Shown: piece after piece, positions 1 through 64,000 of the stretch | Layout of the letters: the number at the start of each line of letters is the position of its first letter | Position numbering within the stretch: the first letter of the stretch is position 1 | Sequence record: PV764938.1 | Length of the DNA: 64,000 nt | Direction: 5' to 3' (one strand) | The notes under the pieces: generated by a model | Databases searched by the model: none | What the model was told of the DNA's origin: nothing | The model's input: the letters and a program-made list of their open reading frames with translations, nothing else | Translations under genes and position numbers: made by a program

Positions 1-30
1 GGTTCCGGCGACCAAACCAAAGGCTAACTG

Positions 31-894
31 ATGACCCATTACGACACACTGGGCGTATCGAAGACCGCAGATGCGGATGAAATCAAGAAAGCTTTCCGTG
101 CGAAGGCCAAACAGTTTCACCCGGATTTGAACCCCGACGACGCCAGTGCTGCCGAAAAATTCCGTCAGGTTAACGAAGCCTACGACGTGCTAAAGGACGA
201 TGCAAAACGCGCCGAGTATGATCGAATGGGTTCTGGTCCGAAATTCCGTGATCACTTCAATCCGCGTAGCCATCACAATTGGGATGATGGGCTCCGTCGC
301 CAATACAGCAATGTCGATAGCGACCTATTTGAGGAACTGCTTCGTCGGACGGCACAACATCAAGCCCGCCAGAATCAGGTCAAGAACAAGGACACGATCC
401 TCAAGTATACGATGCAGCTCGAGGACATTTTCACGGGTAAGGAAGTTGAGCTTCGATACAGCACGAGTCGCGTCCCCAATAAGACCATAAAAGTCTCGGT
501 GCCAAAGAGTACCCGCGATGGTGCTAAAATACGATACGCCGGTATGGGCGATGACAGCAATCCAAATGCTGCACCAGGTGACCTCTACGTGGTCATCACA
601 ATTGCTCCGAATGCTCGCTTTGTCCGTAATGACGCTGACATCTCAACGAGTGTCACAATCGACTTCATCGATGCCATGCTGGGTGTGAACAAGCGCGTCC
701 CATGTATTGATGGCTCCGAGATCAACCTGCGTATTCATGCGGGTATGAACCCAGGCCAGAGCATCAAGGTTCCCGAGAAGGGTTTGTGGAACGAGTATGG
801 CCGTCGTGGCAATATGATGGTCGAAGTGGTGCTTCAACAGCCCAAGCTAAACAACGCCCAATACGAGCTGTTGGCAAAACTCAAAGACCTGTAA
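31..894 (+). CDS. dnaJ: DnaJ-family co-chaperone (J domain + C-terminal domain, no zinc finger; CbpA/type II-like)
   Basis: N-terminal THYDTLGV...FHPDLN (HPD motif)...F..VNEAYDVLKD; C-terminal GDLYVVI and LRIHAG motifs. Confidence 0.9.
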   Translation: MTHYDTLGVSKTADADEIKKAFRAKAKQFHPDLNPDDASAAEKFRQVNEAYDVLKDDAKRAEYDRMGSGPKFRDHFNPRSHHNWDDGLRRQYSNVDSDLFEELLRRTAQHQARQNQVKNKDTILKYTMQLEDIFTGKEVELRYSTSRVPNKTIKVSVPKSTRDGAKIRYAGMGDDSNPNAAPGDLYVVITIAPNARFVRNDADISTSVTIDFIDAMLGVNKRVPCIDGSEINLRIHAGMNPGQSIKVPEKGLWNEYGRRGNMMVEVVLQQPKLNNAQYELLAKLKDL

Positions 895-936
895 AAAGGC
901 TTTGCAAAGCGATTCCTTTTTCTTTATGGTCCGGTT

Positions 937-1455
937 ATGAGCTGGACAAATCCTACATCACAACTTGAATTGGTCGCCGAAAAGGACTCTGTCCTTCGCG
1001 TAAAAAGTCTTCCTTGGGACTTTAATGCGGGCGCCGATGCAACTATATTGCCCACGGCAATGAAGCGCGCCATGGTTGCCCATAACGGTATGGGCCTGGC
1101 TGCAAACCAAGTGGGTATCCCATATCGCATGTTTGTTATGGGAGACTCCAAGGAAAAGTTTTGGACCTGCTATAATCCTGAAATCGTAGAGCGGCTTGGT
1201 GTGGTCGAAAAAGCCACAGAAGGTTGCCTCAGCTTTCCAAATCTATTGCTTGACATAGAGCGGAACTCTATTATACTGGTCAGGTACTCTACTTCGGACG
1301 GGCAACTGGTCGAAGAGGAACTGGCAGGCAAATGGGCAAGATGCTTTCAACATGAACTCGATCATATTGATGGCGTTTGTTTTGATCAGCGCGTATCGAA
1401 ACTAGCTCTCGGCATTGCCCAGCGGAAACGTGCAAAGGCACAAAAAAGGAAGTAA
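937..1455 (+). CDS. def: Peptide deformylase
   Basis: All three PDF motifs: GMGLAANQVG, EGCLS, QHELDH. Confidence 0.93.
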   Translation: MSWTNPTSQLELVAEKDSVLRVKSLPWDFNAGADATILPTAMKRAMVAHNGMGLAANQVGIPYRMFVMGDSKEKFWTCYNPEIVERLGVVEKATEGCLSFPNLLLDIERNSIILVRYSTSDGQLVEEELAGKWARCFQHELDHIDGVCFDQRVSKLALGIAQRKRAKAQKRK

Positions 1456-1456
1456 A

Positions 1457-3793
1457 ATGGCTGATAATTCCGGCAACAAATTCAACACGCAACGCGCCGA
1501 CGAGCTCGTAAAAGCCGCTGCAATGCTTGCGCTGGGCCGCAATAACGAGTACGTCACTGCTGACCACCTCGTGCTGGTCTGCATGGATGATGAATATCTC
1601 CGCGAAAAACTGACCATCCTCAAGGTCGACATCGACGGCTTCGCCCGCGACTTCAGGACTTTCTTCGAGACGACCTACCCCATCGGCACGGTGCAGAAGA
1701 AGCAGCGCGTTACGGAGACCTTCAACAAGGTCATTCATCGCTGCATGAGCAACATGGTCTTTTCGGGCCGGCGTGATGTTACGGCGGCGGACTTGATCCT
1801 CGCTGTTATGCAGGAACCCGACAGCTACTCCGCATATTACCTGAACCAGAACGGGCTCGATGTCAATGAGCTGAAGCAGGCTCTCGCAGACGACGCCGAC
1901 GACGACGTAATGTCGGATGATCCGAATGCGCCGGAAGATCAGCGCGGCGGTGGCGATCTCTCCAAGATGAGCCCCGAGAAGGCCAAGAAGATCCTGGCCA
2001 AGTATTGCGTCAATCTAAACGAAGAAGCGTTCAAGGGCAAAATCGACCCGCTCATCGGCCGCGAGTCGGAAGTTTACGCGGTCGTCAAGACGGTCTCGCG
2101 TCGCACCAAAAACAACATCATCCTGACGGGTGAACCTGGCGTCGGTAAGACGGCGGTGGTCGAAGGTCTCGCAAAGCTGATCGTTGACGGTAACGTGCCG
2201 GAAGTGATCCTGGGCTCCACCATTTACTCGCTCGACGTTCCCGGCCTCGTTGCTGGTGCAAAGTTCCGCGGCGATATGGAAGAGCGCGTGAAGCAGGTTC
2301 TGGTCGCGCTGACGAAGGTCGAAAAGCCGATCCTCTTCATCGACGAAATCCACATGATCATGGGCGCCGGCGCTGCTGGTAAGGGCGAAAGCATGGACAT
2401 TTCCAACATGCTGAAGCCGGCATTGGCCCGCGGACAACTGCGTTGCATTGGTTCGACCACACTCGACGAATATCGCAAGCACTTCGAAAAGGACAAGGCA
2501 CTCCAGCGTCGCTTCCAGAAGCACGATGTTGCTGAACCGTCCATCGAAGACGCAAAGCGCATCCTCAAGGGCGCAAAGGCGGCCTACGAAGAGTTCCACG
2601 GCCTCGTCTATGATGACGCTGCAATCGATACGGCAGTCGAGCTGACCGCTCGCTACGTTACGGACCGGTTCCTGCCGGATAAAGCGTTCGACGTTATCGA
2701 CGCTGCTGGTGCAACCCAGAAGATTGCAAACCCTGACGTTCGCGTTGCTGTGATCACTTCCGGCCTCATCGAGGACGAAGTTTCGATCATCGCGAAGATC
2801 CCGGCGAAGACCGTGAAGGAAAGCGATGCCGACAAGCTTGCACATCTGGAAACGGATCTGCGCGAAGTCGTATACGGCCAGGACGATGCACTGGTGACGG
2901 TCTCGGACGCGGTTATCCTGTCCCGTGCAGGTCTGCGCGAAGCCAACAAGCCGGCCGGTGCCTACTTGTTCAAGGGTCCAACTGGTGTCGGTAAGACGGA
3001 AGTTGCGAAGCAGCTTGCAAAGACCCTGGGCGTTCCGCTCCTGCGCTACGACATGTCCGAGTACATGGAGAAGCATTCGGTCTCCAAGCTGATCGGTGCA
3101 CCTCCCGGTTACGTTGGTTACGGCGATGGCCAGGCCGGCGCGGGCAAGCTGGTGACGGATATCGAAACCAACCCGCATTGTGTGCTCCTGCTCGATGAGC
3201 TTGAAAAGGCTCACCCTGACGTGTTCAACGTTCTGCTCCAGGTCATGGACAACGGTCGCCTTTCGAGCCAGTCCGGCAAGACGGTCTCCTTCGAAAACGT
3301 CATCGTGATCATGACCAGCAACGTCGGCGCACGCTTCAACAGCAAGGCAGCAATCGGCTTCGGTTCGTCCGACCGCAACGAAACGGATACGAAGATCCTC
3401 AAGGACACGTTTGCTCCTGAGTTCCTCAACCGCCTCGATGCAATTGTTGACTTCAACAAGCTCCGCCGCGACGATATCCGCAAGGTCGTTGACAAGTTCC
3501 TGGGCGTACTCGCCGGCCTCGCTGCTGACAAAAAGGTCACCATCGACGTCACCGACGACGCGAAGGAATGGCTCGGCGAGAAGGGCTACGACAAGGAAAT
3601 GGGTGCGCGTCCGCTCGGTCGTGTGATCAACGACAACTTGAAGAAGCCGCTCTCCAAGGCCATGCTGTTCGGAGAGCTGAAGAACGGTGGCCACGTAACG
3701 GTCGGCGTTGTCGATGACAAGCTCAAGCTGGTCTACGGCCCGGTGCAGGAGATTGCTCTCCCCGAAGTAGCTGAAGAGGCTGCTGAGGCCTAA
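1457..3793 (+). CDS. clpA: ATP-dependent Clp protease ATP-binding subunit ClpA
   Basis: Clp N-domain, two AAA+ modules ([15 protein letters not shown]; [20 protein letters not shown]), GARPLGR sensor; ATG 1457 directly follows the def stop. Confidence 0.9.
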
Positions 3794-3816
3794 GGGCCTC
3801 ACACTTTCCCAAAATA

Positions 3817-3855
3817 TTGATTCTCCCCTCTCGCTCTGTTATAGAGAGGGGAGAA
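3817..3855 (+). promoter_or_regulatory. Sigma70-like promoter embedded in a 12-bp inverted repeat
   Basis: TTGATT(3817)-17 nt-TATAGA(3840); arms TTCTCCCCTCTC (3821-3832) / GAGAGGGGAGAA (3844-3855). Confidence 0.5.
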
Positions 3856-3902
3856 ATACCGCAGGCGCTCAAAGATCGAACAAAAAACGGAGCCCTGCAA
3901 AA

Positions 3903-4256
3903 ATGGATAAATCACTCGCTACAAAGCTGATCGACAAGCGCCTAATAAACGAATCAACCGAAGTGGTTGCACGTTATAAAGGCTCTAGTATCAGCGGCGA
4001 CACCAGCGTTGTAGGTACTGATATCTTCAGCGTTGATCAGGTACTTGGAGCAGATCAAGAAGGTGTAATCTTCATCCGGGTAACCTCTACACGGGACGGG
4101 TCGAAAAGAATTATCTGTCACCGAGATATCATCGAAATCGATGGTATGGAACCAAATAGGTTCGCAAGCGTTTACAACATTAAGGCCGATGGTGGTGATG
4201 CCGCAGTGGGCAAGCGTCGTGGACGCAAGCCGAAAGACCGCAGCAAAGTCGCTTGA
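3903..4256 (+). CDS. Hypothetical protein (basic C-terminal [11 protein letters not shown]-hook-like)
   Basis: ORF with upstream GGAG, fits the operon. Confidence 0.6.
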
Positions 4257-4296
4257 GCATAAATCGTACGAGAGCAACTCGTATAGGGAATATCAC

Positions 4297-5139
4297 ATGC
4301 AACAATATTTGGACCTTCTAAAACATGTGCTGGAGAACGGCACCGATCGTAGCGATCGCACCGGGACTGGTACCCGCAGCGTATTTGGATATCAGATGCG
4401 TTACGATCTTTCAGAGGGTTTTCCGGTACTGACGACCAAGAAACTGCACCTGCGCTCGATCATTCACGAACTCCTGTGGTTTCTCCAGGGCTCCGGTAAC
4501 ATTCAGTACCTGAAGGACAATGGTGTTACCATCTGGGACGAATGGGCAGACGAGTTCGGTGACCTTGGTCCCGTTTACGGTGTGCAATGGCGTAGCTGGC
4601 CAACATTCAAGGCGATTCGTGAGGAGAACGAACTCGGCTTCGGTGAATATCGGTATGAAACCGGAACTATTGATCAGATCGCAAAGCTCATCGAAGGCTT
4701 GAAGAAGAATCCGGATTCACGTCGACACATTGTTAGCGCGTGGAACCCCGCGCTGGTCGATGAAATGGCACTTCCACCGTGCCACACTATGTTCCAGTTC
4801 TACGTCGCAAATGGCAAGCTGAGCTGCCAACTGTATCAACGTTCCGCTGACATCTTCCTGGGTGTTCCCTTCAACATTGCGTCTTACGCTCTGTTCACGC
4901 ACATGGTCGCACAGGTCGTTGGGCTTGAGGTAGGTGACTTTGTTCACACGCTGGGCGATGCCCACATTTACCACAACCACTTCGAGCAGGCAAAGCTCCA
5001 GCTGACGCGTACTCCGAAGAAGCTCCCGACGATGGAAATCAACCCAGAGGTCAAGGACATTTTCGGATTCAAGTTCGAAGACTTCAAGCTGGTTGGCTAC
5101 GAAGCTGACCCATCAATCAAGGCACCGATTGCAGTATGA
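4297..5139 (+). CDS. thyA: Thymidylate synthase
   Basis: [41 protein letters not shown]; ATG 4297 begins MQQYLDLL. Confidence 0.97.
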
Positions 5140-5660
5140 GCAAGGACACCGTCAAAGTCAGCATCATCGTTGCATTCAGCAATGAAATGACCATCGGCCG
5201 CGATGGTGGAATGCCCTGGGTTCTACGTGAGGACTTGAAGCGATTCAAGTCCATCACAATGGACAAGCCGGTGATCATGGGTCGCAAGACGTTCGAGTCC
5301 CTCGGGCGTCCTTTACCGGGCCGTACAAACATCGTCGTGACCAAACAGCACGCGGCAACATTCCCCGAAGGTGTGCTTGTCTGTGATACGCTTGAGGCTG
5401 CCATTGACGCAGGTAAACAAATTGCCTACGACAAGGGTCTTGGTGAAATCTGCATCATCGGTGGTGGACAGATTTACGAACAGGCAATCGGTCTCGCCGA
5501 TTACATTTACGCGACCCACATCATCGCAAACATCGACGGCGATACCAAGTTTCCGACGATTCCCCTGGACCAGTATGAGGTATTCGTTTCCACACCTGGC
5601 CCAATGCCCGACGAGTTCAACACGCACCCGACCGTTTATGTGAGCTATCATCGGAAATAA
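5136..5660 (+). CDS. folA: Dihydrofolate reductase
   Basis: [48 protein letters not shown]; ATGA overlap with thyA. Confidence 0.93.
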
Positions 5661-5694
5661 ATACTCTGTTAATTCCCGCCAAGGAGTACAGAGT

Positions 5695-5880
5695 ATGGCA
5701 CACATTGTTACGGATCAATTGGTTGTAGAGTTCAGCAAGCTGTTCAAGAACGGAGATGCACGAGAGCATATCCTTTCGGATGACCAAGTAGAAACACTCG
5801 CAGCGGTCATTGAGGCAACGATCGGTGAGCTACTTGCAGACCCTTCCATGGTTGTTGAAATCGTCCGTTCTGAGAAGTGA
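5695..5880 (+). CDS. Small acidic hypothetical protein
   Basis: AAGGAG RBS; TAAATA motif upstream (about 5658). Confidence 0.6.
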   Translation: MAHIVTDQLVVEFSKLFKNGDAREHILSDDQVETLAAVIEATIGELLADPSMVVEIVRSEK

Positions 5881-5901
5881 TCTCCTCCAAATCCACTTCT
5901 C

Positions 5902-5940
5902 AAAATCTCCTTTCCTGGTAAATACAGGAAAGGAGATTTT
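5902..5940 (+). promoter_or_regulatory. 16-bp hairpin sequestering an RBS, with the late-promoter-like TAAATA in the loop
   Basis: AAAATCTCCTTTCCTG-GTAAATA-CAGGAAAGGAGATTTT; AGGAG (5931-5935) in the 3' arm, ATG at 5946. Confidence 0.7.
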
Positions 5941-5945
5941 TAACC

Positions 5946-6353
5946 ATGAGCACTTCCGTCATACTCCTCCCAAACACTGGCGATAAACTAAACGCTGTAG
6001 GCGATCCTGTCCATGCCGATGGTTGGTATGGATTCTCTGACGGCCTGCACACGGTTTCAATCCACACGGCCAACTTTACCGGACGAGTTAGAATTCAAGC
6101 GAGTCTCGCTCTGGAACCCCAAGAGGACGATTGGTTTGACATTTGGTTGACCGAGGGCACCCCTTACCTTCAGTTCCCAATCAACCCATCATATCCGACT
6201 GGCCACCTCGAGGGCGATACTAGCAATGTTGCGATGACATTCAAGGCGAACGTGCTTTGGATACGAGCAACAATGGACCGCAGTTATCTATTTGTGGGCG
6301 AACCCTACGATGGTTCCTACGGTGTAATCAACAAAATCGTATTGAGTATCTAA
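5946..6353 (+). CDS. Hypothetical protein, probably virion-associated (beta-rich)
   Basis: Strong RBS; first gene of the putative late structural block. Confidence 0.6.
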   Translation: MSTSVILLPNTGDKLNAVGDPVHADGWYGFSDGLHTVSIHTANFTGRVRIQASLALEPQEDDWFDIWLTEGTPYLQFPINPSYPTGHLEGDTSNVAMTFKANVLWIRATMDRSYLFVGEPYDGSYGVINKIVLSI

Positions 6354-6354
6354 G

Positions 6355-6495
6355 ATGGCCATCAAAGCAACACCGATCAGCGTAAAGCTGCCAATATTCA
6401 CTATTGATCCAGAGAACCCAGAACAGTGCCCGGCGCCACAACCCTATGTGTACCGTAACCGAGCGCGTGAGTTCTTCATGCGACGAATCAAGTAA
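6355..6495 (+). CDS. Small hypothetical protein (46 aa, MAIKATPISVKLP...)
   Basis: Exactly fills the gap between flanking genes; below the ORF-track cutoff, translated by hand. Confidence 0.45.
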   Translation: MAIKATPISVKLPIFTIDPENPEQCPAPQPYVYRNRAREFFMRRIK

Positions 6496-6506
6496 GGAGA
6501 ACCCCT

Positions 6507-6845
6507 ATGAGCGCAAAACGTTTCGGCGCAGTCTATTTCAGCGACACCACAATGGATACATTCCAGACCGTAATGACGGGTCAGACCGGAATGGATCGTA
6601 CCGCAGTAATCAGCTTCTGCAATCAGTCCAATGGTCCCGGTGTAATCTCTTTGGCCTATACAGTGGATTCTACTCTGACTATTCCGGCTCAGGCCGATTA
6701 CATCGTATTCTTCCGTCCAATTGCTCCCTACGAGACCATCGATATTCCAGCGATTGCTGTTGAAGAAGAAGGTCGAATCATTGTTCACACCAATATTGCT
6801 GGTGTTTCCGTAGTGGCTCATGGCTACCAGGACGCTTCGGTATAA
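6507..6845 (+). CDS. Hypothetical protein, probably virion-associated
   Basis: AAGGAG RBS; beta-rich composition. Confidence 0.6.
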   Translation: MSAKRFGAVYFSDTTMDTFQTVMTGQTGMDRTAVISFCNQSNGPGVISLAYTVDSTLTIPAQADYIVFFRPIAPYETIDIPAIAVEEEGRIIVHTNIAGVSVVAHGYQDASV

Positions 6846-6991
6846 TATCAGTAGTTTATAGAATTCTTTTTCCTCTATAGTCAAAACTGCTTTGTTAGAT
6901 ATTGGCTGCCTCCAAATAAATAACGGTGTGTAAGAATCAGCCCCAGTACCTCTGGGGCTGACGGCATATCTCAGTATATTGGAGGATATAG

Positions 6992-9364
6992 ATGGCTAGT
7001 AATACATCGCGTCCAGAAGGCTTGCGTAAGATCGGTTCGACTGTCGAAGACAGTGTAAACCGTGTAAGCATCGTGGACTATTTTAACATTGATCGTGGCG
7101 TTGCTACGTTCCGTGGTATCGAAGGCGGCAGCGGCATTACAGTCTCTCTCGTAGATGCTGACGGTTCCCCTAACACAAATGGTAAGGTACTCCGTATCAC
7201 TGGCTCAGGCAGTGGCGGTTCTGGCACACCTGGTGCAGTTTGGTTTGCAGAGGCTGGTGCTCCTGCTGGCGCTCTCGGCGCTGACGGTGACATGTACCTG
7301 AACACAACAAATTCCGATTATTTCCAGAAGACTGCTGGTGCTTGGGCTCCTAAGGGCAATCTTCAGGGCATTCAGGGCCCAGCTGGCGCAGCCGGCGCTC
7401 AAGGCCCACAAGGTATCCAGGGACCTGCAGGTCCTGCTGGTGCAGACGGCGCACAAGGCATTCAAGGTCCAGTAGGTCCTGCCGGTGCCGACGGTCAGGA
7501 TGGCGCACAGGGTATTCAAGGTATCCAGGGACCTGCCGGTAACGATGGTGCACCTGGTGCTGCTGGAGCTCAAGGCCCACAGGGCATTCAGGGTCCTCAG
7601 GGCGAAATCGGTCCTCAGGGACCAGTTGGGCCAACTGGTCCGAAGGGCGACACTGGCGACCAAGGCATCCAAGGTCCTGCTGGTATCCAGGGCCCTCAGG
7701 GTATCCAAGGCCCACAGGGTGATCAGGGTGTACCTGGTGCCGATGGTCAGGGCATTCAGATCAAGGGCGCATTGGCTGCTGAAGGCGATCTTCCAGGTTC
7801 CGGTAATGCTGCTGGTGACGCATACGTAATCGGCGGTGATCTCTGGGTTTGGGATGGCGCTGCATGGATTAACGCTGGTCCATTCACAGGTCCAGAAGGT
7901 CCACAGGGTATTCAGGGTATTCAAGGCCCTGCAGGCGCTGAAGGTCCACAAGGCATTGCCGGTCCTCAGGGTCCTGCTGGTGCAGATGGTGCAACAGGTC
8001 CAGTCGGTCCTGCTGGCCCACAAGGCATTCAGGGCGTTCAAGGTCCAGTCGGTCCTGCTGGTGCAGATGGCGTCGATGGCGTTGATGGAGCACAGGGTCC
8101 AAAGGGTGACCAAGGCGACCAAGGTATCCAGGGTATTCAGGGCATTCAGGGTCCTGCGGGTAACGACGGTGCTGATGGCGCAGACGGCGTTGATGGTGCA
8201 GGTGTTCCTGTTGGCGGTTCTGCTGGTCAGATCCTCGCTAAGATCGACGGCACAGACTTCAACACAGAGTGGATTGATGCTCCTTCGGGTGGCGGTGCTT
8301 CCGTTACTGTAACAGACACAGCAAGCGTTGATTTGACACTTTCGGGTGCTAACTTGACGGCTGCTGTTAAGCGTTCGGCTACAGCGGGTAACGCTCTCAC
8401 AGAAAACGCTGATGGTCTCTACGTTGCTACTCCAGCTGCTGGTTTGACTTCGGTTAACTCCACAGATTCCACAACAATCGACTTCACAGGTAACGGTACT
8501 TCTGGTAGCGCCCTGGTAGCGGCTGTTAAGGTTTCGGCAACTGCTGGCAACCAGATCACAACAAACGGCGATGGTCTGTTCGTTGCTGCATCTGCAGGTG
8601 GTACTGTTACAACTTCGGATTCCACAAGCATTGACTTCTCCGGTACAGGTGCTGCTGGTACTCCGCTCACAGGTTCGGTCATTGTTTCGCCAACAGCTGG
8701 TAACACTCTGTCGGCAACTGGTAACGGCCTGTACGTTCCAACAGTCACAACTAGCACAACTGACACCGCAACAATCGACTTCTCGGGTGCTGGTACTTCC
8801 GGTTCTCCGTTGACAGCTGATGTGAAGCGTTCTGCTAACGCAAACAACCGTATCACAGCTCAGACTGATGGTCTGCACGTTGCTCCAGTTGCAGTTCAGC
8901 AGGCTGGTTCCGCGGTTACAGCTAACCCGTCCGCAGTTAACTTCACAGGTGCTGGCGTTACAGTAACTGACGTTGCCGGTGTTGCAACTGTTAACATTCC
9001 AGGTGGTGGCGCTGGTGGTGGTTCCGGTAACACAACCCTGTATTCGATCAAGGTTGTTTACGGTGGTACTTCTGGTGCTATTTCGGCTATCACTGATCTT
9101 CCTGCTGGTTGGACAGCTTCCTTCGCAACTTCGACTGTTACGGTTACCCACAACTTGGGTAAGGTTGCAGTTCATAGCTTTGCATTGGGCTGGCAGTCGG
9201 CAACAAGCACATATCTGAACAAGCCACTTGGTGCAAGTGCTACTCTGGGTCAGATGAGCCAAGCTTCTCCGTTCAACGTTATTGTCAGCCAGTTGGCTGC
9301 TGGAACAACGGGCGGTGATACTACAGGTAACGGTCACGCACTGGTTTACTTCATGTTCGCATAA
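6992..9364 (+). CDS. Collagen-like tail/head fibre protein
   Basis: Two long Gly-X-Y tracts, [15 protein letters not shown] spacer, four ~50-aa TDSTxIDFxGxG...V..SAxAGN...DGLxV repeats; GGAGG RBS. Confidence 0.85.
7358..8205 (+). repeat. Gly-X-Y (collagen) coding repeats in two blocks (~7358-7750 and ~7888-8205)
   Basis: Recurrent GGTATTCAG/GGCATTCAG/GGTCCTGCT/GGCCCACAA units encoding GIQ, GPA, GPQ. Confidence 0.9.
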
Positions 9365-9370
9365 TCAACG

Positions 9371-9396
9371 TTTGGGGAGGATTTTTCCTCCCCAAA
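9371..9396 (+). terminator. Intergenic hairpin (terminator or processing site)
   Basis: TTTGGGGAGGA-TTTT-TCCTCCCCAAA after the fibre gene. Confidence 0.5.
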
Positions 9397-9415
9397 TTCA
9401 CTTTAGGAGTTGACG

Positions 9416-10477
9416 ATGACGCAATTTAATCCACCAAAATTCATTACCGGATATATCACGAACATCCAAGACTTCGAAGCTTGGACTGAATCGGCTCCTA
9501 AACTTTGGGAAGGAATGGCATTTCGATGGACTATCGATATGACAGTATCACCACAAGCTCATGGTTCGGATGCAACAGCAACACCATTCCAATACGATGG
9601 TTTTGATATCAAGGTTGGTGACTGGGTTCATGACACTATCGGTAACACTTTTAAAGTGTATCGAATTGAACTAGCTGGTACCTATAATGCGACTGTTATT
9701 CTTGAAGACGTAGATCAATACAACACATACCGAGATCCATATATTTCGGGTTATGGTGGTCCGCAAATTGGTTCTTGTGGTATCTTCTCGTTGAGTGCTG
9801 AAGGCACTCCGATTCTTGAAGGTTTCCCATCAAATACATTTGCCGATAACATCACATCCAACATTGTTGGCCGTTTCAACAACCGAAACACTAAGACAGA
9901 GTTTGTCCAAGTTGAACAAACCAATCATGGTTTTGAAGTTGGTGATTTTATTTGCGTTGATGTCGACAATGAAGGTCGCTTCGAACTTGTCCCTGTAACA
10001 TCCGCAAATCTCGCAATTGGTGTGGTTTCACAAGTTTTCGGTCCAACAATGGGCCACTTCAATTATCGTCCACTTGGTAAGCTAATGGATGATATTCAGC
10101 CGGCTCTTGTCGGTAATTATGGTGACGTTTTCTACTTGGATCCGCAGAATCCAGGCAAACTAACAAACGTTCGACCAACTAGAAATGCAAAACCAGTATA
10201 TATTAGACTGGACTCCGAAACTCGTGGTTTCCTCCTTAACGTGAGTGTTGACGAAGATACTATCACAGTTTCCTACGCTATTGAGGAAGTCACCCTTGAT
10301 CAGGTTACTTTCACACTTCCAGTTAATGCCGCGGTTGTTCAAACAATGAGCATCAACGGTATCGAAAATAAGAACTTCACTTTCGATAACACAACGAAAG
10401 TGGTCACGTTCGACCCCGAAGCCACAGGCTACGGGGTTGAGGAAACGGACGAAGTAATCTTTGTCTATAACACTTAA
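9416..10477 (+). CDS. Putative virion structural protein
   Basis: AGGAG RBS; C-terminal GYGVEETDEVIFVY motif shared with the next gene. Confidence 0.6.
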   Translation: MTQFNPPKFITGYITNIQDFEAWTESAPKLWEGMAFRWTIDMTVSPQAHGSDATATPFQYDGFDIKVGDWVHDTIGNTFKVYRIELAGTYNATVILEDVDQYNTYRDPYISGYGGPQIGSCGIFSLSAEGTPILEGFPSNTFADNITSNIVGRFNNRNTKTEFVQVEQTNHGFEVGDFICVDVDNEGRFELVPVTSANLAIGVVSQVFGPTMGHFNYRPLGKLMDDIQPALVGNYGDVFYLDPQNPGKLTNVRPTRNAKPVYIRLDSETRGFLLNVSVDEDTITVSYAIEEVTLDQVTFTLPVNAAVVQTMSINGIENKNFTFDNTTKVVTFDPEATGYGVEETDEVIFVYNT

Positions 10478-10503
10478 TCAGTAATTTTTGGAGTTACTAA
10501 AAT

Positions 10504-12033
10504 ATGGCAATGCTTCGCGCAAAACAAATTAAGCTGAACGCAGCCGGTGATATTCTCATCGGTGGCGTAAACGGCGCCGGTGTTGTGCTCGCACAGGGTG
10601 CGACAGGTACCGTTCTTAAAGCAACTGCTTCCGGCTTGGCCTATGAAGCACTTGCCTCTACAGAAATCTCCCATGGTGGTGGTACAGTCAGCGACGCTCT
10701 CGGCACACTGACAACAGACCTTTCCGCGCTCGATACACGTCTCGACACAGTTGAGACAGATCTCGACGCTGCTGAACTGAAGGTCGGTAACATCATCACG
10801 GCTTCGGGTCTTGCCACAGATGGCACACTCGTTGCTTTCACAGGCACAAACTACCTGAACTCTGCTGCTAACCTCAAGGCTGGTCTCACAGCTTTGGATA
10901 CAGCTTTGAAGGCTCTCTCGGATTCGTCCGCTTCTGACTCCTTCGTAGGTACAGGTATTGGCCCGCGTGACCTCACATCGACAACAAAGAACGATGCGAT
11001 CAACGAAGTCTTCGCTAAGTCGGTAGTTGCTAAGGTTGACGAAACCAACGCTCCTACTCTGAACGATGACACCACAGACGGTTATGCAGTCGGTGATATC
11101 TGGATCAACGGCGTTAACGCATACGTTGCTTTGGATGTTACAGAAGGTGCGGCTGTTTGGTCCCGTATCGACCAGAATCTGAATGCAGCTCTCTTCACAT
11201 ACAAGGGCACACTGGACGCTTCTGCAGCGGCTAACATTCCAGCTACTCCTGAGTCCGGCGACACATACAAGATCTCCGTTGCTGGCGACTTCGAAGCTGA
11301 GCCAGGAATGCCATTCGTCAACGTTGGCGACTTCATCGTCTACACAGGCGCTGGTTGGGACAAGATCGATTCCACAGATCCAACAGTAGTTGGTACTTCT
11401 GGTAAGATCACTGTTTCGGGTTCTGCTGATCTCGGCTACACACTGACAATTGCTAACGACTACGTTGGTCAGGCTTCCATCACAACACTCGGTACCATCA
11501 CAACTGGTACATGGAATGGCACAACAATCGCACAGGCAAACGGCGGTACAGGTATCACAACCGTTACAGTCGCTGGCGATGCTGGTAAGGTTCTGACAGT
11601 TGGTGCAACTGGTGCTCTCGAGTACGCATACGTTGGCGCGTTGAAGGACTCCGCTGGCGCAAATGCTGTCGCAGTTTCTGGCACAGGCGCCGCAGCTAAG
11701 CTCGTTGCTACCAATGCAACAGTTGATGCAGACGCTGCTTTGACCCTGACAACAAAGGGTTATGTCGACGATCTCGTTGCTGACCTCCAGGCTGGCGCAG
11801 CTGAAAAGGCTGACGAAGACTTTACTGTTGGTGCAGCACCTGCTGCGGATTACGAAGTAACTCTGACAGCGGCACCAATCGGTGACGTTTCGGTATTCTT
11901 CAACGGCATCAAGCTCCGTAAGACAGGCTACACGGTAACAGGTACAACTGTTGCTCTTGTAGATTCCGTCAACGGTTACGCTGCTGAAGAGAACGATGTT
12001 ATCAGCGTTTCCTACATGAAGGCTGGTGCTTAA
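10504..12033 (+). CDS. Putative virion fibre protein (short coiled coil, Gly/Thr/Ala-rich)
   Basis: LRAKQIKL N-terminus, heptad LSALDTRLDTVE, GGTG repeats, C-terminal VFFNGIKL...GYAAEENDVISVSY. Confidence 0.7.
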   Translation: MAMLRAKQIKLNAAGDILIGGVNGAGVVLAQGATGTVLKATASGLAYEALASTEISHGGGTVSDALGTLTTDLSALDTRLDTVETDLDAAELKVGNIITASGLATDGTLVAFTGTNYLNSAANLKAGLTALDTALKALSDSSASDSFVGTGIGPRDLTSTTKNDAINEVFAKSVVAKVDETNAPTLNDDTTDGYAVGDIWINGVNAYVALDVTEGAAVWSRIDQNLNAALFTYKGTLDASAAANIPATPESGDTYKISVAGDFEAEPGMPFVNVGDFIVYTGAGWDKIDSTDPTVVGTSGKITVSGSADLGYTLTIANDYVGQASITTLGTITTGTWNGTTIAQANGGTGITTVTVAGDAGKVLTVGATGALEYAYVGALKDSAGANAVAVSGTGAAAKLVATNATVDADAALTLTTKGYVDDLVADLQAGAAEKADEDFTVGAAPAADYEVTLTAAPIGDVSVFFNGIKLRKTGYTVTGTTVALVDSVNGYAAEENDVISVSYMKAGA

Positions 12034-12110
12034 TTAGCTCTTTGATGGGGCGGGTGGCAACGCTCGCCCCAAATCCATAAATATCGAAAATATAATCCCG
12101 AGGAGTTGCG

Positions 12111-14213
12111 ATGAGCCTGCTTAAACTAAAACAAATTGCTGGTCCGGTGGATAACGCCGCGGGTAGTTTTGTTTCTTTCAACGGAACGATACCAGTTTGG
12201 TCTTCTGCGTTGACCACAGGTATCGCTATTCCAAGTGGTACAACTGCTGAACGTCCGCAGACGCCAACAGATGGTATGATCCGTTTCAATACGGAAACAA
12301 ACGAGGTTGAGGCATTCGACGGCACCGAATGGGTCTCCCTACAAACAGGCAGTTTCACAGATCTCACAGACACTCCAGACTCCTTCACCGGTGAAGGCGG
12401 TAAGCTTGTTCGCGTAAATGCAACGGGTACTGGTCTTGAGTTCTTCACTCCGGAAGTTGGCTTCACTGACAAGATCCAAAGCGGCGACACAACAGCATTC
12501 GTAGAAACCGAACGTACAGGCTTTGAAAACAAGGTTGTTGCGGGTTCCGAAGGCGTGGTTGCTCTGGAAGTCATTGGTGATTCCGAAGTAACAACCGGCG
12601 ATCATCTCACAGTGACTCATCAGACTGGTGAAGTTCAGCTCGTAGCCAAGAACACCGCAGGCACTGGTGATGTTGACGTTCGTCTTATCCCACAGGCTGC
12701 TGGTCACGTTTTCTTCGGTACACAGGGCGACGGCGTTGTTGAATCCGAATTGACATTCGACCTTTACGTTAAGGGCGGTGACAACGATGCGACTACGGCT
12801 CCCGGCGACATCACAGTTTCCGGTGGTAATGCCGTTTCAGGTAATTTCTCCGGTGGTAACGTAATCATCAAGGCAGGTGAAGGCTTTGGTACTGGTCTCC
12901 CAGGTCAGGTTAGCGTTCAGGACATCTACGGCACAAAGATCGTAGAATTCAAGACTGCTGGCGATGCAAGCTCTAACTGGCTTGAAATCACAAACGGTTC
13001 CGCAAACGCTGATCCTGCAATCAACGGTGTAAAGATCTCTGCGGCTTTGGCTTCCACGGCGGCAAACGTCGACATCTACTTGGATCCAAAGAACGCTGGT
13101 CTGGTCCGCGTTAGTGATTATTCCGCATACTCGGCAGCACTCGTAGCAACTGGTGGTAACGATGCGCTCGTAACAAAGGGTTACGTTCTGTCGTTGGCCG
13201 GTCTCGGTGAAGGCGAAGAAGGAACAATTATCGCGGGTACTGGTCTCACCGACGATGCTGGTGTGTTCAACGTAAACGTTGGCGCAGCAACGATCGCCGT
13301 AGATGGTTCCAACAACTTGATCGTTGGCAGCTCTGCTACTGCGGGACAGGTTCTCCTAAGCTCTGGCGTTGCTGATGAACAGGCAGTATGGGGCGCACTA
13401 AACCTTTCTGACACTAACGCATTCACAGGCGTTCTGAGTCCAGCAAACGGCGGTCTTGGTTTCACGACATTCGCACAGGGTGACATTCTCATCGGTAATG
13501 CCGGTGGCACTCTTGATAAACTTGCGATTGGTCCTGTTGGTCAGGTTTTGGTCTCTAACGGCACCACACTCGGCTACTCGCTGATCAATGCACTCTACGA
13601 CGCAAACGGTCTTGTCGCGCTTTCCACAGTCGCAGCAACCACTCCGGTCAACAATCTCTATGTGAAGAACTCGGCTGCTGATGCTCCGGTTGAAATCGGT
13701 GCAACTGGCTCGGACACAGACATCGACGTCATGTTGTCTCCGGCTGGTGCTGGTCAGATCATTGCCAAGTCCGGATACACAGCAAGCATTGGTTCTGATC
13801 CAGAAACAATCGTCACGAAGAAATATGTGGACGATGCAATTGCTGGTCAGGTTGAACCCTACATGCGTTGGGCTGCATTCACAACGGGTTGGTCTTCCGA
13901 AATGAATATCGGTACTCCAACACCAACAGTCATCGGCAAGCAAGTCTATGTTTACCGCGCAATGGTTCGAGTTATCACTCCGATTACAGGCGGTGGTGTT
14001 ACACAGGCACGTATCATGTCTGGCACAGATGTTGTAATGGAGTTCAACGAGAACGACATTCTTTTGGCCGGTACATATGTCGCGGAAACTATTGAAGCCT
14101 TTGCAAGCTCCAATACTCAGCTCGTGCTTCAGTTCTTCCAGAGCGATGGCACTTCGCAGGCAACGCCAACAGCTGGTTCGCTGGAAGTTTCCTTCTACTA
14201 CCGATTTAGATAA
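12111..14213 (+). CDS. Putative virion fibre/structural protein
   Basis: LKLKQI N-terminus, IPSGTTAERP...GMIRFNT motif typical of phage fibres, TKGYV/TKKYVD repeats. Confidence 0.7.
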   Translation: MSLLKLKQIAGPVDNAAGSFVSFNGTIPVWSSALTTGIAIPSGTTAERPQTPTDGMIRFNTETNEVEAFDGTEWVSLQTGSFTDLTDTPDSFTGEGGKLVRVNATGTGLEFFTPEVGFTDKIQSGDTTAFVETERTGFENKVVAGSEGVVALEVIGDSEVTTGDHLTVTHQTGEVQLVAKNTAGTGDVDVRLIPQAAGHVFFGTQGDGVVESELTFDLYVKGGDNDATTAPGDITVSGGNAVSGNFSGGNVIIKAGEGFGTGLPGQVSVQDIYGTKIVEFKTAGDASSNWLEITNGSANADPAINGVKISAALASTAANVDIYLDPKNAGLVRVSDYSAYSAALVATGGNDALVTKGYVLSLAGLGEGEEGTIIAGTGLTDDAGVFNVNVGAATIAVDGSNNLIVGSSATAGQVLLSSGVADEQAVWGALNLSDTNAFTGVLSPANGGLGFTTFAQGDILIGNAGGTLDKLAIGPVGQVLVSNGTTLGYSLINALYDANGLVALSTVAATTPVNNLYVKNSAADAPVEIGATGSDTDIDVMLSPAGAGQIIAKSGYTASIGSDPETIVTKKYVDDAIAGQVEPYMRWAAFTTGWSSEMNIGTPTPTVIGKQVYVYRAMVRVITPITGGGVTQARIMSGTDVVMEFNENDILLAGTYVAETIEAFASSNTQLVLQFFQSDGTSQATPTAGSLEVSFYYRFR

Positions 14214-14279
14214 TGGGGCGAAAGCCCCATTTGTACTGACGATTTCATATCGACGGGATTATTCCCGACAGGAGTTTAA

Positions 14280-15251
14280 ATGGCAATCACATATAACATG
14301 AAGGGAACATCGTTCTCCAGCTTCACCATCGGTAAGCAGGGCGTGACAGTTCTCCAAGGAACAGTAAATCCGACAGTTGGTCAGGGCGTAAACGGTGACC
14401 TCTTCTTGCAGGCCGGTGCTACTCCGGCTTTGTGGCAGAAGGTTGCTGGTGCATGGAACAAGATCGGTAACTTCGGTTCCAAGATCTTTACCGACGACAC
14501 AAATGTTGACACTTCCCAAGTCGCCGACACAATCACATTCAACGTCGACGGTAAGCGTATCATCGATGTAACTGGTGATGTTCTTGCGGTTAGCGGTGAG
14601 AAGCTGACAATTAAGAACGGCAACACCAATGTTCAATTCGTTGTCTCGGATACTTCCACAACAAACCCAGTGGACTTGATTTTCGATCTCCAGGGCACTG
14701 GTGCAGTTAAGATTCAATCCGACGCTGATTCGGCTATCCGCACAAGCGATGGCTCCGATATCACGCTTCAACCCGGCGATAAGACTTCGGGTGCTGGTGG
14801 CGATGTTGTCATCAAGGGTGGTATCACAACCGCAGCCGGTCAAGCCGGTGGCGACATTCAGTTGGTTCCTGGTGCGGGTGGTTCTGGTGCGGCGGCTGGT
14901 CAGATTCTCGCAAGTGCTGGCTACCTTCCAACTACAGAAAACTCTGTCGTTACTCGCCTTTCCCTAACAGACTTGATTGTCAAGATCATTACAGCGGATT
15001 CCACATATAACGTTCCGCTAAATGAGCAGGCAATTCTAGTGAATCGTACCGGTGGCACAGCCGTTGTTCTCCCTGTAACTAACGTCCCAGTTGGTCATCA
15101 GATCAAGGTCAAGGATATCAGTGGTTCGGGCACAACGACAATTTCCGTATCCGGTGGTGGACAAATCGATGCAAACGGTACAAACCCAACTGTTACCGCA
15201 TATGGTAAGGCCACGTTCATCTGGTCTGGAACCGCTTGGTTCACAATCTAA
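14280..15251 (+). CDS. Putative virion structural protein
   Basis: AGGAG RBS; GGDVVIKGG/GGDIQLVPG repeats similar to the previous gene. Confidence 0.65.
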   Translation: MAITYNMKGTSFSSFTIGKQGVTVLQGTVNPTVGQGVNGDLFLQAGATPALWQKVAGAWNKIGNFGSKIFTDDTNVDTSQVADTITFNVDGKRIIDVTGDVLAVSGEKLTIKNGNTNVQFVVSDTSTTNPVDLIFDLQGTGAVKIQSDADSAIRTSDGSDITLQPGDKTSGAGGDVVIKGGITTAAGQAGGDIQLVPGAGGSGAAAGQILASAGYLPTTENSVVTRLSLTDLIVKIITADSTYNVPLNEQAILVNRTGGTAVVLPVTNVPVGHQIKVKDISGSGTTTISVSGGGQIDANGTNPTVTAYGKATFIWSGTAWFTI

Positions 15252-15322
15252 CCCTCGTTCAAAAATCCCGGAATTTACGTAAATATTGGTAGATTCCGGG
15301 ATTTCCTTATGAGGGCGATGCG

Positions 15323-15847
15323 ATGAGCACTAAAGATCGAACACCACTTGATTCTAAAAAAGAAGATGCATGGTTTGGCGTTTATTGGCGTCCAGCAGCG
15401 GCAGTGATTTACCTGCTCATTTGCGTGTTCGACTTCGTATTGGTTCCCACCTATTTGGGTCTCTGGAGTGAACCCCTAAAGGATCTGATCCTTGCGGTTA
15501 AGGATCTTCCAGCGGATGCACAGAGCATCGTCCTGACAATGAAGCTTGCGACTTGGGATCCATTGACTCTTAAGGGTGGTGGTTTGTTCCACGTTGCGTT
15601 CGGTGCAATTCTCGGTGCTACAGTTTGGACACGTGGTCAGGAGCGCATCAACGAGATTCGTTCCGGCTATTCGGACCCCAACATGTATCAACAGCCTGGT
15701 TATTCCCAGCAAATTGATCCGTACCAGATGCAGGGACAATATCCGGTGCCTCCGCAGATGCAGGGCTACCAACTAAATAACAACGTACAAAATCCACAAT
15801 ATCCTACCAATGGAGTCAAAGTTGACAACCCCGACGAAAACGGATAA
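15323..15847 (+). CDS. Holin-like membrane protein (3TM holin type)
   Basis: WRPAAAVIYLLICVFDFVLVP and GGGLFHVAFGAILG hydrophobic segments; Gln/Tyr/Pro-rich tail. Confidence 0.55.
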   Translation: MSTKDRTPLDSKKEDAWFGVYWRPAAAVIYLLICVFDFVLVPTYLGLWSEPLKDLILAVKDLPADAQSIVLTMKLATWDPLTLKGGGLFHVAFGAILGATVWTRGQERINEIRSGYSDPNMYQQPGYSQQIDPYQMQGQYPVPPQMQGYQLNNNVQNPQYPTNGVKVDNPDENG

Positions 15848-16460
15848 TCAATTCTACATTCGATTGGTGAGCCAACGCTCGCTTGAGAAACCAGAAGTAG
15901 TCGCCTTTTACAAGTTCGTAAAGGGCGTGCTTCCTTCTGGCGTTCTTTCTAGCATCCAAGTCGAACGACCCAACTATGGTCTAGACACGGTTCGACTAAT
16001 CCATAAGACTGGTGAATCGGGTGCACCAGTATATGAAATTCCTCTATCGAGAAACCTTACTGAAAATGAATTCGATTTGGTAAAATATGCGTTCCAAGGA
16101 ATGGCGAAAGAGGGTCAGGAATTGGAGTCGAGCACAGTTGTAATACCGAATGCCCGCCACTTGCCGACTGGCGAATCTCATTTTGAACCCGATAATTACG
16201 ATATCTTTTGTGACACGTTGGCAAAGTACCAACACTCTAATTGGTGCTCTGAACGTACTGAAGCGGGATGGCGTTATGGTGCGGACCACAATCCGCAAGC
16301 CAAGACTTCTCCCTTGCTTCGACCATGGCATGACCTGCCATCGCATTATCAGCGTAAAGACAAAAACCTCCCCAATAAAATTTTCGAGATTCTCGAAGAC
16401 ATGGGATACGTGATCATCCCACGCACAGAACTAGACAAGCTTACGAAGAAAAAACGATGA
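15810..16460 (+). CDS. RyR-domain protein
   Basis: LAKYQHSNWCSER...GWRYG...KTSPLLRPWHDLP matches the RyR repeat consensus. Confidence 0.65.
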   Translation: MESKLTTPTKTDNQFYIRLVSQRSLEKPEVVAFYKFVKGVLPSGVLSSIQVERPNYGLDTVRLIHKTGESGAPVYEIPLSRNLTENEFDLVKYAFQGMAKEGQELESSTVVIPNARHLPTGESHFEPDNYDIFCDTLAKYQHSNWCSERTEAGWRYGADHNPQAKTSPLLRPWHDLPSHYQRKDKNLPNKIFEILEDMGYVIIPRTELDKLTKKKR

Positions 16461-16873
16461 AAATCTCCCAGCTAATCAAGCGACTAAAGATGACCAAAAA
16501 GCCAGAGCTTCAAAGGGAGTTGGTTCTTGAAGCCTGGCAGTCCTGCGATAACTTCTTTGTTGGTCTCCAGCTGAGCTGCGACGCCAATACGAAAATCCCC
16601 GTAAGTAAGATTCCTGAAATTGATGTTGATGATGGTTTCGAGTCTACATTTGCATTTGCGGATTTTATGACGCTTTATGATTCCGTGACCCAAGTCGATA
16701 TAACGCCGGAAGCTGCTCGTGAGCTAATCATCGAGGCTGCTTCTATTGCCGACTTTACTGAATGGAATACTTTCTACCGACGTATCCTCTTGAAAAAGCT
16801 GCAAGAAGACCTACCAATGGATGTCATTGCGCAGGTGCTTTCCGAGTTGACAGGTATCCAATTCGTGCTATAA
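16457..16873 (+). CDS. Stand-alone homologue of the N-terminal domain of phage ATP-dependent DNA ligases
   Basis: FFVGLQL...ITPEAARELI...EWNTFYRRILLKKL resembles the recalled LTGHAARDAI...WNxWYRRILxKDL segment; no KxDG. Confidence 0.5.
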   Translation: MKISQLIKRLKMTKKPELQRELVLEAWQSCDNFFVGLQLSCDANTKIPVSKIPEIDVDDGFESTFAFADFMTLYDSVTQVDITPEAARELIIEAASIADFTEWNTFYRRILLKKLQEDLPMDVIAQVLSELTGIQFVL

Positions 16874-16902
16874 CAGGATAGCATTGAACAGGAGATCGTC
16901 TT

Positions 16903-18930
16903 ATGAATGCAGAACACATTCGCGAAGTGACCGTCGCGATTCTTGATGGCGACGTTTCGCCGACCGCGGCAGCAATTGTCGCAATCCTCAGCGTGGCAAG
17001 CGATGCCTATTACAATGTGGGCGAGGACGCTGAATCTTTCCAATTCCCCCAAATCGACCTGCAGACGGGCGAACTGCTCGAAACTGTCGCCGGCGCGGTT
17101 CCCCTGGATGCACTGATCTCCGATGACCAGTACGATTCGCTCGAACGTCAGCTCAAGGCAATCGATCCCAAGAACGCATTCTTCCTCGAAGTCGGCTCGG
17201 ACGTGCGCGGCGGCAAGGTTCCGCTGCCCTTCAAGATGGGTTCGCTGGACCAGGTCTACGAGGGCGACACTGAAAAGTGGGTTGCCCAGTACAAGCTGGA
17301 ACTCAGCCACTTCGTTATTTCCGACAAGCTCGACGGAACGTCCGTTGCACTGATCTATGATCGCAAGGGCAACTTCCTGAGCGCATTCTCTCGCGGCAAC
17401 GGCACGATGGGCGCCGACATTACGCGCCACATCAAAAAGCTCAAGTGCGTGCCGAAAAAGATCGAGAAGGGTCCGCTTCAGCTGCGCGCGGAAGCGATCA
17501 TCCCGATCGCAGAATGGCCCAAAGTCAAGGCTGAAACGCTTAGCCGCAGCGGTCGCGAATACAAAAACGCCCGCAACTATGTGGCCGGTAAGATGAACGC
17601 TTCGGAGTCCGATCCGGTATTCATCGACAACCTGCACGTGGTTATCACCAGCGTTGAATCCGACGAGCTCGGCAAGGTCCAGCAGCTGGAACTCGTACGC
17701 AACAGCGGCTTCCTCACCAACTATTACGAAGTTGCTGCCGGCGCATATCTGAACGACGATATGCTGACCAAGCACCTCACGGGTCGTCGCGCATACGATG
17801 GCGGCGGATCCAAGTACGAACTCGACGGCATTGTCCTGGATGTTGATGATGCTGCTGAACGCAAGGCGCTGCCGAAGACCACTTCGAGCCTGAACCCCAC
17901 GTTCGCTCGCAAGTTCAAGGTTGCCGATGCTGCAAACTACGCGGAGACCGAAGTCACTGACGTGTTGTGGCGTCTCTCAAAGGCCGGCTATGCAAAGCCC
18001 CGTGTCGAGATCAAGCCCGTTGATCTTGCTGGTGTGACCATCACCTACGCAACTGGCTTCAACGCTGCATTCATCCGCGACAACGACATTGGCCCTGGCG
18101 CTGTTATCAAGATCACACGCGCTGGCGACGTTATTCCGTATATCACGGGCGTCGTGAAGGGCTCCAAGGCGAAGATGCCGGATCAGTCGGTTCTCGGCAA
18201 AATGTCCTACACTCCGGGCGATGTTGATCTGGTGCTCGATGATCTCGACAGTCACCCTGACGTGCGCTATTATCGGATTCTCGATGCGTTCAAGACGCTC
18301 GATGTTCCGCACTTGCGCCAGTCCGCAGTTGAAAAGCTGATCGCCGACGGCTTTGATTCCGAAGCAAAGATCATCAAGGCCACTGAAGCCGAACTGAAGG
18401 CATCGGCTGGTGAAAGCGCCGGCAAAAAGATCTACGCGGGTCTTCGTGCAAAGCTGAACCCGGTCGATCTCGCACTGCTCGCTGGTGCTTCCCAGACGCT
18501 GGGACGCGGCATCGGTACGCGCAAGGCAACGCGCATTATCAAGGCGTTCGGAACCCTGGATGTTACGCTTGCTGAGCTTCTCACGGTCGACGGCTTCGAA
18601 AAGAAGACCGCTGAAACGTTCATGCGCAACTTGCCCAAGTTCAATGCGTTCCTTGCGGAAATCGCCGGCTACTATACAATTGCCGAAGCGGTAAAGCCGC
18701 CGGAAGATGGCGAACTGAAGGGCGTGGTCGCAGTGTTCACCGGCGTGCGCGATAAGGATCTTGAAGCCAAGATCGTTGCGAAGGCTGGTATCATCGGTTC
18801 GTCCGTCAACAAGGACACGACACACTTGGTCTGCAAGGATCCGTCCTCGGGTTCGAGCAAGATGAAGAAGGCCGCTGATCTCGGCGTTAAGATCATCGAC
18901 TTGTCCACTGCACAGGAGCTTTGGGGATGA
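16903..18930 (+). CDS. ligA: NAD-dependent DNA ligase
   Basis: Domain Ia YY...ISDDQYD, SDKLDG, SRGNG, ELDGIV, OB fold ITRAGDVIPYI, HhH, C-terminal BRCT (VFTG...VNKDTTHLV). Confidence 0.93.
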   Translation: MNAEHIREVTVAILDGDVSPTAAAIVAILSVASDAYYNVGEDAESFQFPQIDLQTGELLETVAGAVPLDALISDDQYDSLERQLKAIDPKNAFFLEVGSDVRGGKVPLPFKMGSLDQVYEGDTEKWVAQYKLELSHFVISDKLDGTSVALIYDRKGNFLSAFSRGNGTMGADITRHIKKLKCVPKKIEKGPLQLRAEAIIPIAEWPKVKAETLSRSGREYKNARNYVAGKMNASESDPVFIDNLHVVITSVESDELGKVQQLELVRNSGFLTNYYEVAAGAYLNDDMLTKHLTGRRAYDGGGSKYELDGIVLDVDDAAERKALPKTTSSLNPTFARKFKVADAANYAETEVTDVLWRLSKAGYAKPRVEIKPVDLAGVTITYATGFNAAFIRDNDIGPGAVIKITRAGDVIPYITGVVKGSKAKMPDQSVLGKMSYTPGDVDLVLDDLDSHPDVRYYRILDAFKTLDVPHLRQSAVEKLIADGFDSEAKIIKATEAELKASAGESAGKKIYAGLRAKLNPVDLALLAGASQTLGRGIGTRKATRIIKAFGTLDVTLAELLTVDGFEKKTAETFMRNLPKFNAFLAEIAGYYTIAEAVKPPEDGELKGVVAVFTGVRDKDLEAKIVAKAGIIGSSVNKDTTHLVCKDPSSGSSKMKKAADLGVKIIDLSTAQELWG

Positions 18931-19301
18931 CCGAAGAGCGCAAAAAGCATACGAGTGAGGAATGCCTAGCGTTTGCTTTTGATGAGCTTCGCCAGGATCC
19001 CAACAAGGTCAAGTTCCACGTTAGCTTGATCACCTCGCACGATATCGACAGCTTCAACAAAACGTTGTGGCCCGGCGTGTTCGTGGAAAGCAACTGGTTC
19101 CGTGAATCAACCCGCCGGCCGCCGAAGGAGAAGGATGACAACTCCATGGGCGGATTCGGTCTCGGCTTTCTCGGTGGTGGCACGGACAAGGTCGTCCGCA
19201 CCTACAATAACGAGCTATGGGAGGATCACTCCCGTATGCTCAAGCTGATCGTCACCGAGGAATACGGTGAACTCACAGTCGAGTGGCAAGTCGGCTGGTA
19301 A
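18927..19301 (+). CDS. Hypothetical protein
   Basis: ATGA overlap with ligA; AGGAG RBS. Confidence 0.6.
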   Translation: MTEERKKHTSEECLAFAFDELRQDPNKVKFHVSLITSHDIDSFNKTLWPGVFVESNWFRESTRRPPKEKDDNSMGGFGLGFLGGGTDKVVRTYNNELWEDHSRMLKLIVTEEYGELTVEWQVGW

Positions 19302-19318
19302 CTCAGGAATAAAGTCGG

Positions 19319-19367
19319 TTGACACCCTTCCTGTTTGTGTTAGATTACTGATACAAACAGGAAGGGT
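19319..19367 (+). promoter_or_regulatory. Sigma70-like promoter inside a 15-bp inverted repeat (also terminator-like)
   Basis: TTGACA(19319)-16 nt-TAGATT(19341); arms ACCCTTCCTGTTTGT (19324-19338) / ACAAACAGGAAGGGT (19353-19367), followed by TTT. Confidence 0.6.
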
Positions 19368-19373
19368 TTTCCA

Positions 19374-19541
19374 ATGCGTGATCTTATTGCTGAGTATGAT
19401 GCGATTGTTGCAAAGGGCGGTAACCGCTTTGCAATTCAGGGCCGCCTCAACAAGTTCCGAGACAGCATGACGCAGAAGGAGCGCGATGATTATCGCCGTA
19501 TGCTCGCTCGTCGCATTGTTGCAAAGTCGGAGGCCAAGTAA
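19374..19541 (+). CDS. Small hypothetical protein (55 aa, MRDLIAEYD...)
   Basis: GGAAGG RBS; TAATG overlap with the next gene; translated by hand. Confidence 0.55.
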   Translation: MRDLIAEYDAIVAKGGNRFAIQGRLNKFRDSMTQKERDDYRRMLARRIVAKSEAK

Positions 19542-19927
19542 TGATCACGCTTGCAGAACTCACCAAAGAAGCAGTTGAAGCCAAGGATTTTCGCCGCGAG
19601 AAGCAGGCGATGGCCGCGGTCGCATACATGGAAGAAAACGGTCTAACCGAGGCCAAAGCTGTCGGCCACTATGGGATTCAATCGATTGCCCGTGGTACGA
19701 AGGTTCGGCTTAGGGCTGGCGCGGCTGTTCGCAGCACTCATCCGAAATATCGTGGCGTCGGCTACAACAACCCCAAGACTCGCACACTGAGTGTCTTCGA
19801 CGTCTATACGGGTTATGTGGATTATCACAAAATCGACCGCACGCAGATTCGCAACCCGGAAGTCGTCTGGGTCGGCACTGGTGGTTACTGGTTCTACACG
19901 GACATCAACAACGTGGAGTTTTTGTAA
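19541..19927 (+). CDS. Hypothetical protein
   Basis: Coupled ORF with GGAGG RBS. Confidence 0.6.
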   Translation: MITLAELTKEAVEAKDFRREKQAMAAVAYMEENGLTEAKAVGHYGIQSIARGTKVRLRAGAAVRSTHPKYRGVGYNNPKTRTLSVFDVYTGYVDYHKIDRTQIRNPEVVWVGTGGYWFYTDINNVEFL

Positions 19928-20094
19928 TGCGGAAGTTCTTCAAGAAATATTGGGTTGACCTCTCATTCATCGCGGTAATATGGACCGGTTATGGATACAT
20001 GGTGTATTCTGACCCCAACGCGATCTTCGGTTTCATCTTTCCTCTCGGACTCACAGCCATGGGCGCCGATGTTATGAGAGACCGTGCCGATTGA
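19927..20094 (+). CDS. Small membrane protein (55 aa, two hydrophobic segments)
   Basis: TAATG coupling, GGAG RBS; MRKFFKKYWVDLSFIAVIWTGYG...; translated by hand. Confidence 0.5.
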   Translation: MRKFFKKYWVDLSFIAVIWTGYGYMVYSDPNAIFGFIFPLGLTAMGADVMRDRAD

Positions 20095-20134
20095 TTGGTA
20101 AATAGGAGAAAGCCATCCCCTATGGAGTCTCCTA

Positions 20135-20848
20135 ATGAAAACCACGAAAGATATCATTTTCGAAACCCTGCTGTTGGAAGCAGAAGCAAAGGTCAAGAAG
20201 CTCGTCAAGAAGGGCAAGCCTCGTAAGGAAGCCGCCGAGAAGGTGGCCGAGGATATGGGCCTGGACGGTGCTGAGACCGATGAACTCGTCGCTCGTGTCG
20301 ATGCTGCCCCAGTCGCAGCAATGCCAGCCCCAGCGGATCTTGCGCCGGACGCAAACGTTATCAATTTCAAGAGCCCTGAGGAAGTCGAACAAGCCTCGGG
20401 TATGCTCATGTATAAGAACATTCCTTGGCGCATGAAGAGCATCAATCCGGGCTTCCTGAGCTTTGATTCCGAACAGGCTCTTATGGAAGCCAAGGATGCA
20501 CTGAAGCGTCGTTGGGATTTCCTAGAAGATCAGAACCGCACAGTTGCAACCATCGAGTTCGATAACCTCGATGAATACAACAAGGTCCTGGACTTCATTC
20601 GTCGCAGCAATTTCACCGTAGTTCCGACAAGCACGGATAATCTCTCTGAGGATATCATGGACGAGCTTGCGGAGGCCGCTGGCAAGACTAAAGGCGGTCG
20701 CGCTAAAAAGATCAGCGAATCCGATATCGTCGCTAAGGGACACGCTTATAAGGCTGTGACTAAGGGTTACTCCCAGCTGAACGAGGACAACTTCTCTGCC
20801 AACAACCGAGACAATCGTGCGGTTAAGGTTAGAAAGAAGTGGAAATAA
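20135..20848 (+). CDS. Hypothetical protein
   Basis: GGAG RBS, TAAATA upstream (about 20099). Confidence 0.65.
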   Translation: MKTTKDIIFETLLLEAEAKVKKLVKKGKPRKEAAEKVAEDMGLDGAETDELVARVDAAPVAAMPAPADLAPDANVINFKSPEEVEQASGMLMYKNIPWRMKSINPGFLSFDSEQALMEAKDALKRRWDFLEDQNRTVATIEFDNLDEYNKVLDFIRRSNFTVVPTSTDNLSEDIMDELAEAAGKTKGGRAKKISESDIVAKGHAYKAVTKGYSQLNEDNFSANNRDNRAVKVRKKWK

Positions 20849-20915
20849 ATTTTGACTGTTCTGAGTTCCTGAGTGTATAAAAGTTTAATAAGCTTTTACA
20901 CAAAGGAACAAAGAA

Positions 20916-21173
20916 ATGAACATCACCGGACTCACAAGCGAAGACAAGGCAAAGCTCAAGCACGTCGTCAACGAAGGCCTGAAGGTAACTCAGGAAGTTG
21001 AAGACCTCAAGGGCGCTCTTGGCGACACCGTGAAGGCTGTTGCGGAAGAACTCGGTATCAAGCCGAGCGCCATCAATAAGGCAATCCGTGCAGCTTTCAA
21101 GGCTAACATCGCGGACACCCGCGAAGAGCTGGACAACGTTGAAGAAATCCTCAACGTCGTAGGCAAGCTCTAA
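20916..21173 (+). CDS. Small coiled-coil dsDNA-binding protein (T4 DsbA/GapR-like)
   Basis: EDLKGALGDTVKAVAEELGIKPSAINKAIRAAFK pattern; AAGGA RBS; near the polymerase. Confidence 0.5.
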   Translation: MNITGLTSEDKAKLKHVVNEGLKVTQEVEDLKGALGDTVKAVAEELGIKPSAINKAIRAAFKANIADTREELDNVEEILNVVGKL

Positions 21174-21215
21174 TAGGCAAATTATAGCGGGAGTCAAATC
21201 CCGCTATAATTTTGA

Positions 21216-21512
21216 GTGGCGCCCATGCCATACACAAAAGAACTCCTCGATAATGCTTACGGTAGAATTGTCTCGCTGAATGAGGATCTTCCTCATCGCA
21301 TCAAGCTTTCCGGATGCAAGAACATCAACGAGTTAGATGAACTCATCTACCGAGAGCGCATGGTTGCGGCTCGGTACCACGTCACAATCTATGATGGCCT
21401 GGCACGTCCAGCTTTGATCTCAAAACCCTATGCGGATAGATACTACGAGATCCGTTTTGCTAATCATGTTGATGCGGTTCGGATAAAGCTAATGATGAGA
21501 TATGAATATTGA
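21216..21512 (+). CDS. Hypothetical protein (member of the AxxFKL-terminal paralogue family)
   Basis: C-terminal FANHVDAVRIKLM. Confidence 0.5.
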   Translation: MAPMPYTKELLDNAYGRIVSLNEDLPHRIKLSGCKNINELDELIYRERMVAARYHVTIYDGLARPALISKPYADRYYEIRFANHVDAVRIKLMMRYEY

Positions 21513-21565
21513 ACGCAGGGTATTCCTGGTTTTATATTGGTAAAATAATAATAAAAGGATAGAAA

Positions 21566-24500
21566 ATGTCATACGTAGACGCGATTCACTCTAAACAAAC
21601 TGATGAAATCCACATTGTGGAGCGCATCAATGGCCAGCGCGTCTACAACGTTCTCCCAGCAAAGCACGTCTTTTACTATGAGGACCCAAGGGGTAGGCAT
21701 AAAACGATGTGGGGCGAACCTTGCACGAAGTATGAGACGAACGATAGCAAGAAATTCCAGAAGGAATTGAGAGCTTTCCAGGGTCTCGGCAAGAAGATTC
21801 ATGAGCATGATATCAACCCGATATTCAGGTGCTTGAGCGAGAACTATTTGGACGCTCCAGCCCCGGAACTCAACATCGGCTTTTTCGATATTGAGGTGGA
21901 CTTCGATCCACTCCGCGGCTACGCACCTACTAATGATCCCTTTGCGCCAATTACGGCAATTTCGCTTCACCTGTCTAGCACGTCCAGACTTGTAACATTT
22001 GTGTTGAAGCCTGAACTGCCACAGACGGACAAGGACTACCTAACTTGGGAAGCCGCTGAGGACATCGTAAACCAGTTCGACGACACGTACCTGTGTAACG
22101 ACGAGGAAGAACTGCTAAAGATGTTCCTGGATTCCATCGAGGACGCCGACGTCCTCAGCGGCTGGAACTCCACCGGTTTCGATATTCCCTACGTGGTGAA
22201 CCGCATTGAGCGAGTTCTCGGTAAGGATTATGCGAAGCGTATGTGCTTGTGGGGAATGCGACCAAAGAAGCGTAAGTACATCAAGTTCAAAAAGGAACAC
22301 GAGACATACGACTTGGTCGGTCGAGTGCATCTGGACTATCTGGAACTCTTCCAGAAGCATTCTAGTGCGGAACTTCACTCGTATAAACTGGATCACGTTG
22401 GTGAGGTTATTGTTGGCGAAAACAAAACCCCATATGAGGGCACATTGGACGCGCTCTACAAGCGGGACTTCAAGACGTTTATCGAGTATAACCGCCAGGA
22501 CACCTTGCTGCTCGTGAAGATCGACGCAAAGTGCCGATACATCGAACTGGCTAATCAGCTCGCCCACACCAACAGCGTTCTGCTTCCGACCACAATGGGT
22601 TCGGTTGCGCTTATCGAACAGGCTATCGTAAACGAAACATGGTCCCTGGGTATGCAGGTCATGTCTCGTCCGGAACGTGATTTCGGTTCCTCGTATGATT
22701 CAGGAAGCTTTGTCCACGACGACGAAGATGATGAAGAAGAGGACGATGACGACGGCGATAACAACGCTGTTGGTGCTTACGTGGCAGACCCCAAGAAGGG
22801 TATGCACAAGATGATTGGTTGCGTTGACATCAACTCACTGTATCCGTCCGCATTGCGTGCGCTGAACATGGGTCCTGAAACTCTGGTAGGTCAGATTCGA
22901 TCTGACCGAACTGACCAGCTTATTGCTTCGCGCATGGCTGCATCGGTTGCCGGTAAGAAGAAGGCAAAGGGTTCGAAAACGGATGCCTGGCACGGATTGT
23001 TTGCGAGTATTGAATACTCGTTGATGAACGAGAAAGCGCCGGATCGGTTGACGGTGGATTTCGAAGGTGGTGAAACGGCAACAGTTTCGGGTAAGGACCT
23101 GCACACCTACATTTTCGAATCAGATAAGGCCTACGCGATCTCCGCAAACGGTACGATCTTCCGAACAGATGTGAAGGCGATTATTCCGGGTCTGCTTGAG
23201 CGTTGGTATGCTGAGCGTAAACAGATGCAGGCAAAGCAGCTTCACTTCGAAGCCCTGTATAAGGGTGTGGAAATCCCCGGAGATATGATTCCTGAAATCG
23301 GAGTCATCGAGGAACGTCCCACAAACGACTTCCAGTCAGAGTATGCTCACGCTACGCTGGTAGAGCTGGTTGAAGCTAACGATGCTTCTGGAGTTCGGGA
23401 ATTCCTAGTTGAGAATAACCTGGTCATCGTGAAGGGTTGGGCAAAAGCAACCAAACCCGTAAATGAGTGGCACGATTCTCAGCGTGCATTCTGGGGCCAG
23501 CGCCAGCTCGCGCGTAAGATTCTGTTGAACTCCCTATATGGTGCGTTGCTCAACGAGGGTTGCCGATTCTACGATAAGCGTATTGGTCAGTCAGTAACGT
23601 TGACGGGCCGAAGCATTGCCAAGCACATGAATTCGAAGGTTAACGAGTGTATTACTGGTGAATACAAGTATGATGGCGAAGGTATTGTTTACGCTGATAC
23701 TGACTCCAGCTATTTCTCCGCTTATTCGACTTTGATTGCTGATCCGGAAACTGCGGCTCTCGCGGATGATAAGGACTCGATGCTTGCACTATACTTGAGC
23801 ATCGGCGATACAGTGAACGAATCGTTCCCGTATTTCATGAACGAAGCCTTCAATACGGGAATGGAGCGCGGCAAAATTATTGCTGCGGGTCTCGAGCTTG
23901 TTTCGCAGACTGGTATGTTCATCAAGAAGAAGCGTTACGCGGTTCTCAAATTCTGGGATGAATCCTCCGGTCGTTTGGACATTGAAAAGCCCGGTAAGAT
24001 CAAGGCAATGGGTCTCGATCTGAAACGCGCTGATACACCGAAGTTCATGCAGGACTTCCTCAGCAAGATCCTTTTGGAGATTCTGACTGGCGTTTCTGAG
24101 GAACACATTCTGAACGAAATCAAGGAGTTCCGTAACGAGTTCCGTAAGATGGAACCTTGGGATCAGGGAACACCGAAGAAGGTGAATGGTCTCACCGTCC
24201 ATCAGGAAAAGATGGATGCCTTCGACATGCGAATGGAACGCAATGTGTTTGGGAACCGCAGTGTTGAGAAGGAAAAGAAGGATCCTGTTCCGGGTCACGT
24301 CCGAGCAAGTATCAACTGGAACCGAATGAAAAAGGCAAACGGAGACAATTACTCAAGTGATATCACCGACGGCGGTAAAGTAATCGTCTGCAAGTTGCTT
24401 CCGAATCCAATGCGGATCAACAGCATTGCTTACCCTTACGACCAGCGCCACTTGCCGGAATGGTTCAAGGCATTGCCCTTTGACACTGAACTAATGGAAG

Positions 24501-24604
24501 AGACTATCATCGACAAAAAGGTTAACAACCTGATTGGCGTTTTGAAGTGGGACCTGAAGGCAACCCGTGAGGACACAACTTTCAATGACCTATTCACATT
24601 CTGA
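21566..24604 (+). CDS. Family B DNA polymerase (T4 gp43-like) with 3'-5' exonuclease
   Basis: Exo DIEVD, WNSTGFDIPY, YNRQD; pol DINSLYPS, KILLNSLYG, YADTDS, KKKRYA. Confidence 0.96.
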   Translation: MSYVDAIHSKQTDEIHIVERINGQRVYNVLPAKHVFYYEDPRGRHKTMWGEPCTKYETNDSKKFQKELRAFQGLGKKIHEHDINPIFRCLSENYLDAPAPELNIGFFDIEVDFDPLRGYAPTNDPFAPITAISLHLSSTSRLVTFVLKPELPQTDKDYLTWEAAEDIVNQFDDTYLCNDEEELLKMFLDSIEDADVLSGWNSTGFDIPYVVNRIERVLGKDYAKRMCLWGMRPKKRKYIKFKKEHETYDLVGRVHLDYLELFQKHSSAELHSYKLDHVGEVIVGENKTPYEGTLDALYKRDFKTFIEYNRQDTLLLVKIDAKCRYIELANQLAHTNSVLLPTTMGSVALIEQAIVNETWSLGMQVMSRPERDFGSSYDSGSFVHDDEDDEEEDDDDGDNNAVGAYVADPKKGMHKMIGCVDINSLYPSALRALNMGPETLVGQIRSDRTDQLIASRMAASVAGKKKAKGSKTDAWHGLFASIEYSLMNEKAPDRLTVDFEGGETATVSGKDLHTYIFESDKAYAISANGTIFRTDVKAIIPGLLERWYAERKQMQAKQLHFEALYKGVEIPGDMIPEIGVIEERPTNDFQSEYAHATLVELVEANDASGVREFLVENNLVIVKGWAKATKPVNEWHDSQRAFWGQRQLARKILLNSLYGALLNEGCRFYDKRIGQSVTLTGRSIAKHMNSKVNECITGEYKYDGEGIVYADTDSSYFSAYSTLIADPETAALADDKDSMLALYLSIGDTVNESFPYFMNEAFNTGMERGKIIAAGLELVSQTGMFIKKKRYAVLKFWDESSGRLDIEKPGKIKAMGLDLKRADTPKFMQDFLSKILLEILTGVSEEHILNEIKEFRNEFRKMEPWDQGTPKKVNGLTVHQEKMDAFDMRMERNVFGNRSVEKEKKDPVPGHVRASINWNRMKKANGDNYSSDITDGGKVIVCKLLPNPMRINSIAYPYDQRHLPEWFKALPFDTELMEETIIDKKVNNLIGVLKWDLKATREDTTFNDLFTF

Positions 24605-24614
24605 GGAAATTAAA

Positions 24615-24896
24615 ATGCTCCGCGTCGTACTGACCAAAACTGATTCCTTCCCAACTCGTGAAGAGCTCTGTACGAGCGAACGCGCTGTTGGTGAGAAATT
24701 CTTTGAGGATATTGAGCTGGATTGGGCCGGCTACATTGTTCTCGATGATATGTTCAATCTGTCCGCACAGTGGCTCGCACGTATTGAGGATCAGGAAGCG
24801 ATCCTCAATCGTGTCGACCATCTGGAACTTGTCGATCACAAGATCAACGTCTTTGTGGTCGATGAGGAAGAGACAGAAGAGTTAATGTTGATTTAA
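24615..24896 (+). CDS. Hypothetical acidic protein
   Basis: GAGG RBS. Confidence 0.55.
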   Translation: MLRVVLTKTDSFPTREELCTSERAVGEKFFEDIELDWAGYIVLDDMFNLSAQWLARIEDQEAILNRVDHLELVDHKINVFVVDEEETEELMLI

Positions 24897-24901
24897 AAAT
24901 A

Positions 24902-24930
24902 TTGACGTCCGTTAACTCAGAGTTTAGATT
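24902..24930 (+). promoter_or_regulatory. Sigma70-like promoter with an AACTCAGAGTT palindrome in the spacer
   Basis: TTGACG-17 nt-TAGATT; palindrome 24914-24924. Confidence 0.6.
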
Positions 24931-24967
24931 ACAGATATAACAATAAGAACAAGAGGATAACTCCTAC

Positions 24968-25708
24968 ATGCGTGAAAAACTACTCGACGTTATCAAGCAC
25001 ACAAGCGGCCTGGGATTTGTTGAATCCGTCCGCGTAACTGGTACCGACACCAGCACCGTGTTTGAAGCAATGGATGACGAGCGCACCATCATCATCCGCG
25101 CAGAACTGAAGCAGCCTGAGCCTTCGCTCAAGGGCGAGTTCGGTATGCGTAACCTGGGCCTGCTCCAGGGTCTGCTGAACCACTCCACGTTCAAGACGGA
25201 CGAAGCAAAGCTTGAAATCAAGCGCAAGGAACGCAACGGTGTTGACGCTCCGGAACAGCTTGAGTTTTCCGTCAAGGGCGCAAAGGACAAGGCAGATTTC
25301 CGTTTCATGAGTGCATCGCTTCTGCCGGCTCAGGCACAGCTCAAGCACAACACCTGGGACGTTACGGTTGATCCGACCGACTCCAAGATCCAGGAATTCG
25401 CTTCGCTCGCAGGCATGTACTCGAGCATTGAGCAGTTCTTCTCCGTTGCTACGGAAGATGGCGCTCTGCAGTTCCAGATTGGTGACCCGAACGGTTCTAA
25501 CCACTCCGCAAGCATGACTTTTGCTGACGCGGTAACTGGCGAAATCAAGACCAGCATGTTCTGGCCGATCAACCAGGTTCTCACTGTACTCAAGGTCGGC
25601 AAGGGTGAAAACCCACAGTTGCAGATCATGAATCTCGGCGCCCTGCGTATTAACCTGGAAACCGAACACGCGAAGTACAGCATGATTCTTCCTGCTCGTA
25701 AGAAGTAA
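24968..25708 (+). CDS. Putative DNA polymerase sliding clamp (gp45-like)
   Basis: 246 aa, clamp-like alternating beta/alpha pattern, GEFGMRNLGLLQGLL, position after the polymerase. Confidence 0.6.
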   Translation: MREKLLDVIKHTSGLGFVESVRVTGTDTSTVFEAMDDERTIIIRAELKQPEPSLKGEFGMRNLGLLQGLLNHSTFKTDEAKLEIKRKERNGVDAPEQLEFSVKGAKDKADFRFMSASLLPAQAQLKHNTWDVTVDPTDSKIQEFASLAGMYSSIEQFFSVATEDGALQFQIGDPNGSNHSASMTFADAVTGEIKTSMFWPINQVLTVLKVGKGENPQLQIMNLGALRINLETEHAKYSMILPARKK

Positions 25709-25814
25709 GGAAGTAACTCGGCCCGCAACCCATGTAAAGGCGGTGATTCTCATCTCAAATTGGGCCGATAGATGGCTACCCTTGTGGTAGCCATCTCCAT
25801 ATCCGGAGGCGCGT

Positions 25815-26348
25815 ATGAATATTCGCACTGCAAATATACCAATCAAACAATTTCGGCTTTCCGAGCTAGAGGAACTCTGGCTCATGATCTGCTTTGAAAT
25901 CAATAGGTATTCCGGAAACCACGACTTTGAATTTCGCCGTGATTTCCTCGATAAGCTGAACTTCCCAGACGAAACACCGTTCCAACGTATTCGTGCAAAT
26001 GGCGTGACCTCAAACATCGTCACGGATGCTCTGTATTCGTCCAATATTGGATTCTATCGAAGGCTCCACGACACGATTATCGATACGATTTTTTACTTGG
26101 ACAATCGTATGCACGAAGTCTCCATTAAGGAACTCGAAGACATATATGGAGTCGGATCCCTGCACGCGCGAATGTATCACCACCGCGTGCGACCCTACGA
26201 GGACCCAATTGTCCAGCAGACCGCGATCCTCAATAAGGCGAATCGCAACTGGCTCCGTGAGCAAGGATTCTACGTACCGAATCGTATGGATTGGCGTGAG
26301 TATCGGCAATACGAACAAACGTTTCTGATTGCTCGTGGTTTCATTTAG
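25815..26348 (+). CDS. Hypothetical protein
   Basis: GGAGG RBS; ends in TAG. Confidence 0.55.
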   Translation: MNIRTANIPIKQFRLSELEELWLMICFEINRYSGNHDFEFRRDFLDKLNFPDETPFQRIRANGVTSNIVTDALYSSNIGFYRRLHDTIIDTIFYLDNRMHEVSIKELEDIYGVGSLHARMYHHRVRPYEDPIVQQTAILNKANRNWLREQGFYVPNRMDWREYRQYEQTFLIARGFI

Positions 26349-26359
26349 GAACAAACAAA

Positions 26360-26388
26360 TTGAGTTTCCAACTCAGAGTTAGTAGAAT
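26360..26388 (+). promoter_or_regulatory. Sigma70-like promoter with an AACTCAGAGTT palindrome
   Basis: TTGAGT-17 nt-TAGAAT; palindrome 26370-26380; upstream of queD. Confidence 0.6.
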
Positions 26389-26418
26389 GCTAACATATTC
26401 AAATAACAGGAGTTTTTA

Positions 26419-26802
26419 ATGCTTCAAGAATCAACGATCTGGGTCACATTCAGTAAGGAAGGTCTGCACAAGTATCCGGCCGCTCTTGATGATCCAAATC
26501 TCGCAACTGGTGATGAGTACGACGTTAGCTTTTTGGGTTACATCCATCGTCACATCTTTGGCTTCAAGGTAGAAATTCAGGTATTCCACGACGATCGTGA
26601 TATCGAGTTTATCCAGTTCAAGCGTTGGCTGCAAAGCCTCTATGAGGGCGAACTCAAGCTGGACTTCAAGTCCTGTGAGATGATTGCAACGGATCTCTAC
26701 AAGCAGATTCAGGCTCGTTATCCGGGTCGTGTAACGACAATCACAGTCGACGAAGACGGCGAGAACGGCGCAACGCTGAAGTTCTCGGGAGCGGCGCTTT
26801 GA
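26419..26802 (+). CDS. queD: QueD-like 6-carboxytetrahydropterin synthase (T-fold)
   Basis: GLHKYP, HRHIF, DDRDIEFIQFK, SCEMIA; clustered with folE and queE. Confidence 0.75.
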   Translation: MLQESTIWVTFSKEGLHKYPAALDDPNLATGDEYDVSFLGYIHRHIFGFKVEIQVFHDDRDIEFIQFKRWLQSLYEGELKLDFKSCEMIATDLYKQIQARYPGRVTTITVDEDGENGATLKFSGAAL

Positions 26803-27890
26803 ACATTTTCATTATGGCATTGGAGCCACTGGAAACCCGTTACACCGGGCAGTGGTTCAACGGAATTCCAAAGCTTCTCAAGGATGCTGCGGAATCCTCA
26901 AACAAGAAGGCTACAATCCATAATGTGGCCGGCGAACAGACTGCGACGAAGGTCACCGAAGGCGCATTCCTGAATTTCACGGCCACTAATATCTGGAAGA
27001 ACACCCAGATCAACAAGCTGGCTAATTGGTTTTCCGATGGCACGGTAAAGCCTGGGGATAAGATCCTCTTCACGGATGCCTGGCACACCGGTGTTATCCA
27101 AGCCAAGTACATGAGCGAACTCACGGACATTCCCGTAGAGATTCACAGCATGTGGCACGCTGGTTCTTATGATCCCCAAGACTTCTTGGGTCGTAAGATC
27201 GTCGACAAGCGTTGGACTTACTCGGTAGAACGTTCCTATTTCTTTGCGTCGGATTTCAATTACTTCGCAACGGAATTCCACAAGGAACTCTTCTTGGAGA
27301 AACTCTTCCGCGCACAGGTTCCCACTGATGGTCTGTTCTTGCAGCCTGAGGATTCCAAGTTCGTTATTTCGGGTCAGCCCCACAACGAACTCGTTGAAAA
27401 GCTCCAGCCTTTCCGCAATCTCGAGAAGCGCAATCTCGTATTGTTCCCGCACCGTGTTGCACCGGAAAAGCAACCCGAGATCTTTAGGGATCTGGCCCAG
27501 CATATGCCGGACGTTGAGTTCGTAATCTGCCAGGAACAGAATCTCACAAAGGACGAATATCATCGTCTGCTTGGTGAGGCGAAGATCGTGTTCAGCGCGA
27601 ACCTGCAGGAAACCCTGGGAATCTCCGCGATGGAAGGTGTACTCGTTGACACACTTCCGATGGTTCCAGATCGCCTCAGCTACTCGGAAATGTACTACGA
27701 CGCGTTCCTGTATCCGAGCGCGTGGACGGAGTCCTGGGACTCTTACGTTGCGAATCGCGCACAAGTTATCAATTGGATCCGCGATCTGCTGGAGAACCCA
27801 CTTCGTGGAGCAATCCTTCCAATGCAGCGTGCAAAGCTACTCGAAGAGTTCCTGAGTGCCGGTCCAATGATTGATAAGTTGCTAGGATAA
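26799..27890 (+). CDS. GT-B (GT4-like) glycosyltransferase, GTDC1/QTMAN-like
   Basis: FPHRVAPEKQPE and ETLGISAMEG (E-x7-E) motifs; overlaps the queD stop. Confidence 0.8.
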   Translation: MNIFIMALEPLETRYTGQWFNGIPKLLKDAAESSNKKATIHNVAGEQTATKVTEGAFLNFTATNIWKNTQINKLANWFSDGTVKPGDKILFTDAWHTGVIQAKYMSELTDIPVEIHSMWHAGSYDPQDFLGRKIVDKRWTYSVERSYFFASDFNYFATEFHKELFLEKLFRAQVPTDGLFLQPEDSKFVISGQPHNELVEKLQPFRNLEKRNLVLFPHRVAPEKQPEIFRDLAQHMPDVEFVICQEQNLTKDEYHRLLGEAKIVFSANLQETLGISAMEGVLVDTLPMVPDRLSYSEMYYDAFLYPSAWTESWDSYVANRAQVINWIRDLLENPLRGAILPMQRAKLLEEFLSAGPMIDKLLG

Positions 27891-27947
27891 TCTGGTTAAT
27901 ACCCCACGGCAATAAGTAGTTGTGGGGTATTCAACCAAGAGGTCATT

Positions 27948-28316
27948 ATGGCAACGTCATTGAAAATAAACGATGCTTTCCGGAACAAGCATATTCCGGA
28001 AAGATTTTTGAATTCACTATCGCAGTCATCGCTGGATATGTTCGAGAATCAAGTCTGCGTTTGCCTCTTGGCTACGCATGATGGATATTCGGCAAAGTAC
28101 GAAGTCGAAGATGAGATTCGTGCCGTTTTTATGGCACGGCTCGACACATGGATTAGAGAGTTTGCAACAGTTGGAACATGGTCCGTTGTGAGTCATGGAA
28201 CCAATGTCGATGCAAACGGAAACCATCAATGCATCTTGGGATTCATCTTTGCCAATTTTGCAGATTCGGAAAACTTTCTGAAGCATTTCCTGATAGTTGA
28301 GAAACTCAAGAGTTAA
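27948..28316 (+). CDS. Hypothetical protein
   Basis: GAGGT RBS; preceded by an inverted repeat at about 27893-27935. Confidence 0.55.
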   Translation: MATSLKINDAFRNKHIPERFLNSLSQSSLDMFENQVCVCLLATHDGYSAKYEVEDEIRAVFMARLDTWIREFATVGTWSVVSHGTNVDANGNHQCILGFIFANFADSENFLKHFLIVEKLKS

Positions 28317-28325
28317 CACCAGATA

Positions 28326-28355
28326 TTGACAACTCAGAGTGTTTCTAAATATACT
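28326..28355 (+). promoter_or_regulatory. Sigma70-like promoter with an ACTCAGAGT palindrome (also contains TAAATA)
   Basis: TTGACA-18 nt-TATACT; palindrome 28332-28340; upstream of folE. Confidence 0.6.
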
Positions 28356-28413
28356 GTGGACATAAAACGCTCCCACAAATAACAACAAAAACAATAACTT
28401 AGGAGTTATATTA

Positions 28414-29142
28414 ATGGAAAATGAAGTCAAACTTACCAGCGGTGCTGGGCAAGAGACGAAGCCGGTTAGCGAAGTCATCAAGGGTCGTATCAAGGCCGCG
28501 AATGCAAGCTTTTTCAGCAACGACAACATCAGCGCATTCATCCAGCCGGGTGAAAAGGAAAAGCTCATCGACGAGCTGACCACAAAGTTCGAAGGTGTTC
28601 TGGAATCTCTCGTCATCGATATCGAGAATGATCCAAACAGCGCGGACACAGGTCGTCGTCTCGCAAAGATGTATGTAAGGGAACTCTTCGAGGGCCGTTA
28701 CGCAAATGCTCCATCCGCTACGGCATTTCCAAATGAGGGCGATGCGAAATACGAGGGAATGCTCGTGGTTCGCTCCGAACTCAAGTCGGTTTGCTCTCAC
28801 CATCACCAACCAGTGACTGGTACCGCTTACATTGGTATCATCCCCGGAAAGAAAGTGATTGGTCTCTCCAAGTACACCCGTATCGCACAGTGGCACGCTC
28901 GTCGTGGAACTCTCCAAGAAGAACTCTGCCAGCGTATCCAGAAGGATATTGCAGCGATTACGGAAACTCCAAACGTTGCCGTATACATTGTGGCTTCGCA
29001 CGGTTGCTGCGAAAACCGCGGTATCATGGCAAAGAACTCCAAGACCCAAACAACGGTTCTCGGTGGTGACTTCAAGCGTTCTGACTTGAAGCAGGAATTC
29101 TTCGACAACATCAAGCTACAGAGCAACTTCAGCTGTGAGTAA
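28414..29142 (+). CDS. folE: GTP cyclohydrolase I
   Basis: DTGRRLAKMY, SVCSHHHQP, GLSKYTRI, LQEEL, HGCCENRG. Confidence 0.93.
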   Translation: MENEVKLTSGAGQETKPVSEVIKGRIKAANASFFSNDNISAFIQPGEKEKLIDELTTKFEGVLESLVIDIENDPNSADTGRRLAKMYVRELFEGRYANAPSATAFPNEGDAKYEGMLVVRSELKSVCSHHHQPVTGTAYIGIIPGKKVIGLSKYTRIAQWHARRGTLQEELCQRIQKDIAAITETPNVAVYIVASHGCCENRGIMAKNSKTQTTVLGGDFKRSDLKQEFFDNIKLQSNFSCE

Positions 29143-29500
29143 TTTGATCCTTCTCAGGGACCGTGTCGACTATACGGTGCAAAATCTGCTCATATCCAAA
29201 TACGAGCATATGTTGCAGCACATCCTAAAATATCATACCCTGTGTATGAGGGATGATGTTTTCGCGGTCCTTGCGTTGGTCTATGATTCCGTTTGTGAGG
29301 AACATTACTTGGCGAACATTAAAAAGTTCGTCGCCTATGCAAAGCTGGTAGCTCCCCAGGTTTTGGAAATCTACGAGATTCAAAACTACATTGATACAAT
29401 GCGTGGTTTGTTCGGCTCCGAATATTACCTGCATTTCTCACTCAGGGATCTACACGAACGCAAATATGCGCTGGAAAAAGAATGCGATGAGTACGCCTGA
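29135..29500 (+). CDS. Hypothetical helical protein
   Basis: ORF overlapping both neighbours. Confidence 0.5.
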   Translation: MSNLILLRDRVDYTVQNLLISKYEHMLQHILKYHTLCMRDDVFAVLALVYDSVCEEHYLANIKKFVAYAKLVAPQVLEIYEIQNYIDTMRGLFGSEYYLHFSLRDLHERKYALEKECDEYA

Positions 29501-29894
29501 CATATCCTTCTACTATTCGGATCCGTCCGAAGCTCATCACAATGCGTATCGTGAATTCAAAGATGCTGATGCGCCCGACTTCGTTGATTCCCAACTGTTC
29601 AAGGATCTCTCCACTACGGAGTTTGTCCAATTGAATGAGGAATGGGACGAAGTTCTTGGAACCAAAACGTGCAATCTCGACGTTCGTGGTCAGGTCTTCC
29701 AACTACTTGAGGCCGACTACAACTATTTGCTTCGTTGGTTCCACAATGAGCATCGCAAGGCAAACACACGGCATGGTACCTACATCATGCTGTATTTGAC
29801 CGAATCCGGTTATGCCTGGAAGCTCAGTGATTGGTTTTTCACGCGCCTTCTCACAATTCCCGACAACCTCAACGATCTCTTTGATTTTGGTTAA
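29487..29894 (+). CDS. Hypothetical protein
   Basis: ATG 29487 overlapping the previous gene end. Confidence 0.55.
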   Translation: MSTPDISFYYSDPSEAHHNAYREFKDADAPDFVDSQLFKDLSTTEFVQLNEEWDEVLGTKTCNLDVRGQVFQLLEADYNYLLRWFHNEHRKANTRHGTYIMLYLTESGYAWKLSDWFFTRLLTIPDNLNDLFDFG

Positions 29895-29950
29895 GAATAT
29901 TGAATTTTTAGGAAAGGATGTCATACCATCGGAGAAAATAGAGGTATGAC

Positions 29951-30901
29951 ATGGATATTATGCTCGACGCTTTTGATGCCCCATCGCCTGAAGAAATCAA
30001 AGAAAAGAAAAAGCTCCGAAAGAAAGAGCTAGTCAAAGGTAAAAAGCCTATCTATGTTGATAGGGAATCTATCGGCGAGCAATCCGGCGACGTTGCCAAC
30101 CGACCTAACAAACGTATCTCTCCCAAGTTCAACATCAATAGTGGGATTGATCAGTTTGTGTCGAAAGGCTATCGCTTCGGTTCATTCTTCATTAAGAGTG
30201 TGGACACTCCAAGCTTGTGTTTTCGACTTTCGAAGCAAGAGTATGGCTCTCACGGCAAGCTTTCTAAGAAATTCAATACTGATAACAATGATCCTGGTAA
30301 TGGGGCCGATTTCCCCATCAAGGATGACACAATCTCTGATTTCGGTTTCAGAGACAAAGATAAGTTTCACATGTTCTTGCATTCTCCAGTAGAAGTGGAT
30401 GATTCCCTCGAATCACTAATTTTTGAACTGGAATTTGACTCCGATACGATGTTGTCCAAAAGCGACATTCGTATGACTATGAGTAGCCCAAGTGCCGAAG
30501 ACTTGCTTAAGGTAAGAGCTGAACGTCTCGCATCGAGAACTACTCGCCCGGACTTCGAAGCTTATCGGATTGAAGTAGAACGCTTGACGAAGCTTACTCT
30601 CCAAGCTGTGCCGCATAAAATTAAGAATCATGAACTGTCGACGCAACCTGGCATGACAGTGGATCATATCTTTTCGGTATACCACGGTTACCGTTATGGT
30701 GTCCCAGCGCACGTAATCGCACACCAATGCAATTTGCAATGGTTGGTTGGTACCGGACCAGACGGTAATTTTTCGAAGAACAAAGCAAGCTGGCAGACGC
30801 CATTTGAGCTAGTTAAGGCTTATTGCGAAGCTACAGGTGAGGACAAGACTGTCGTAGCAAGCTCCATTAACAAAGAGCTGTATTTCGACGACCAGCTTTA
30901 A
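29951..30901 (+). CDS. Putative HNH-type (homing) endonuclease
   Basis: C-terminal VDHIFSVYHGY...AHQCNLQWL...NFSK; AT-richer than neighbours; inserted between folE and queE. Confidence 0.6.
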   Translation: MDIMLDAFDAPSPEEIKEKKKLRKKELVKGKKPIYVDRESIGEQSGDVANRPNKRISPKFNINSGIDQFVSKGYRFGSFFIKSVDTPSLCFRLSKQEYGSHGKLSKKFNTDNNDPGNGADFPIKDDTISDFGFRDKDKFHMFLHSPVEVDDSLESLIFELEFDSDTMLSKSDIRMTMSSPSAEDLLKVRAERLASRTTRPDFEAYRIEVERLTKLTLQAVPHKIKNHELSTQPGMTVDHIFSVYHGYRYGVPAHVIAHQCNLQWLVGTGPDGNFSKNKASWQTPFELVKAYCEATGEDKTVVASSINKELYFDDQL

Positions 30902-30954
30902 ATTGAATTTTATCTACCTGTTCTGTTAGGATGGGTAGAAATTAGGAGTTCCAA

Positions 30955-32073
30955 ATGTTTGGTAAAAACGAAATCGTTGGCAAGAAGTATTTCAAAGATG
31001 CCGACAAGCAACAGATGTTCGTGACCTCGATGTTCATGACTCTGCAGGGCGAAGGCCCTTATCGCGGTATGCCCGCGTTTTTCATTCGTCTCGCAAAGTG
31101 CAACCTGGCTTGCAGCTTCTGCGATACATTCTTCGATGACGGTGACTGGTTGACCTTCGATCAAATCGAAGAGCGCATCGAAACAACCATCGATGATTTC
31201 TACAAGAGCATCGATATGGATCGCCCGGACTGGACTAAAACAATTTATGAAGATACCGTTATGGTATCTACTGTAATAAACCAATCAATGTTTGCTGATA
31301 CTAAGGTGAAATTTGATTCGAACAGAATCAAAGCTGACACTACTTATGCCGATATTCTTAATATGAATATTGAAGATGGTATCATTTCAAAAGAAGAAGC
31401 AATGGTTCTGAAATTATCTGCATCAGATAGTTTACATGACGCTGTTATGCAGAAGGTTTATTCTCCTAGAAAAGTAAAAACCAAAAAGCGCATGGTTCTC
31501 GTAATGACCGGCGGTGAACCCATGTTGCAGGACAACATTGGTCCCTTCCTCGAGCGTATGGCTGGCATTTTCGAGAACACGCAGATTGAGTCCAACGGCA
31601 CGCAGAACACTGCGATTCCTGAATCCACAACTTTGGTGATCTCGCCGAAGTGTGCGGAGAAGAAGGATTCCGTAACGGGCGAAATGATTGCCACCAAGTA
31701 CCTGACTCCTCGTAAGGAAGTGCTTGAACGCGCAAGCTGCTTGAAGTTCGTCATGGAAGCCAACTCGGATTCCCCATATAGCGTGGTTCCGGATTGGGCG
31801 CACGAATGGGCCAAGGTCTTCAACAGACCGATCTTTGTAAGCCCAATGAACGAGTACAACGCGATCCCGCAGAAGTCCAAGCAAAAGCGTGCAACGAGCA
31901 ATCAGATCACGCTGGACGAGCGTTCTACGGTCGATGAAGTCATCAGCTTCTGGGAACCTGGTCTCCTCAATATGGCGGAGAACCAAAAGAACCACGAATA
32001 TGCGGCTCGCTATTGTGTCACGCACGGCTTCATTCTGAATCTCCAGATTCACCTGTATGCGAGCCTGGCATGA
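30955..32073 (+). CDS. queE: 7-carboxy-7-deazaguanine synthase (radical SAM) with an internal AT-rich insertion
   Basis: TLQGEGP, FIRLAKCNLACSFCDT, VMTGGEP, IESNGT, LNLQIH. Confidence 0.9.
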   Translation: MFGKNEIVGKKYFKDADKQQMFVTSMFMTLQGEGPYRGMPAFFIRLAKCNLACSFCDTFFDDGDWLTFDQIEERIETTIDDFYKSIDMDRPDWTKTIYEDTVMVSTVINQSMFADTKVKFDSNRIKADTTYADILNMNIEDGIISKEEAMVLKLSASDSLHDAVMQKVYSPRKVKTKKRMVLVMTGGEPMLQDNIGPFLERMAGIFENTQIESNGTQNTAIPESTTLVISPKCAEKKDSVTGEMIATKYLTPRKEVLERASCLKFVMEANSDSPYSVVPDWAHEWAKVFNRPIFVSPMNEYNAIPQKSKQKRATSNQITLDERSTVDEVISFWEPGLLNMAENQKNHEYAARYCVTHGFILNLQIHLYASLA

Positions 32074-32279
32074 CCGTAAAGTTCAACACGCTGATTTCAA
32101 TACCAACGGATTGGGGCCATAACTCGGCCCTGATCCTTAAATCGGAAATCGCCGGAATTGCGGTAGAGGACGGCAATGTGTTGAAAGTTATAATGAAGGG
32201 TGGAAACTCCTATACCGCATATGTGAATGATGCGGCCGACCTTCAGGCACAAATCGTTTTAGAAATGGGATGGGATTAA
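32070..32279 (+). CDS. Small hypothetical protein (paralogue of the next gene)
   Basis: LKSEIAGI...EMGW. Confidence 0.55.
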   Translation: MTVKFNTLISIPTDWGHNSALILKSEIAGIAVEDGNVLKVIMKGGNSYTAYVNDAADLQAQIVLEMGWD

Positions 32280-32512
32280 TGTCGGAACCTACTAAGTTCT
32301 CGCAAGCAATTGTTATTCGTCAATATGGTTCGGTTTCCGGAATCGTTTTGAAGTCCGAGATCATCGGCGTGTCCATAGCAACGGATAACGAATACATCGT
32401 TTACATCCACTTGCGTAACGGCCACAAAGTTGAGCATTTCGTAGACAGTGACGATTCCGATGCAATCTCCGACGAGGTTGTTCGCATCGCTTCGGAAATG
32501 GGCTGGTATTAA
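32279..32512 (+). CDS. Small hypothetical protein (paralogue of the previous gene)
   Basis: LKSEIIGV...EMGW. Confidence 0.55.
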   Translation: MSEPTKFSQAIVIRQYGSVSGIVLKSEIIGVSIATDNEYIVYIHLRNGHKVEHFVDSDDSDAISDEVVRIASEMGWY

Positions 32513-32556
32513 AATATTGGCCCCTTAGTCGAACCAGTGCTAGGGTGAGAATACAG

Positions 32557-32793
32557 ATGAGCATTTATAAGCTGGATCCGTTGGTCGCTTACGACCACGA
32601 TCAAGGCGCATTCATGTTTTACGGTGAGGATCTCCGAATGATCCCATCCCACTATGTAAGTCGTTTTGAAGCAGGAGATGACCATATTGCCGTGGTCTGC
32701 GAAACCAAGTACCTCAAGGAAACAATTCGTTTTGAATGTGATAATCCGGTTTCCCTTTGTGAGAAGCTTACTTCAATTCTTGAGGATTTCTGA
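32557..32793 (+). CDS. Small hypothetical protein
   Basis: ORF in operon. Confidence 0.5.
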   Translation: MSIYKLDPLVAYDHDQGAFMFYGEDLRMIPSHYVSRFEAGDDHIAVVCETKYLKETIRFECDNPVSLCEKLTSILEDF

Positions 32794-32962
32794 CGTAGGT
32801 CGCGAAAGGCTGTTCCGGTTGGAAATCAACCGGACGCTAACTATGGAAGAGATGACTGCACTGTGGCAAGCATTCTCCCATAACAAGGTCATGAGCGAAC
32901 AAATGTATGAGAGCCTGCCTGCTTCGTTGAAGGCAATGGCGACTCAAGAAAGAATTCGATGA
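32666..32962 (+). CDS. Hypothetical protein (start uncertain, possibly GTG 32738 or later)
   Basis: Fills the gap and overlaps the next start (ATGA). Confidence 0.4.
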   Translation: MKQEMTILPWSAKPSTSRKQFVLNVIIRFPFVRSLLQFLRISDVGRERLFRLEINRTLTMEEMTALWQAFSHNKVMSEQMYESLPASLKAMATQERIR

Positions 32963-33711
32963 AGAAGAATCCACTTATCCCATTCGGACTTAACCCAGCG
33001 AATTGGGGATTGCGCGGCAAGAATCGCGAAATCGCAGAAGCCCAATACACGCTTACGGGCGAAGACCTTGATCGTCGTCTCCTCGAGATTGACTACCAGG
33101 GTATCCTGACGCCAATCGACGAGAAGGATTTCAAGCTGAAGAAGCTCGGCTTGGATCTCAAGTACGCGAAGATTCAAAAGGTCGACTACGATAAAGCCGT
33201 AGCTGCACTCGAATATCCGAATAAGAAATCACCCGAATATAAGAAGGCAATTCTGGAAGTTCGTTTCGAGCACGGTGAAGTCGAACAAATCGACTACGAC
33301 AAGGCGCTGGTTGAGCTCCAGTACAAGGACAAGAACTCCGTCGAGTACCAAATTGCGATCGCCAATATTGATCGTGCTCACGGCAAACTGTCCGAGCGGG
33401 AATATTCTAAGGCAATTGCCACGATCAAGAATGAACCCTGGGTCAGCATTATCGAGGCCAAAATCGATTACAACGCCGACACCGGCAATGGTTTCGAGTT
33501 CGAACTCGACTGGAATCAGGCATTCGTTGAGGACCTCGTCCGTAATGGATGGCACGGTCCATCCCAGGCTGACATTGTGGACCAGTGGTTCACGCAGACA
33601 TGCCAAGACGTCTTCAACAGCGATCCGGAATTCTTCGATCCCGAAGGCGTAACTCAACAGACAAGCACAACACGTCGCAAAACTGATGGCGACAAAACGG
33701 AGTTTTCCTAA
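32959..33711 (+). CDS. Conserved phage hypothetical protein with internal helical repeats
   Basis: Repeats VDYDKAVAALEY / IDYDKALVELQY; C-terminal FELDWN...IVDQWF. Confidence 0.7.
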   Translation: MKKNPLIPFGLNPANWGLRGKNREIAEAQYTLTGEDLDRRLLEIDYQGILTPIDEKDFKLKKLGLDLKYAKIQKVDYDKAVAALEYPNKKSPEYKKAILEVRFEHGEVEQIDYDKALVELQYKDKNSVEYQIAIANIDRAHGKLSEREYSKAIATIKNEPWVSIIEAKIDYNADTGNGFEFELDWNQAFVEDLVRNGWHGPSQADIVDQWFTQTCQDVFNSDPEFFDPEGVTQQTSTTRRKTDGDKTEFS

Positions 33712-34226
33712 TGAAGGTCATTAATATCTTTGGCGGACCCGGCGCGGGCAAATCTACAACCGCTGCCGGTATCTTCTACAAGATGAAGCAAAAAGGCATC
33801 AACGTAGAACTGGTAACCGAATATGCCAAGGATATGACCTGGGAAGGTCGCATGAATATTCTTGGCGATCAGCTCTACGTACTTGCAAAGCAACAGCGTC
33901 GTGTAAGCCGTCTCGAAGGCAAGGTCGATTATGTGGTCACCGATGCTCCGTTCTTCTTGGGTCTCGTCTATATGGAACCCGATTACTTGAAGACATTCGA
34001 ACCACTCGTCCTCGAGGCATGGGAACGCTACGACAACCACTGTTTCATGCTAAACCGACAGAACATTGCGTTCCAAGAAGTCGGCCGTAATCAGGACGCT
34101 GATGGCGCCAAGGCCATCGATGACAAACTCCATCGTCTCCTGAACTCCCGTCGAATTCCTTTCACGGAAATCATCACGTCGGACTCCGCTGTCGACGAGA
34201 TCCTGAATCACTTGAAAATTGACTAA
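33711..34226 (+). CDS. P-loop NTPase/kinase (NadR/AAA_28-like)
   Basis: INIFGGPGAGKST, ELVTEYAK, VVTDAP. Confidence 0.75.
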   Translation: MKVINIFGGPGAGKSTTAAGIFYKMKQKGINVELVTEYAKDMTWEGRMNILGDQLYVLAKQQRRVSRLEGKVDYVVTDAPFFLGLVYMEPDYLKTFEPLVLEAWERYDNHCFMLNRQNIAFQEVGRNQDADGAKAIDDKLHRLLNSRRIPFTEIITSDSAVDEILNHLKID

Positions 34227-34271
34227 ACTGTCCTGTTTTCGCTAAAATAGGTAAAAGTTTAGGAATTTCAT

Positions 34272-35330
34272 ATGAGCACATATCTTATTGTAGACCTCTC
34301 TAATATGGCGCACCGTATGCTTCACGGCACTCAGGGCACCATCGACATCAAAGCGGGCATGGCCCTGCACATCACTTTGAATGCTCTGCGTGCAAGCTGG
34401 AAGAAATTCAAAGCTGACCATATCGTGTTTTGTCTCGAGGGTCGCTCCTGGCGCAAAGACGTCTATAAGGAGTACAAGGCTCAGCGTATCGTGCAACAGG
34501 CAACGCTGAGCAAAAAGGAACGCGAGGACAACGAGCTGTTCTTCTCCACGTTCGACACTTTCATGGACTTTATCCGTGAGAAGACCAACGCAACAGTTCT
34601 TCAATGCCCAACTGCTGAAGCCGACGATATGATTGCGCGTTGGATCCAAGTGCATCCGGACGATTCGCACATCATTATTAGTTCGGACCGTGACTTCTTC
34701 CAGCTGCTCACGGATAAGGTCAAGATGTACGATGGTGTCAGGGGTTGGACAATCTCAACCGATGGTTACTTCGACGACAAGGATCAACCCGTAGTTGTTA
34801 AGAAGAACATCAACGTAACGGACAAGACCGGCAAAAAGACGAAGAAGGCTGTTTCCGTCGCAATGGATAAGCCAGACCCCGAATATGCTTTGTTCACAAA
34901 AATTATTCGTGGTGACGCCAGCGACAACATTATGAGCGCGTTTCCGGGCGTTCGCGAGAATGGTTCGGCTAAAAAGCCGGGGATCAAAGAAGCCTATGAG
35001 GACCGTCATGCCAGGGGTTTCAACTGGAACAACTTTATGTTGCAGGAATGGAACAAGCTTATCGGCGCCGATGAAGACGGAAACCCGTTAACAAAGCGCG
35101 TTCGCGTGCTGGATGAGTTTAACTTCAATAAGCAGTTGGTCGACCTGACTCAGCAACCGCAGGAAGTAAAACTGGCAATGGACGAAACCATCTACACGGC
35201 TGTATCAAAGGATAAAGTTTCGATGGTAGGTATTTGGTTTCTTAGATTTACTGAAGAAATGAGCTTGTTCAACATCGGCAAGAATCCAACCGACTATGCG
35301 GCGATGCTGTCGGCACCATACGCAAAATAA
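34272..35330 (+). CDS. rnh: T4-type RNase H / 5'-3' exonuclease
   Basis: LIVDLSN, EADDMIA, SSDRDFFQL, IRGDASDNI. Confidence 0.88.
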   Translation: MSTYLIVDLSNMAHRMLHGTQGTIDIKAGMALHITLNALRASWKKFKADHIVFCLEGRSWRKDVYKEYKAQRIVQQATLSKKEREDNELFFSTFDTFMDFIREKTNATVLQCPTAEADDMIARWIQVHPDDSHIIISSDRDFFQLLTDKVKMYDGVRGWTISTDGYFDDKDQPVVVKKNINVTDKTGKKTKKAVSVAMDKPDPEYALFTKIIRGDASDNIMSAFPGVRENGSAKKPGIKEAYEDRHARGFNWNNFMLQEWNKLIGADEDGNPLTKRVRVLDEFNFNKQLVDLTQQPQEVKLAMDETIYTAVSKDKVSMVGIWFLRFTEEMSLFNIGKNPTDYAAMLSAPYAK

Positions 35331-35521
35331 ATCTTGTATATTGGTGTTGACTACTGAGTGGAATCCGTTTACTTCTTGCTCTGTTAACAAATCACCGAGG
35401 CTTTTGATAGGGCATAAGCCTTGGTCGGTTTTGGCGGGATTCTAACGGGGGTAGCGGTCATGCGTGTATAAGCAAAGTTGCATATTCGTCGAGGGTTACA
35501 ATAAAGCAGTGGATCGCAAAA

Positions 35522-35983
35522 ATGGAATACAGCAAGCCAAAGTTCTTCAGGTATCATTACGAGATTGGGTTCCCCAAGTATGTCGGGGAAATGTGCCTGG
35601 ACTTCTTTCAGAACTTTGAAGAAGTGAAGACTACCTTTCACAGTGCCAACCAGCTTATGGATGAACGCAACGGGACTATCCCACTGCCGTCCCGTGCAGA
35701 CTTGCTGCATCCGTCGAATACGCTTGTCGAGATCTACGAAGTAGTCGATAAGTACGACATGCCCTCGAAAGTTATGCAAAAGGCGCTCGTGCGCGTCCAT
35801 CACTTGGACTCCGAAAAGGACTTTGCTTATGTGGTCGCCCGTGACGGCTTTTTGATCTCGGCGTGGGCCAACGACAAAAACGACATCCACCGGCTCGAAC
35901 AGCGCGATGTCTACTTCTCAAACTTCCTTCAGGAAAACATCGAGGTTCCTGACATACTAAAAGACATTGAATCTGAGGAATAA
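35522..35983 (+). CDS. Hypothetical protein
   Basis: ORF; C-terminal YVVARDGFLISAWANDKNDIH. Confidence 0.55.
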   Translation: MEYSKPKFFRYHYEIGFPKYVGEMCLDFFQNFEEVKTTFHSANQLMDERNGTIPLPSRADLLHPSNTLVEIYEVVDKYDMPSKVMQKALVRVHHLDSEKDFAYVVARDGFLISAWANDKNDIHRLEQRDVYFSNFLQENIEVPDILKDIESEE

Positions 35984-36445
35984 GTGGCAAAAATTTTACA
36001 GTTGACGGAGAATTCCTGGATTTTCCGTGCAGGCGATTCCAACAGCGGCATTCTCTTCAAGACAGACGAAGGTTTCATGTTCATGGGTCCTAAGACCCGG
36101 ACGACCTACGCGAGTCTCGAAGAGGTCAAAAAGAAGTACGGCAACATCAAAGTTGTCGAGCGTGAGGAAGTCGTCGACAACAGCACCCTCAACGGCTATC
36201 CCGTAAAACATGCGGTGATCACAAAGGTCACCGACATGCCTCCGGTCTATACGAAGGATAACGGCAAAACCGAATACGTGGCCGGCTATTGGGGCTTGCT
36301 GTTCCAGCAGGGATGGACCCAAGCGTTCTGTCCGAAAAAGGCAACGATCGACGCTTATGAGAGCGTCGGTCCATTCAAAAATCGTCTTGAGATGCTGAAC
36401 CATCTCAGCACATTGAACACAAATGCGAATCTGAAAAAGCTATGA
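35984..36445 (+). CDS. Conserved phage hypothetical protein
   Basis: GTG start after GAGG; VAGYWGL...WTQAFCPK...Y..VGPFK. Confidence 0.65.
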   Translation: MAKILQLTENSWIFRAGDSNSGILFKTDEGFMFMGPKTRTTYASLEEVKKKYGNIKVVEREEVVDNSTLNGYPVKHAVITKVTDMPPVYTKDNGKTEYVAGYWGLLFQQGWTQAFCPKKATIDAYESVGPFKNRLEMLNHLSTLNTNANLKKL

Positions 36446-36687
36446 GTAAGCCCGTAGACGTTCCAAGCAGTGTAGCTCGCTACATTGCTAAAGTCCAGTC
36501 CGCCAATAATCGCGGATCAAAGGACGTTACGCTCAGCATTCAAGAAGCGATCGATCTGTCTGCGGCCCTTACGCTTATGCTGTCCAAGCAAAGTTCTCTC
36601 CTCGAGGATATTGTTGACCTCCAAAAGCGTGTTGCGGCTGGGCCAACTGAAATTATCCTCGACGGGGGAACCCTTGCTAAAAATTGA
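36442..36687 (+). CDS. Hypothetical protein
   Basis: ATGA coupling; C-terminal IILDGG. Confidence 0.6.
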   Translation: MSKPVDVPSSVARYIAKVQSANNRGSKDVTLSIQEAIDLSAALTLMLSKQSSLLEDIVDLQKRVAAGPTEIILDGGTLAKN

Positions 36688-37573
36688 CATTTGCAGCGAT
36701 CTCCATGTTGATCGCCACCACAGCGCAACCAAGCCTCTGATCCTACCCGGTGATGGTCCCTCACATTGGCCCGTCGGCCATGTAGGTGATCGTGACAAGT
36801 ATTTCCACTTTGACTTCGAGTGGTATCGTACAGCTGGCTCCAACGTCCTTATCATCGCTGGTGATATTAGCGATCACCTAAGTGATGTGCAGGATGTGGT
36901 AACTCACGCGGCCAAGTTCTACGAACACGTTGTAATCGTTGACGGAAACCATGAGCATCATGGCCACGCCGAAACCGCTTGCATCGATGATACCATCGAC
37001 CTGATTTCCGATATGAAGATCAGCATTCCTAACCTGATCTATTTGGATGGGTATCACGACGCTCGGCAGGATATCGGTCGCACCGCGTTTATCGGTGGTA
37101 ACTGCTGGTACGATTGGCGCTGCTATGAACCCAAGGGAATCATGTTCCCAGAAGTATTTGCAAGCTGGGATGACCACAGCAACGATACCAAGTTGGATTT
37201 TGGTGTTCATGGCTGGCCCAGCGAGTACGGTGCGGTTCAGGTCCAAGCTCTCTTGGATAATTTCGAGGAAGCAAACAGGAACCCAAATATTGACTCCATC
37301 GTCCTAGTCACGCATAGTGCTCCATTAGCGGAATGTCTGAGATGGTACGAGGACAATCATGCTTGGAACGTCGGATCTCCATCCTACGTGAACAGCGAGC
37401 TATCCAAACTCTTTGAGGCAAACACAAATGGTAAACTCAAACTTTGGGCATACGGTCACACTCACACTCGACGGACCTGGTCCCATAAGGGTGTGACACT
37501 GGTAAATAACTGCTACGGCTACCCCAGAGAAAATCTGGGCGGCTGGTCAATGGTAAATGTTGAGGTGATTTAA
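36674..37573 (+). CDS. Calcineurin-like metallophosphoesterase
   Basis: SDLHVD, AGDISD, DGNHEHH, VTHSAP, YGHTH; probable TTG start at 36674. Confidence 0.85.
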   Translation: MLKIDICSDLHVDRHHSATKPLILPGDGPSHWPVGHVGDRDKYFHFDFEWYRTAGSNVLIIAGDISDHLSDVQDVVTHAAKFYEHVVIVDGNHEHHGHAETACIDDTIDLISDMKISIPNLIYLDGYHDARQDIGRTAFIGGNCWYDWRCYEPKGIMFPEVFASWDDHSNDTKLDFGVHGWPSEYGAVQVQALLDNFEEANRNPNIDSIVLVTHSAPLAECLRWYEDNHAWNVGSPSYVNSELSKLFEANTNGKLKLWAYGHTHTRRTWSHKGVTLVNNCYGYPRENLGGWSMVNVEVI

Positions 37574-37670
37574 TGGGCGTTGATACTATTACTGGAGTTG
37601 ACGAGACTGTGCTGGCACCCAAGATGTAAAGTCCGGGAGTGGTTCCCGGCCTTACATTGTGGAGGTCAAC

Positions 37671-37985
37671 ATGCACAGAGATAGAGCTTGGCGTAGGAGC
37701 CAGCGTGAAAAGAAGATCCAGCGCGTTTATACATGGATGCGCGATCGCAATTGGTATATGTGGCGGGCAGCTACGGATTCAGTTTATCGCCATGAAGAAC
37801 TGATGAAAACAGCACGGGCACGCCATAGTGCACCAAAATCCTGCAGCGGTTGGTGCTGCGGAAATCCTCGCAAACATTTCGGAACCGATGATCTCAACGA
37901 GATCCGTTTCTCTTTTAGCTGCGAGGAACAATATTCGGAAAACTCACTCAGAAAAGACTTCGGCAAACGAAGCAAAAGGTGGTGA
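37671..37985 (+). CDS. Basic hypothetical protein with CSxxCCGNPR motif
   Basis: GGAGGT RBS; SCSGWCCGNPRKH. Confidence 0.65.
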   Translation: MHRDRAWRRSQREKKIQRVYTWMRDRNWYMWRAATDSVYRHEELMKTARARHSAPKSCSGWCCGNPRKHFGTDDLNEIRFSFSCEEQYSENSLRKDFGKRSKRW

Positions 37986-37988
37986 CAC

Positions 37989-38246
37989 ATGGCTAAAGAG
38001 GTCAAAATCTACGTAACTCTGGGTTGCCCATTCTGCCGTAAAGCGATGGAATGGCTGTCCAAGTATGAAGTCGAACATACTCGCATTGTGTTCGAGGATT
38101 CTGCCAGCAAGATGGCTTTCTATGCGGCAAACGAAGGCGTTCATACGGTTCCACAGATTTTCGTGGACGGCGTGCGTATTGGTGGTTGGTCGGATCTCCA
38201 AACACACGATTTCAAGCGCGAAATCGAAGAAAACTTCGGCAAGTGA
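37989..38246 (+). CDS. grx: Glutaredoxin
   Basis: GCPFC active site, TVPQIF, IGGW. Confidence 0.9.
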   Translation: MAKEVKIYVTLGCPFCRKAMEWLSKYEVEHTRIVFEDSASKMAFYAANEGVHTVPQIFVDGVRIGGWSDLQTHDFKREIEENFGK

Positions 38247-38348
38247 TTTGAACATGGCTCGGAAAACGCTCCGAGCCATTTCCATGTCAGAAACGTTTTT
38301 CCTAATAAATACTAACATAACACATACCCGAATTTGAGAGCGAAAAAC

Positions 38349-38642
38349 ATGAGCCGTCCAAAGCCTACAGTCATCCTCGACTACACCGACCCAAAGACAT
38401 ACAAGAGTGAGCAGGTTTTGGCTGCTGATGCAGTCTATGCGGTCTTCTATGATGGAAAGCCTATCAATTTGCGTAGCCTGAACAGCCTGATCAACTATCC
38501 GGGTCCCAAGTATAAGAAGTGCTCTTTCGGGAACAAAGGTCATGCTTTCAACTTGGCGGAGAAGCTGAACAAGCTTTTCAAGACGGATAAGTTCAAGGTT
38601 TTCAAGCTCACGCAGGGTCAAGAGATTTCTGAGAAGGAATAA
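38349..38642 (+). CDS. Conserved jumbo-phage hypothetical protein
   Basis: MSRPKPTVIL...GPKYKK..F.NKGHAFNLAEKLN; TAAATA upstream. Confidence 0.7.
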   Translation: MSRPKPTVILDYTDPKTYKSEQVLAADAVYAVFYDGKPINLRSLNSLINYPGPKYKKCSFGNKGHAFNLAEKLNKLFKTDKFKVFKLTQGQEISEKE

Positions 38643-39035
38643 ATGGGTACGCACGTTCAAGTCCTAAACATTCTGAAACGTATGCAGGGAGAGAATCAAA
38701 ACCCTCTTTGTCTCGAGTTAGAATTGGACACGAACGAAGTGCTTCTGCGTAAGTATTTCCTAAATTACCGTGGCGGTGACCCTGATAACGCTCGTGGTCT
38801 CAGACTCACCGACACGGGACTTCTTACTATGAGATGCTTTTTCAAGTCCTATGATATCGAGCTTCCAGGCGATTATAAACCACGTAACCGTCACGTGGTT
38901 TACCTGGATCGTCACTGCAAAATGCCGTGGCATTTAAAAGCCAATCACCTTATCCTCTTCGAAGCCGAAATGGCCTTCAAAGCCAAACTCGTTGGAGACC
39001 TTGATCTCCTGGTGTCATCCTTCCAATCAAACTGA
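38643..39035 (+). CDS. Hypothetical protein
   Basis: Coupled ORF; GLRLTDTG, LDRHCKMPW. Confidence 0.65.
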   Translation: MGTHVQVLNILKRMQGENQNPLCLELELDTNEVLLRKYFLNYRGGDPDNARGLRLTDTGLLTMRCFFKSYDIELPGDYKPRNRHVVYLDRHCKMPWHLKANHLILFEAEMAFKAKLVGDLDLLVSSFQSN

Positions 39036-39277
39036 CACTGGCTGCATAAAAATCATATTTTGATACAATTTCCTATTGACTATTCCTAGTGCCTGCAACA
39101 TACATGGTACAGCTTTACGCGGGCACATGGGGTTCGGGAACAGCAAAATGGAAAAAGCAAAAGTTTTTCGACCAAATAGGTTGACACTGTAGGAACTGGT
39201 GCTAATTTCCAAAATACGGTGACGCAAACAAAACAGCGTTACTTAGACGTTAGGCAATCAAAGGAGATGTCATTACA

Positions 39278-40495
39278 ATGACGAAGAAGGGTAATTCCAG
39301 CACTGCAAAGATGGATACGATGAAGCTCAAGCCGAGCGACGCGACCATCGCGATCAAGCACATGATCGAGACCAACATCGAGAACGCAAAGCTCGGCAAG
39401 GATCGTCGTGGCCTGTTCCTCTGGGGTCCTCCGGGCATTGCAAAGTCGTCCATCGTTCGCCAGATCTGCAAGGCGATCAACTTCAAGCTCATCGACGTGC
39501 GTCTCACCCAGATGGAACCGACCGACCTTCGCGGTATTCCGGTTCCGGTCAAGCAGGACGACGGTTCGGTTCTCGTCAACTGGGCAATCCCGGCAATGCT
39601 TCCGCGTCGTGACGCCGGCAAGCGCACCGGTACGATCCTGAAGGACGAAGTCGACCGCATCGACGAAAACGACACGCACTACGACGGCGCGATCATTCTT
39701 CTCGACGAACTTCCGAACGCTGCTCCTTCGGTCCAGGCCGGCTCCTACCAGCTCGTCCTCGACGGCGCCCTCGGCGAATACATTGCTCCGAGCAACGTAA
39801 TCATCATGGCAGCTGGTAACCGCGACACGGACAAGGGCTCGACCTTCAAGATGCCGACGCCGCTTATGAACCGGTTCGTTCACATCGAAGTTGAAGCCAA
39901 CTTCGACGACTGGCAGACCTACGCACTGACGGCGAACTTCAACAAGGACGTCATCGGCTACCTGACGGCATTCAAGCACGAACTCTTCCAGTTCGATCCG
40001 TCCAGCGCATCGCGTGGTTTCCCGACGCCGCGTTCCTGGGAAGCTGTTTCGGACGTTGTCCGTAACGGTAATGCACTCCCGGAAATCGTCAAGACGGCCC
40101 TGATCGGCGGCGCCATCGGCGACGGCATTGCGGTGAAGTTCCTGGCTTACCAGAAGCTTGCATCCCAGCTTCCGAACCCGAGCGACATTCTCGACGGCAA
40201 GGTCACGGACCTCAAGTCCAAGGACATTTCGCTGATGTACGCGCTGACCACGGCAATGTGCTACGAACTGCGCGACCGCGCTGGCGAAGCCCAGGCCGAC
40301 AAGTCCAAGAAGAAGATGTTCGACAACAGCTTCGACAACTTCCTGGGCTTTATGATGACACAGTTCCAGCCGGAAATTGTGATCATGGGCGCCCGTACGG
40401 CACTGTCGGTATTCCGACTGAAGCTCGATCCGACTGCTATGAAGAACTTCGAGCAGTTCGCTGACGAATACCAGGATCTCATCCTCCAAGCCTAA
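39278..40495 (+). CDS. MoxR-like AAA+ ATPase
   Basis: WGPPGIAKS, LLDELPNA, AGNR, PLMNRF; AAGGAG RBS. Confidence 0.85.
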   Translation: MTKKGNSSTAKMDTMKLKPSDATIAIKHMIETNIENAKLGKDRRGLFLWGPPGIAKSSIVRQICKAINFKLIDVRLTQMEPTDLRGIPVPVKQDDGSVLVNWAIPAMLPRRDAGKRTGTILKDEVDRIDENDTHYDGAIILLDELPNAAPSVQAGSYQLVLDGALGEYIAPSNVIIMAAGNRDTDKGSTFKMPTPLMNRFVHIEVEANFDDWQTYALTANFNKDVIGYLTAFKHELFQFDPSSASRGFPTPRSWEAVSDVVRNGNALPEIVKTALIGGAIGDGIAVKFLAYQKLASQLPNPSDILDGKVTDLKSKDISLMYALTTAMCYELRDRAGEAQADKSKKKMFDNSFDNFLGFMMTQFQPEIVIMGARTALSVFRLKLDPTAMKNFEQFADEYQDLILQA

Positions 40496-40513
40496 CGTCG
40501 GCATGAGGTACGG

Positions 40514-40548
40514 ATTGGGCGGCTCGAAAGGGTCGCCCAATTTGTTTG
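40514..40548 (+). terminator. Rho-independent terminator
   Basis: ATTGGGCGGCT-CGAAA-GGGTCGCCCAAT followed by TTGTTT. Confidence 0.6.
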
Positions 40549-40645
40549 AAGCTTGTCCTGGTTGCCTTTTTATTTGACATCGGACAGGTTTCTGTTAAAG
40601 TAGATGCGTTGGCACTGCATTCCAAGTGGTGCAAAAGGAGACGTT

Positions 40646-41914
40646 ATGGTAAGTATCAATGATCCAGTAGTGAAGATGATCACGACCGCGCGTGTTGGTC
40701 TGCTCTTCAACTCGCCGTTTTTCGGCAACCTCGCAACCCGTATGCACCTCATCGACGCCAGCAAGTGGTGCAAGACGGCGGCAACGGACGGCAAAAACTT
40801 CTACTACAATCGCGAGTTCATCAAGTCGCTGACGCCGAACGAGCTGACCTTCCTTCTGGGTCACGAAGTCCTGCACTGCGTCTACGATCACCTCGGCCGC
40901 AAGGGCTCCCGTAATCACAAGCTGTGGAACATGGCGAACGACTACATCGTCAATTACACGCTGGTGAAGGAAAAGCTCGGCGACATGCCCAAGGCTGGCC
41001 TGTACGATGAAAAGTACAACGACAGCATGACGTCGGAAGAGGTCTACCGACTGCTGGAGAAAAACTCCACGCAGATCAAGATGACCCTCGATGAACACCT
41101 CGACCTGGCCGGCGGCAACGGCGACGATGACGACGACAGCAACGGCAACAGCAAGACCGTTACCGTAACTGTTATGGGCGACGAAAACGGCCCGCCGCAG
41201 CTTACGGAAGAGGACAAGCAACAGATCCGCAACGAACTGAAGGCCGCCGTTATTTCGGCTGCACAGGCATCCCCGGCGGGCAAGGTCCCGGCAGGTGTTC
41301 GTCGCATGATCGACGAGTTCACCAGCCCTGTTATGGACTGGCGTGCGCTGCTCGAGGCACACATTCAGTCCTCGATTAAGGATGACTTCACGTTCAACCG
41401 TCCGTCGCGTCGCTCCTGGAACACGGAAGGCGAGACCATCGCAAGCGTGATCATGCCGGGCCAGAACTTCAAGGACACCGTTTCGGTCGCGATCGCCATC
41501 GATACGTCGGGGTCGATGACGGACGAAATGCTGCGCGACTTCCTCTCGGAAGTTAAGGGCATCATGGAAACATTTGACGAGTTCGAGCTGTGGCTGTGGA
41601 CGTTCGACACGCGGGTTTATAACCCCAAGAAGTTCACCCCGCAGAACCTGGACGAACTCTACAACTACGTGCCGCAGGGCGGTGGTGGTACGCTGTTTGA
41701 ATCCTGCTGGGACTTCATGCGCGAACCGATGAGCGTCGATCCGGAAATCGAAGTTGACGAGCTGCTGCCCAACAAGTTCGTTATGTTCACGGACGGCTAT
41801 CCGGGCGGCTCCTGGGGTGAAGAGGAATGGTGCGATACGCTGTTCGTTATTCACGGCAACACCGAGATCGTTGCTCCTTTCGGTCTCACCGCATACTACC
41901 AGAAGATGAGCTAA
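40646..41914 (+). CDS. Metallopeptidase-vWA protein (DUF2201-like), partner of the MoxR ATPase
   Basis: TAATDG, HEVLH zincin motif, MIDAS AIDTSGSM, FTDGY; AAGGAG RBS. Confidence 0.85.
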   Translation: MVSINDPVVKMITTARVGLLFNSPFFGNLATRMHLIDASKWCKTAATDGKNFYYNREFIKSLTPNELTFLLGHEVLHCVYDHLGRKGSRNHKLWNMANDYIVNYTLVKEKLGDMPKAGLYDEKYNDSMTSEEVYRLLEKNSTQIKMTLDEHLDLAGGNGDDDDDSNGNSKTVTVTVMGDENGPPQLTEEDKQQIRNELKAAVISAAQASPAGKVPAGVRRMIDEFTSPVMDWRALLEAHIQSSIKDDFTFNRPSRRSWNTEGETIASVIMPGQNFKDTVSVAIAIDTSGSMTDEMLRDFLSEVKGIMETFDEFELWLWTFDTRVYNPKKFTPQNLDELYNYVPQGGGGTLFESCWDFMREPMSVDPEIEVDELLPNKFVMFTDGYPGGSWGEEEWCDTLFVIHGNTEIVAPFGLTAYYQKMS

Positions 41915-41947
41915 TTGTAACGTCTCCTACACTGTTACAATACTAGG

Positions 41948-41974
41948 GAACCGCCCTCGTTAAGGGGGCGGTTC
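41948..41974. terminator. GC-rich hairpin after the vWA gene
   Basis: GAACCGCCC-TCGTTAAGG-GGGCGGTTC. Confidence 0.5.
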
Positions 41975-41994
41975 TGCTACCACAGAGCACTCAA

Positions 41995-42070
41995 GGAAGC
42001 GCGTGGCTGCCATTTATGCAACGTAGTGCATACTTAGGAGCCGCGTGCGGAAGAGCTTCCACGGGTCCGC
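41995..42070 (+). ncRNA. Candidate structured RNA (nested stems, possible pseudoknot)
   Basis: GGAAGC/GCTTCC, GCGTGGCT/AGCCGCGT, TATGCA/TGCATA; GCGGA (42047) complementary to TCCGC (42066). Confidence 0.3.
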
Positions 42071-42150
42071 TAGAAGCTACATTTTGTTTTAAAATTTATT
42101 GACTCCTGAGCACCTGGTTCCGTAAGCTGGCACAAAGCTTAGAGGACCAA

Positions 42151-42468
42151 ATGCGCAAACCACCCCAAGTAAAATTCACAGGGCTTACCCTATCCCAGAC
42201 CGACCTCAAAGAAGCCAGCAACGCTGGTATCACTGACGTAATCGACAATAACTGGAAGCGGGTGCATTTCACCGTACCCACAGCACGTGATGCAATCCAG
42301 CACGTCTACGATTGGCTCAAGGCCAACTGCAAAGGACAATACTCGGCCTATAAGTTCCACGACTCCGCAAGCTATACCGAATACAAGATGGTGGTACGGT
42401 TCGAGGACAAGAATGATGCTATCATCTTCAAGCTCCAGGACGGCCACAAAGCGTGGGAAAACAAATAA
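42151..42468 (+). CDS. Hypothetical protein (AxxFKL-terminal family)
   Basis: GAGG RBS; FEDKNDAIIFKL. Confidence 0.6.
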   Translation: MRKPPQVKFTGLTLSQTDLKEASNAGITDVIDNNWKRVHFTVPTARDAIQHVYDWLKANCKGQYSAYKFHDSASYTEYKMVVRFEDKNDAIIFKLQDGHKAWENK

Positions 42469-42482
42469 GCGAGTACTGACGC

Positions 42483-42953
42483 ATGATCTCTTACCGCACG
42501 TCCAAGAGCATCTTTGATTGCTATCGCGCACACGAGCTAACCTCGGGCATTGACGTCTATTATCCGGAATTCAACGACTGGTTCTGGAACAAGGTGGTCC
42601 CAAGCACCATCACCGGCGACAGTGAAATCATCCTAGCAGAAGAGCATGATCAGCTCGTTGGTATCGCAATGGTCAAACGCGGCGATGATCCAAAGATCCG
42701 CTGCCTTAGAGTCCGCACCGACTATGCGAATCGTGGCATTGGCATTCATCTGATTGATAAGTCCCTGAGACTGCTCGATCATGATAAGCCGATGGTCACC
42801 GTCCCTGAGGAGAAAATTCACGAACTCTCCCGTATTATGGTGAATCGCTTCGATTTCGACCTACGCCATGTAGACCGTGGCTTGTATAGGCCCGGCAAGC
42901 TTGAATACCAGTTCAACGGCAAAGACGACCAGAGAGTGAAGTCGCCCTACTAA
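42483..42953 (+). CDS. GNAT-family acetyltransferase
   Basis: KIRCLRVRTDYANRGIGIHL acetyl-CoA-binding motif A. Confidence 0.75.
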   Translation: MISYRTSKSIFDCYRAHELTSGIDVYYPEFNDWFWNKVVPSTITGDSEIILAEEHDQLVGIAMVKRGDDPKIRCLRVRTDYANRGIGIHLIDKSLRLLDHDKPMVTVPEEKIHELSRIMVNRFDFDLRHVDRGLYRPGKLEYQFNGKDDQRVKSPY

Positions 42954-43045
42954 CGCCTTGATAAATAGTTGACATTGTAGCGTAATTGCATAATCCTCGC
43001 GGATAGCAAAGGCAATTCGTTCATTCCCTCTTTTGGAGGTCAACT

Positions 43046-43351
43046 ATGGATGCCACAGTCGATTGCGACGGTCCTGCCCTACAAGGGCCAGATGGTTGCA
43101 AATTTAGCATTCTCGTCGATACAGGATCCGAAAATAACTTGCGGATCATATTGTTCGAGAGTTGGCTAACCCTGTGGTGTCAGCGGAATTGCCTAGGTCG
43201 CTGGGAAATTCAACAAAATCCAGATAGAACCAAAGATTACCAACTGGTTCTTAAATTTTCCGATCCGAAAGAAGCAGTACACTTTAGACTCGCTAGCGGA
43301 GCTCTGCACGTTAGGGAGCGGTCGGAAAGCAGTGCATTCATGATTCACTAA
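43046..43351 (+). CDS. Hypothetical protein (AxxFKL-terminal family)
   Basis: GGAGGT RBS; FSDPKEAVHFRL. Confidence 0.6.
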   Translation: MDATVDCDGPALQGPDGCKFSILVDTGSENNLRIILFESWLTLWCQRNCLGRWEIQQNPDRTKDYQLVLKFSDPKEAVHFRLASGALHVRERSESSAFMIH

Positions 43352-43467
43352 AAGGTGCTCTTCTAGGGGCGTAGAAGGGCCGGAGCGGTGTCGCTTTTAT
43401 AGTGACACCGCTTTTCCATGTCTGTTAGATTACCAGAAATAACAACAATAAGTCTGGTAAAACTGAC

Positions 43468-44694
43468 ATGTCTACATTCCCTCTCCTCACCACTGTCGCT
43501 CCTCTTCTGGCTGCTGTGAAGGATATGCCCGAAATCGCTGTCCATCAGGATATCGAGAACGGCTATGGCTTTGTGATGTATCAGGTCGCTTTCGAGGAAA
43601 CCTTCGCGGATCCCGAACTCGCTGATACTCCTGAGGAGAGGGAACGTCGCCTTCTGGTGCGCGAAGCCCGTGGAGTCAAGTATGACTTGGCTACGCTTCG
43701 TGTCGTATCCCGCCCATACCATAAATTCTTCAACATCGGTGAGAAGCCTGAGACTCAGCCACACCTCGTGGATTGGTCTCGTCCTCATGTGATTCTGGAG
43801 AAGCTCGATGGCTCCATGTTGACTCCGCTTTGCACGGTAGATCGCCGTGTGCTTTGGATGACAAAGCGTGGTGTGACTGCGGTAGCTGGCACTGCTCAGC
43901 TATTCCTCAAGGATAATCCGCAGTATGAGAAGTTTTGCTTAGCGATGCACGACGCGGGTTGGACCCCGATTTTCGAATGGTGTACTCGTAAGCAGCGCAT
44001 TATCATCGACTACGGTGTTGATGACCGCATGATCCTCACGGGCATCCGAAACAACATTTCCGGTGAATACACTGGTTATGATGAAATGGTTGCGGTTGCT
44101 CACGATTGGAATCTGGATGTCGTACGGAAGCTTCCGTATACGGTAATGGACGTCAACAAGTTCATCGAGGATGTTCGTGGTCTCGAGGGCGAAGAAGGCT
44201 ACATCGTACGTTTCGACAACGGCGAAATGTATAAGATCAAGGGCGAATGGTACTGCCGTATCCACCGCACCTTCGACAACCTTCGCTTCGAGAAGGACGT
44301 GATTCGTCTAATCCTCTCGGGTGATCTTGACGATGCAAAGCCATTCTTGGTTCCGACGCTGATCAATGCGGTCGATCGTTTCCACAAGGATATGATCGCC
44401 GTGTTCCGCAAGTCGGCTTCCGAGTTGTATTGGTACGTGGTTGCTTCGAAGGATAATCTCAATGGATCCAAGAAGAAGTTTGCTGAACAAACAATTTCTG
44501 GTCCTTGGGAGCCCTACAAGGGTATCGCGTTCCATGCTTGGGATCGTGATATGACTGAAGAGGACATCTATGAGCGTTTGATCTCGGATATGATTTCTGC
44601 TACTGGTAGCCAGGGAACCGTTAACAAGGCGCGTTTCCTCATTGGCGGCCTTGAGTGGAAAGACTATTTGAATGACGACGGAGCAACGGATTAA
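43468..44694 (+). CDS. rnlA: RNA ligase, T4 Rnl1 family
   Basis: REARG, SRPYHKFFN, EKLDGS, FEW, EGYIVRF...YKIKG.WY. Confidence 0.88.
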   Translation: MSTFPLLTTVAPLLAAVKDMPEIAVHQDIENGYGFVMYQVAFEETFADPELADTPEERERRLLVREARGVKYDLATLRVVSRPYHKFFNIGEKPETQPHLVDWSRPHVILEKLDGSMLTPLCTVDRRVLWMTKRGVTAVAGTAQLFLKDNPQYEKFCLAMHDAGWTPIFEWCTRKQRIIIDYGVDDRMILTGIRNNISGEYTGYDEMVAVAHDWNLDVVRKLPYTVMDVNKFIEDVRGLEGEEGYIVRFDNGEMYKIKGEWYCRIHRTFDNLRFEKDVIRLILSGDLDDAKPFLVPTLINAVDRFHKDMIAVFRKSASELYWYVVASKDNLNGSKKKFAEQTISGPWEPYKGIAFHAWDRDMTEEDIYERLISDMISATGSQGTVNKARFLIGGLEWKDYLNDDGATD

Positions 44695-45529
44695 GCCAGC
44701 GATCCTACTGGAAACCCCTGAGGAAAAATCTTCAGAGGTTTTCGTAGCCAGCATCCGTCGGGTTCAAGAAGCTGCTGAACAGCTTGAAGTGCCCGTATTC
44801 TTCTCCAATCGTGATCCCATCGAGCGCGATGTTTGGGTTGATCCCGAACTAAGAGGCCGGCCTGTAATCGCTTACGGGTCGGTCCAATTCATCAGAGACA
44901 TTAAGGATCCAATATTCCCGGGAGCCTATGGCTATGCGGGCACGGATTGGCTCACTATGACCGCGCATGTTCCCAGGAAATGGTTGCTCAATTCGGATTT
45001 CATGATGACCTCATGGGGTGATCTCAAAAGGAATTTCGAATGGTGGAGCGATAAAGTCGACCCGAAAGGACTGTTCGTGCGCCCAAGTAGCGACAAGAAA
45101 GTTTTCGCGGCTCAGGTTATCCCACGAAGCGATTGGCAATTCGAGTTGAATCAGCTTGACGCGCTATCATCGGTTATGCCGGAAACCCTTTGCGTGGTCT
45201 CACCGGTTCATGCGTTTGGCGAGGAATATCGGTTTTGGATCGTTGATCGCAAGGTCGTTGGGTCCTCATATTACCCGACCTATGGTGTCACTTGGACCGA
45301 ACACAAACCCTTCCCTGACCAAAAGCTCCGTGAGTTGGCCGACAAGGTTGCCCAGCTTGAGTGGCAGCCTGATGCCTGCTATACCGTCGACCTAACATGC
45401 GACAGTAATGGAAATCCCAAGATCGTTGAAATGAATTCATTCTGCTGCTCGGGAGTCTACGACAGTGATTTCGTTACCATACTTGAAGCAGTGGTGGATC
45501 AGTCGAGTAGGGACTTTTACCCGGAGTAA
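44672..45529 (+). CDS. ATP-grasp protein (R2K clade / DUF4343-like)
   Basis: FVRPSSDKK.F, EYRFWIVDRKVV, YTVDL, IVEMNSF.CSGVY. Confidence 0.7.
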   Translation: MTTEQRIKPAILLETPEEKSSEVFVASIRRVQEAAEQLEVPVFFSNRDPIERDVWVDPELRGRPVIAYGSVQFIRDIKDPIFPGAYGYAGTDWLTMTAHVPRKWLLNSDFMMTSWGDLKRNFEWWSDKVDPKGLFVRPSSDKKVFAAQVIPRSDWQFELNQLDALSSVMPETLCVVSPVHAFGEEYRFWIVDRKVVGSSYYPTYGVTWTEHKPFPDQKLRELADKVAQLEWQPDACYTVDLTCDSNGNPKIVEMNSFCCSGVYDSDFVTILEAVVDQSSRDFYPE

Positions 45530-45908
45530 AGGTCGCTGGTTCTGGTATCAGGAACGATACAATCATATCAAGACTAGCTCTGGCATCGAAGTAACCTATT
45601 CATTCCACAAGATTGTTTCGGCTCGATGGCTCTTTCAGCTTTACCGGCGCAATGATAAGTGGGATTTCCTCACGCTACCTGATGATACCAAGTTTCTTAT
45701 CGGTCGGAGCGAGAGCAACATCTACAGGCCCGGTTTGGACTTTCTAGAGTATCTTGAGACCATGAAGGGTCCGGCGATCCTTGTGATTTCCACACCGTGG
45801 GAAGGTGACCCACTGTACGAATACTTTATGCAACACGATTGTGACAAGGCGTTCGTTGCTTTCGACAACAAACGTGAGCAAATGTTGTTTAAATTGGCCC
45901 ATACTTAG
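45465..45908 (+). CDS. Hypothetical protein (AxxFKL-terminal family; start uncertain)
   Basis: FDNKREQMLFKL; ends in TAG. Confidence 0.5.
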   Translation: MISLPYLKQWWISRVGTFTRSKGRWFWYQERYNHIKTSSGIEVTYSFHKIVSARWLFQLYRRNDKWDFLTLPDDTKFLIGRSESNIYRPGLDFLEYLETMKGPAILVISTPWEGDPLYEYFMQHDCDKAFVAFDNKREQMLFKLAHT

Positions 45909-45970
45909 GAAAGTCGCGTTTGACAAACTACGGTTCCTAGCGTAGGAAGAGATAACACTAGGAGCCGCAG

Positions 45971-47341
45971 ATGAAACTCTATAACAGCATGAGCAAACAA
46001 CTCGAGAAGTTTGTCCCAGCGGACGAACGTCGGGTGACCATGTATGTTTGCGGCCCCACAGTATACCAGGCCCCACATATCGGCAATCTTCGGCCGGCTG
46101 TGGTCTTCGATACGCTTTATCGATACCTGCGCGACAAATACGGGGCTGACCACGTCGTTTATGCGAGCAATTTCACGGACATCGACGATAAAATCATCAA
46201 AAAGGCCAACGACAATCGGACGTCCATCGACAATATCACGGAAGAAGCCATCGGCCATTACCAGCGTGATCTGCTCAGCCTGAACGTGTTGGGTCCGAGT
46301 GATCGTCCATATGCGACCAAGTATGTGGATGATATGATCCGGATGATCGATCGTCTCCAGGAAAACCATTACGCTTATGAGGTGAATGGGAACGTTTGGT
46401 TCTCCGTCGCCGATAGCAAGCACGTGAGTTTCCAACCGGATCGCGATAACGCAGGACTCGACGAAACATTTACGGCGGACAAAAAGGATCCCAGAGATTT
46501 TGCGCTGTGGAAAGCAGCAAAGCCAGGCGAACCCTTCTGGGAAAGCCCTTGGGGTCCAGGTCGTCCAGGCTGGCACATTGAATGCTCAGCTATGATTCGG
46601 GCAACTCTCGGTGACACCATCGACATTCACGGTGGTGGGTCCGATTTGATGTTCCCACATCATGAGGCCGAAAACGCTCAAAGCTTTGCCGTTACTGGAA
46701 AGCCCTTGGCCAACTATTGGCTTCACAATGGCATGATGAACATTGGGATGGCCAAAATCTCCAAAAGCCTCGGCAATTCCATCTCCATGCACGATCTCAA
46801 TCAGAGATTCCCAGGAGAATCCATTCGGTTGTTCCTGATGATGACACATTATCGGAGCACGATGAATTTTGATCATGGCTTGATCAGTGACGCTCATGCG
46901 CTGATGAATAAGTTGTATCGTGTGCTCTACAAGTACCGGGATGAACTGCTCGACCCCGCCGAAGTCGAACATGATGTGTTTGTGGTGAAGGCGTTCGAGC
47001 AGGACATGAATACTGCGGAAGTCATAACACGGCTTCAGCAGTTGGCCACAAAGGCCCTAAAGGAGTCCCATCCGTCGATTCGCCAGAAGCTGTTGACACA
47101 GTTGATCAAGGGCGGACAACTCCTGGGTGTACTCAACTACACACCAGAGGATTGGTTTCATATTGGTGTTAACCATGTTGAAATTGAGGAGTTGATTTCG
47201 GCACGGAACTTTGCTAGGGCGGCAAAGGATTGGCAACTTGCGGATATCTATCGCAAGTCGCTAAACGACAAAGGTGTCCATCTGGACGATCTCGATGGTG
47301 AGACGTTCTGGCGGACAATCAAAGGCGACGTTAGGCAATAG
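45971..47341 (+). CDS. cysS: Cysteinyl-tRNA synthetase
   Basis: MYVCGPTVY, HIGN, FTDIDDKII, DFALWK, GRPGWHIECSAM, HGGGSDLMFPHHE, KISKSLGN; AGGAG RBS. Confidence 0.95.
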   Translation: MKLYNSMSKQLEKFVPADERRVTMYVCGPTVYQAPHIGNLRPAVVFDTLYRYLRDKYGADHVVYASNFTDIDDKIIKKANDNRTSIDNITEEAIGHYQRDLLSLNVLGPSDRPYATKYVDDMIRMIDRLQENHYAYEVNGNVWFSVADSKHVSFQPDRDNAGLDETFTADKKDPRDFALWKAAKPGEPFWESPWGPGRPGWHIECSAMIRATLGDTIDIHGGGSDLMFPHHEAENAQSFAVTGKPLANYWLHNGMMNIGMAKISKSLGNSISMHDLNQRFPGESIRLFLMMTHYRSTMNFDHGLISDAHALMNKLYRVLYKYRDELLDPAEVEHDVFVVKAFEQDMNTAEVITRLQQLATKALKESHPSIRQKLLTQLIKGGQLLGVLNYTPEDWFHIGVNHVEIEELISARNFARAAKDWQLADIYRKSLNDKGVHLDDLDGETFWRTIKGDVRQ

Positions 47342-47355
47342 GAAGGAAAAACGTT

Positions 47356-47952
47356 ATGGAATTTATCGCAGGCTTGTCCTTTTTCTGGGTAGGCATCGTG
47401 TTCACGATTGCTGCTCTCGCAACTCTCATCTCCATCGGCACCAACAGCTACTGGTGGGCTTTCGGCATCGTCATCGGCACGATCGCATTCTCCCAGGGCA
47501 CCACTGACTACGGCATTCTCGATTTCGTCGCACGGAACTGGTACGGCACGCTGATCAGCACGGCCGTTTACGTTGCACTGGGTCTCGGCTGGGCTACGTT
47601 CGCATGGTTCCTGCACTTGACCAAGATCAAGGCCAAGTACCAAGAAGTACGTGAAAACTTGCTGCCGCAGTTCCTCGCATCCAAGAACGTCCAGGAACTC
47701 ACCGCCGATCTTCACGACGAGTTCCGCAAGTTCATCTACTCGAACGCCGGCACGGTTCTTCCGAAGGAACAGCTCGCAGTCAACAAGAGCGTCATGGTCG
47801 GTCAGGTTATCCTGTGGCCGTTCAAGCTCGGCGCGTTCGTCCTCGGTGACGCACTCAAGTACATCGTCGACGCATTCCTCGGACTGTTCGGCGGCTTCTT
47901 CAAGCGCATCCAGAAGTTCGTATTCCGTAACTTCCCGGAACTGCAGGCTTAA
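47356..47952 (+). CDS. Membrane protein (3-4 TM segments)
   Basis: Long hydrophobic N-terminal segments; ILWPF motif. Confidence 0.7.
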   Translation: MEFIAGLSFFWVGIVFTIAALATLISIGTNSYWWAFGIVIGTIAFSQGTTDYGILDFVARNWYGTLISTAVYVALGLGWATFAWFLHLTKIKAKYQEVRENLLPQFLASKNVQELTADLHDEFRKFIYSNAGTVLPKEQLAVNKSVMVGQVILWPFKLGAFVLGDALKYIVDAFLGLFGGFFKRIQKFVFRNFPELQA

Positions 47953-47982
47953 TCGGTCGGGGGCTTTGGCCCCCACCACTCT

Positions 47983-48058
47983 CGCGGTTTAGCTCAGTTG
48001 GTAGAGCAGCGATCTCTAAAATCGTTTGTCACGGGTTCGAGCCCCGTAACCGCGGCCA
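47983..48058 (+). tRNA. Amber-suppressor tRNA, anticodon CUA (tRNA-Trp-like scaffold)
   Basis: 76-nt cloverleaf: acceptor CGCGGTT/AACCGCG, D arm GCTC/GAGC, anticodon stem GCGAT/ATCGT with loop CT-CTA-AA (CTA at 48016-48018), T arm ACGGG-TTCGAGC-CCCGT, G73, encoded CCA. Confidence 0.93.
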
Positions 48059-48068
48059 AAGGTGAAGC

Positions 48069-48386
48069 ATGATCAGATGGACTGAAATGCCGCCGTTCGT
48101 TGCTGACCAGTTAAATCCACACTTTCGCGTTGGGGTTGAACTGAATGCAAAAGAAGTTATTCGGCGCTGGCCAGCTGATTTTGGTTTTGCAGTTTTTGAC
48201 AACGTCAAAACAAGCAACGACGGTTTCCAAAGCGTTTACACGCTTTCGAAAAATTTAGTTGGGTTCAGTGGGCGATTGGTAATAGCACCAATTGAAACTG
48301 GTGATGGGGCTAGATGCTTTTTGTTTGCCCTTGAAACTGATGAGGGCCGCAAATGGCTCACGATGATGAAATTAACATACGGGTGA
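48069..48386 (+). CDS. Hypothetical protein (distant AxxFKL-terminal family)
   Basis: AAGGTG RBS; KWLTMMKLTYG. Confidence 0.5.
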   Translation: MIRWTEMPPFVADQLNPHFRVGVELNAKEVIRRWPADFGFAVFDNVKTSNDGFQSVYTLSKNLVGFSGRLVIAPIETGDGARCFLFALETDEGRKWLTMMKLTYG

Positions 48387-48389
48387 TCT

Positions 48390-49142
48390 ATGGAACCGCT
48401 ATTCGACATTAACGGCTTGATGTTTTGGAGCCAGAAGGAAATTGCTCTGCGTGAGCGTTTCAAGGCCCAGATCGCCGAAGGAGTAGCAGAATTCCTCCAC
48501 GGTCAGAATCCCATGTTCCTGCAGAACTTCCTGCAGGTGGAAGCTCCGCTGCTTACACCACGTTCCGCATTGAATCCCAACTATACGGACGAGGATATTT
48601 GGGCACAGGAAACGCTGGAAGTCAGCGGCTCCCATGAGCTTGCGCTGCGGCCGGAAACTACTCCAGGTTCCTACACGTATGCGGTGCACCTGTTGAACTC
48701 CCACAGCGCCCACAAGCCTCCGATGGTCGTATGGCAGGCCGGTAAGAGCTTCCGGCGTGAAAACGAACAACCGTCCAAGCACATGCGGTTGAAGGAATTC
48801 TACCAACAGGAGTTCCAGTGCGTTTATGCGGCTGATACCATGAACGATTACCAGGAAGCCTCGCTGGAACCCATGCGCAAACTGCTTGGTGATATCATCG
48901 GCTTGCCCACGCGCATCGTAGAGTCCGATCGTTTGCCCTCCTATAGCAAGCGCACCATGGACATTGAAGTCGACAACGGCGACAAGTGGATGGAAGTCTG
49001 CTCGATTAGCCTGCGCACGGACTTCCCTGAAAAGTTTAAGTTCGTCCACAAGGGCGTTCAGAAGGAGAAGGATCTCCTCGTGCTTGAGATCGCCGTTGGT
49101 CTCGATCGCGTCGTATACAATTACCTGCAGAGGACGAAATAA
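48390..49142 (+). CDS. Class II aminoacyl-tRNA synthetase catalytic core, GlyRS(alpha2)-like, lacking an anticodon-binding domain
   Basis: Motif 1 VEAPLLTP, LRPETT, motif 2 QAGKSFRRE...RLKEFYQQE, MEVCSIS.R.DF, motif 3 EIAVGLDR; ends 10 aa after motif 3. Confidence 0.8.
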   Translation: MEPLFDINGLMFWSQKEIALRERFKAQIAEGVAEFLHGQNPMFLQNFLQVEAPLLTPRSALNPNYTDEDIWAQETLEVSGSHELALRPETTPGSYTYAVHLLNSHSAHKPPMVVWQAGKSFRRENEQPSKHMRLKEFYQQEFQCVYAADTMNDYQEASLEPMRKLLGDIIGLPTRIVESDRLPSYSKRTMDIEVDNGDKWMEVCSISLRTDFPEKFKFVHKGVQKEKDLLVLEIAVGLDRVVYNYLQRTK

Positions 49143-49567
49143 TGGGTCTCCAGAGTACACTCGGTACCATATTCGGTAAGGGTCTCGTGGCAAAGGGCAA
49201 TGATGCCGATTTCAACGAAGCCATTTACGATGGCTTCCAGAATACTGGCTGGGAATTTGGCGATGCTGATTCCGATCTCCAGACCAGTGGCGGACGGTTT
49301 GTGCCATTCGTGGCTGCCCTTCATTCGTTTCGGTTCGACGTTATGGGTTATGAATCGTCAAGCCCTGAGGAATGGGGTGCATTCTTCTACGGTGCGTTCA
49401 ATCTGTCGATGGCACAGGTCATTGCGGATAACATCACCGACGGTGTGCTTATTCTTTCGCATGAAGTCGAAGGCAACGGCACATCATACTTTTTCATCAC
49501 TCCCGGCAAGGCCGAAGAAGTCGATGTGGTCGACGCAATTCTCGGCATGAAAGGTCTCACCCGATGA
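49142..49567 (+). CDS. Hypothetical acidic protein
   Basis: TAATG coupling. Confidence 0.6.
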   Translation: MGLQSTLGTIFGKGLVAKGNDADFNEAIYDGFQNTGWEFGDADSDLQTSGGRFVPFVAALHSFRFDVMGYESSSPEEWGAFFYGAFNLSMAQVIADNITDGVLILSHEVEGNGTSYFFITPGKAEEVDVVDAILGMKGLTR

Positions 49568-49968
49568 GCAGCTCTGAAGTCATGGTGACTATCACTGCGC
49601 ATGAGGTGGAGTTCAAGGATCAGGAGCAAATGAACCTTGAACTGTTCATGCACTTCTCCGGTAAGGGTTGGTCATTCTCACACGATGAGAAAACTCCGAA
49701 CGGCACACCACTTGTCGTGTACTTCGACAAGGTCCTGAAATTCGCAGGTGGCGAATCCGGCAAGCCCACGGATTATGCTCAGACCTACGCGGACTGGTCC
49801 GAACAGACGAGCTCGATCATCTCCAAGTATATGACTGGCGGCATTCTTGTTCTTCAGTTCGTCTGGGAACAAGAGCGGGTCACGTATCACATCCTCAAGC
49901 CGAATTTTGTGGAGTCCCTCCAGCCCGAGGAAATCTTCAACTATTACTTGGCCGCAAAGGGCTACTAA
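49564..49968 (+). CDS. Hypothetical protein (weakly similar to the previous gene)
   Basis: ATGA coupling; GGILVLQF vs DGVLILSH. Confidence 0.6.
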   Translation: MSSSEVMVTITAHEVEFKDQEQMNLELFMHFSGKGWSFSHDEKTPNGTPLVVYFDKVLKFAGGESGKPTDYAQTYADWSEQTSSIISKYMTGGILVLQFVWEQERVTYHILKPNFVESLQPEEIFNYYLAAKGY

Positions 49969-50007
49969 CCACAGCGGATGACACGTCAGTGCTTCTGCAA
50001 ATGTGAG

Positions 50008-50039
50008 AAGGAACAGGGTTTGCGCTCTGTTCCTTTTTT
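50008..50039 (+). terminator. Rho-independent terminator
   Basis: AAGGAACAGGG-TTTGCG-CTCTGTTCCTT followed by a T-run. Confidence 0.75.
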
Positions 50040-50040
50040 A

Positions 50041-50070
50041 TTGACTCTGAGTATCCCAAACAAGTAGATT
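50041..50070 (+). promoter_or_regulatory. Sigma70-like promoter overlapping an ACTCTGAGT palindrome
   Basis: TTGACT-18 nt-TAGATT; palindrome 50044-50052. Confidence 0.55.
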
Positions 50071-50100
50071 GGAACAAATTTACTTAATTTGAGGATACCT

Positions 50101-50556
50101 ATGCCCGCCGTATTCATCCCCGAAGTCGGTATGTCTTACCGAGTCGTTGAAGAGTGGAAACCTATGCTGGATTGGTCTGATCGCAATCTCGTATTGTTCC
50201 GCAATCTCAAGCTCACCGGCACGAAGAAAATCAGCACCGGCACTTACTTCAAGTATGATCCAAAAACTCACACTCCAATTAGAGATGAGAATGGCGCATA
50301 CATTCGCGAGGAAGCTTTCGTGAATCGCACGGTTGCCAATCCATTGTTCCGGGATGATGATGGCAATTATGCTCCTGTTATGATCACGTTTCCCGTCGAT
50401 ACCGTATTGGAATTGACAAAGTACAAGACAGGTTATAACAATGACATCTATGCGGTTTGGTGGAAAATCACCAACTGTCCGGATGCCCGCTATATCAAGC
50501 GTGTCATCTCCGTTGAGCCGGATCAAATGACCGGTGCAGTTTTGGAACGAGTGTAA
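50101..50556 (+). CDS. Hypothetical protein
   Basis: GAGG RBS. Confidence 0.6.
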   Translation: MPAVFIPEVGMSYRVVEEWKPMLDWSDRNLVLFRNLKLTGTKKISTGTYFKYDPKTHTPIRDENGAYIREEAFVNRTVANPLFRDDDGNYAPVMITFPVDTVLELTKYKTGYNNDIYAVWWKITNCPDARYIKRVISVEPDQMTGAVLERV

Positions 50557-50975
50557 TGAAATTTCAAGTAGAAGATCGCGGCACTATCCTGAGCATCAAT
50601 CCAACGGTGCCTCACTGCATTATCAGTATCAGCGACACTCGTGGGGATCGCGCCGATCCCGCAGTCAATGATCTGACCCGCGATGTATTGTTCTTGAACT
50701 TTCACGACACAAATGAGCCGAAGCCCGGAATGGATCTGTTCACGGTTCGGCATGCGATCGACGTCCTCAATTTTTACGAGCGTTACAAGGGCGAAGTCGG
50801 CTTGTTCGTGGCCCACTGTAACGCTGGTATGTGCAGGAGTCCCGCAGTAATCGCGGCCCTGCAGAAGATTCATACGGGCAACGATGACAACTGGTTCCGA
50901 ACCAAGACACCAAACTCCCTTGTCTACCGCACAATCTTGGGAGAAGCATACGAGCGCGGACTCCTTACCGTATGA
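50556..50975 (+). CDS. Protein-tyrosine/dual-specificity phosphatase-like protein
   Basis: IISIS, LNFHD, HCNAGMCRS (CX5R). Confidence 0.8.
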   Translation: MKFQVEDRGTILSINPTVPHCIISISDTRGDRADPAVNDLTRDVLFLNFHDTNEPKPGMDLFTVRHAIDVLNFYERYKGEVGLFVAHCNAGMCRSPAVIAALQKIHTGNDDNWFRTKTPNSLVYRTILGEAYERGLLTV

Positions 50976-50979
50976 GCTT

Positions 50980-51276
50980 ATGATTTCGGATTCCGAATGG
51001 GATCCATTTTTGGATAAGTTCTTCCCGCATCGCGTGGATTTGTACTTGAAGCATCTCGAAGGCTACAACGTGGTCAGCGCGATCTTCGAAGCACATGAAG
51101 CATTTGGTCCTGCACGTTTCCGTACCCGTTTCTTAACGACTCTTCACGTCTACGTATTGGATACGCTTGAGGAGAAATCCTATTACAGCCGGACTGGGAC
51201 TTGGTTCATGGTCCACAACGAATTTTATTTTGCGAACCACAACGATGCGGTTCTTTTCAAGTTGAGACACGGATGA
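50980..51276 (+). CDS. Hypothetical protein (AxxFKL-terminal family)
   Basis: FYFANHNDAVLFKLRHG. Confidence 0.6.
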   Translation: MISDSEWDPFLDKFFPHRVDLYLKHLEGYNVVSAIFEAHEAFGPARFRTRFLTTLHVYVLDTLEEKSYYSRTGTWFMVHNEFYFANHNDAVLFKLRHG

Positions 51277-51584
51277 ACGAAAAAGTCAAATACATGGTCA
51301 AGCGGCTTCCCATTAAGCTCCGCCTCAACAATACGTTGATGAAAAACAAGGGCCATCCCCAGGAGTTCCTCACATTTGAAAACCTGCTGTGGAACATCTA
51401 CGGACCACCGATGATCAAGCTGGAAGTCTCTCGGTTCTCGCCCTCCGGCATGTACTGGAAAAAGAATCCCGATGGTATTTGGGCACGAGTCCGGAACGAG
51501 TTCTACTTCAAAGATGCTCGGACTGCTGCGCTTGCACGGCTTCACATGCCGGCGGATTTTGAAATTACCAAAAGATTAATTTGA
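51273..51584 (+). CDS. Hypothetical protein (AxxFKL-terminal family)
   Basis: FYFKDARTAALARL; ATGA coupling. Confidence 0.6.
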   Translation: MNEKVKYMVKRLPIKLRLNNTLMKNKGHPQEFLTFENLLWNIYGPPMIKLEVSRFSPSGMYWKKNPDGIWARVRNEFYFKDARTAALARLHMPADFEITKRLI

Positions 51585-51615
51585 CAAGATAGGTACAATT
51601 GTATTAAATAGTGGC

Positions 51616-51714
51616 ATGAATAAGAAATACACCCACTTGTAGCTTCATCGGTCTCGTTCTCCGCCATTTGTGCTTGAGTTAATCGCACGAATTTCAAATG
51701 GAGAACGACAATGA
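51616..51714 (+). promoter_or_regulatory. Putative leader ORF (MNKKYTHL-amber-...ERQ-opal) overlapping an RBS-occluding hairpin
   Basis: TTGACA 51581, TTAAAT/TAAATA 51604-51610, ATG 51616, TAG 51640-51642, TGA 51712-51714 overlapping ATG 51711; stem TCGTTCTC(CGC)CATTTG / CAAATGGAGAACGA. Confidence 0.4.
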
Positions 51715-52025
51715 CCAATATCAATTCAAACATAGACCTAGACGACGATCTCGATGACGACGAGGATGACTACCTATTCGACGATGATGAATGGGAAGAC
51801 TCTGCATTTCCAGCGAGAATCGCAACCGAATATCCAGGTTGGCACCAAATGAAGATCACCCGTTTCACCGGCGGAACGCTGGCGGAGATCAAAGAATGGT
51901 GCGACGAGAATATTACTCGTGGACTCTGGAAACAAGTAGGTTGGAATTCTGGTTGCTCTTATAGCGTAGGTATAGTAGTAGAACACGCTAGAGACGCCAT
52001 GCTATTCAAACTGCGCTGGAGCTAA
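51711..52025 (+). CDS. Hypothetical protein with an acidic N-terminus (AxxFKL-terminal family)
   Basis: GGAG RBS; EIKEWCDEN..RG.W, DAMLFKLRWS. Confidence 0.7.
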   Translation: MTNINSNIDLDDDLDDDEDDYLFDDDEWEDSAFPARIATEYPGWHQMKITRFTGGTLAEIKEWCDENITRGLWKQVGWNSGCSYSVGIVVEHARDAMLFKLRWS

Positions 52026-52027
52026 AT

Positions 52028-52423
52028 GTGACTGACGAGTATTTGGCAAAACCAATCGTGCCACAGGCCAAAGAAAAGGAACTCAACTTGAAGTTCCGAA
52101 AGGGTGTCCTGTATACGGCGGGTGAGGTCATTACTTGCATTCACAACTATTTGCCGTATCGGGTTCCCCTCAAGGAACTGGGGATCAGCGAAGAACGGAC
52201 ACAGCATGATGATCCGAATGGTCCTCCCGGCAATGCTCGGTTCGAACGGACTGAACGCCTGAGGGAGTTCCTCACCAACATTACGCCGGATCTGATGACT
52301 GACGTCGGAAAGGGTCACAAGCGTTACGAACACAACAAAGCCGGCTCTTGGGCAATCATCGTCGGCTGGGTCTATCTGAGGGATCCGAAACTGATTGCAA
52401 TTTTAAAGCTGGCTTTCGGTTGA
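52028..52423 (+). CDS. Hypothetical protein (AxxFKL-terminal family)
   Basis: GTG start; YLRDPKLIAILKLAFG. Confidence 0.6.
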   Translation: MTDEYLAKPIVPQAKEKELNLKFRKGVLYTAGEVITCIHNYLPYRVPLKELGISEERTQHDDPNGPPGNARFERTERLREFLTNITPDLMTDVGKGHKRYEHNKAGSWAIIVGWVYLRDPKLIAILKLAFG

Positions 52424-52490
52424 CAAATAAACCAGCATAGCTTAAATAGAGAACACTGGTCATGGTGATCAGCTTTTAGGAGAAAACGAA

Positions 52491-52985
52491 ATGAAGTATT
52501 AGGTTGAAGAAAAGCTGCGTGTTCGGGCCTACAACGGTCTGAACGAGACTTCCCTCCCTGCGGCTACGCCCGCATATTTCGGCGACGACGAGTCGTTTGA
52601 AGAAGCCAGCAATAAGCTTCGCATTTACAGCATCATTCGGGGCGATCTCGAAATGACCGCTGGTAAGCTTGCCTCCCAGGCATGCCACGCTGCGAAGAAC
52701 TGCGCTATCATCGCCCAGCAGTACGAGCCTCAGTTGCTCGAGACTTATCAGGGCCCTGATTTCATCGGTACTCAAATCATCCTCAAGGCGAAGAATGAAG
52801 CCGCAATCCTGAAGGCCTACGAAGCCGCTAAGGAAGCAAACCTCATCACCTCGCTCATTGTTGATGAAAAGCATGTCATGCTCCCGCACTTCGACGGCAA
52901 CCCCATCATTACCGCTCTCGGTATTGGTCCTTGCACTCGTGAACAGGCGCATCACATCACCAAGCGGTTTGAGGCTGTACGATGA
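52491..52985 (+). CDS. pth2: Peptidyl-tRNA hydrolase type 2 with an in-frame amber codon at position 4 (readthrough gene or pseudogene)
   Basis: AGGAG-N8-ATG AAG TAT TAG GTT..., in frame with IYSIIRGDLEMTAGKLASQACHA, IILKA, LIVDE, TALGIGP; the track ORF at 52653 starts inside the conserved first motif. Confidence 0.8.
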
Positions 52986-53305
52986 ACCCGCGCTGGAAGA
53001 AAGCAATGGACGCCTATAAAGCGGTCATTTGCGCACCAAAAGAACAAGGCGAAGATGGTTGGTCTCCGCCTCCGACGTCGGAACAATGGCGCGACAAAAA
53101 GTGGAGCAGAGAGCTCCGCAAGATGTGGCCCGAATATACGAGCATCCGACTCGAAGATATCCGATTCTATTCGGAGAAGCAAAAGTGGTGCAAAGAAAAC
53201 GCCCAGTTCTTCTGGGTAGCTGGTAATCAGCAGATGTGGTATTTTTCCGATCGGAACTCCGCGCTGCTTTTCAAATTGTCCTTTGGAGGGAATGTAGAAC
53301 TATGA
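52982..53305 (+). CDS. Hypothetical protein (AxxFKL-terminal family)
   Basis: QKWCKEN, WYFSDRNSALLFKLSFGG. Confidence 0.65.
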   Translation: MNPRWKKAMDAYKAVICAPKEQGEDGWSPPPTSEQWRDKKWSRELRKMWPEYTSIRLEDIRFYSEKQKWCKENAQFFWVAGNQQMWYFSDRNSALLFKLSFGGNVEL

Positions 53306-53832
53306 GTGCTTTTGGTATGAAACCCACTTTCAAGACCCGCGACGAATACAAGGCATGGCGCAAGACGTGGGCCGCACTTTACGCGGAAGTCAGCGAGCGT
53401 ATTCGTAAGCTCAAGCTGGCAACCAAGTCCACCCAGCGTACTGGCGAGTCCGCAGCAATGCAGAACAAACTCCGTCAGGAACGCGCAATGGGCGCAAAGG
53501 CGATGACTCTGTTGAGCGAGGCGAAGATTCGTTGGCAGAACATCCAGGAAATGAAGCGTGGCATTGCTGAGCAGCACGCAACGTTTCCGTTGGAGATCGA
53601 GAACGTCCGTAACATGGACTTCCACTTCAACAAGAAGCACTTGGAGTTCCCTGAGGTTGTCCCCATGTGGGTCCTCAAGGCGAAGGGCGCTACCTACTAC
53701 TTGAATCACATCGATTGTCAGACTCCTTGGACTACCCGAGAAACCCCTGACAACCCGAGCACCAAGGGTTCGATCCGAATCAAGCGCGGTAACATTAGCA
53801 TCAGTGCAGATGCTACGGCGACGATTTCCTGA
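53302..53832 (+). CDS. Hypothetical protein
   Basis: GGAGG RBS, ATGA coupling; FHFNKKH...PMWVLKAKG..YY. Confidence 0.65.
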   Translation: MSAFGMKPTFKTRDEYKAWRKTWAALYAEVSERIRKLKLATKSTQRTGESAAMQNKLRQERAMGAKAMTLLSEAKIRWQNIQEMKRGIAEQHATFPLEIENVRNMDFHFNKKHLEFPEVVPMWVLKAKGATYYLNHIDCQTPWTTRETPDNPSTKGSIRIKRGNISISADATATIS

Positions 53833-53891
53833 ATTTCTCCGTGGGGGCCAAACTGGTTGACTCCCACGGAATCCTATTGTAATGTGGTTGC

Positions 53892-55178
53892 ATGATGAAA
53901 AAGAAAATACCACTCCACAGTCTCGTGCTTATGGTTGGCCCCTCGGGAGCCGGCAAAAGCACTGTGACCTCCGCACATTTTGCGGACTACGAAATCGTAA
54001 GCAGTGACAGTCTACGTCATGAGCTCGTAGGTGATTTCCAGCGTCAGGACATTAACCCGCTGGTTTTCAATGAGCTGCATGATCGTGTTCGCACAAAGCT
54101 TGCGATCGGTGAGCGCGTGGTCGTTGATGCAACCCATCTGCGCAAGGCAGATCGTATGGGCGTCGTAAACATCGGTGTTCAGCTTGGGGTTCCGGTCTAC
54201 TACATCGTGGTAAACCGTCCGCTGGAAGAGAAGCTTGCTACGGCAGGCTGGCGTGCCGGCGTTCCTGGCCTCATCGAGCGTCACGACGAAACGTTCCGAA
54301 ACAACGAGCGTGAGATCCTTCTGGGCGATAACGTGGCTACGGTCATCGATACTCGCAAGGAAGAGTTCGAAGCGGTCGTGAAGGCTCCAGGTGGCGATGT
54401 TGCCGACCATATCTTGGGACTTGGTTTCAAGGGCGTTATGGTTCTCGGAGACATTCACGGAATGCGTGAACGCCTCAAGAGTGCCATCGATTGGGCCATC
54501 ACGCGCAACCTTTACATGATCTTCCTGGGCGATGTGATCGACTACGGTCCGCATAGCCTGGAATGCGTAGACATTGTCTACGATATCATGACTCGCGGTC
54601 GCGGATCGATGACGATCGGCAATCACGAAAAGAAGATTGAACGTTGGATCACGCAGGATCGGGCCTTCCAGGAGAAGGGTACTCCGATCAAGCTGCACTT
54701 GAGCGATGGAAATCGCGCAACGACCAACCTTGTGCAGGCTTTGAGCCAGGGTGACCGCACCAAGTTTGAATGCAAGTTCACAACGATGGTGAATCTGGCT
54801 CGAAACCACATCCTGCTTGGTGAGAACTTCTTGCTCACGCATGGTGGTGCAGAACCCGAAATGTTCCGTATCACCGACCATCGCTTGGGTAAGCGTTTGG
54901 AAGGTATCGCCCTTTACGGCGAAACCGACAACACGGTTCAGCGCACCGACGGATATCCGAACCGAGTTTATAACTGGGTCAACAGGATTCCCGAGGGCAA
55001 GCAGGTCATCGTAGGCCACGACATCCGCAGCACGCTCAAGCCGCTGGTAGAAACCGGTACGCGAGGCGGAACTGCTACTTTCATGGACACTGGTTCCGGT
55101 AAGGGAGGACACCTCACTACGGCCCACGTTATCCATGAGAATGGCAACTGGGAAATCAAGGCGTTCACTGCCCACTAA
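53892..55178 (+). CDS. pnkP: Polynucleotide kinase-phosphatase (bacterial Pnkp kinase + metallophosphoesterase, no ligase domain)
   Basis: LVLMVGPSGAGKST, SSDSLR, VVDATHL; GDIHG, GDVIDYGP, GNHE, HGG, VGHD, DTG. Confidence 0.85.
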   Translation: MMKKKIPLHSLVLMVGPSGAGKSTVTSAHFADYEIVSSDSLRHELVGDFQRQDINPLVFNELHDRVRTKLAIGERVVVDATHLRKADRMGVVNIGVQLGVPVYYIVVNRPLEEKLATAGWRAGVPGLIERHDETFRNNEREILLGDNVATVIDTRKEEFEAVVKAPGGDVADHILGLGFKGVMVLGDIHGMRERLKSAIDWAITRNLYMIFLGDVIDYGPHSLECVDIVYDIMTRGRGSMTIGNHEKKIERWITQDRAFQEKGTPIKLHLSDGNRATTNLVQALSQGDRTKFECKFTTMVNLARNHILLGENFLLTHGGAEPEMFRITDHRLGKRLEGIALYGETDNTVQRTDGYPNRVYNWVNRIPEGKQVIVGHDIRSTLKPLVETGTRGGTATFMDTGSGKGGHLTTAHVIHENGNWEIKAFTAH

Positions 55179-55274
55179 GGGCAGTGAATAACCGCTTGAC
55201 AATCGTAGGGTTTTAGCTAAAGGATGTTCGTGCTCTATAAATATAGAGCAGTTGTAATATAACGGGTGAAGAAA

Positions 55275-55835
55275 ATGGCCCACACTTTGATATTGAATGC
55301 AGACGCACAGCCGATGGGTTACGTACCTCTGAGCACACTGAAGTGGCAAGACGCCATCAAGTTGATGTATCAGGAGCGCGTCGACGTCATTGCCGAGTAC
55401 GAGGATTGGGAAGTCAATAGCCCGTCCGTGTCCCTGCGCGTGCCTGCGATTATGCTCATGCACGAGTATAAGAATGTCACACGTGGGCTAAAGTTCTCCG
55501 GCAAGAACGTCAAGCTGCGCGACTCCTACAAGTGTCAGTATTGCGGCCTTGACGCTCAGCACGATCACGCGCTGTTGACTCAGGACCACGTTATCCCGCG
55601 TGCAAACGGTGGTAAGTCCAACTGGACGAACATCGTTGCCGCGTGCATGCCGTGCAACTTGAAGAAGGCACACTACGACAAGATGAAGCCGAAGATTGCG
55701 CCGGTAAAGCCCAGCTACTACCAGCTCGTCGACAAGGCTCGTCAGTACCCAATTGTGGTTCCCCACGCAAGCTGGATGGACTACATTGGTTGGGATCCGT
55801 CGTTGGTGACGGTTGCGCCACAGAAGCACAAGTAA
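55275..55835 (+). CDS. HNH endonuclease
   Basis: LNADAQP N-terminus, RDSYKCQYCG, TQDHVIPRANGG..NWTNIVAACMPCN.KK; TATAAATA upstream (about 55235). Confidence 0.9.
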   Translation: MAHTLILNADAQPMGYVPLSTLKWQDAIKLMYQERVDVIAEYEDWEVNSPSVSLRVPAIMLMHEYKNVTRGLKFSGKNVKLRDSYKCQYCGLDAQHDHALLTQDHVIPRANGGKSNWTNIVAACMPCNLKKAHYDKMKPKIAPVKPSYYQLVDKARQYPIVVPHASWMDYIGWDPSLVTVAPQKHK

Positions 55836-55862
55836 AAGAGCCCGGGTTCGTCCCGGGCTTTT
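55836..55862. terminator. Bidirectional terminator between convergent genes
   Basis: AAAGAGCCCGGG-TTCGT-CCCGGGCTTTT. Confidence 0.75.
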
Positions 55863-55869
55863 CCATGAC

Positions 55870-56883
55870 TTAGCTTTCGTGAAACACTTTAAGCCAGCAT
55901 TCGCTCATTGTGCGGTACTCTGGCTGCAAATAGTTCTGAGGGATCGGACCCAAGCTGCACTTGTTGAAGTGTTGGCAGCTTAGACAGCCATAGTCGGAAA
56001 GCCAGCGTTCTTCCATCGCTTGGAATGTGATACCCGGATCATCGAAGATCTTACCCTCTAGTGTGGTATCGCAGAATCCGGAAATCTTATGACCGGCATT
56101 CTCGGTATGCTGATATAGGCTATCGTTTACAGGCTGTCGCAGGAGGCCAGAGATAGGATTGGAGCGTGGGTACTTGCGGGCTAGTAGCTGGAACATCGCA
56201 AGCAAGTCCTGGTCCGTAGGAGCGTTTACGGCTTTGTTCCGTTCGAGCTGATAGAAATCAAACGCACAGAAATACTTCTCGTAAAGGGAATCGAAATATG
56301 CGGTATCGCCGGATAGGAACTTTCGAATGTTCGGACGAGTCATCGTGATGTTGATGGCGCGAATATCACTGCCGTAGATTTCAACGTTGCGGGCAAATAT
56401 CTCGTGATTCTCACGGCTGAAGCGGCTGACCGGATCGTAGGAGACCATGAGGTTGGCCTCACAAACATCGGTCTCCAAACGCGCAAATAGATCCTTAACT
56501 CGATCGGTTTTCGAATGAACTAGATTGGATCCCCAGGCAATGTCAACGCGGATGCCTACGCAATTGGCGAAATCCTCGACAATGCGGGCAAAGTCGTAAT
56601 AGTCCTCGAACACGCTATCCGGAACAGCATCCGAAAAGAGTTCTCCGCCCTGCACATTGAGAGTGATTTGAGTTTTTCCGGCGTCGTTGAATCGGTTGAT
56701 GGATTCTCGCACATCGGCGAGTCTATCCATAATCGTATCCATGCCGGACTTGTCATCGTGATCCTGTGGACAAAAGCTACAAGCCAAGTTACAGTGTTCA
56801 AACAGGACGACAGCTATTTCCCCATGTGTGCTTCGTTTGTGCCGCATGAGGTGGTCAATTAATTGCGATGCCATATTGGTCAT
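55870..56883 (-). CDS. Radical SAM protein with C-terminal Cys cluster (SPASM/twitch-like)
   Basis: CNLACSFC, QGGELF, CLSCQHFNKC...EC; GTAAATA on the minus strand at 56909-56915. Confidence 0.85.
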   Translation of the reverse strand: MTNMASQLIDHLMRHKRSTHGEIAVVLFEHCNLACSFCPQDHDDKSGMDTIMDRLADVRESINRFNDAGKTQITLNVQGGELFSDAVPDSVFEDYYDFARIVEDFANCVGIRVDIAWGSNLVHSKTDRVKDLFARLETDVCEANLMVSYDPVSRFSRENHEIFARNVEIYGSDIRAINITMTRPNIRKFLSGDTAYFDSLYEKYFCAFDFYQLERNKAVNAPTDQDLLAMFQLLARKYPRSNPISGLLRQPVNDSLYQHTENAGHKISGFCDTTLEGKIFDDPGITFQAMEERWLSDYGCLSCQHFNKCSLGPIPQNYLQPEYRTMSECWLKVFHES

Positions 56884-57019
56884 TTTCTGGCTAAATAAAC
56901 AGCGTACATATTTACGCGAGCGAGGAATGGATTGTCAACCAGTTCTACTAAAATATTGACGTTTCAGTTCCTGATTTACTAAAATGCAACATAACGAAAA
57001 TCCTAATAGGAGAAACTCT

Positions 57020-57262
57020 ATGACTGCAGAAGCAGCACCTCAGATCACGATCAACGACCTACAGAATGTTGTCAAGGTTATTGATGCAGCGGCTGAACGT
57101 GGCGCCTTTAAGGGCAACGAACTGACGGCTGTTGGAGCCGTTCGCGATAAGGTAGCAAACTTCCTCGCGGCAATCCCAACGGATGAAAACGCAGAAACCC
57201 CTGCTGAAGAAGCTGAAGCCGCTTCCGAAGCAAAGCCTACTCGTCGCAAGTCGAAGGCATAA
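57020..57262 (+). CDS. Conserved phage hypothetical protein
   Basis: AGGAG RBS; INDLQNVVKVIDAAAERGAFKGNEL. Confidence 0.75.
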   Translation: MTAEAAPQITINDLQNVVKVIDAAAERGAFKGNELTAVGAVRDKVANFLAAIPTDENAETPAEEAEAASEAKPTRRKSKA

Positions 57263-57271
57263 GGAGAAACA

Positions 57272-57907
57272 ATGGCTGAAATTACCAAACACGTAGGTAA
57301 GACTTCGAATACGGATCGTCGTATTGTTGTCGTCTACATGCAGATTCCAGGTCGTGAAGATCACGCACTGGTTGTTGACACGGATGCTCTACCGTCCCGT
57401 TTCCACGATGACCTTATGGCTGTGGTTCAGGGCGAAGGCCAGCACGTTACGGTTCTTGCAGACCTTCTGGGTCGTCGCATCATGCCGTATTCGGGTGCTG
57501 ACATGCTGAGCACGCTTCATTCGGCTAATGCTTTGCAGGCAGTTCCTGTTGCCAACATCATCATGCTGCCGCAGCCGAACCAGGGTATTCCACTGGCCAC
57601 AATTCTTCAGCACATGGGCAAGACCGCTCCTGTTGAAGAGGTCAAGGAAACTGTGTATCGCGATAACCGAATCGTTGAGAACCAGGAAATCGACCGCAAC
57701 AATCAGCAGTATCAGATTGCCGCAAACATTCTCGCAGAAGCTGAACTTCTTGCTGAGGAATCCACTCGCAAGCGCGAACAGGCTTACCAGATGTATCCGG
57801 CCCTGCGTCCTGTAGCTAAGGCTCCAATCGATACAAAGATTGAAGAGACTTCGGCACCAGTGCAAGCTGTTAAGGCGAAGCGCACAACAAAGAAGAACAC
57901 AGCCTAA
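57272..57907 (+). CDS. Conserved phage hypothetical protein
   Basis: AAGGAG RBS; KHVGK...VVVY...ALVVDTDALP. Confidence 0.75.
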   Translation: MAEITKHVGKTSNTDRRIVVVYMQIPGREDHALVVDTDALPSRFHDDLMAVVQGEGQHVTVLADLLGRRIMPYSGADMLSTLHSANALQAVPVANIIMLPQPNQGIPLATILQHMGKTAPVEEVKETVYRDNRIVENQEIDRNNQQYQIAANILAEAELLAEESTRKREQAYQMYPALRPVAKAPIDTKIEETSAPVQAVKAKRTTKKNTA

Positions 57908-58173
57908 TGAGTCAACATCTCGAGGAAATCATTGAGAAAATCCGCCTGGAGCGTCAGCGTCAATTTGACCTCCCAGGTTCCGAGTGGGACTCTCAAAATA
58001 GTCCTGGAGATTGGATTGCACTAGTCAACCACTACGTGAGCAAAGAAGTACGAGCCAAGGGCATCGCTCCAATGGGTGATGAATTTGAAGATTCTTTGAT
58101 CAAAGCGGCTGCGGTGATCATCGCTGCGCTTGAGCATATCCCGGATATGTCTGAAAGAGAACAGCTGATTTAA
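57907..58173 (+). CDS. MazG-like all-helical protein (putative nucleotide pyrophosphatase)
   Basis: ERQRQ...W...DW...EDSLIKAAAVIIAALE. Confidence 0.45.
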   Translation: MSQHLEEIIEKIRLERQRQFDLPGSEWDSQNSPGDWIALVNHYVSKEVRAKGIAPMGDEFEDSLIKAAAVIIAALEHIPDMSEREQLI

Positions 58174-58234
58174 ATTGACGCTCATTAACCCTGTGTGTTC
58201 TAATACCTGGAGTAGTAATATTCCAGGTATTTTT

Positions 58235-58855
58235 ATGACTATTAGCCGTGGAAAAGGGCGTGGTACCCACATCACAAAACTTCCCAGTGTAAAGCGAGTG
58301 ATGCCGCAAATCATGGCCCACAATATAGTAGGTGTTTCGCCTATGGCCGCACCGAAGGGAAACATCTTTCAAATGAGAAAAAGATATATAGGCGCAAAAG
58401 GCCCAGTAGGTATTAAAGGCCCAAAAGGAACTTCAGGAATGGCATATTCCAGCTACAATCGACGCGATCGTCTCCGCGGTCGTGGAAATATTCCGTATCA
58501 CAATCCGCTCCTTACGCAGGACCGTGTGTATCAGGTCTTCCGCTACGATATCGAAAACCAATCCGGTTATGGTATCTCTGAGGATTGTGACGAGTCCGAC
58601 TACAAGTGGGAACCAGACGAAGAAGATTTCGTCAAGGATGAAGGTTACCAATACGAGCTTGAACTCACAAACGTCGATACGCTCGAGGGTGAGCATCGCA
58701 AGATGATTCGTGCGTACCAGGATGCAATCGAGCATATGGGCGCAATGGCTCTGCTATGGCACGACCTCATGATGGATCTTGAAGCAAATCCACACCTGAA
58801 GGATCAGTTCGACAAATTCCAGATGCTGCGCAAGCTTTCCGGAGGTACGATGTGA
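58235..58855 (+). CDS. Hypothetical protein with a T4 gp23-like N-terminal motif
   Basis: VKRVMPQIMAHNIVGVSPMAAPKGNIFQMRKRY. Confidence 0.55.
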   Translation: MTISRGKGRGTHITKLPSVKRVMPQIMAHNIVGVSPMAAPKGNIFQMRKRYIGAKGPVGIKGPKGTSGMAYSSYNRRDRLRGRGNIPYHNPLLTQDRVYQVFRYDIENQSGYGISEDCDESDYKWEPDEEDFVKDEGYQYELELTNVDTLEGEHRKMIRAYQDAIEHMGAMALLWHDLMMDLEANPHLKDQFDKFQMLRKLSGGTM

Positions 58856-59127
58856 AGGATCACGAGTATTTGAGTTCAAACAGCGATCGCCGTTACCTGT
58901 GTGAGGAATACGCTAGGGATCAATGGGGTCCTGTTGTGGCCAAAGCCAATGCAAGCGCCGAGTTCTTCAAGAATGAAGCAAAACGGCTTGAGGCCGAAAA
59001 CGCAAAGTTGGCTCTCGAAGCCTCTCATGGTCGCGCTTTCCTCAAGATGATGGCGGCGATCAAAGAGAACCCAGCAGCACAGACATTCTGGGACAAAACA
59101 ATGGCTATGATGAGGCTCGTCGAGTAA
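58852..59127 (+). CDS. Hypothetical coiled-coil protein
   Basis: GGAGGT RBS; AIKENPAAQTFWDKTMAMMRL. Confidence 0.6.
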   Translation: MKDHEYLSSNSDRRYLCEEYARDQWGPVVAKANASAEFFKNEAKRLEAENAKLALEASHGRAFLKMMAAIKENPAAQTFWDKTMAMMRLVE

Positions 59128-59462
59128 TGGAAGACTACGTTAGAACACCCGAAGAGCAGATTGAGATTCTCGAAGCAAAACTCGAATACGCAGAGCGCAC
59201 CATTACTCGGCTGCAAGAGCGTGATGCGATGTATCAGGATCTTATCAAGCAATCCAATTTGGCCGATCTGCAATCGGATATGTCCGAAGAAGGTCGAGCT
59301 AAACTCATAGCAAAAGTAAGGGATACCTATGTCAAAGGACAACACATGGCAGTCCTCGAAGGAGCCATCAAAGACAACGAACTCGTCGCCGACGCCTGGA
59401 AAAAATTCATGGTTGCTCTCCGACTATGTGGATTCGACGACCCAAATCGAAGCAATGAGTGA
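59127..59462 (+). CDS. Hypothetical coiled-coil protein
   Basis: TAATG coupling; AIKDNELVADAWKKFMVALRL. Confidence 0.6.
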   Translation: MEDYVRTPEEQIEILEAKLEYAERTITRLQERDAMYQDLIKQSNLADLQSDMSEEGRAKLIAKVRDTYVKGQHMAVLEGAIKDNELVADAWKKFMVALRLCGFDDPNRSNE

Positions 59463-59844
59463 GTCGCAAATCTTGAAATACACGGCTAATATCCCTCCTA
59501 CGAATACGTTTCCCGGTGACGTTTGGGTAGACACGAGTTCCGGAAACGTATTGATGTCCACGGGCACTGGGATAACCAACGTCGGTACGTCCGTAGTAAC
59601 CGGCGGTATTGGCGCACATTCCCACACGATTGTGAATAACAATAGCATTTCGTGGGCAAGCATCAGCAATCTGGAACCCACCTATAGCTTCAAAGCGGGT
59701 GACCGTCGCGTCAGTATGACGGAGAAGGAAATCAGTAAGATCCTCACGGACAAAGAAGAACTGGACAAACTTTGTATTGAGCAGCCATCGGTACAAGAAG
59801 CGTTTACGCGCTTGCAGACCCTGATCAAGCTTTATCGTGAATAG
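59455..59844 (+). CDS. Hypothetical protein
   Basis: Overlaps the previous gene; GDVWVD motif; ends TAG TAA. Confidence 0.55.
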   Translation: MSESQILKYTANIPPTNTFPGDVWVDTSSGNVLMSTGTGITNVGTSVVTGGIGAHSHTIVNNNSISWASISNLEPTYSFKAGDRRVSMTEKEISKILTDKEELDKLCIEQPSVQEAFTRLQTLIKLYRE

Positions 59845-59902
59845 TAAACGGTAAATACTTGGTTAGGGAAAGCCTAACGTTCCTTTTTGTTAGGAGAATG
59901 CC

Positions 59903-60172
59903 ATGGCAAAGAAAAAGTATGACTACATCGATCGTTTCCTTGAGGAAGCCGATACTTACATTGTTCCGGAAGAATTCATCTCCGCAGCATGTATCACATA
60001 CTTGAATGGCGACGAGCAATATATCAGCTTCGAAGAAGCTTCCGACATCATTGCCAACGGTTCCCTGAAGGCTCAGGGCATCAAGCAGATCCGCGCGATC
60101 ATCGATATGGAAGTTGTAAAGGAAACTGTTATCGAGCTTTCTGAACACATTTTGAGCCACGCAGACTTCTAA
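59903..60172 (+). CDS. Hypothetical acidic protein
   Basis: AGGAG RBS; TAAATA upstream (about 59851). Confidence 0.65.
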   Translation: MAKKKYDYIDRFLEEADTYIVPEEFISAACITYLNGDEQYISFEEASDIIANGSLKAQGIKQIRAIIDMEVVKETVIELSEHILSHADF

Positions 60173-60206
60173 TCCGGGGCTCCACAAGTTTATTCTGTTT
60201 GGCACA

Positions 60207-60887
60207 ATGGTAGCAATACACGAACTCACTATTGGTATGGATGACCTGATTGCCGAGTTTCAAATTGACTCGGACGGGCTAATTGAAAAAGGTTTTGCGG
60301 TCGGAGATCGCCGTGACCCTCGAGTTCGCAAGCTTATCAACTATTTGGCAATTTACGCGCCAGACTCCCATGCACACCAACATTATCCTTTTGAAACCAT
60401 CAGCTTTCATCCAGCTGATGGTCTCACCTATCCTAATCCAACTATGGTCGTCGTCTATAAGATGGCACCACCTCCGGAGATCAAAGCACAATATGGAATC
60501 CCTGAGGGAAATTTCCTTCCAGGATTCGCCGTAAAGTATGATCTGGTTACCGGCACGAGCAAAGTCAAAATGGCTGACTTAGACTTCTCCAAATACAAGA
60601 TGCCGAAGCTTCCGTGGTTCACACGAGTCGGTTGGGATTTCGGTGTCGGAGTTCACTTCAGCAGCAATCCGAACGAGCAGGCGTTGGATCTCGCAGACTT
60701 CTACGTGGCTAACCCATATCGCTGGTTCATGCGTCGGGCCTTCGGGGATCGTTATCCCGAATACGCCGAGGATTTCAAGCCGGTGATTCGCGCATATGGA
60801 ATCACGACCCGAAACGGTGAAGTGGTCAAGCTAAAGCGTTATATCTACTGGAAAGACAAAGAGCTCAAGCATCTTGATCGAGCATGA
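60207..60887 (+). CDS. Hypothetical protein
   Basis: Long ORF converging on the minus-strand cluster. Confidence 0.6.
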   Translation: MVAIHELTIGMDDLIAEFQIDSDGLIEKGFAVGDRRDPRVRKLINYLAIYAPDSHAHQHYPFETISFHPADGLTYPNPTMVVVYKMAPPPEIKAQYGIPEGNFLPGFAVKYDLVTGTSKVKMADLDFSKYKMPKLPWFTRVGWDFGVGVHFSSNPNEQALDLADFYVANPYRWFMRRAFGDRYPEYAEDFKPVIRAYGITTRNGEVVKLKRYIYWKDKELKHLDRA

Positions 60888-61290
60888 ACTCCGATACAAA
60901 GTAGGATTCCACATCGGGAATCTCACCCAACGTTAGATCAAAATCCCAACCAAATACCTCTAGAATTGCATCGTATACGTGGGATGCTTCCGAGTAGCGT
61001 GTGAAGTATGGATCGTTTCCATGAAGCAGATCCGGATCGTCAAGTACCTCGAGTGGATTCTCCCCGAAGTGGTCACGAAGCAGACGTGAATAGACAATCG
61101 CAACAAAGTAGGATTTCGCCGGATAAACGACCTTCTCGGGAACCCATCCACTCATGTAGCGGCAAACAGTTTCGATGATTGGTGTTGCCCAAGTTTGTTC
61201 CATCATCTCGATATCATCGGGACCATACTCATCAGGATGAGAACGATTCAAACGATGATAGAGTTCCTGCCTAATCTTCCATTCTTTCAT
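60865..61290 (-). CDS. Radical-SAM-cluster partner protein of unknown function
   Basis: MKEWKIRQELYH start overlaps the rSAM stop; YPAKSYFVAIVY, LDDPDLL.GNDPYF. Confidence 0.65.
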   Translation of the reverse strand: MKEWKIRQELYHRLNRSHPDEYGPDDIEMMEQTWATPIIETVCRYMSGWVPEKVVYPAKSYFVAIVYSRLLRDHFGENPLEVLDDPDLLHGNDPYFTRYSEASHVYDAILEVFGWDFDLTLGEIPDVESYFVSEFMLDQDA

Positions 61291-62191
61291 CGCGGTACCA
61301 ATCCAAAAGACCTTTGAAACCATTGCAGGAATTGTCCATGTTGCGGACTTCCCGAAGGTGTTCACTCAAACATTTACCAAAATATTCACAGCTTGAACAG
61401 GTGCCATTCGCAGAGACTCGTGCTTTCTCACGCTTGGTCCAATCCCTGTATTGCCAAAGATCATCAAGCTCCAAGAAGAACTCGTTATCGTCTGCGTCAA
61501 ACTCCAAGACACCAAACTTACCCGAAGGCGTGATATAGATGTGGTCGTCCGAGAAACTATTCGAGAGGCCCAAAAGAGCATCCTCGACGAGGAATTCGTT
61601 AACAAATTCAAAGCGTTTCTTCGGATACTCGATCCACTTCTTGACGAACTCTTCAAAGTCCTTGAAGGTTACATCATCGGCGTTGGCCTGATTCGTGCTG
61701 TAGGGCTTGATCTCCACGGACTTCACATTCGTGAAAAGATTCAACTCGGATATCATCAAGCCGATATCCTTTTGCAGAATTCCCTTGCTTGCGAGGATCA
61801 GCACGGAGAAATGCTTTTCGAGTGCCAGCATATTGTTTCGGACACTCGTCGATGCCTGCCGCACGTCGAAGTCGTAGGAAACCGAAAGCTCAATATCGTC
61901 GTCTAGGAAGCCCTTGTGAATCCGAGACAGATTAGTGATGACATTGATGGGACCCGAATAATGCTTGCGGATCACAGCTTTCAGTTCGTACCACTTTTGC
62001 TCGGACATGAGTCCGACTTCACCACCATATAGATCAAGTGCGGTGATCAGTTGAAACTCGTTGAGTTCCTTTAGTCGAGTATCCAAGATATCCAAGCGAA
62101 TACTCTTGGGATCACCAAGCTGCTCGTTGGTCAGATAGCAGAAGCTGCAACGGAAGTTACAGAAGTACGTGGGGTTCAAGCTTACTTTCAT
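61271..62191 (-). CDS. Radical SAM protein with C-terminal Cys cluster
   Basis: CNFRCSFC, LYGGEV, CSSCEYFGKC...SCNG; ATGA coupling. Confidence 0.88.
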   Translation of the reverse strand: MKVSLNPTYFCNFRCSFCYLTNEQLGDPKSIRLDILDTRLKELNEFQLITALDLYGGEVGLMSEQKWYELKAVIRKHYSGPINVITNLSRIHKGFLDDDIELSVSYDFDVRQASTSVRNNMLALEKHFSVLILASKGILQKDIGLMISELNLFTNVKSVEIKPYSTNQANADDVTFKDFEEFVKKWIEYPKKRFEFVNEFLVEDALLGLSNSFSDDHIYITPSGKFGVLEFDADDNEFFLELDDLWQYRDWTKREKARVSANGTCSSCEYFGKCLSEHLREVRNMDNSCNGFKGLLDWYRDERMED

Positions 62192-63273
62192 GCGAGTCCA
62201 TTGACCTCCAGGATGTCCGTAGCAAGCGTTTTCATCGTCCGGCAGTGCTGGTCTACCAGATTCGCTTCCTTCAAGTCCTTGACTGTTTTACGGCATCCAT
62301 TGCAAATTGCAAACATTGGACAGCTATAGCACTCGTGCTTCATGGAATCCAAATTAATATCGTCCTGCAGCGGTGTGAAAAACTCACCCTCGAGGACTTC
62401 CTTTTGGAAATCGATTGGCTTGTCACGGTCATCACCGAAAGCACCGCAACTGTAATAGTCGCCACCGGGCTGAAGCGTACGAATACCTTCGTCGCACTTG
62501 CGGTTTTGTGGGCAGATTGTCGGATGATCCTTGAGACGTTTGGTCATCTGCTTCGTGTTGAATTCCCAGGGCGTCAATCCGGCTTTGTGAATGTCCACGT
62601 AAATCTTGTAGATCTTCGACAAGATATATGGATTGCCGGATTGTCCCATTTTATGTCCGGTGCGTGGATCCACAATGATGTCACCGGAAGCCATCGCATA
62701 ATTGAGTTTACACTCGACGCCATGCTTCTGTCCGTCTTCGTCAATATAGGCGGGTTTGCCGTCGGACATTTCGCGAGCCAGCTCAACGTTCTTGATCGCA
62801 AGGTGTTCGTTCTCGTCGGTCACCACGCTGATAAAGTCGGGACGATATCCAACATGCTCAAGCATTGCGTTGGAGACTTCCCATAGATCTTGCTCCGTGA
62901 ACAGTGACAAGTCGCCCTTGACACGTCCGGGACCGTAATTGAAGCTAGTTGCGACACCCATACGTGGATGTTGAAACAGCTTGGTCCACTTCTTCGGGTT
63001 TTTCAAGAACGGCCACAAATTGCTTGTGAAGCTGATGCTTGCACGATACTCGTGTTTGTCTAGGTGATCGATGAGTTGCCAGTAATACTGGGGCGGAACC
63101 ATCAGAGGATCACCGCCGTTTACGATGATCGTACTCGTATGAGGGAACCGTTTGAGGAACTGATAAATGCGCTCAAGATCCAACGTCTGCGCGGAATGAG
63201 CAGCGATTTTTGTGCTAGAGCAGAACGTGCATTTGAAATTGCAGAGCTCAGTGGGTTTAATAATCAGGTCCAT
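62188..63273 (-). CDS. Radical SAM/SPASM-domain protein
   Basis: GAGG RBS; MDLIIKPTELCNFKCTFC, NGGDPL, CPQNRKC, YYSCG, CYSCPMFAICNGC...HC. Confidence 0.9.
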   Translation of the reverse strand: MDLIIKPTELCNFKCTFCSSTKIAAHSAQTLDLERIYQFLKRFPHTSTIIVNGGDPLMVPPQYYWQLIDHLDKHEYRASISFTSNLWPFLKNPKKWTKLFQHPRMGVATSFNYGPGRVKGDLSLFTEQDLWEVSNAMLEHVGYRPDFISVVTDENEHLAIKNVELAREMSDGKPAYIDEDGQKHGVECKLNYAMASGDIIVDPRTGHKMGQSGNPYILSKIYKIYVDIHKAGLTPWEFNTKQMTKRLKDHPTICPQNRKCDEGIRTLQPGGDYYSCGAFGDDRDKPIDFQKEVLEGEFFTPLQDDINLDSMKHECYSCPMFAICNGCRKTVKDLKEANLVDQHCRTMKTLATDILEVNGLA

Positions 63274-63280
63274 TTTCGCC

Positions 63281-64000
63281 TCAGTAGGACTCGTACGTTT
63301 CCAACTTAAACATGCTCTCGATACGCAGGAGGTCATCGTAGCCGGGATAACCGGCTTCACCAATCTTCGTCTTGAGCTTTGCCACTGGGATACGGCCGCA
63401 ACAGGATAACGCATATACGGGATCAAAATCCGGATCAAGGTATTTTAGCGGGCCGATATGATCGTAGAAGTATTGAATAAGCTCGGCTTCAACTCCACCG
63501 AGATCCTGCCCGAAGGGGATCATGAATCCGCTGCCCAGCATAGTCGGAGGACCGAAACGCTTGAGCTTGACAGGCTCATAGGCGTTCTCGACTGCACCGA
63601 ATCGCAAGATATTGTGCCACGGCATATCCGCGTAAGTGAGTTCCGCATACACAGTTCCCGGTACGATATCCATCGTCGTAAACTGTAGCCACGACTCATC
63701 AAACTTGCGAGCAAAGTGCGGATCCGGCACATGGATGATTTGCCCGAAAGATGAGCCCTCGTTGCCGTTGTTGAACTCATTGTCCTGCACGTTATCCAAG
63801 AAGAACATTACGCGCTTGAGTGAGTCCATGATCGCCTTGACTTTATAGGCGCGATCGAGTGTTCCGAGTTTTCCCTCGCTCAGCAGCTTGTTGAGGTCAC
63901 GAAGCAATTTTGTTCCATGAGCCGGTTTCAGTTTACCGAAGGGCAGCTTTTGGAACTCGTGATTGATCTCTGCGAGTTGATTTCGGATCGTAGACCACAG
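63281..64000 (-). CDS. Hypothetical protein in the radical SAM operon (5' end beyond the window)
   Basis: The frame stays open to position 64000 (LWSTIRNQ...LLRDLNKLL...). Confidence 0.6.
   Translation of the reverse strand: MWSTIRNQLAEINHEFQKLPFGKLKPAHGTKLLRDLNKLLSEGKLGTLDRAYKVKAIMDSLKRVMFFLDNVQDNEFNNGNEGSSFGQIIHVPDPHFARKFDESWLQFTTMDIVPGTVYAELTYADMPWHNILRFGAVENAYEPVKLKRFGPPTMLGSGFMIPFGQDLGGVEAELIQYFYDHIGPLKYLDPDFDPVYALSCCGRIPVAKLKTKIGEAGYPGYDDLLRIESMFKLETYESY

Follow-up and report, generated by a model that had tools for sequence, protein, structure and literature searches.

The 126-nt gap between gene 264 (window positions 51273–51584) and gene 265 of the Sinorhizobium jumbo phage Phosso (PV764938.1; genome 469,473 bp) probably encodes an arrest-peptide translational attenuator that is gated by stop-codon suppression and takes amber suppression as its input. 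This reading was reached by comparing the leader with its counterparts in related phages. The window is the whole stretch of 64,000 nucleotides that was analysed; window positions are record positions minus 124,000. Over the 3 kb that surround the leader, the window and the Phosso record agree at 100% identity. Genes 264 and 265 are both annotated 'hypothetical protein' and are surrounded by many translation and tRNA-repair genes, the neighbours being an RNA ligase, aminoacyl-tRNA-synthetase-like genes, a tRNA-CUA gene, pth2 and a metallophosphatase. The features of the locus are as follows.

47983–48058, + strand: tRNA-CUA gene (amber suppressor), the presumed trans-acting input
51581–51586, + strand: -35 hexamer TTGACA of a sigma-70-type promoter, read from the sequence
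51604–51609, + strand: -10 hexamer TTAAAT, separated from the -35 hexamer by a 17-nt spacer and from the leader ATG by 6 nt
51616–51639, + strand: first part of the leader ORF, MNKKYTHL
51640–51642, + strand: in-frame amber codon TAG, the gate of the proposed switch
51643–51714, + strand: read-through part LHRSRSPPFVLELIARISNGERQ, with 23 open codons; its TGA (51712–51714) overlaps the ATG at 51711
51654–51662, + strand: anti-SD arm TCGTTCTCC of the outer stem
51655–51666, + strand: Arg-Ser-Pro-Pro codons CGT TCT CCG CCA, the RAPP-like arrest core
51667–51691, + strand: inner stem-loop, TTTGTGC (51667–51673) against GCACGAA (51685–51691)
51700–51708, + strand: SD arm GGAGAACGA, which holds the Shine-Dalgarno (SD) sequence GGAG of gene 265 and pairs with TCGTTCTCC
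51711–52025, + strand: gene 265 (104 amino acids), the presumed regulated gene
Record positions 446731–446806, outside the window: second tRNA-CUA copy

An initial annotation of this DNA had described a promoter, an unleadered ATG at 51616, the peptide MNKKYTHL, a TAG at 51640 and an open frame running into an ATGA overlap, and each of these elements was found at 51581–51714. The leader ATG has no SD in front of it, and the position of the -10 hexamer predicts an unleadered transcript with its 5' end at or adjacent to A51616. The promoter pattern TTGACA-N15–18-TNAAAT occurs twice in the window (0.19 expected) and four times in the 469-kb genome; the second window copy, at 52420, precedes the amber-interrupted pth2 gene 0.8 kb downstream of the leader, in keeping with the earlier description of pth2 as a near neighbour with the same promoter type. 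The hairpin that had been proposed to bury the GGAG is likewise present (RNAfold, -31.1 kcal/mol, z = -2.58, with equally good folds in two of 200 shuffled sequences), and its arms covary between clades, as set out below. It is followed by CAATGACC and has no U-tract, so it is not an intrinsic terminator; a terminator scan also gave nothing at the leader site. Rfam, searched in E-value mode over 51400–52800, returned a chance snoRNA (E = 3.6) as its sole match. In Phosso alone the open frame and the ATGA overlap are not significant (by a rough estimate a 23-codon open frame has a chance of about 0.3), and the case for the leader is built on conservation of the module in 13 distinct relatives rather than on single-sequence statistics.

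Relatives were collected as syntenic loci in uncultured large phages, using searches with neighbouring and downstream proteins. Viral contigs searched with the gene-265 protein on its own gave nothing; alignment-based searches did recover relatives. The sole other isolate is Agrobacterium phage Atu_ph07. The module was present upstream of a gene-265 homologue in 13 distinct sequences, the gene-265 proteins being 39–79% identical to that of Phosso. Its promoter consists of TTGACn, 17 nt, a -10 hexamer (TTAAAT, TATAAG or TAAATA), 6–7 nt and an ATG without an SD; TTGAC(n) stands at the matching -35 position in 12 of the 13 relatives, with TTGCCC in one and TTGATT in one. The spacing of the putative promoter and unleadered start is thus kept in the 13 relatives. 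The ORF ahead of the stop has 5–8 codons and the consensus M-K-K-x-L-T-H-H.

The stop codon of the leader is TAG in all 13 distinct leaders and is replaced by TAA, TGA or a sense codon in none. By comparison, TAG terminates only 62 of the 544 long ORFs (11%) of the Phosso genome. L092 retains its TAG as well, although there it stands two codons nearer the 5' end when measured against the His-His pair. As this conservation indicates, the UAG is a selected feature of the leader. An R-x-P-P motif follows in the same frame, 2–6 codons past the TAG, again in 13 of 13 leaders. Residue x is Ala in seven, Ser in three (Phosso among them), Gly in two and Asp in one, and the Arg is written with all six of its codons (CGT, CGC, CGA, CGG, AGA and AGG). 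Using the pattern ATG, up to 12 codons, stop, up to 14 codons, R[AGSDP]PP, a scan of the Phosso genome gave a single match, the gene-265 leader, and a scan of 737 kb of related loci gave two stray matches besides the gene-265 leaders.

The frame is translated on both sides of the TAG. For the eight codons before it, changes were 13 synonymous to five non-synonymous in frame (4:17 and 0:22 in the other frames), and for the seven codons after it, pairwise comparison gave 37 synonymous to eight non-synonymous in frame, with ratios of 9:43 and 2:51 once the frame is shifted. Within the most divergent clade, variable columns over 16 codons were distributed 2/2/10 over codon positions 1, 2 and 3. 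The first 7–9 read-through codons of the relatives are therefore under selection at the protein level, which means that ribosomes must pass the UAG. Since the interval from TAG to motif contains no ATG, GTG or TTG, the coding signature on either side must be the work of the same ribosome. Phosso combines an in-frame TAG in conserved coding sequence with a phage-encoded tRNA-CUA, two marks of stop-codon recoding of the code 15 type in phages. Genome-wide recoding was rejected, as TAG ends 62 long ORFs as given above and TAG-split ORFs are not in excess. The only in-frame TAG targets in Phosso to pass the scans were pth2 and the gene-265 leader. Two further candidates with the arrangement SD, ATG, short frame, TAG and long ORF, at record positions 161315 (- strand) and 189477 (+ strand), were discarded because they are antisense to annotated genes.

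The R-x-P-P motif is of a kind known to arrest translation. Motifs of the form (R/Q/H)-(A/G/D)-(P/G/S)-(P/G), termed RAPP-like, stall ribosomes with the third residue in the P site (PMC10987492). When ApdA and ApdP were subjected to saturation mutagenesis, the Arg proved irreplaceable and Gly at least as good as Ala at the second position, with partial activity for Ser, Asp and Pro (PMC12992588). Random libraries also yielded RxPP as an arrest motif and showed that seven residues upstream matter, and structural work distinguished an arrest module from an N-terminal regulator module of about seven residues (both PMC10951233). A RAPP-like core was found in 13 of 13 leaders, each with an x residue from the published permissive set; those of Phosso (RSPP) and L092 (RDPP) are only intermediate in ApdA and ApdP (PMC12992588). 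By analogy, the predicted stall in Phosso would place CCG (51661–51663) in the P site and CCA (51664–51666) in the A site, with a nascent chain of 15–17 residues. MNKKYTHL is likely to be the N-terminal 'regulator' part of the putative arrest peptide; a regulator module of about seven residues would explain why the peptide ahead of the UAG is conserved.

The RSPP codons of Phosso coincide with the anti-SD arm, and in all relatives the first Pro codon lies 45–56 nt upstream of the gene ATG. Since a CCNCC anti-SD sequence partly dictates Pro-Pro, independent evidence for the motif comes from the Arg and the x residue only; in most clades the Arg is not part of the core pairing. R-x-P-P on the anti-SD arm is the conserved effector, which the initial annotation had overlooked. 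A small ORF thus stands directly upstream of gene 265, with its putative arrest point on the stem-loop predicted to mask the SD of that gene.

The SD and anti-SD arms change together between clades, the pairs being GGAGAACGA with TCGTTCTCC, TGTGAGTG with CACTCACA, CCAAGGAGAG with CTCTCTTTGG and, in Atu_ph07, TATGGAG with CTCCATA. MAFFT alignments of the leaders lose the register of the arms between clades, and for this reason a permutation test of cis against trans duplexes was used instead of per-pair counts. Over six clade representatives the cis pairing was the best of 720 permutations (mean -14.9 versus -9.5 kcal/mol); by this test the arms are covarying. One pair of the inner stem is U·G in Phosso, C–G in L090 and U–A in L003. 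In the model, the SD region of Phosso is unpaired with a probability of 0.30 in the free RNA; a ribosome placed at the TAG leaves this value at 0.30, and one placed at RSP|P takes it to 0.64. Over the 13 leaders, a modelled footprint at the TAG changed SD accessibility by no more than 0.07 in any, and a footprint at RxP|P raised it in 11, an increase that was modest and that did not extend to opening in L095 and L152.

The following sequence of events is proposed. Host RNA polymerase would start at the sigma-70-type promoter to give an mRNA that begins at or adjacent to the leader AUG. As long as this mRNA is free of ribosomes, the gene-265 SD would be paired with the upstream anti-SD arm, as computed and as conserved. 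Ribosomes would translate MNKKYTHL up to the UAG; where release factor 1 acts they would exit, leaving the hairpin shut and gene 265 off. Where the phage tRNA-CUA decodes the UAG, they would continue for five more codons to Arg-Ser-Pro-Pro. At this RAPP-type motif, with the first Pro codon occupying the P site, formation of the next peptide bond would be blocked, and the stalled ribosome, covering both the anti-SD arm and the inner stem, would free the SD about 40 nt downstream for other ribosomes to initiate gene 265. With a UAG gate and an arrest combined in this way, gene 265 would be made only after working suppressor tRNA has accumulated, and the amber-interrupted pth2 would rely on the same suppressor input.

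One alternative dispenses with the arrest: ribosomes that have passed the UAG would unwind the hairpin in transit, end at the ATGA and restart on gene 265, and R-x-P-P would be a by-product of the anti-SD sequence. Every read-through frame does cross the anti-SD arm, CCNCC is required in any case for pairing with GGAG-like SDs, and the frame ends at +1 relative to the gene ATG, giving ATGA, in Phosso, L003, L143 and L095. These are, however, only four of 13 lineages; the remaining frames end at +5, -6, -17, -19, -21, -23 or -31, or, in L090 and L092, continue in frame into gene 265. As the overlap is not conserved, reinitiation is not the common or core mechanism, and termination–reinitiation at an ATGA was rejected as a conserved mechanism, although such coupling may add to the effect in Phosso. 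Nor does coupling explain an Arg that is kept invariant two codons before Pro-Pro by way of all six codons and outside the core pairing in most clades, x residues that all belong to the published permissive set (PMC12992588), or protein-level selection on the peptide ahead of the TAG, which a mere unwinding device would not need. This alternative is unlikely. The ribosome that holds the hairpin open is most likely a stalled one and not a passing one. Of the interpretation given in the initial annotation, the promoter, the hairpin, the passage of ribosomes across the UAG and the presence of a tRNA-CUA thus agree with the comparison of relatives, and the TAG, which was to be checked for conservation in related phages, is kept in every leader; reinitiation at the ATGA is not supported as a conserved step, and melting of the hairpin by ribosomes that pass the UAG stands as regards the passage and is otherwise better assigned to a stalled ribosome.

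The arrest-peptide attenuator calls for a means of reading the UAG. Phosso carries 62 tRNA genes, two of which have the anticodon CUA; tRNA-CUA copies vary in the acceptor stem and in the discriminator base. A tRNA-CUA gene was present in nine of nine testable module-bearing genomes (Phosso, G001, G002, G003, G004, G006, G007, L098 and L101), often 1.5–3.6 kb upstream of the leader. Of the four other module-bearing sequences, L090, L092 and L095 are short contigs and G005 is a 34%-complete fragment, in which no tRNA-CUA was found. Atu_ph07 has neither a TAG leader nor a tRNA-CUA and carries a tRNA-UCA; that it has the UCA type without the CUA type is also stated in its genome paper (PMC6102473). 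The pth2 gene was inspected at 13 loci, each of which consists of an SD and ATG, 3–7 codons, an in-frame stop and 32–50 codons without a start codon leading into the PTH2 domain; 12 loci have TAG as this stop, and Atu_ph07 has TGA. The Pfam domain of pth2 begins ten residues ahead of the annotated Met.

These observations bear on a second alternative, in which the attenuator works by arrest and the UAG is passed at a low rate by near-cognate host tRNAs, not by tRNA-CUA. The UAG would then throttle the flow of ribosomes to a strong arrest site, or report the activity of release factor 1, and the tRNA-CUA would serve other targets such as pth2. A fixed UAG, read by release factor 1 only, would suit a sensor of that factor; the RAPP and RGPP arrests are robust and not relieved by EF-P (PMC12992588), so that a throttle would limit their cost; and co-occurrence of the tRNA is correlation only. 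Against this stand the presence of tRNA-CUA in every testable module-bearing genome, often close to the leader, and the situation in Atu_ph07, where suppressor type (UCA) and pth2 stop (TGA) have switched together and the TAG leader is absent. We consider reading by near-cognate tRNAs quite unlikely. A third alternative, that the UAG is a true terminator of an eight-codon mini-ORF and that the conserved sequence 3' to it is an RNA element controlling the SD hairpin (for example a site that a protein or small RNA binds or that RNase III cleaves, or an RNA thermometer), is highly improbable, for although the block CACTTGTAGCTTCATCGGTCTCGTTCTCCGCCATT is identical in Phosso and L003, SD-hiding hairpins without leader peptides are common and Atu_ph07 retains its SD hairpin without the mini-ORF, the sequence past the TAG has three-base periodicity and synonymous changes (CGN to or from AGR for Arg) in the TAG frame only, nothing in Rfam matches it and the hairpin, lacking a U-tract, is no intrinsic terminator.

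Given an attenuator that responds to amber suppression, the suppressor tRNA can tentatively be seen as controlling a small 'amber regulon' in trans, a wider proposal that is quite possible and in which it would act on pth2 directly (UAG at codon 4) and on gene 265 indirectly, through a RAPP-type arrest peptide of 15–17 residues that is completed only by reading the UAG. The essential Arg would follow the residue inserted at the UAG at a distance of 3–5 positions, which places that residue in the segment that tunes the arrest, so that the circuit could tell decoding by the phage tRNA from accidental read-through.

The product of gene 265 has an acidic N-terminus and the conserved sequence VGWxSGCSYSVG...DAMLFKLRW, and no match to it was found in Pfam or PHROGs. 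An AlphaFold2 model calculated from ten sequences has an alpha/beta fold with medium confidence (pLDDT 67.7); a Foldseek search of the model against the PDB gave no match at E ≤ 0.001. Gene 265 is weakly related to gene 268.

The closest known systems are bacterial arrest peptides. In SecM–secA the SD of the downstream gene is sequestered in a stem-loop, which a stalled ribosome breaks open (PMC7897499, PMC10987492, PMC10951233, PMC12992588), and ApdP is native to Sinorhizobium medicae, which belongs to the genus of Phosso's host (PMC7897499). With ApdA, ApdP, the 'RQH' family (upstream of secA, secDF and yidC) and SecM (RAGP) the Phosso leader shares a small upstream ORF and an (R)-(A/G/S/D)-P-P core. 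It differs from these systems in that the mRNA is predicted to be unleadered, the element is encoded by a phage, the downstream gene does not encode a secretion component and an in-frame UAG must be passed ahead of the motif. Whereas the characterised RAPP peptides have 100–140 residues, or up to 170, and are released by export, the Phosso leader reaches its putative stall after 15–17 residues, and its peptide (eight residues, the UAG position and 2–6 residues before the motif) has no signal peptide and no hydrophobic or membrane segment. Export therefore cannot release the arrest, which would have to end in another way, and the leader is not a 'monitoring substrate' despite its resemblance to the SecM/ApdA/ApdP arrest module. 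RAPP and RGPP upstream ORFs that regulate non-export genes are described in PMC12992588 and PMC10951233, namely CruR of Bordetella pertussis and upstream ORFs of Streptomyces. These are bacterial, CruR responds to copper and most of the upstream ORF products have localization signals; no internal stop codon is described for them in the texts consulted.

The logic of the leader matches that of an engineered switch in which amber codons were placed in the tna leader peptide (Liu, Qi, Yanofsky and Arkin, 2011, cited in PMC6412442). That switch is synthetic, acts on transcription (masking of the rut site) and uses an unnatural amino acid, whereas the Phosso element is natural, would work at the level of translation and has been kept throughout a phage clade. 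Some gut phages, crAss-like ones among them, use a phage tRNA-CUA to read in-frame TAG as Gln (code 15; PMC9523058, PMC10879173), and the gut phage phAss-1 has TAG in 41 ORFs (PMC10607447). Such phages recode many ORFs, while Phosso retains TAG as an ordinary stop with two in-frame targets.

Stops or stalls in a short upstream frame that report the state of the translation machinery and set downstream expression, as is proposed for the Phosso leader, also occur in prfB, where RF2 is controlled by a +1 frameshift at UGA, and in the attenuation of erm and cat by their leaders, for which an antibiotic is needed; neither uses a suppressor tRNA. In the literature searched, no phage arrest peptide and no natural suppression-gated leader were found; either may exist elsewhere.

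If the proposal is true, the leader would be the first natural gene switch that senses stop-codon suppression and the first RAPP arrest peptide of a phage. RAPP-type arrest would then be known from phages and from unleadered peptides that are very short and lack export signals, and it would gain a new input, stop-codon decoding, rather than pulling force or a small molecule. For synthetic biology it would be a natural counterpart of engineered amber-in-leader switches, in a part of about 100 nt that converts amber suppression into translational activation. The purpose of suppressor tRNAs in large phages that otherwise use the standard code has been in question; the Atu_ph07 genome paper suggested only its many UGA stops as suppressor targets (PMC6102473). 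The leader would be a second conserved, specific target besides pth2 and offers the suppressor tRNAs of such phages a concrete, testable mechanism.

The true start of pth2, the peptidyl-tRNA hydrolase gene 0.8 kb downstream of the amber leader, is upstream of its annotated start.

Window 52420-52447: pth2 promoter, TTGACA-N16-TTAAATAG
Window 52491-52985: pth2 read from the upstream start (annotated start 52653)

The upstream ATG (52491) lies 7 nt after an AGGAG (AGGAG-N7-ATG) and opens a frame reading M-K-Y, TAG (52500) and then 50 sense codons, none of them ATG, GTG or TTG. This frame runs on into the PTH2 domain, whose Pfam match begins 10 residues upstream of the annotated methionine. Thirteen loci conserve the early in-frame stop, as TAG in 12 of them and as TGA in Agrobacterium phage Atu_ph07, which has a tRNA-UCA in place of the tRNA-CUA. 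The pth2 promoter and the leader promoter have in common the unusual −10 element TTAAATAG (51604-51611 in the latter), an octamer found only at these two places in the whole window.

A second amber-suppressor tRNA gene of Phosso lies outside the window.

Record 446731-446806 (L088:6731-6806): second tRNA-CUA

The window tRNA-CUA has a perfect acceptor stem and G73; the second copy has two U.U mismatches in this stem and A73. The copies may differ in charging, or function may be impaired in one.

At the Atu_ph07 locus the leader promoter and the mini-ORF are absent, and the two-tier hairpin hiding the SD is retained (z = −2.9).

L002:3014-3085: SD-hiding hairpin of Atu_ph07

Past the TGA stop of the upstream gene the same frame encodes I-V-F-K-P-P before it reaches a TAG, and the two proline codons, CCU CCA, fall on CTCCATA, the anti-SD arm. 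The amber leader may have its opal-suppression equivalent here; this is one isolated case, and the residue before Pro-Pro is Lys, not Arg.

Gene 265 stands in a row of small genes with similar C-termini ('...DA.LFKLRW/H/F'-like).

Window 50920-53305: genes 263, 264, 265, 266 and 268

Of the other genes in this row, gene 268 alone matched the profile of the gene-265 family, and only weakly (hhalign E = 0.0014); gene 264 did not match it (E = 0.52).

In other members of the family, too, an open frame follows a TAG ahead of the gene.

L153:1-241 (IMG/VR contig G010): locus of a gene-265-like gene
L156:about 2040-2200 (IMG/VR contig G011): locus of a gene-265-like gene
L090:2812-3231 and L092:2845-3231: read-through leader and gene 265 in one frame

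Both of the more distant gene-265-like genes, in L153 and L156, are preceded by ATG-NNN-TTG-TAG and a long open frame in which RxPP was not found. This frame terminates at an ATGA overlap in L153 and is in frame with the gene in L156; in G010 the gene-265-like gene is followed, after about 1 kb, by two tRNA-CUA genes side by side. The arrangement may be an amber gate of a different kind acting on the same gene family. In L090 and L092 gene 265 itself is in frame with the read-through leader, and a gene-265 protein with an N-terminal extension would there be produced by ribosomes escaping arrest.

What the first reader, a model, noticed from the sequence alone, without database searches (positions are those of the whole stretch)
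52478..52985. Peptidyl-tRNA hydrolase gene gated by an amber codon at position 4 (MKY-UAG minigene)
Seen: AGGAG (52478-52482), 8 nt, then ATG(52491) AAG TAT TAG(52500-52502). The frame continues without another stop for 50 codons into KLRIYSIIRGDLE-M(52653)TAGKLASQACHA. The ORF-track start at 52653 lies inside the conserved first strand-helix motif of Pth2 and has no obvious RBS, so the full enzyme apparently needs UAG readthrough. A TTGACA-17-TAAATA promoter (52420-52448) precedes it. Established: very short ORFs such as the lambda bar minigenes provoke peptidyl-tRNA drop-off, which Pth must recycle. Inference: Pth2 synthesis is conditional on the phage CUA tRNA or on RF1 limitation, and the untranslated-through default is a tripeptide minigene producing the very substrate Pth removes. 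This would be a translation-stress sensor or temporal switch.
Basis: partly seen in the sequence, partly recalled or inferred. Interest (0 to 1): 0.9.

Follow-up and report, generated by a model that had tools for sequence, protein, structure and literature searches.

The report
Amber-gated phage peptidyl-tRNA hydrolase gene
A giant phage's peptidyl-tRNA hydrolase gene has a stop codon at its fourth codon that apparently only the phage's own suppressor tRNA can read, and the same lock-and-key design recurs in dozens of related phages, giving these long-unexplained suppressor tRNAs a first identified target.

Summary
In Sinorhizobium jumbo phage Phosso, AGGAG-8 nt-ATG AAG TAT TAG (52478-52502) runs in frame for 50 more codons into the annotated Pth2 ORF (52653-52985). 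Those 50 codons are coding. Their codon score equals that of the gene body, dN/dS is 0.16-0.36, and they hold strand beta1 of the PTH2 fold. No other Shine-Dalgarno site or canonical start exists there.

The gate is conserved. Among 107 distinct related Pth2 genes from phage contigs and metagenomes, 67 have TAG as the first upstream in-frame stop (background 19%). It usually sits 1-8 sense codons after SD-ATG and is followed by a purine in 47 of 50 genes.

The stop covaries with a nearby phage tRNA:
- 38 TAG genes have a CUA tRNA in the same locus.
- The 3 TGA genes, Agrobacterium phage Atu_ph07 included, have a UCA tRNA.
- No pair is mismatched.

Some relatives carry two amber codons. Others need a +1 frameshift at a site complementary to four bases of an adjacent odd tRNA.

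In the whole Atu_ph07 genome and about 820 kb of related DNA, Pth2 is the only gene with an early gate of this kind.

Suppressor-dependent translation is strongly supported. The minigene and stress-sensor purpose is untested. I found no published description.

The parts
52420..52448 (+). Promoter-like element: -35 TTGACA (52420-52425), 17-nt spacer, weak -10 TAAATA (52443-52448)
   Evidence: Sequence. TCGGTTGAC is invariant in 6 of 6 close relatives, followed by an A/T-rich -10-like hexamer. The consensus scan did not list it because the -10 is weak.
52456..52472 (+). 5'-UTR stem-loop CTGGTCA-TGG-TGATCAG between the promoter and the ribosome-binding site
   Evidence: Alignment. The stem is kept through changes on both sides in 5 of 6 relatives (CTGGTG/CACCAG, CTGGGC/GCCCAG, CTGGCT/AGCCAG, CTGGTGA/TCACCAG). 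Its function is not tested.
52478..52482 (+). Shine-Dalgarno AGGAG, 8 nt upstream of ATG 52491
   Evidence: It is the only SD-like motif between 52461 and 52638. It is conserved in relatives.
52491..52499 (+). True start and first three codons of Pth2 (Met-Lys-Tyr). These form the 'mini-ORF' if termination wins at the next codon.
   Evidence: SD-ATG followed by 1-8 sense codons and an in-frame stop recurs in 50 distinct relatives.
52500..52502 (+). Gate: in-frame amber codon UAG (codon 4), followed by G
   Evidence: TAG was found in 67 of 79 relatives (p = 3e-36). The +4 base is a purine in 47 of 50 (p = 9e-11).
52503..52652 (+). 50-codon N-terminal part of Pth2 left out of the GenBank annotation. 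It holds a small hairpin, a helix and strand beta1.
   Evidence: Codon score is 0.48 per codon against 0.47 for the gene body, and the other frames score negative. dN/dS is 0.16-0.36. In the AF2 model, helix 29-36 and strand 39-46 have pLDDT of about 90-96. The Pfam and PDB alignments begin here.
52653..52985 (+). Remainder of the PTH2 domain (the 110-aa ORF as annotated), stop codon included
   Evidence: PF01981 scores 72.9 bits for the 160-aa piece (cut-off 23). Foldseek target-normalised TM-scores to solved PTH2 structures reach 0.87-0.90.
47983..48058 (+). Phage tRNA with anticodon CUA (amber suppressor), the presumed key for the gate
   Evidence: ARAGORN. Rfam tRNA model scores 67 bits. 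A CUA tRNA lies in the same locus as 38 TAG-gated Pth2 genes, often 12-170 nt upstream.
48390..49142 (+). Stand-alone 250-aa class II aminoacyl-tRNA synthetase catalytic core. It is a candidate, not shown, charging enzyme for the suppressor tRNA.
   Evidence: Pfam tRNA-synt_2b, E = 1.9e-12. It sits just downstream of the CUA tRNA in about 10 relatives but has no detectable homologue in Atu_ph07.

Best explanation
The Pth2 gene of phage Phosso starts at ATG 52491, not at the annotated ATG 52653, and its fourth codon is UAG. A ribosome that starts at the only ribosome-binding site has two possible fates. It can terminate after Met-Lys-Tyr. Or the UAG can be decoded by the phage's amber-suppressor tRNA (anticodon CUA, 47983-48058, 4.4 kb upstream), and the ribosome then makes a 164-residue enzyme with a complete PTH2 fold. 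Pth2 output is therefore set by how well the charged phage tRNA competes with release factor 1 at that codon. This makes a tRNA-dependent translational lock and key.

Shown here: the gate, the coding nature and selection of the extension, the cognate tRNA, the covariation of stop and anticodon across relatives, and the specificity to Pth2.

Inferred: that the tRNA is charged and reads the codon, which amino acid goes in, and the purpose.

My best guess for the purpose is that Pth2 synthesis is tied in time and amount to a working phage tRNA supply, with only a 3-residue peptide wasted when the lock stays shut. The repeated switching of key-lock pairs among relatives suggests selection on the pair itself.
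For: - Anatomy: searches show a single SD and no canonical start between the TAG and the annotated Met.
- The extension is translated and needed. Its codon score equals the gene body and dN/dS is 0.16-0.36. The Pfam match starts at profile position 3, inside the extension. The AF2 model (pLDDT 92) places beta1 at residues 39-46, upstream of Met 51. Solved PTH2 structures align over about 120 columns.
- Conservation: the closest relatives keep SD-ATG-xx-TAG while synonymous changes accumulate downstream. Across 107 distinct genes, 67 have TAG, 3 TGA and 3 TAA.
- Covariation: TAG with a CUA tRNA in 38 loci, and TGA with a UCA tRNA in L053, L055 and Atu_ph07. There are no mismatches; Fisher p = 9e-5. 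The Atu_ph07 paper also reports a single UCA suppressor (PMC6102473).
- Ten metagenome loci carry two in-frame TAGs downstream of a CUA tRNA.
- The +4 base is a purine in 47 of 50 genes. From my own knowledge, this is the context that favours tRNA suppression in E. coli.
- Specificity: Pth2 is the top hit, and the only one with an upstream SD-ATG, in the whole Atu_ph07 genome. Pth2 genes are the only hits in about 820 kb of related loci.
- Gate types switch inside well-supported clades together with the tRNA.
Against: - There are no expression, proteomic or ribosome-profiling data, so readthrough is inferred and not observed.
- The amino-acid identity of the tRNA is unknown. Acceptor stems and discriminator bases differ widely among the suppressors, so charging is unproven.
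- 19 of 44 clear TAG-gated genes show no CUA tRNA in the DNA fetched. Many sit on short contigs, or the tRNA may lie elsewhere, as it does in Atu_ph07.
- Three TAA-gated genes (L137, L174, L175) have no UUA tRNA in reach.
- A suppressor would also read genuine terminators. The Atu_ph07 paper counts 267 genes ending in TGA. This implies low efficiency or tolerated readthrough.
- Some distant gated genes also have a possible TTG start at beta1.
- Only the 64-kb window of Phosso was scanned for other TAG-interrupted genes.
Confidence: 0.8

Rival explanations
1. The stop acts only as an attenuator. Host near-cognate tRNAs give a low, constitutive readthrough of the early UAG that keeps Pth2 scarce, and the phage CUA tRNA has another job.
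For: Suppressor targets were not found in earlier phage studies (XacN1, PMC5852040). Nineteen TAG-gated genes have no CUA tRNA in the fetched DNA. TAA-gated genes lack a visible UUA tRNA.
Against: Stop identity tracks the anticodon of the linked tRNA with no exception (38 + 3 against 0). The tRNA often sits 12-170 nt upstream of the gate. Two amber codons in series would reduce near-cognate readthrough to almost nothing. Frameshift-gated relatives carry tRNAs complementary to the shift site.
Confidence: 0.08
2. The mini-ORF is a leader. Ribosomes terminate at the UAG and re-initiate, or initiate independently, at a non-canonical codon just downstream (GTT, CTG or ATT), so no suppressor is needed.
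For: The codon after the stop is often ATT (12), GTT (5) or GTA (4) of 50 genes. L053 and L055 have GTG directly after the TGA. Some distant relatives have a TTG at beta1.
Against: Re-initiation does not predict that the stop type should match a nearby tRNA, nor that TAA should be nearly absent. TAA is the commonest terminator in these phages (72 of 102 long ORFs in Atu_ph07). GAA, GAC, ACT and GGT also follow the stop, which fits a purine context rule better than a start codon. The double amber gates have coding sequence between the two stops. No SD lies inside the leader.
Confidence: 0.07
3. The gene is as annotated, or dead. Either a 110-residue protein starts at ATG 52653, or the TAG is a nonsense mutation or sequencing error in a decaying gene.
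For: The GenBank annotation starts at 52653. A weak GGGG lies 10 nt upstream of that ATG.
Against: A 110-aa product lacks strand beta1 and the preceding helix of the fold. The 50 codons upstream are under purifying selection. The same TAG is present in an isolate genome and in several independent metagenome assemblies and in dozens of diverged relatives.
Confidence: 0.03

Closest known systems
Stop-codon recoding in phages with suppressor tRNAs (TAG or TGA reassigned; Ivanova 2014; Borges et al., bioRxiv 10.1101/2021.08.26.457843)
   Same: A phage-encoded suppressor tRNA reads in-frame stop codons in phage genes while the host uses the standard code. The proposed role is to control when genes are translated.
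   Different: In those phages many genes, mostly late and lytic ones, carry in-frame stops, and coding density collapses under the standard code. Here ORFs are intact under the standard code, and TAG and TGA still end genes. In the DNA scanned, a single gene is gated, always Pth2, always within the first few codons, and often right beside its tRNA. The preprint does not mention a hydrolase.
bldA tRNA-Leu(UAA) and TTA-containing genes in Streptomyces (from my own knowledge)
   Same: A single dedicated tRNA acts as a translational regulator of the few genes that contain its codon. The logic is the same: tRNA as key, codon as lock.
   Different: bldA reads a rare sense codon and controls a regulon in a cell. 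Here the codon is a stop or a shift site, the default outcome is termination after a few residues, and the pair is a compact phage module with one known target.
prfB (release factor 2) autoregulatory +1 frameshift at an early in-frame UGA (from my own knowledge)
   Same: A translation-factor gene is interrupted early by a stop codon, and expression depends on the outcome of a competition at that codon. The frameshift-gated Pth2 relatives (for example ...TCG CAT TGA C) look similar.
   Different: In prfB the gene product itself resolves the competition, and no special tRNA is used. In Phosso the gate is in frame. There is no evidence that Pth2 acts on its own gate.
Lambda bar minigenes and Pth (from my own knowledge)
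   Same: An SD-ATG followed by a very short ORF and a stop. Such ORFs release peptidyl-tRNA, which Pth must recycle. The mini-ORFs here have 2-9 codons.
   Different: bar minigenes are free-standing and matter only when Pth is limiting. Here the short ORF is the conserved N-terminus of a longer protein, and neither its peptide nor its last codon is conserved. Drop-off was not tested.
Suppressor tRNAs of jumbo phages Atu_ph07 and XacN1 (PMC6102473, PMC5852040)
   Same: They belong to the same class of tRNA in the same kind of phage. Atu_ph07 is a close relative of Phosso.
   Different: Neither paper could name a target. XacN1's authors read through the annotated amber terminators and found nothing. 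The target proposed here is an unannotated start upstream of Pth2. XacN1's own Pth2 has a normal start, so its suppressor targets remain unknown.

Membership tests
PTH2 peptidyl-tRNA hydrolase (Pfam PF01981) | Sequence match above the curated threshold | tested here: met
   72.9 bits against a cut-off of 23 for the 160-aa piece; 60.6 bits for the annotated 110 aa.
PTH2 peptidyl-tRNA hydrolase (Pfam PF01981) | Complete alpha/beta fold, including the N-terminal strand | tested here: met
   AF2 model has pLDDT 92. Foldseek target-normalised TM-scores to 1q7s, 1wn2, 1rlk and 2zv3 are 0.87-0.90 over about 120 columns. This is met only if translation starts upstream of 52653.
PTH2 peptidyl-tRNA hydrolase (Pfam PF01981) | Hydrolysis of peptidyl-tRNA | not testable with these tools
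   Conserved columns G54, K55, Q59, H62, D121, H124 and GIGP 140-143 are invariant in 21 sequences, but activity needs an assay.
Programmed readthrough by a cognate phage suppressor tRNA | The in-frame stop is conserved in orthologues rather than being a lone mutation | tested here: met
   TAG in 67 of 79 genes, p = 3e-36. No orthologue with a sense codon was found.
Programmed readthrough by a cognate phage suppressor tRNA | Sequence downstream of the stop is coding and under selection in the same frame as the start | tested here: met
Programmed readthrough by a cognate phage suppressor tRNA | A tRNA with the matching anticodon is encoded, and the anticodon covaries with the stop | tested here: met
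   38 TAG/CUA, 3 TGA/UCA, 0 mismatched.
Programmed readthrough by a cognate phage suppressor tRNA | The readthrough protein is observed | not testable with these tools
   Needs proteomics, ribosome profiling or reporters.
Genome-wide stop-codon reassignment (code 15 or code 4 phages) | Many genes interrupted by the reassigned stop, and low coding density under the standard code | tested here: not met
   The window is densely coding under table 11. No other TAG-split gene is in the window. No other TGA-split gene is in the whole Atu_ph07 genome. TAG and TGA still terminate genes.
Free-standing bar-type minigene | SD, ATG, very few codons, then a stop | tested here: met
   Mini-ORF lengths of 2-9 codons.
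Free-standing bar-type minigene | It is an independent unit whose effect is peptidyl-tRNA release | tested here: inconclusive
   It is in frame with, and homologous to the N-terminus of, a longer conserved ORF. Drop-off is not testable here.
prfB-like autoregulatory recoding | +1 frameshift at the early stop | tested here: not met
   The Phosso gate is in frame. +1 gates do occur in relatives.
prfB-like autoregulatory recoding | The gene product controls the outcome at its own recoding site | not tested
   No data. This is only a hypothesis.

The most novel reading that the evidence does not exclude
Pth2 genes of a large clade of mostly giant phages are 'encrypted' at their 5' ends by interchangeable recoding signals: UAG, UGA, possibly UAA, tandem UAGs, and +1 shift sites such as UAG-C, UAG-G and CAU-U. 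Each signal is decoded by a dedicated tRNA encoded next to the gene. These would include natural tRNAs whose nucleotides 34-37 pair with four bases, making them natural quadruplet or +1-shifting decoders. Key-lock pairs have been swapped many times, which suggests an arms race or a need for orthogonality around control of peptidyl-tRNA recycling during infection.
Probability: 0.55. Interest if true: 0.95.

Novelty: new variant of a known kind. Interest (0 to 1): 0.87.

Why it matters
Suppressor tRNAs turn up regularly in standard-code jumbo phages, and their targets have been an explicit open question. The Atu_ph07 and XacN1 papers could not name any.

This finding gives a concrete, testable target and a reason annotation missed it: the start codon lies upstream of an early stop, so gene callers truncate the protein. 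Some callers instead silently translate TAG as Gln.

It describes a compact tRNA-plus-gene switch that couples a translation-quality-control enzyme to one dedicated tRNA. That is a minimal, single-gene form of recoding, and it may be an entry point to the genome-wide code changes seen in other phages.

If the frameshift-gated relatives hold up, they would be natural tRNA and shift-site pairs of direct interest to genetic-code engineering.

It also corrects the annotation of Pth2 in Phosso, Atu_ph07 and many metagenomic phages.

Tried and rejected
1. I first took database homologues P0001 (MTYQVDN...) and P0004 (MHQQVNK...) as uninterrupted orthologues with Gln at the gate. That would have pointed to Gln insertion. 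Their DNA shows TAG at that codon (ATG ACG TAT TAG; ATG CAT CAG TAG), so the gene caller had used an alternative code. That claim is withdrawn. No sense-codon orthologue is known.

2. I tried to assign the suppressor tRNAs to an amino acid by similarity to other phage tRNAs. There was no consistent isotype. Acceptor stems and discriminators vary widely, even between phages whose Pth2 is 92% identical.

3. I tested whether the Atu_ph07 UCA tRNA is the same tRNA as Phosso's CUA tRNA with a changed anticodon. It is not recognisably so.

4. Two other long TAG-preceded leaders in the window (3771-3903 and 35411-35522) are ordinary intergenic regions.

5. I checked whether isolate phages XacN1, Xoo-sp13, RsoM2USA and SCTP-2 gate their Pth2. 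They do not. They belong to a distant canonical clade. The second Pth2 of Atu_ph07 (gp680) also has a normal start.

6. A search for close relatives of the TGA-gated P0088 in IMG/VR added nothing new.

7. Four literature searches found no description of this gate. The library does not cover most subscription journals.

8. I did not fetch the rest of the Phosso genome, so other TAG targets outside the window are not excluded.

9. L168 and L169 (tandem TAGCTAGC with an odd tRNA) and the TAA-gated loci could not be resolved.

Full report
**Where the window comes from.** The window is positions 124001-188000 of Sinorhizobium phage Phosso (PV764938.1), a 469-kb jumbo phage isolated on S. meliloti. 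GenBank annotates 'peptidyl tRNA hydrolase' from 52653 to 52985. It leaves 229 nt upstream unannotated and lists the tRNA at 47983-48058 as 'Undet'.

**The observation.**
- The frame then stays open for 50 codons to ATG 52653 and on to the stop at 52983-52985. It contains no ATG, GTG or TTG between the TAG and 52653.
- AGGAG is the only Shine-Dalgarno-like motif between 52461 and 52638.
- ARAGORN and the Rfam tRNA model both find a tRNA with anticodon CUA at 47983-48058.

**The 50 codons after the TAG are part of the protein.**
- Their codon-usage score is 0.48 per codon, the same as the gene body (0.47). The other two frames score strongly negative.
- Against five close relatives, dN/dS of this stretch is 0.16-0.36, compared with 0.08-0.12 for the body.
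- The Pfam PTH2 match begins at profile position 3, ten residues before the annotated Met. The annotated ORF alone starts at profile position 13.
- Solved PTH2 structures align from their residues 3-7 to the stretch RIYSIIRGDLEM.
- An AlphaFold model of the 160 residues after the TAG has pLDDT 92. It places a helix at 29-36 and strand beta1 at 39-46, both upstream of Met 51. It superposes on PTH2 crystal structures over about 120 columns, with a target-normalised TM-score of 0.87-0.90.
- A protein starting at 52653 would therefore lack a core strand of the fold.

**Close relatives.**
- Agrobacterium phage Atu_ph07 (72% identical protein) has AAGG-ATG ATT GGC GAA CAC TTT TGA and then the same open frame. 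It has the same design with an opal codon.
- IMG/VR contig 3300020156_000001 (86% identical) has AAGGAG-8 nt-ATG ACT TAC AAC TAG GTT GAA.
- Two Logan contigs have ATG ACG TAT TAG GTA and ATG CAT CAG TAG GTA.
- A metagenome contig (L163) has MKY-TAG with a CUA tRNA 4372 nt upstream.
- An alignment of the six upstream regions shows an invariant TCGGTTGAC (-35), an A/T-rich -10-like hexamer, a stem-loop kept by compensatory changes, the SD, the ATG and the TAG.
- This excludes a sequencing error or a private nonsense mutation.

**Stop and tRNA covary.**
- ARAGORN on the whole Atu_ph07 genome finds one suppressor, with anticodon UCA, and no CUA tRNA. This agrees with the published description (PMC6102473).
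- The TAG-gated UViG contig carries a CUA tRNA.
- I collected 79 IMG/VR loci and 80 metagenome loci with 10-kb flanks. After removing duplicates, 107 distinct short-type Pth2 genes remained:

| Gate class | Distinct genes |
|---|---|
| SD-ATG, 1-8 sense codons, in-frame TAG | 44 |
| TAG as first upstream in-frame stop, not meeting the strict criteria above (includes double-amber genes) | 23 |
| In-frame TGA | 3 |
| In-frame TAA | 3 |
| Candidate +1 frameshift gates | 19 |
| Possibly canonical start | 8 |
| Other unresolved (first upstream in-frame stop TAA or TGA, no SD-ATG found) | 6 |
| Contig ends before the gate | 1 |

- TAG makes up 19% of stop triplets in this DNA but 67 of 79 first upstream stops (p = 3e-36).
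- A CUA tRNA lies in the same locus as 38 TAG-gated genes, often 12-170 nt upstream on the same strand.
- Both other TGA-gated loci (L053, L055) carry a UCA tRNA 4.3 kb downstream. With Atu_ph07 that makes 3 TGA/UCA pairs. No locus pairs TAG with UCA or TGA with CUA (Fisher p = 9e-5).
- The base after the stop is a purine in 47 of 50 genes (p = 9e-11). From my own knowledge, that is the context that favours tRNA suppression over termination in E. coli.

**Further variants that argue for real decoding.**
- Ten metagenome loci (L152, L181-L183, L190, L192, L196, L197, L199, L201) have two in-frame TAGs in the context ACN TAG GTN. Seven of them have a CUA tRNA 96-487 nt upstream.
- In other relatives the SD-ATG mini-ORF is in the -1 frame relative to Pth2, so a +1 shift is needed. 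Recurrent sites are ...TAG C TCT...CAG TAG G and ...TCG CAT TGA C.
- Where upstream DNA is available, an odd tRNA sits next to the gene. Its nucleotides 34-37 are complementary to four bases at the site: GCUA to UAGC (L145, L146, L194, L195), AAUG to CAUU (L191, L193, L202) and CCUA to UAGG (L049).
- ARAGORN draws normal 7-nt loops for most of these tRNAs. I cannot tell whether they read four bases or bind the +1 triplet out of frame.
- On a tree of the Pth2 domain, gate type changes at least 16 times by parsimony, and well-supported branches force several changes. One well-supported clade holds TAG/CUA (L050, L051), TGA/UCA (L053, L055) and UAGG/CCUA (L049) members. Atu_ph07's TGA is nested among TAG genes. 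The tree rests on few columns, so many forks are unresolved.

**Specificity to Pth2.**
- I scanned the complete Atu_ph07 genome for 'stop followed by a long coding leader without a canonical start'. Pth2 ranked first and was the only hit with an upstream SD-ATG.
- No convincing internally TGA-split gene was found in Atu_ph07.
- The same scan on the window plus 38 related loci (about 820 kb) returned only the Pth2 genes, 12 with TAG and 1 with TGA.
- The window is densely coding under the standard code, and TAG still terminates a few genes. This is single-gene gating, not a reassigned code.
- More distant phage Pth2 genes have ordinary ATG starts, random upstream stops and, with rare exceptions, no suppressor nearby. 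These are the 'MRQLIIARKDL' type, XacN1, Xoo-sp13, RsoM2USA, SCTP-2 and Atu_ph07's membrane-anchored gp680.

**How it most likely works.**
- Transcription probably starts at the conserved promoter-like element at 52420-52448.
- The mRNAs of Phosso and four of its five closest relatives begin with a conserved hairpin (52456-52472 in Phosso).
- Ribosomes load at AGGAG and ATG 52491. At codon 4, release factor 1 competes with the phage CUA tRNA. Termination yields Met-Lys-Tyr. Decoding yields the 164-residue enzyme.
- The gate, the coding extension, the cognate tRNA, covariation and specificity are shown here. Charging of the tRNA, the residue inserted, the efficiency and the physiological purpose are inferred.
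- The suppressors' acceptor stems and discriminators differ widely. The inserted residue may not matter, and the charging enzyme is unknown.
- In Phosso and about 10 relatives, a stand-alone class II synthetase core lies just downstream of the tRNA. It has no detectable homologue in Atu_ph07, so it is a lead only.

**Purpose.** The data do not decide this.
- Placing the gate within the first 2-9 codons keeps the cost of a closed lock minimal. It also falls in the length range where short ORFs are known to release peptidyl-tRNA (my own knowledge of the lambda bar and Pth work). But the mini-ORF peptide and its last codon vary.
- I favour a coupling of Pth2 amount and timing to a functioning phage tRNA supply.
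- The gene sits among tRNA-related functions: CysRS, the tRNA, a synthetase core, a kinase plus metallophosphatase resembling RNA-repair enzymes, and RnlA in Atu_ph07.
- The frequent swapping of key-lock pairs hints at selection on the pair itself.

**Comparison with what is known.**
- The enzyme is a PTH2 family member.
- The mechanism belongs to tRNA-mediated stop-codon readthrough, as in recoded phages. It fails the defining test of genome-wide reassignment.
- In logic it resembles bldA/TTA control in Streptomyces. In its frameshift variants it resembles prfB.
- I found no paper describing it. The XacN1 authors state that they could not find targets for their CUA tRNAs. The Atu_ph07 authors only counted TGA terminators.

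**Caveats.**
- There is no expression evidence.
- Many contigs are short, so a missing tRNA in a locus is uninformative.
- The TAA-gated loci have no visible UUA tRNA.
- Several frameshift calls are unverified (for example L067, L081, L135).
- Only 64 kb of Phosso itself was scanned for other targets.

Noticed in passing
Loci L145, L146, L194, L195 (UAGC); L191, L193, L202 (CAUU); L049, L127 (UAGG); L172, L178 (UAAC): Relatives of this Pth2 need a +1 frameshift between an SD-ATG mini-ORF and the Pth2 frame. Where upstream DNA is available, an adjacent odd tRNA (called Ser-GCU, Ile-AAU or Arg-CCU by ARAGORN but of class I size) has nucleotides 34-37 complementary to four bases at the shift site. 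These may be natural +1 or quadruplet decoders.
   Followed up: partly
Loci L152, L181-L183, L190, L192, L196, L197, L199, L201: Pth2 genes with two in-frame amber codons in the context ACN TAG GTN. A CUA tRNA lies 96-487 nt upstream in seven of the ten.
   Followed up: partly
Loci L137, L174-L176: Homologous gates that use TAA (GGAGG..ATG TTA/TTG TAA) with no UUA tRNA in the DNA available. Either an ochre suppressor lies elsewhere or these are an exception to the model.
   Followed up: no
window 48390-49142 (+), with 45971-47341: A 250-aa stand-alone class II aminoacyl-tRNA synthetase catalytic core lies 330 nt downstream of the CUA tRNA, and a full CysRS lies upstream. The order CysRS, tRNA-CUA, synthetase core is kept in about 10 relatives, but neither enzyme has a detectable homologue in Atu_ph07. 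The core could be a dedicated charging enzyme.
   Followed up: partly
window 52456-52472 (+): A stem-loop between the promoter-like element and the SD of Pth2 is kept by changes on both sides of the stem in 5 of 6 close relatives. It may be a 5'-terminal mRNA hairpin.
   Followed up: partly
window 53892-55178 (+): A P-loop kinase (AAA_33) fused to a calcineurin-like phosphoesterase resembles polynucleotide kinase-phosphatase RNA-repair enzymes. It is conserved downstream of Pth2 in about 20 loci. Atu_ph07 has T4-like RNA ligase RnlA just upstream of the same cluster.
   Followed up: partly
window 50884-51276, 51711-52025, 52028-52423, 52982-53305 (+): Several small neighbouring ORFs end in a similar C-terminal motif (..A(V/M/L)LFKLR(H/W)(G/S), ..AILKLAFG, ..ALLFKLSFGG). 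This looks like a tandem family of small paralogues flanking Pth2. Relatives L003 and Atu_ph07 have the same.
   Followed up: no
Proteins P0001, P0004 and probably P0005, P0010, P0074, P0089, P0092; loci L120, L121: Public protein predictions for relatives show Gln at the gate because the gene caller switched to a TAG=Gln code on short contigs. Database proteins can hide in-frame stops.
   Followed up: yes
L092 about 10031-10050: A canonical-type Pth2 reads ATG AGA TAG CTT ATT..., where its relatives have MRQLIIARKDL, so TAG stands in place of Gln. No suppressor was seen among the 20 tRNAs in the locus. The phage may be genuinely TAG-recoded.
   Followed up: no
Atu_ph07 record 207883-214846 (L027 7883-14846): DNA polymerase is annotated as several adjacent pieces (207883-208944, 211877-213130, 213149-214846). 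My scan did not flag a TGA join, so the cause (introns, inteins or split genes) is unknown.
   Followed up: no
Atu_ph07 record 466378-466845: A second Pth2 paralogue (gp680) with an N-terminal membrane helix and an ordinary SD-ATG start. BLAST reports a second Pth2-like place in Phosso too. So at least Atu_ph07 carries one gated and one ungated Pth2.
   Followed up: partly
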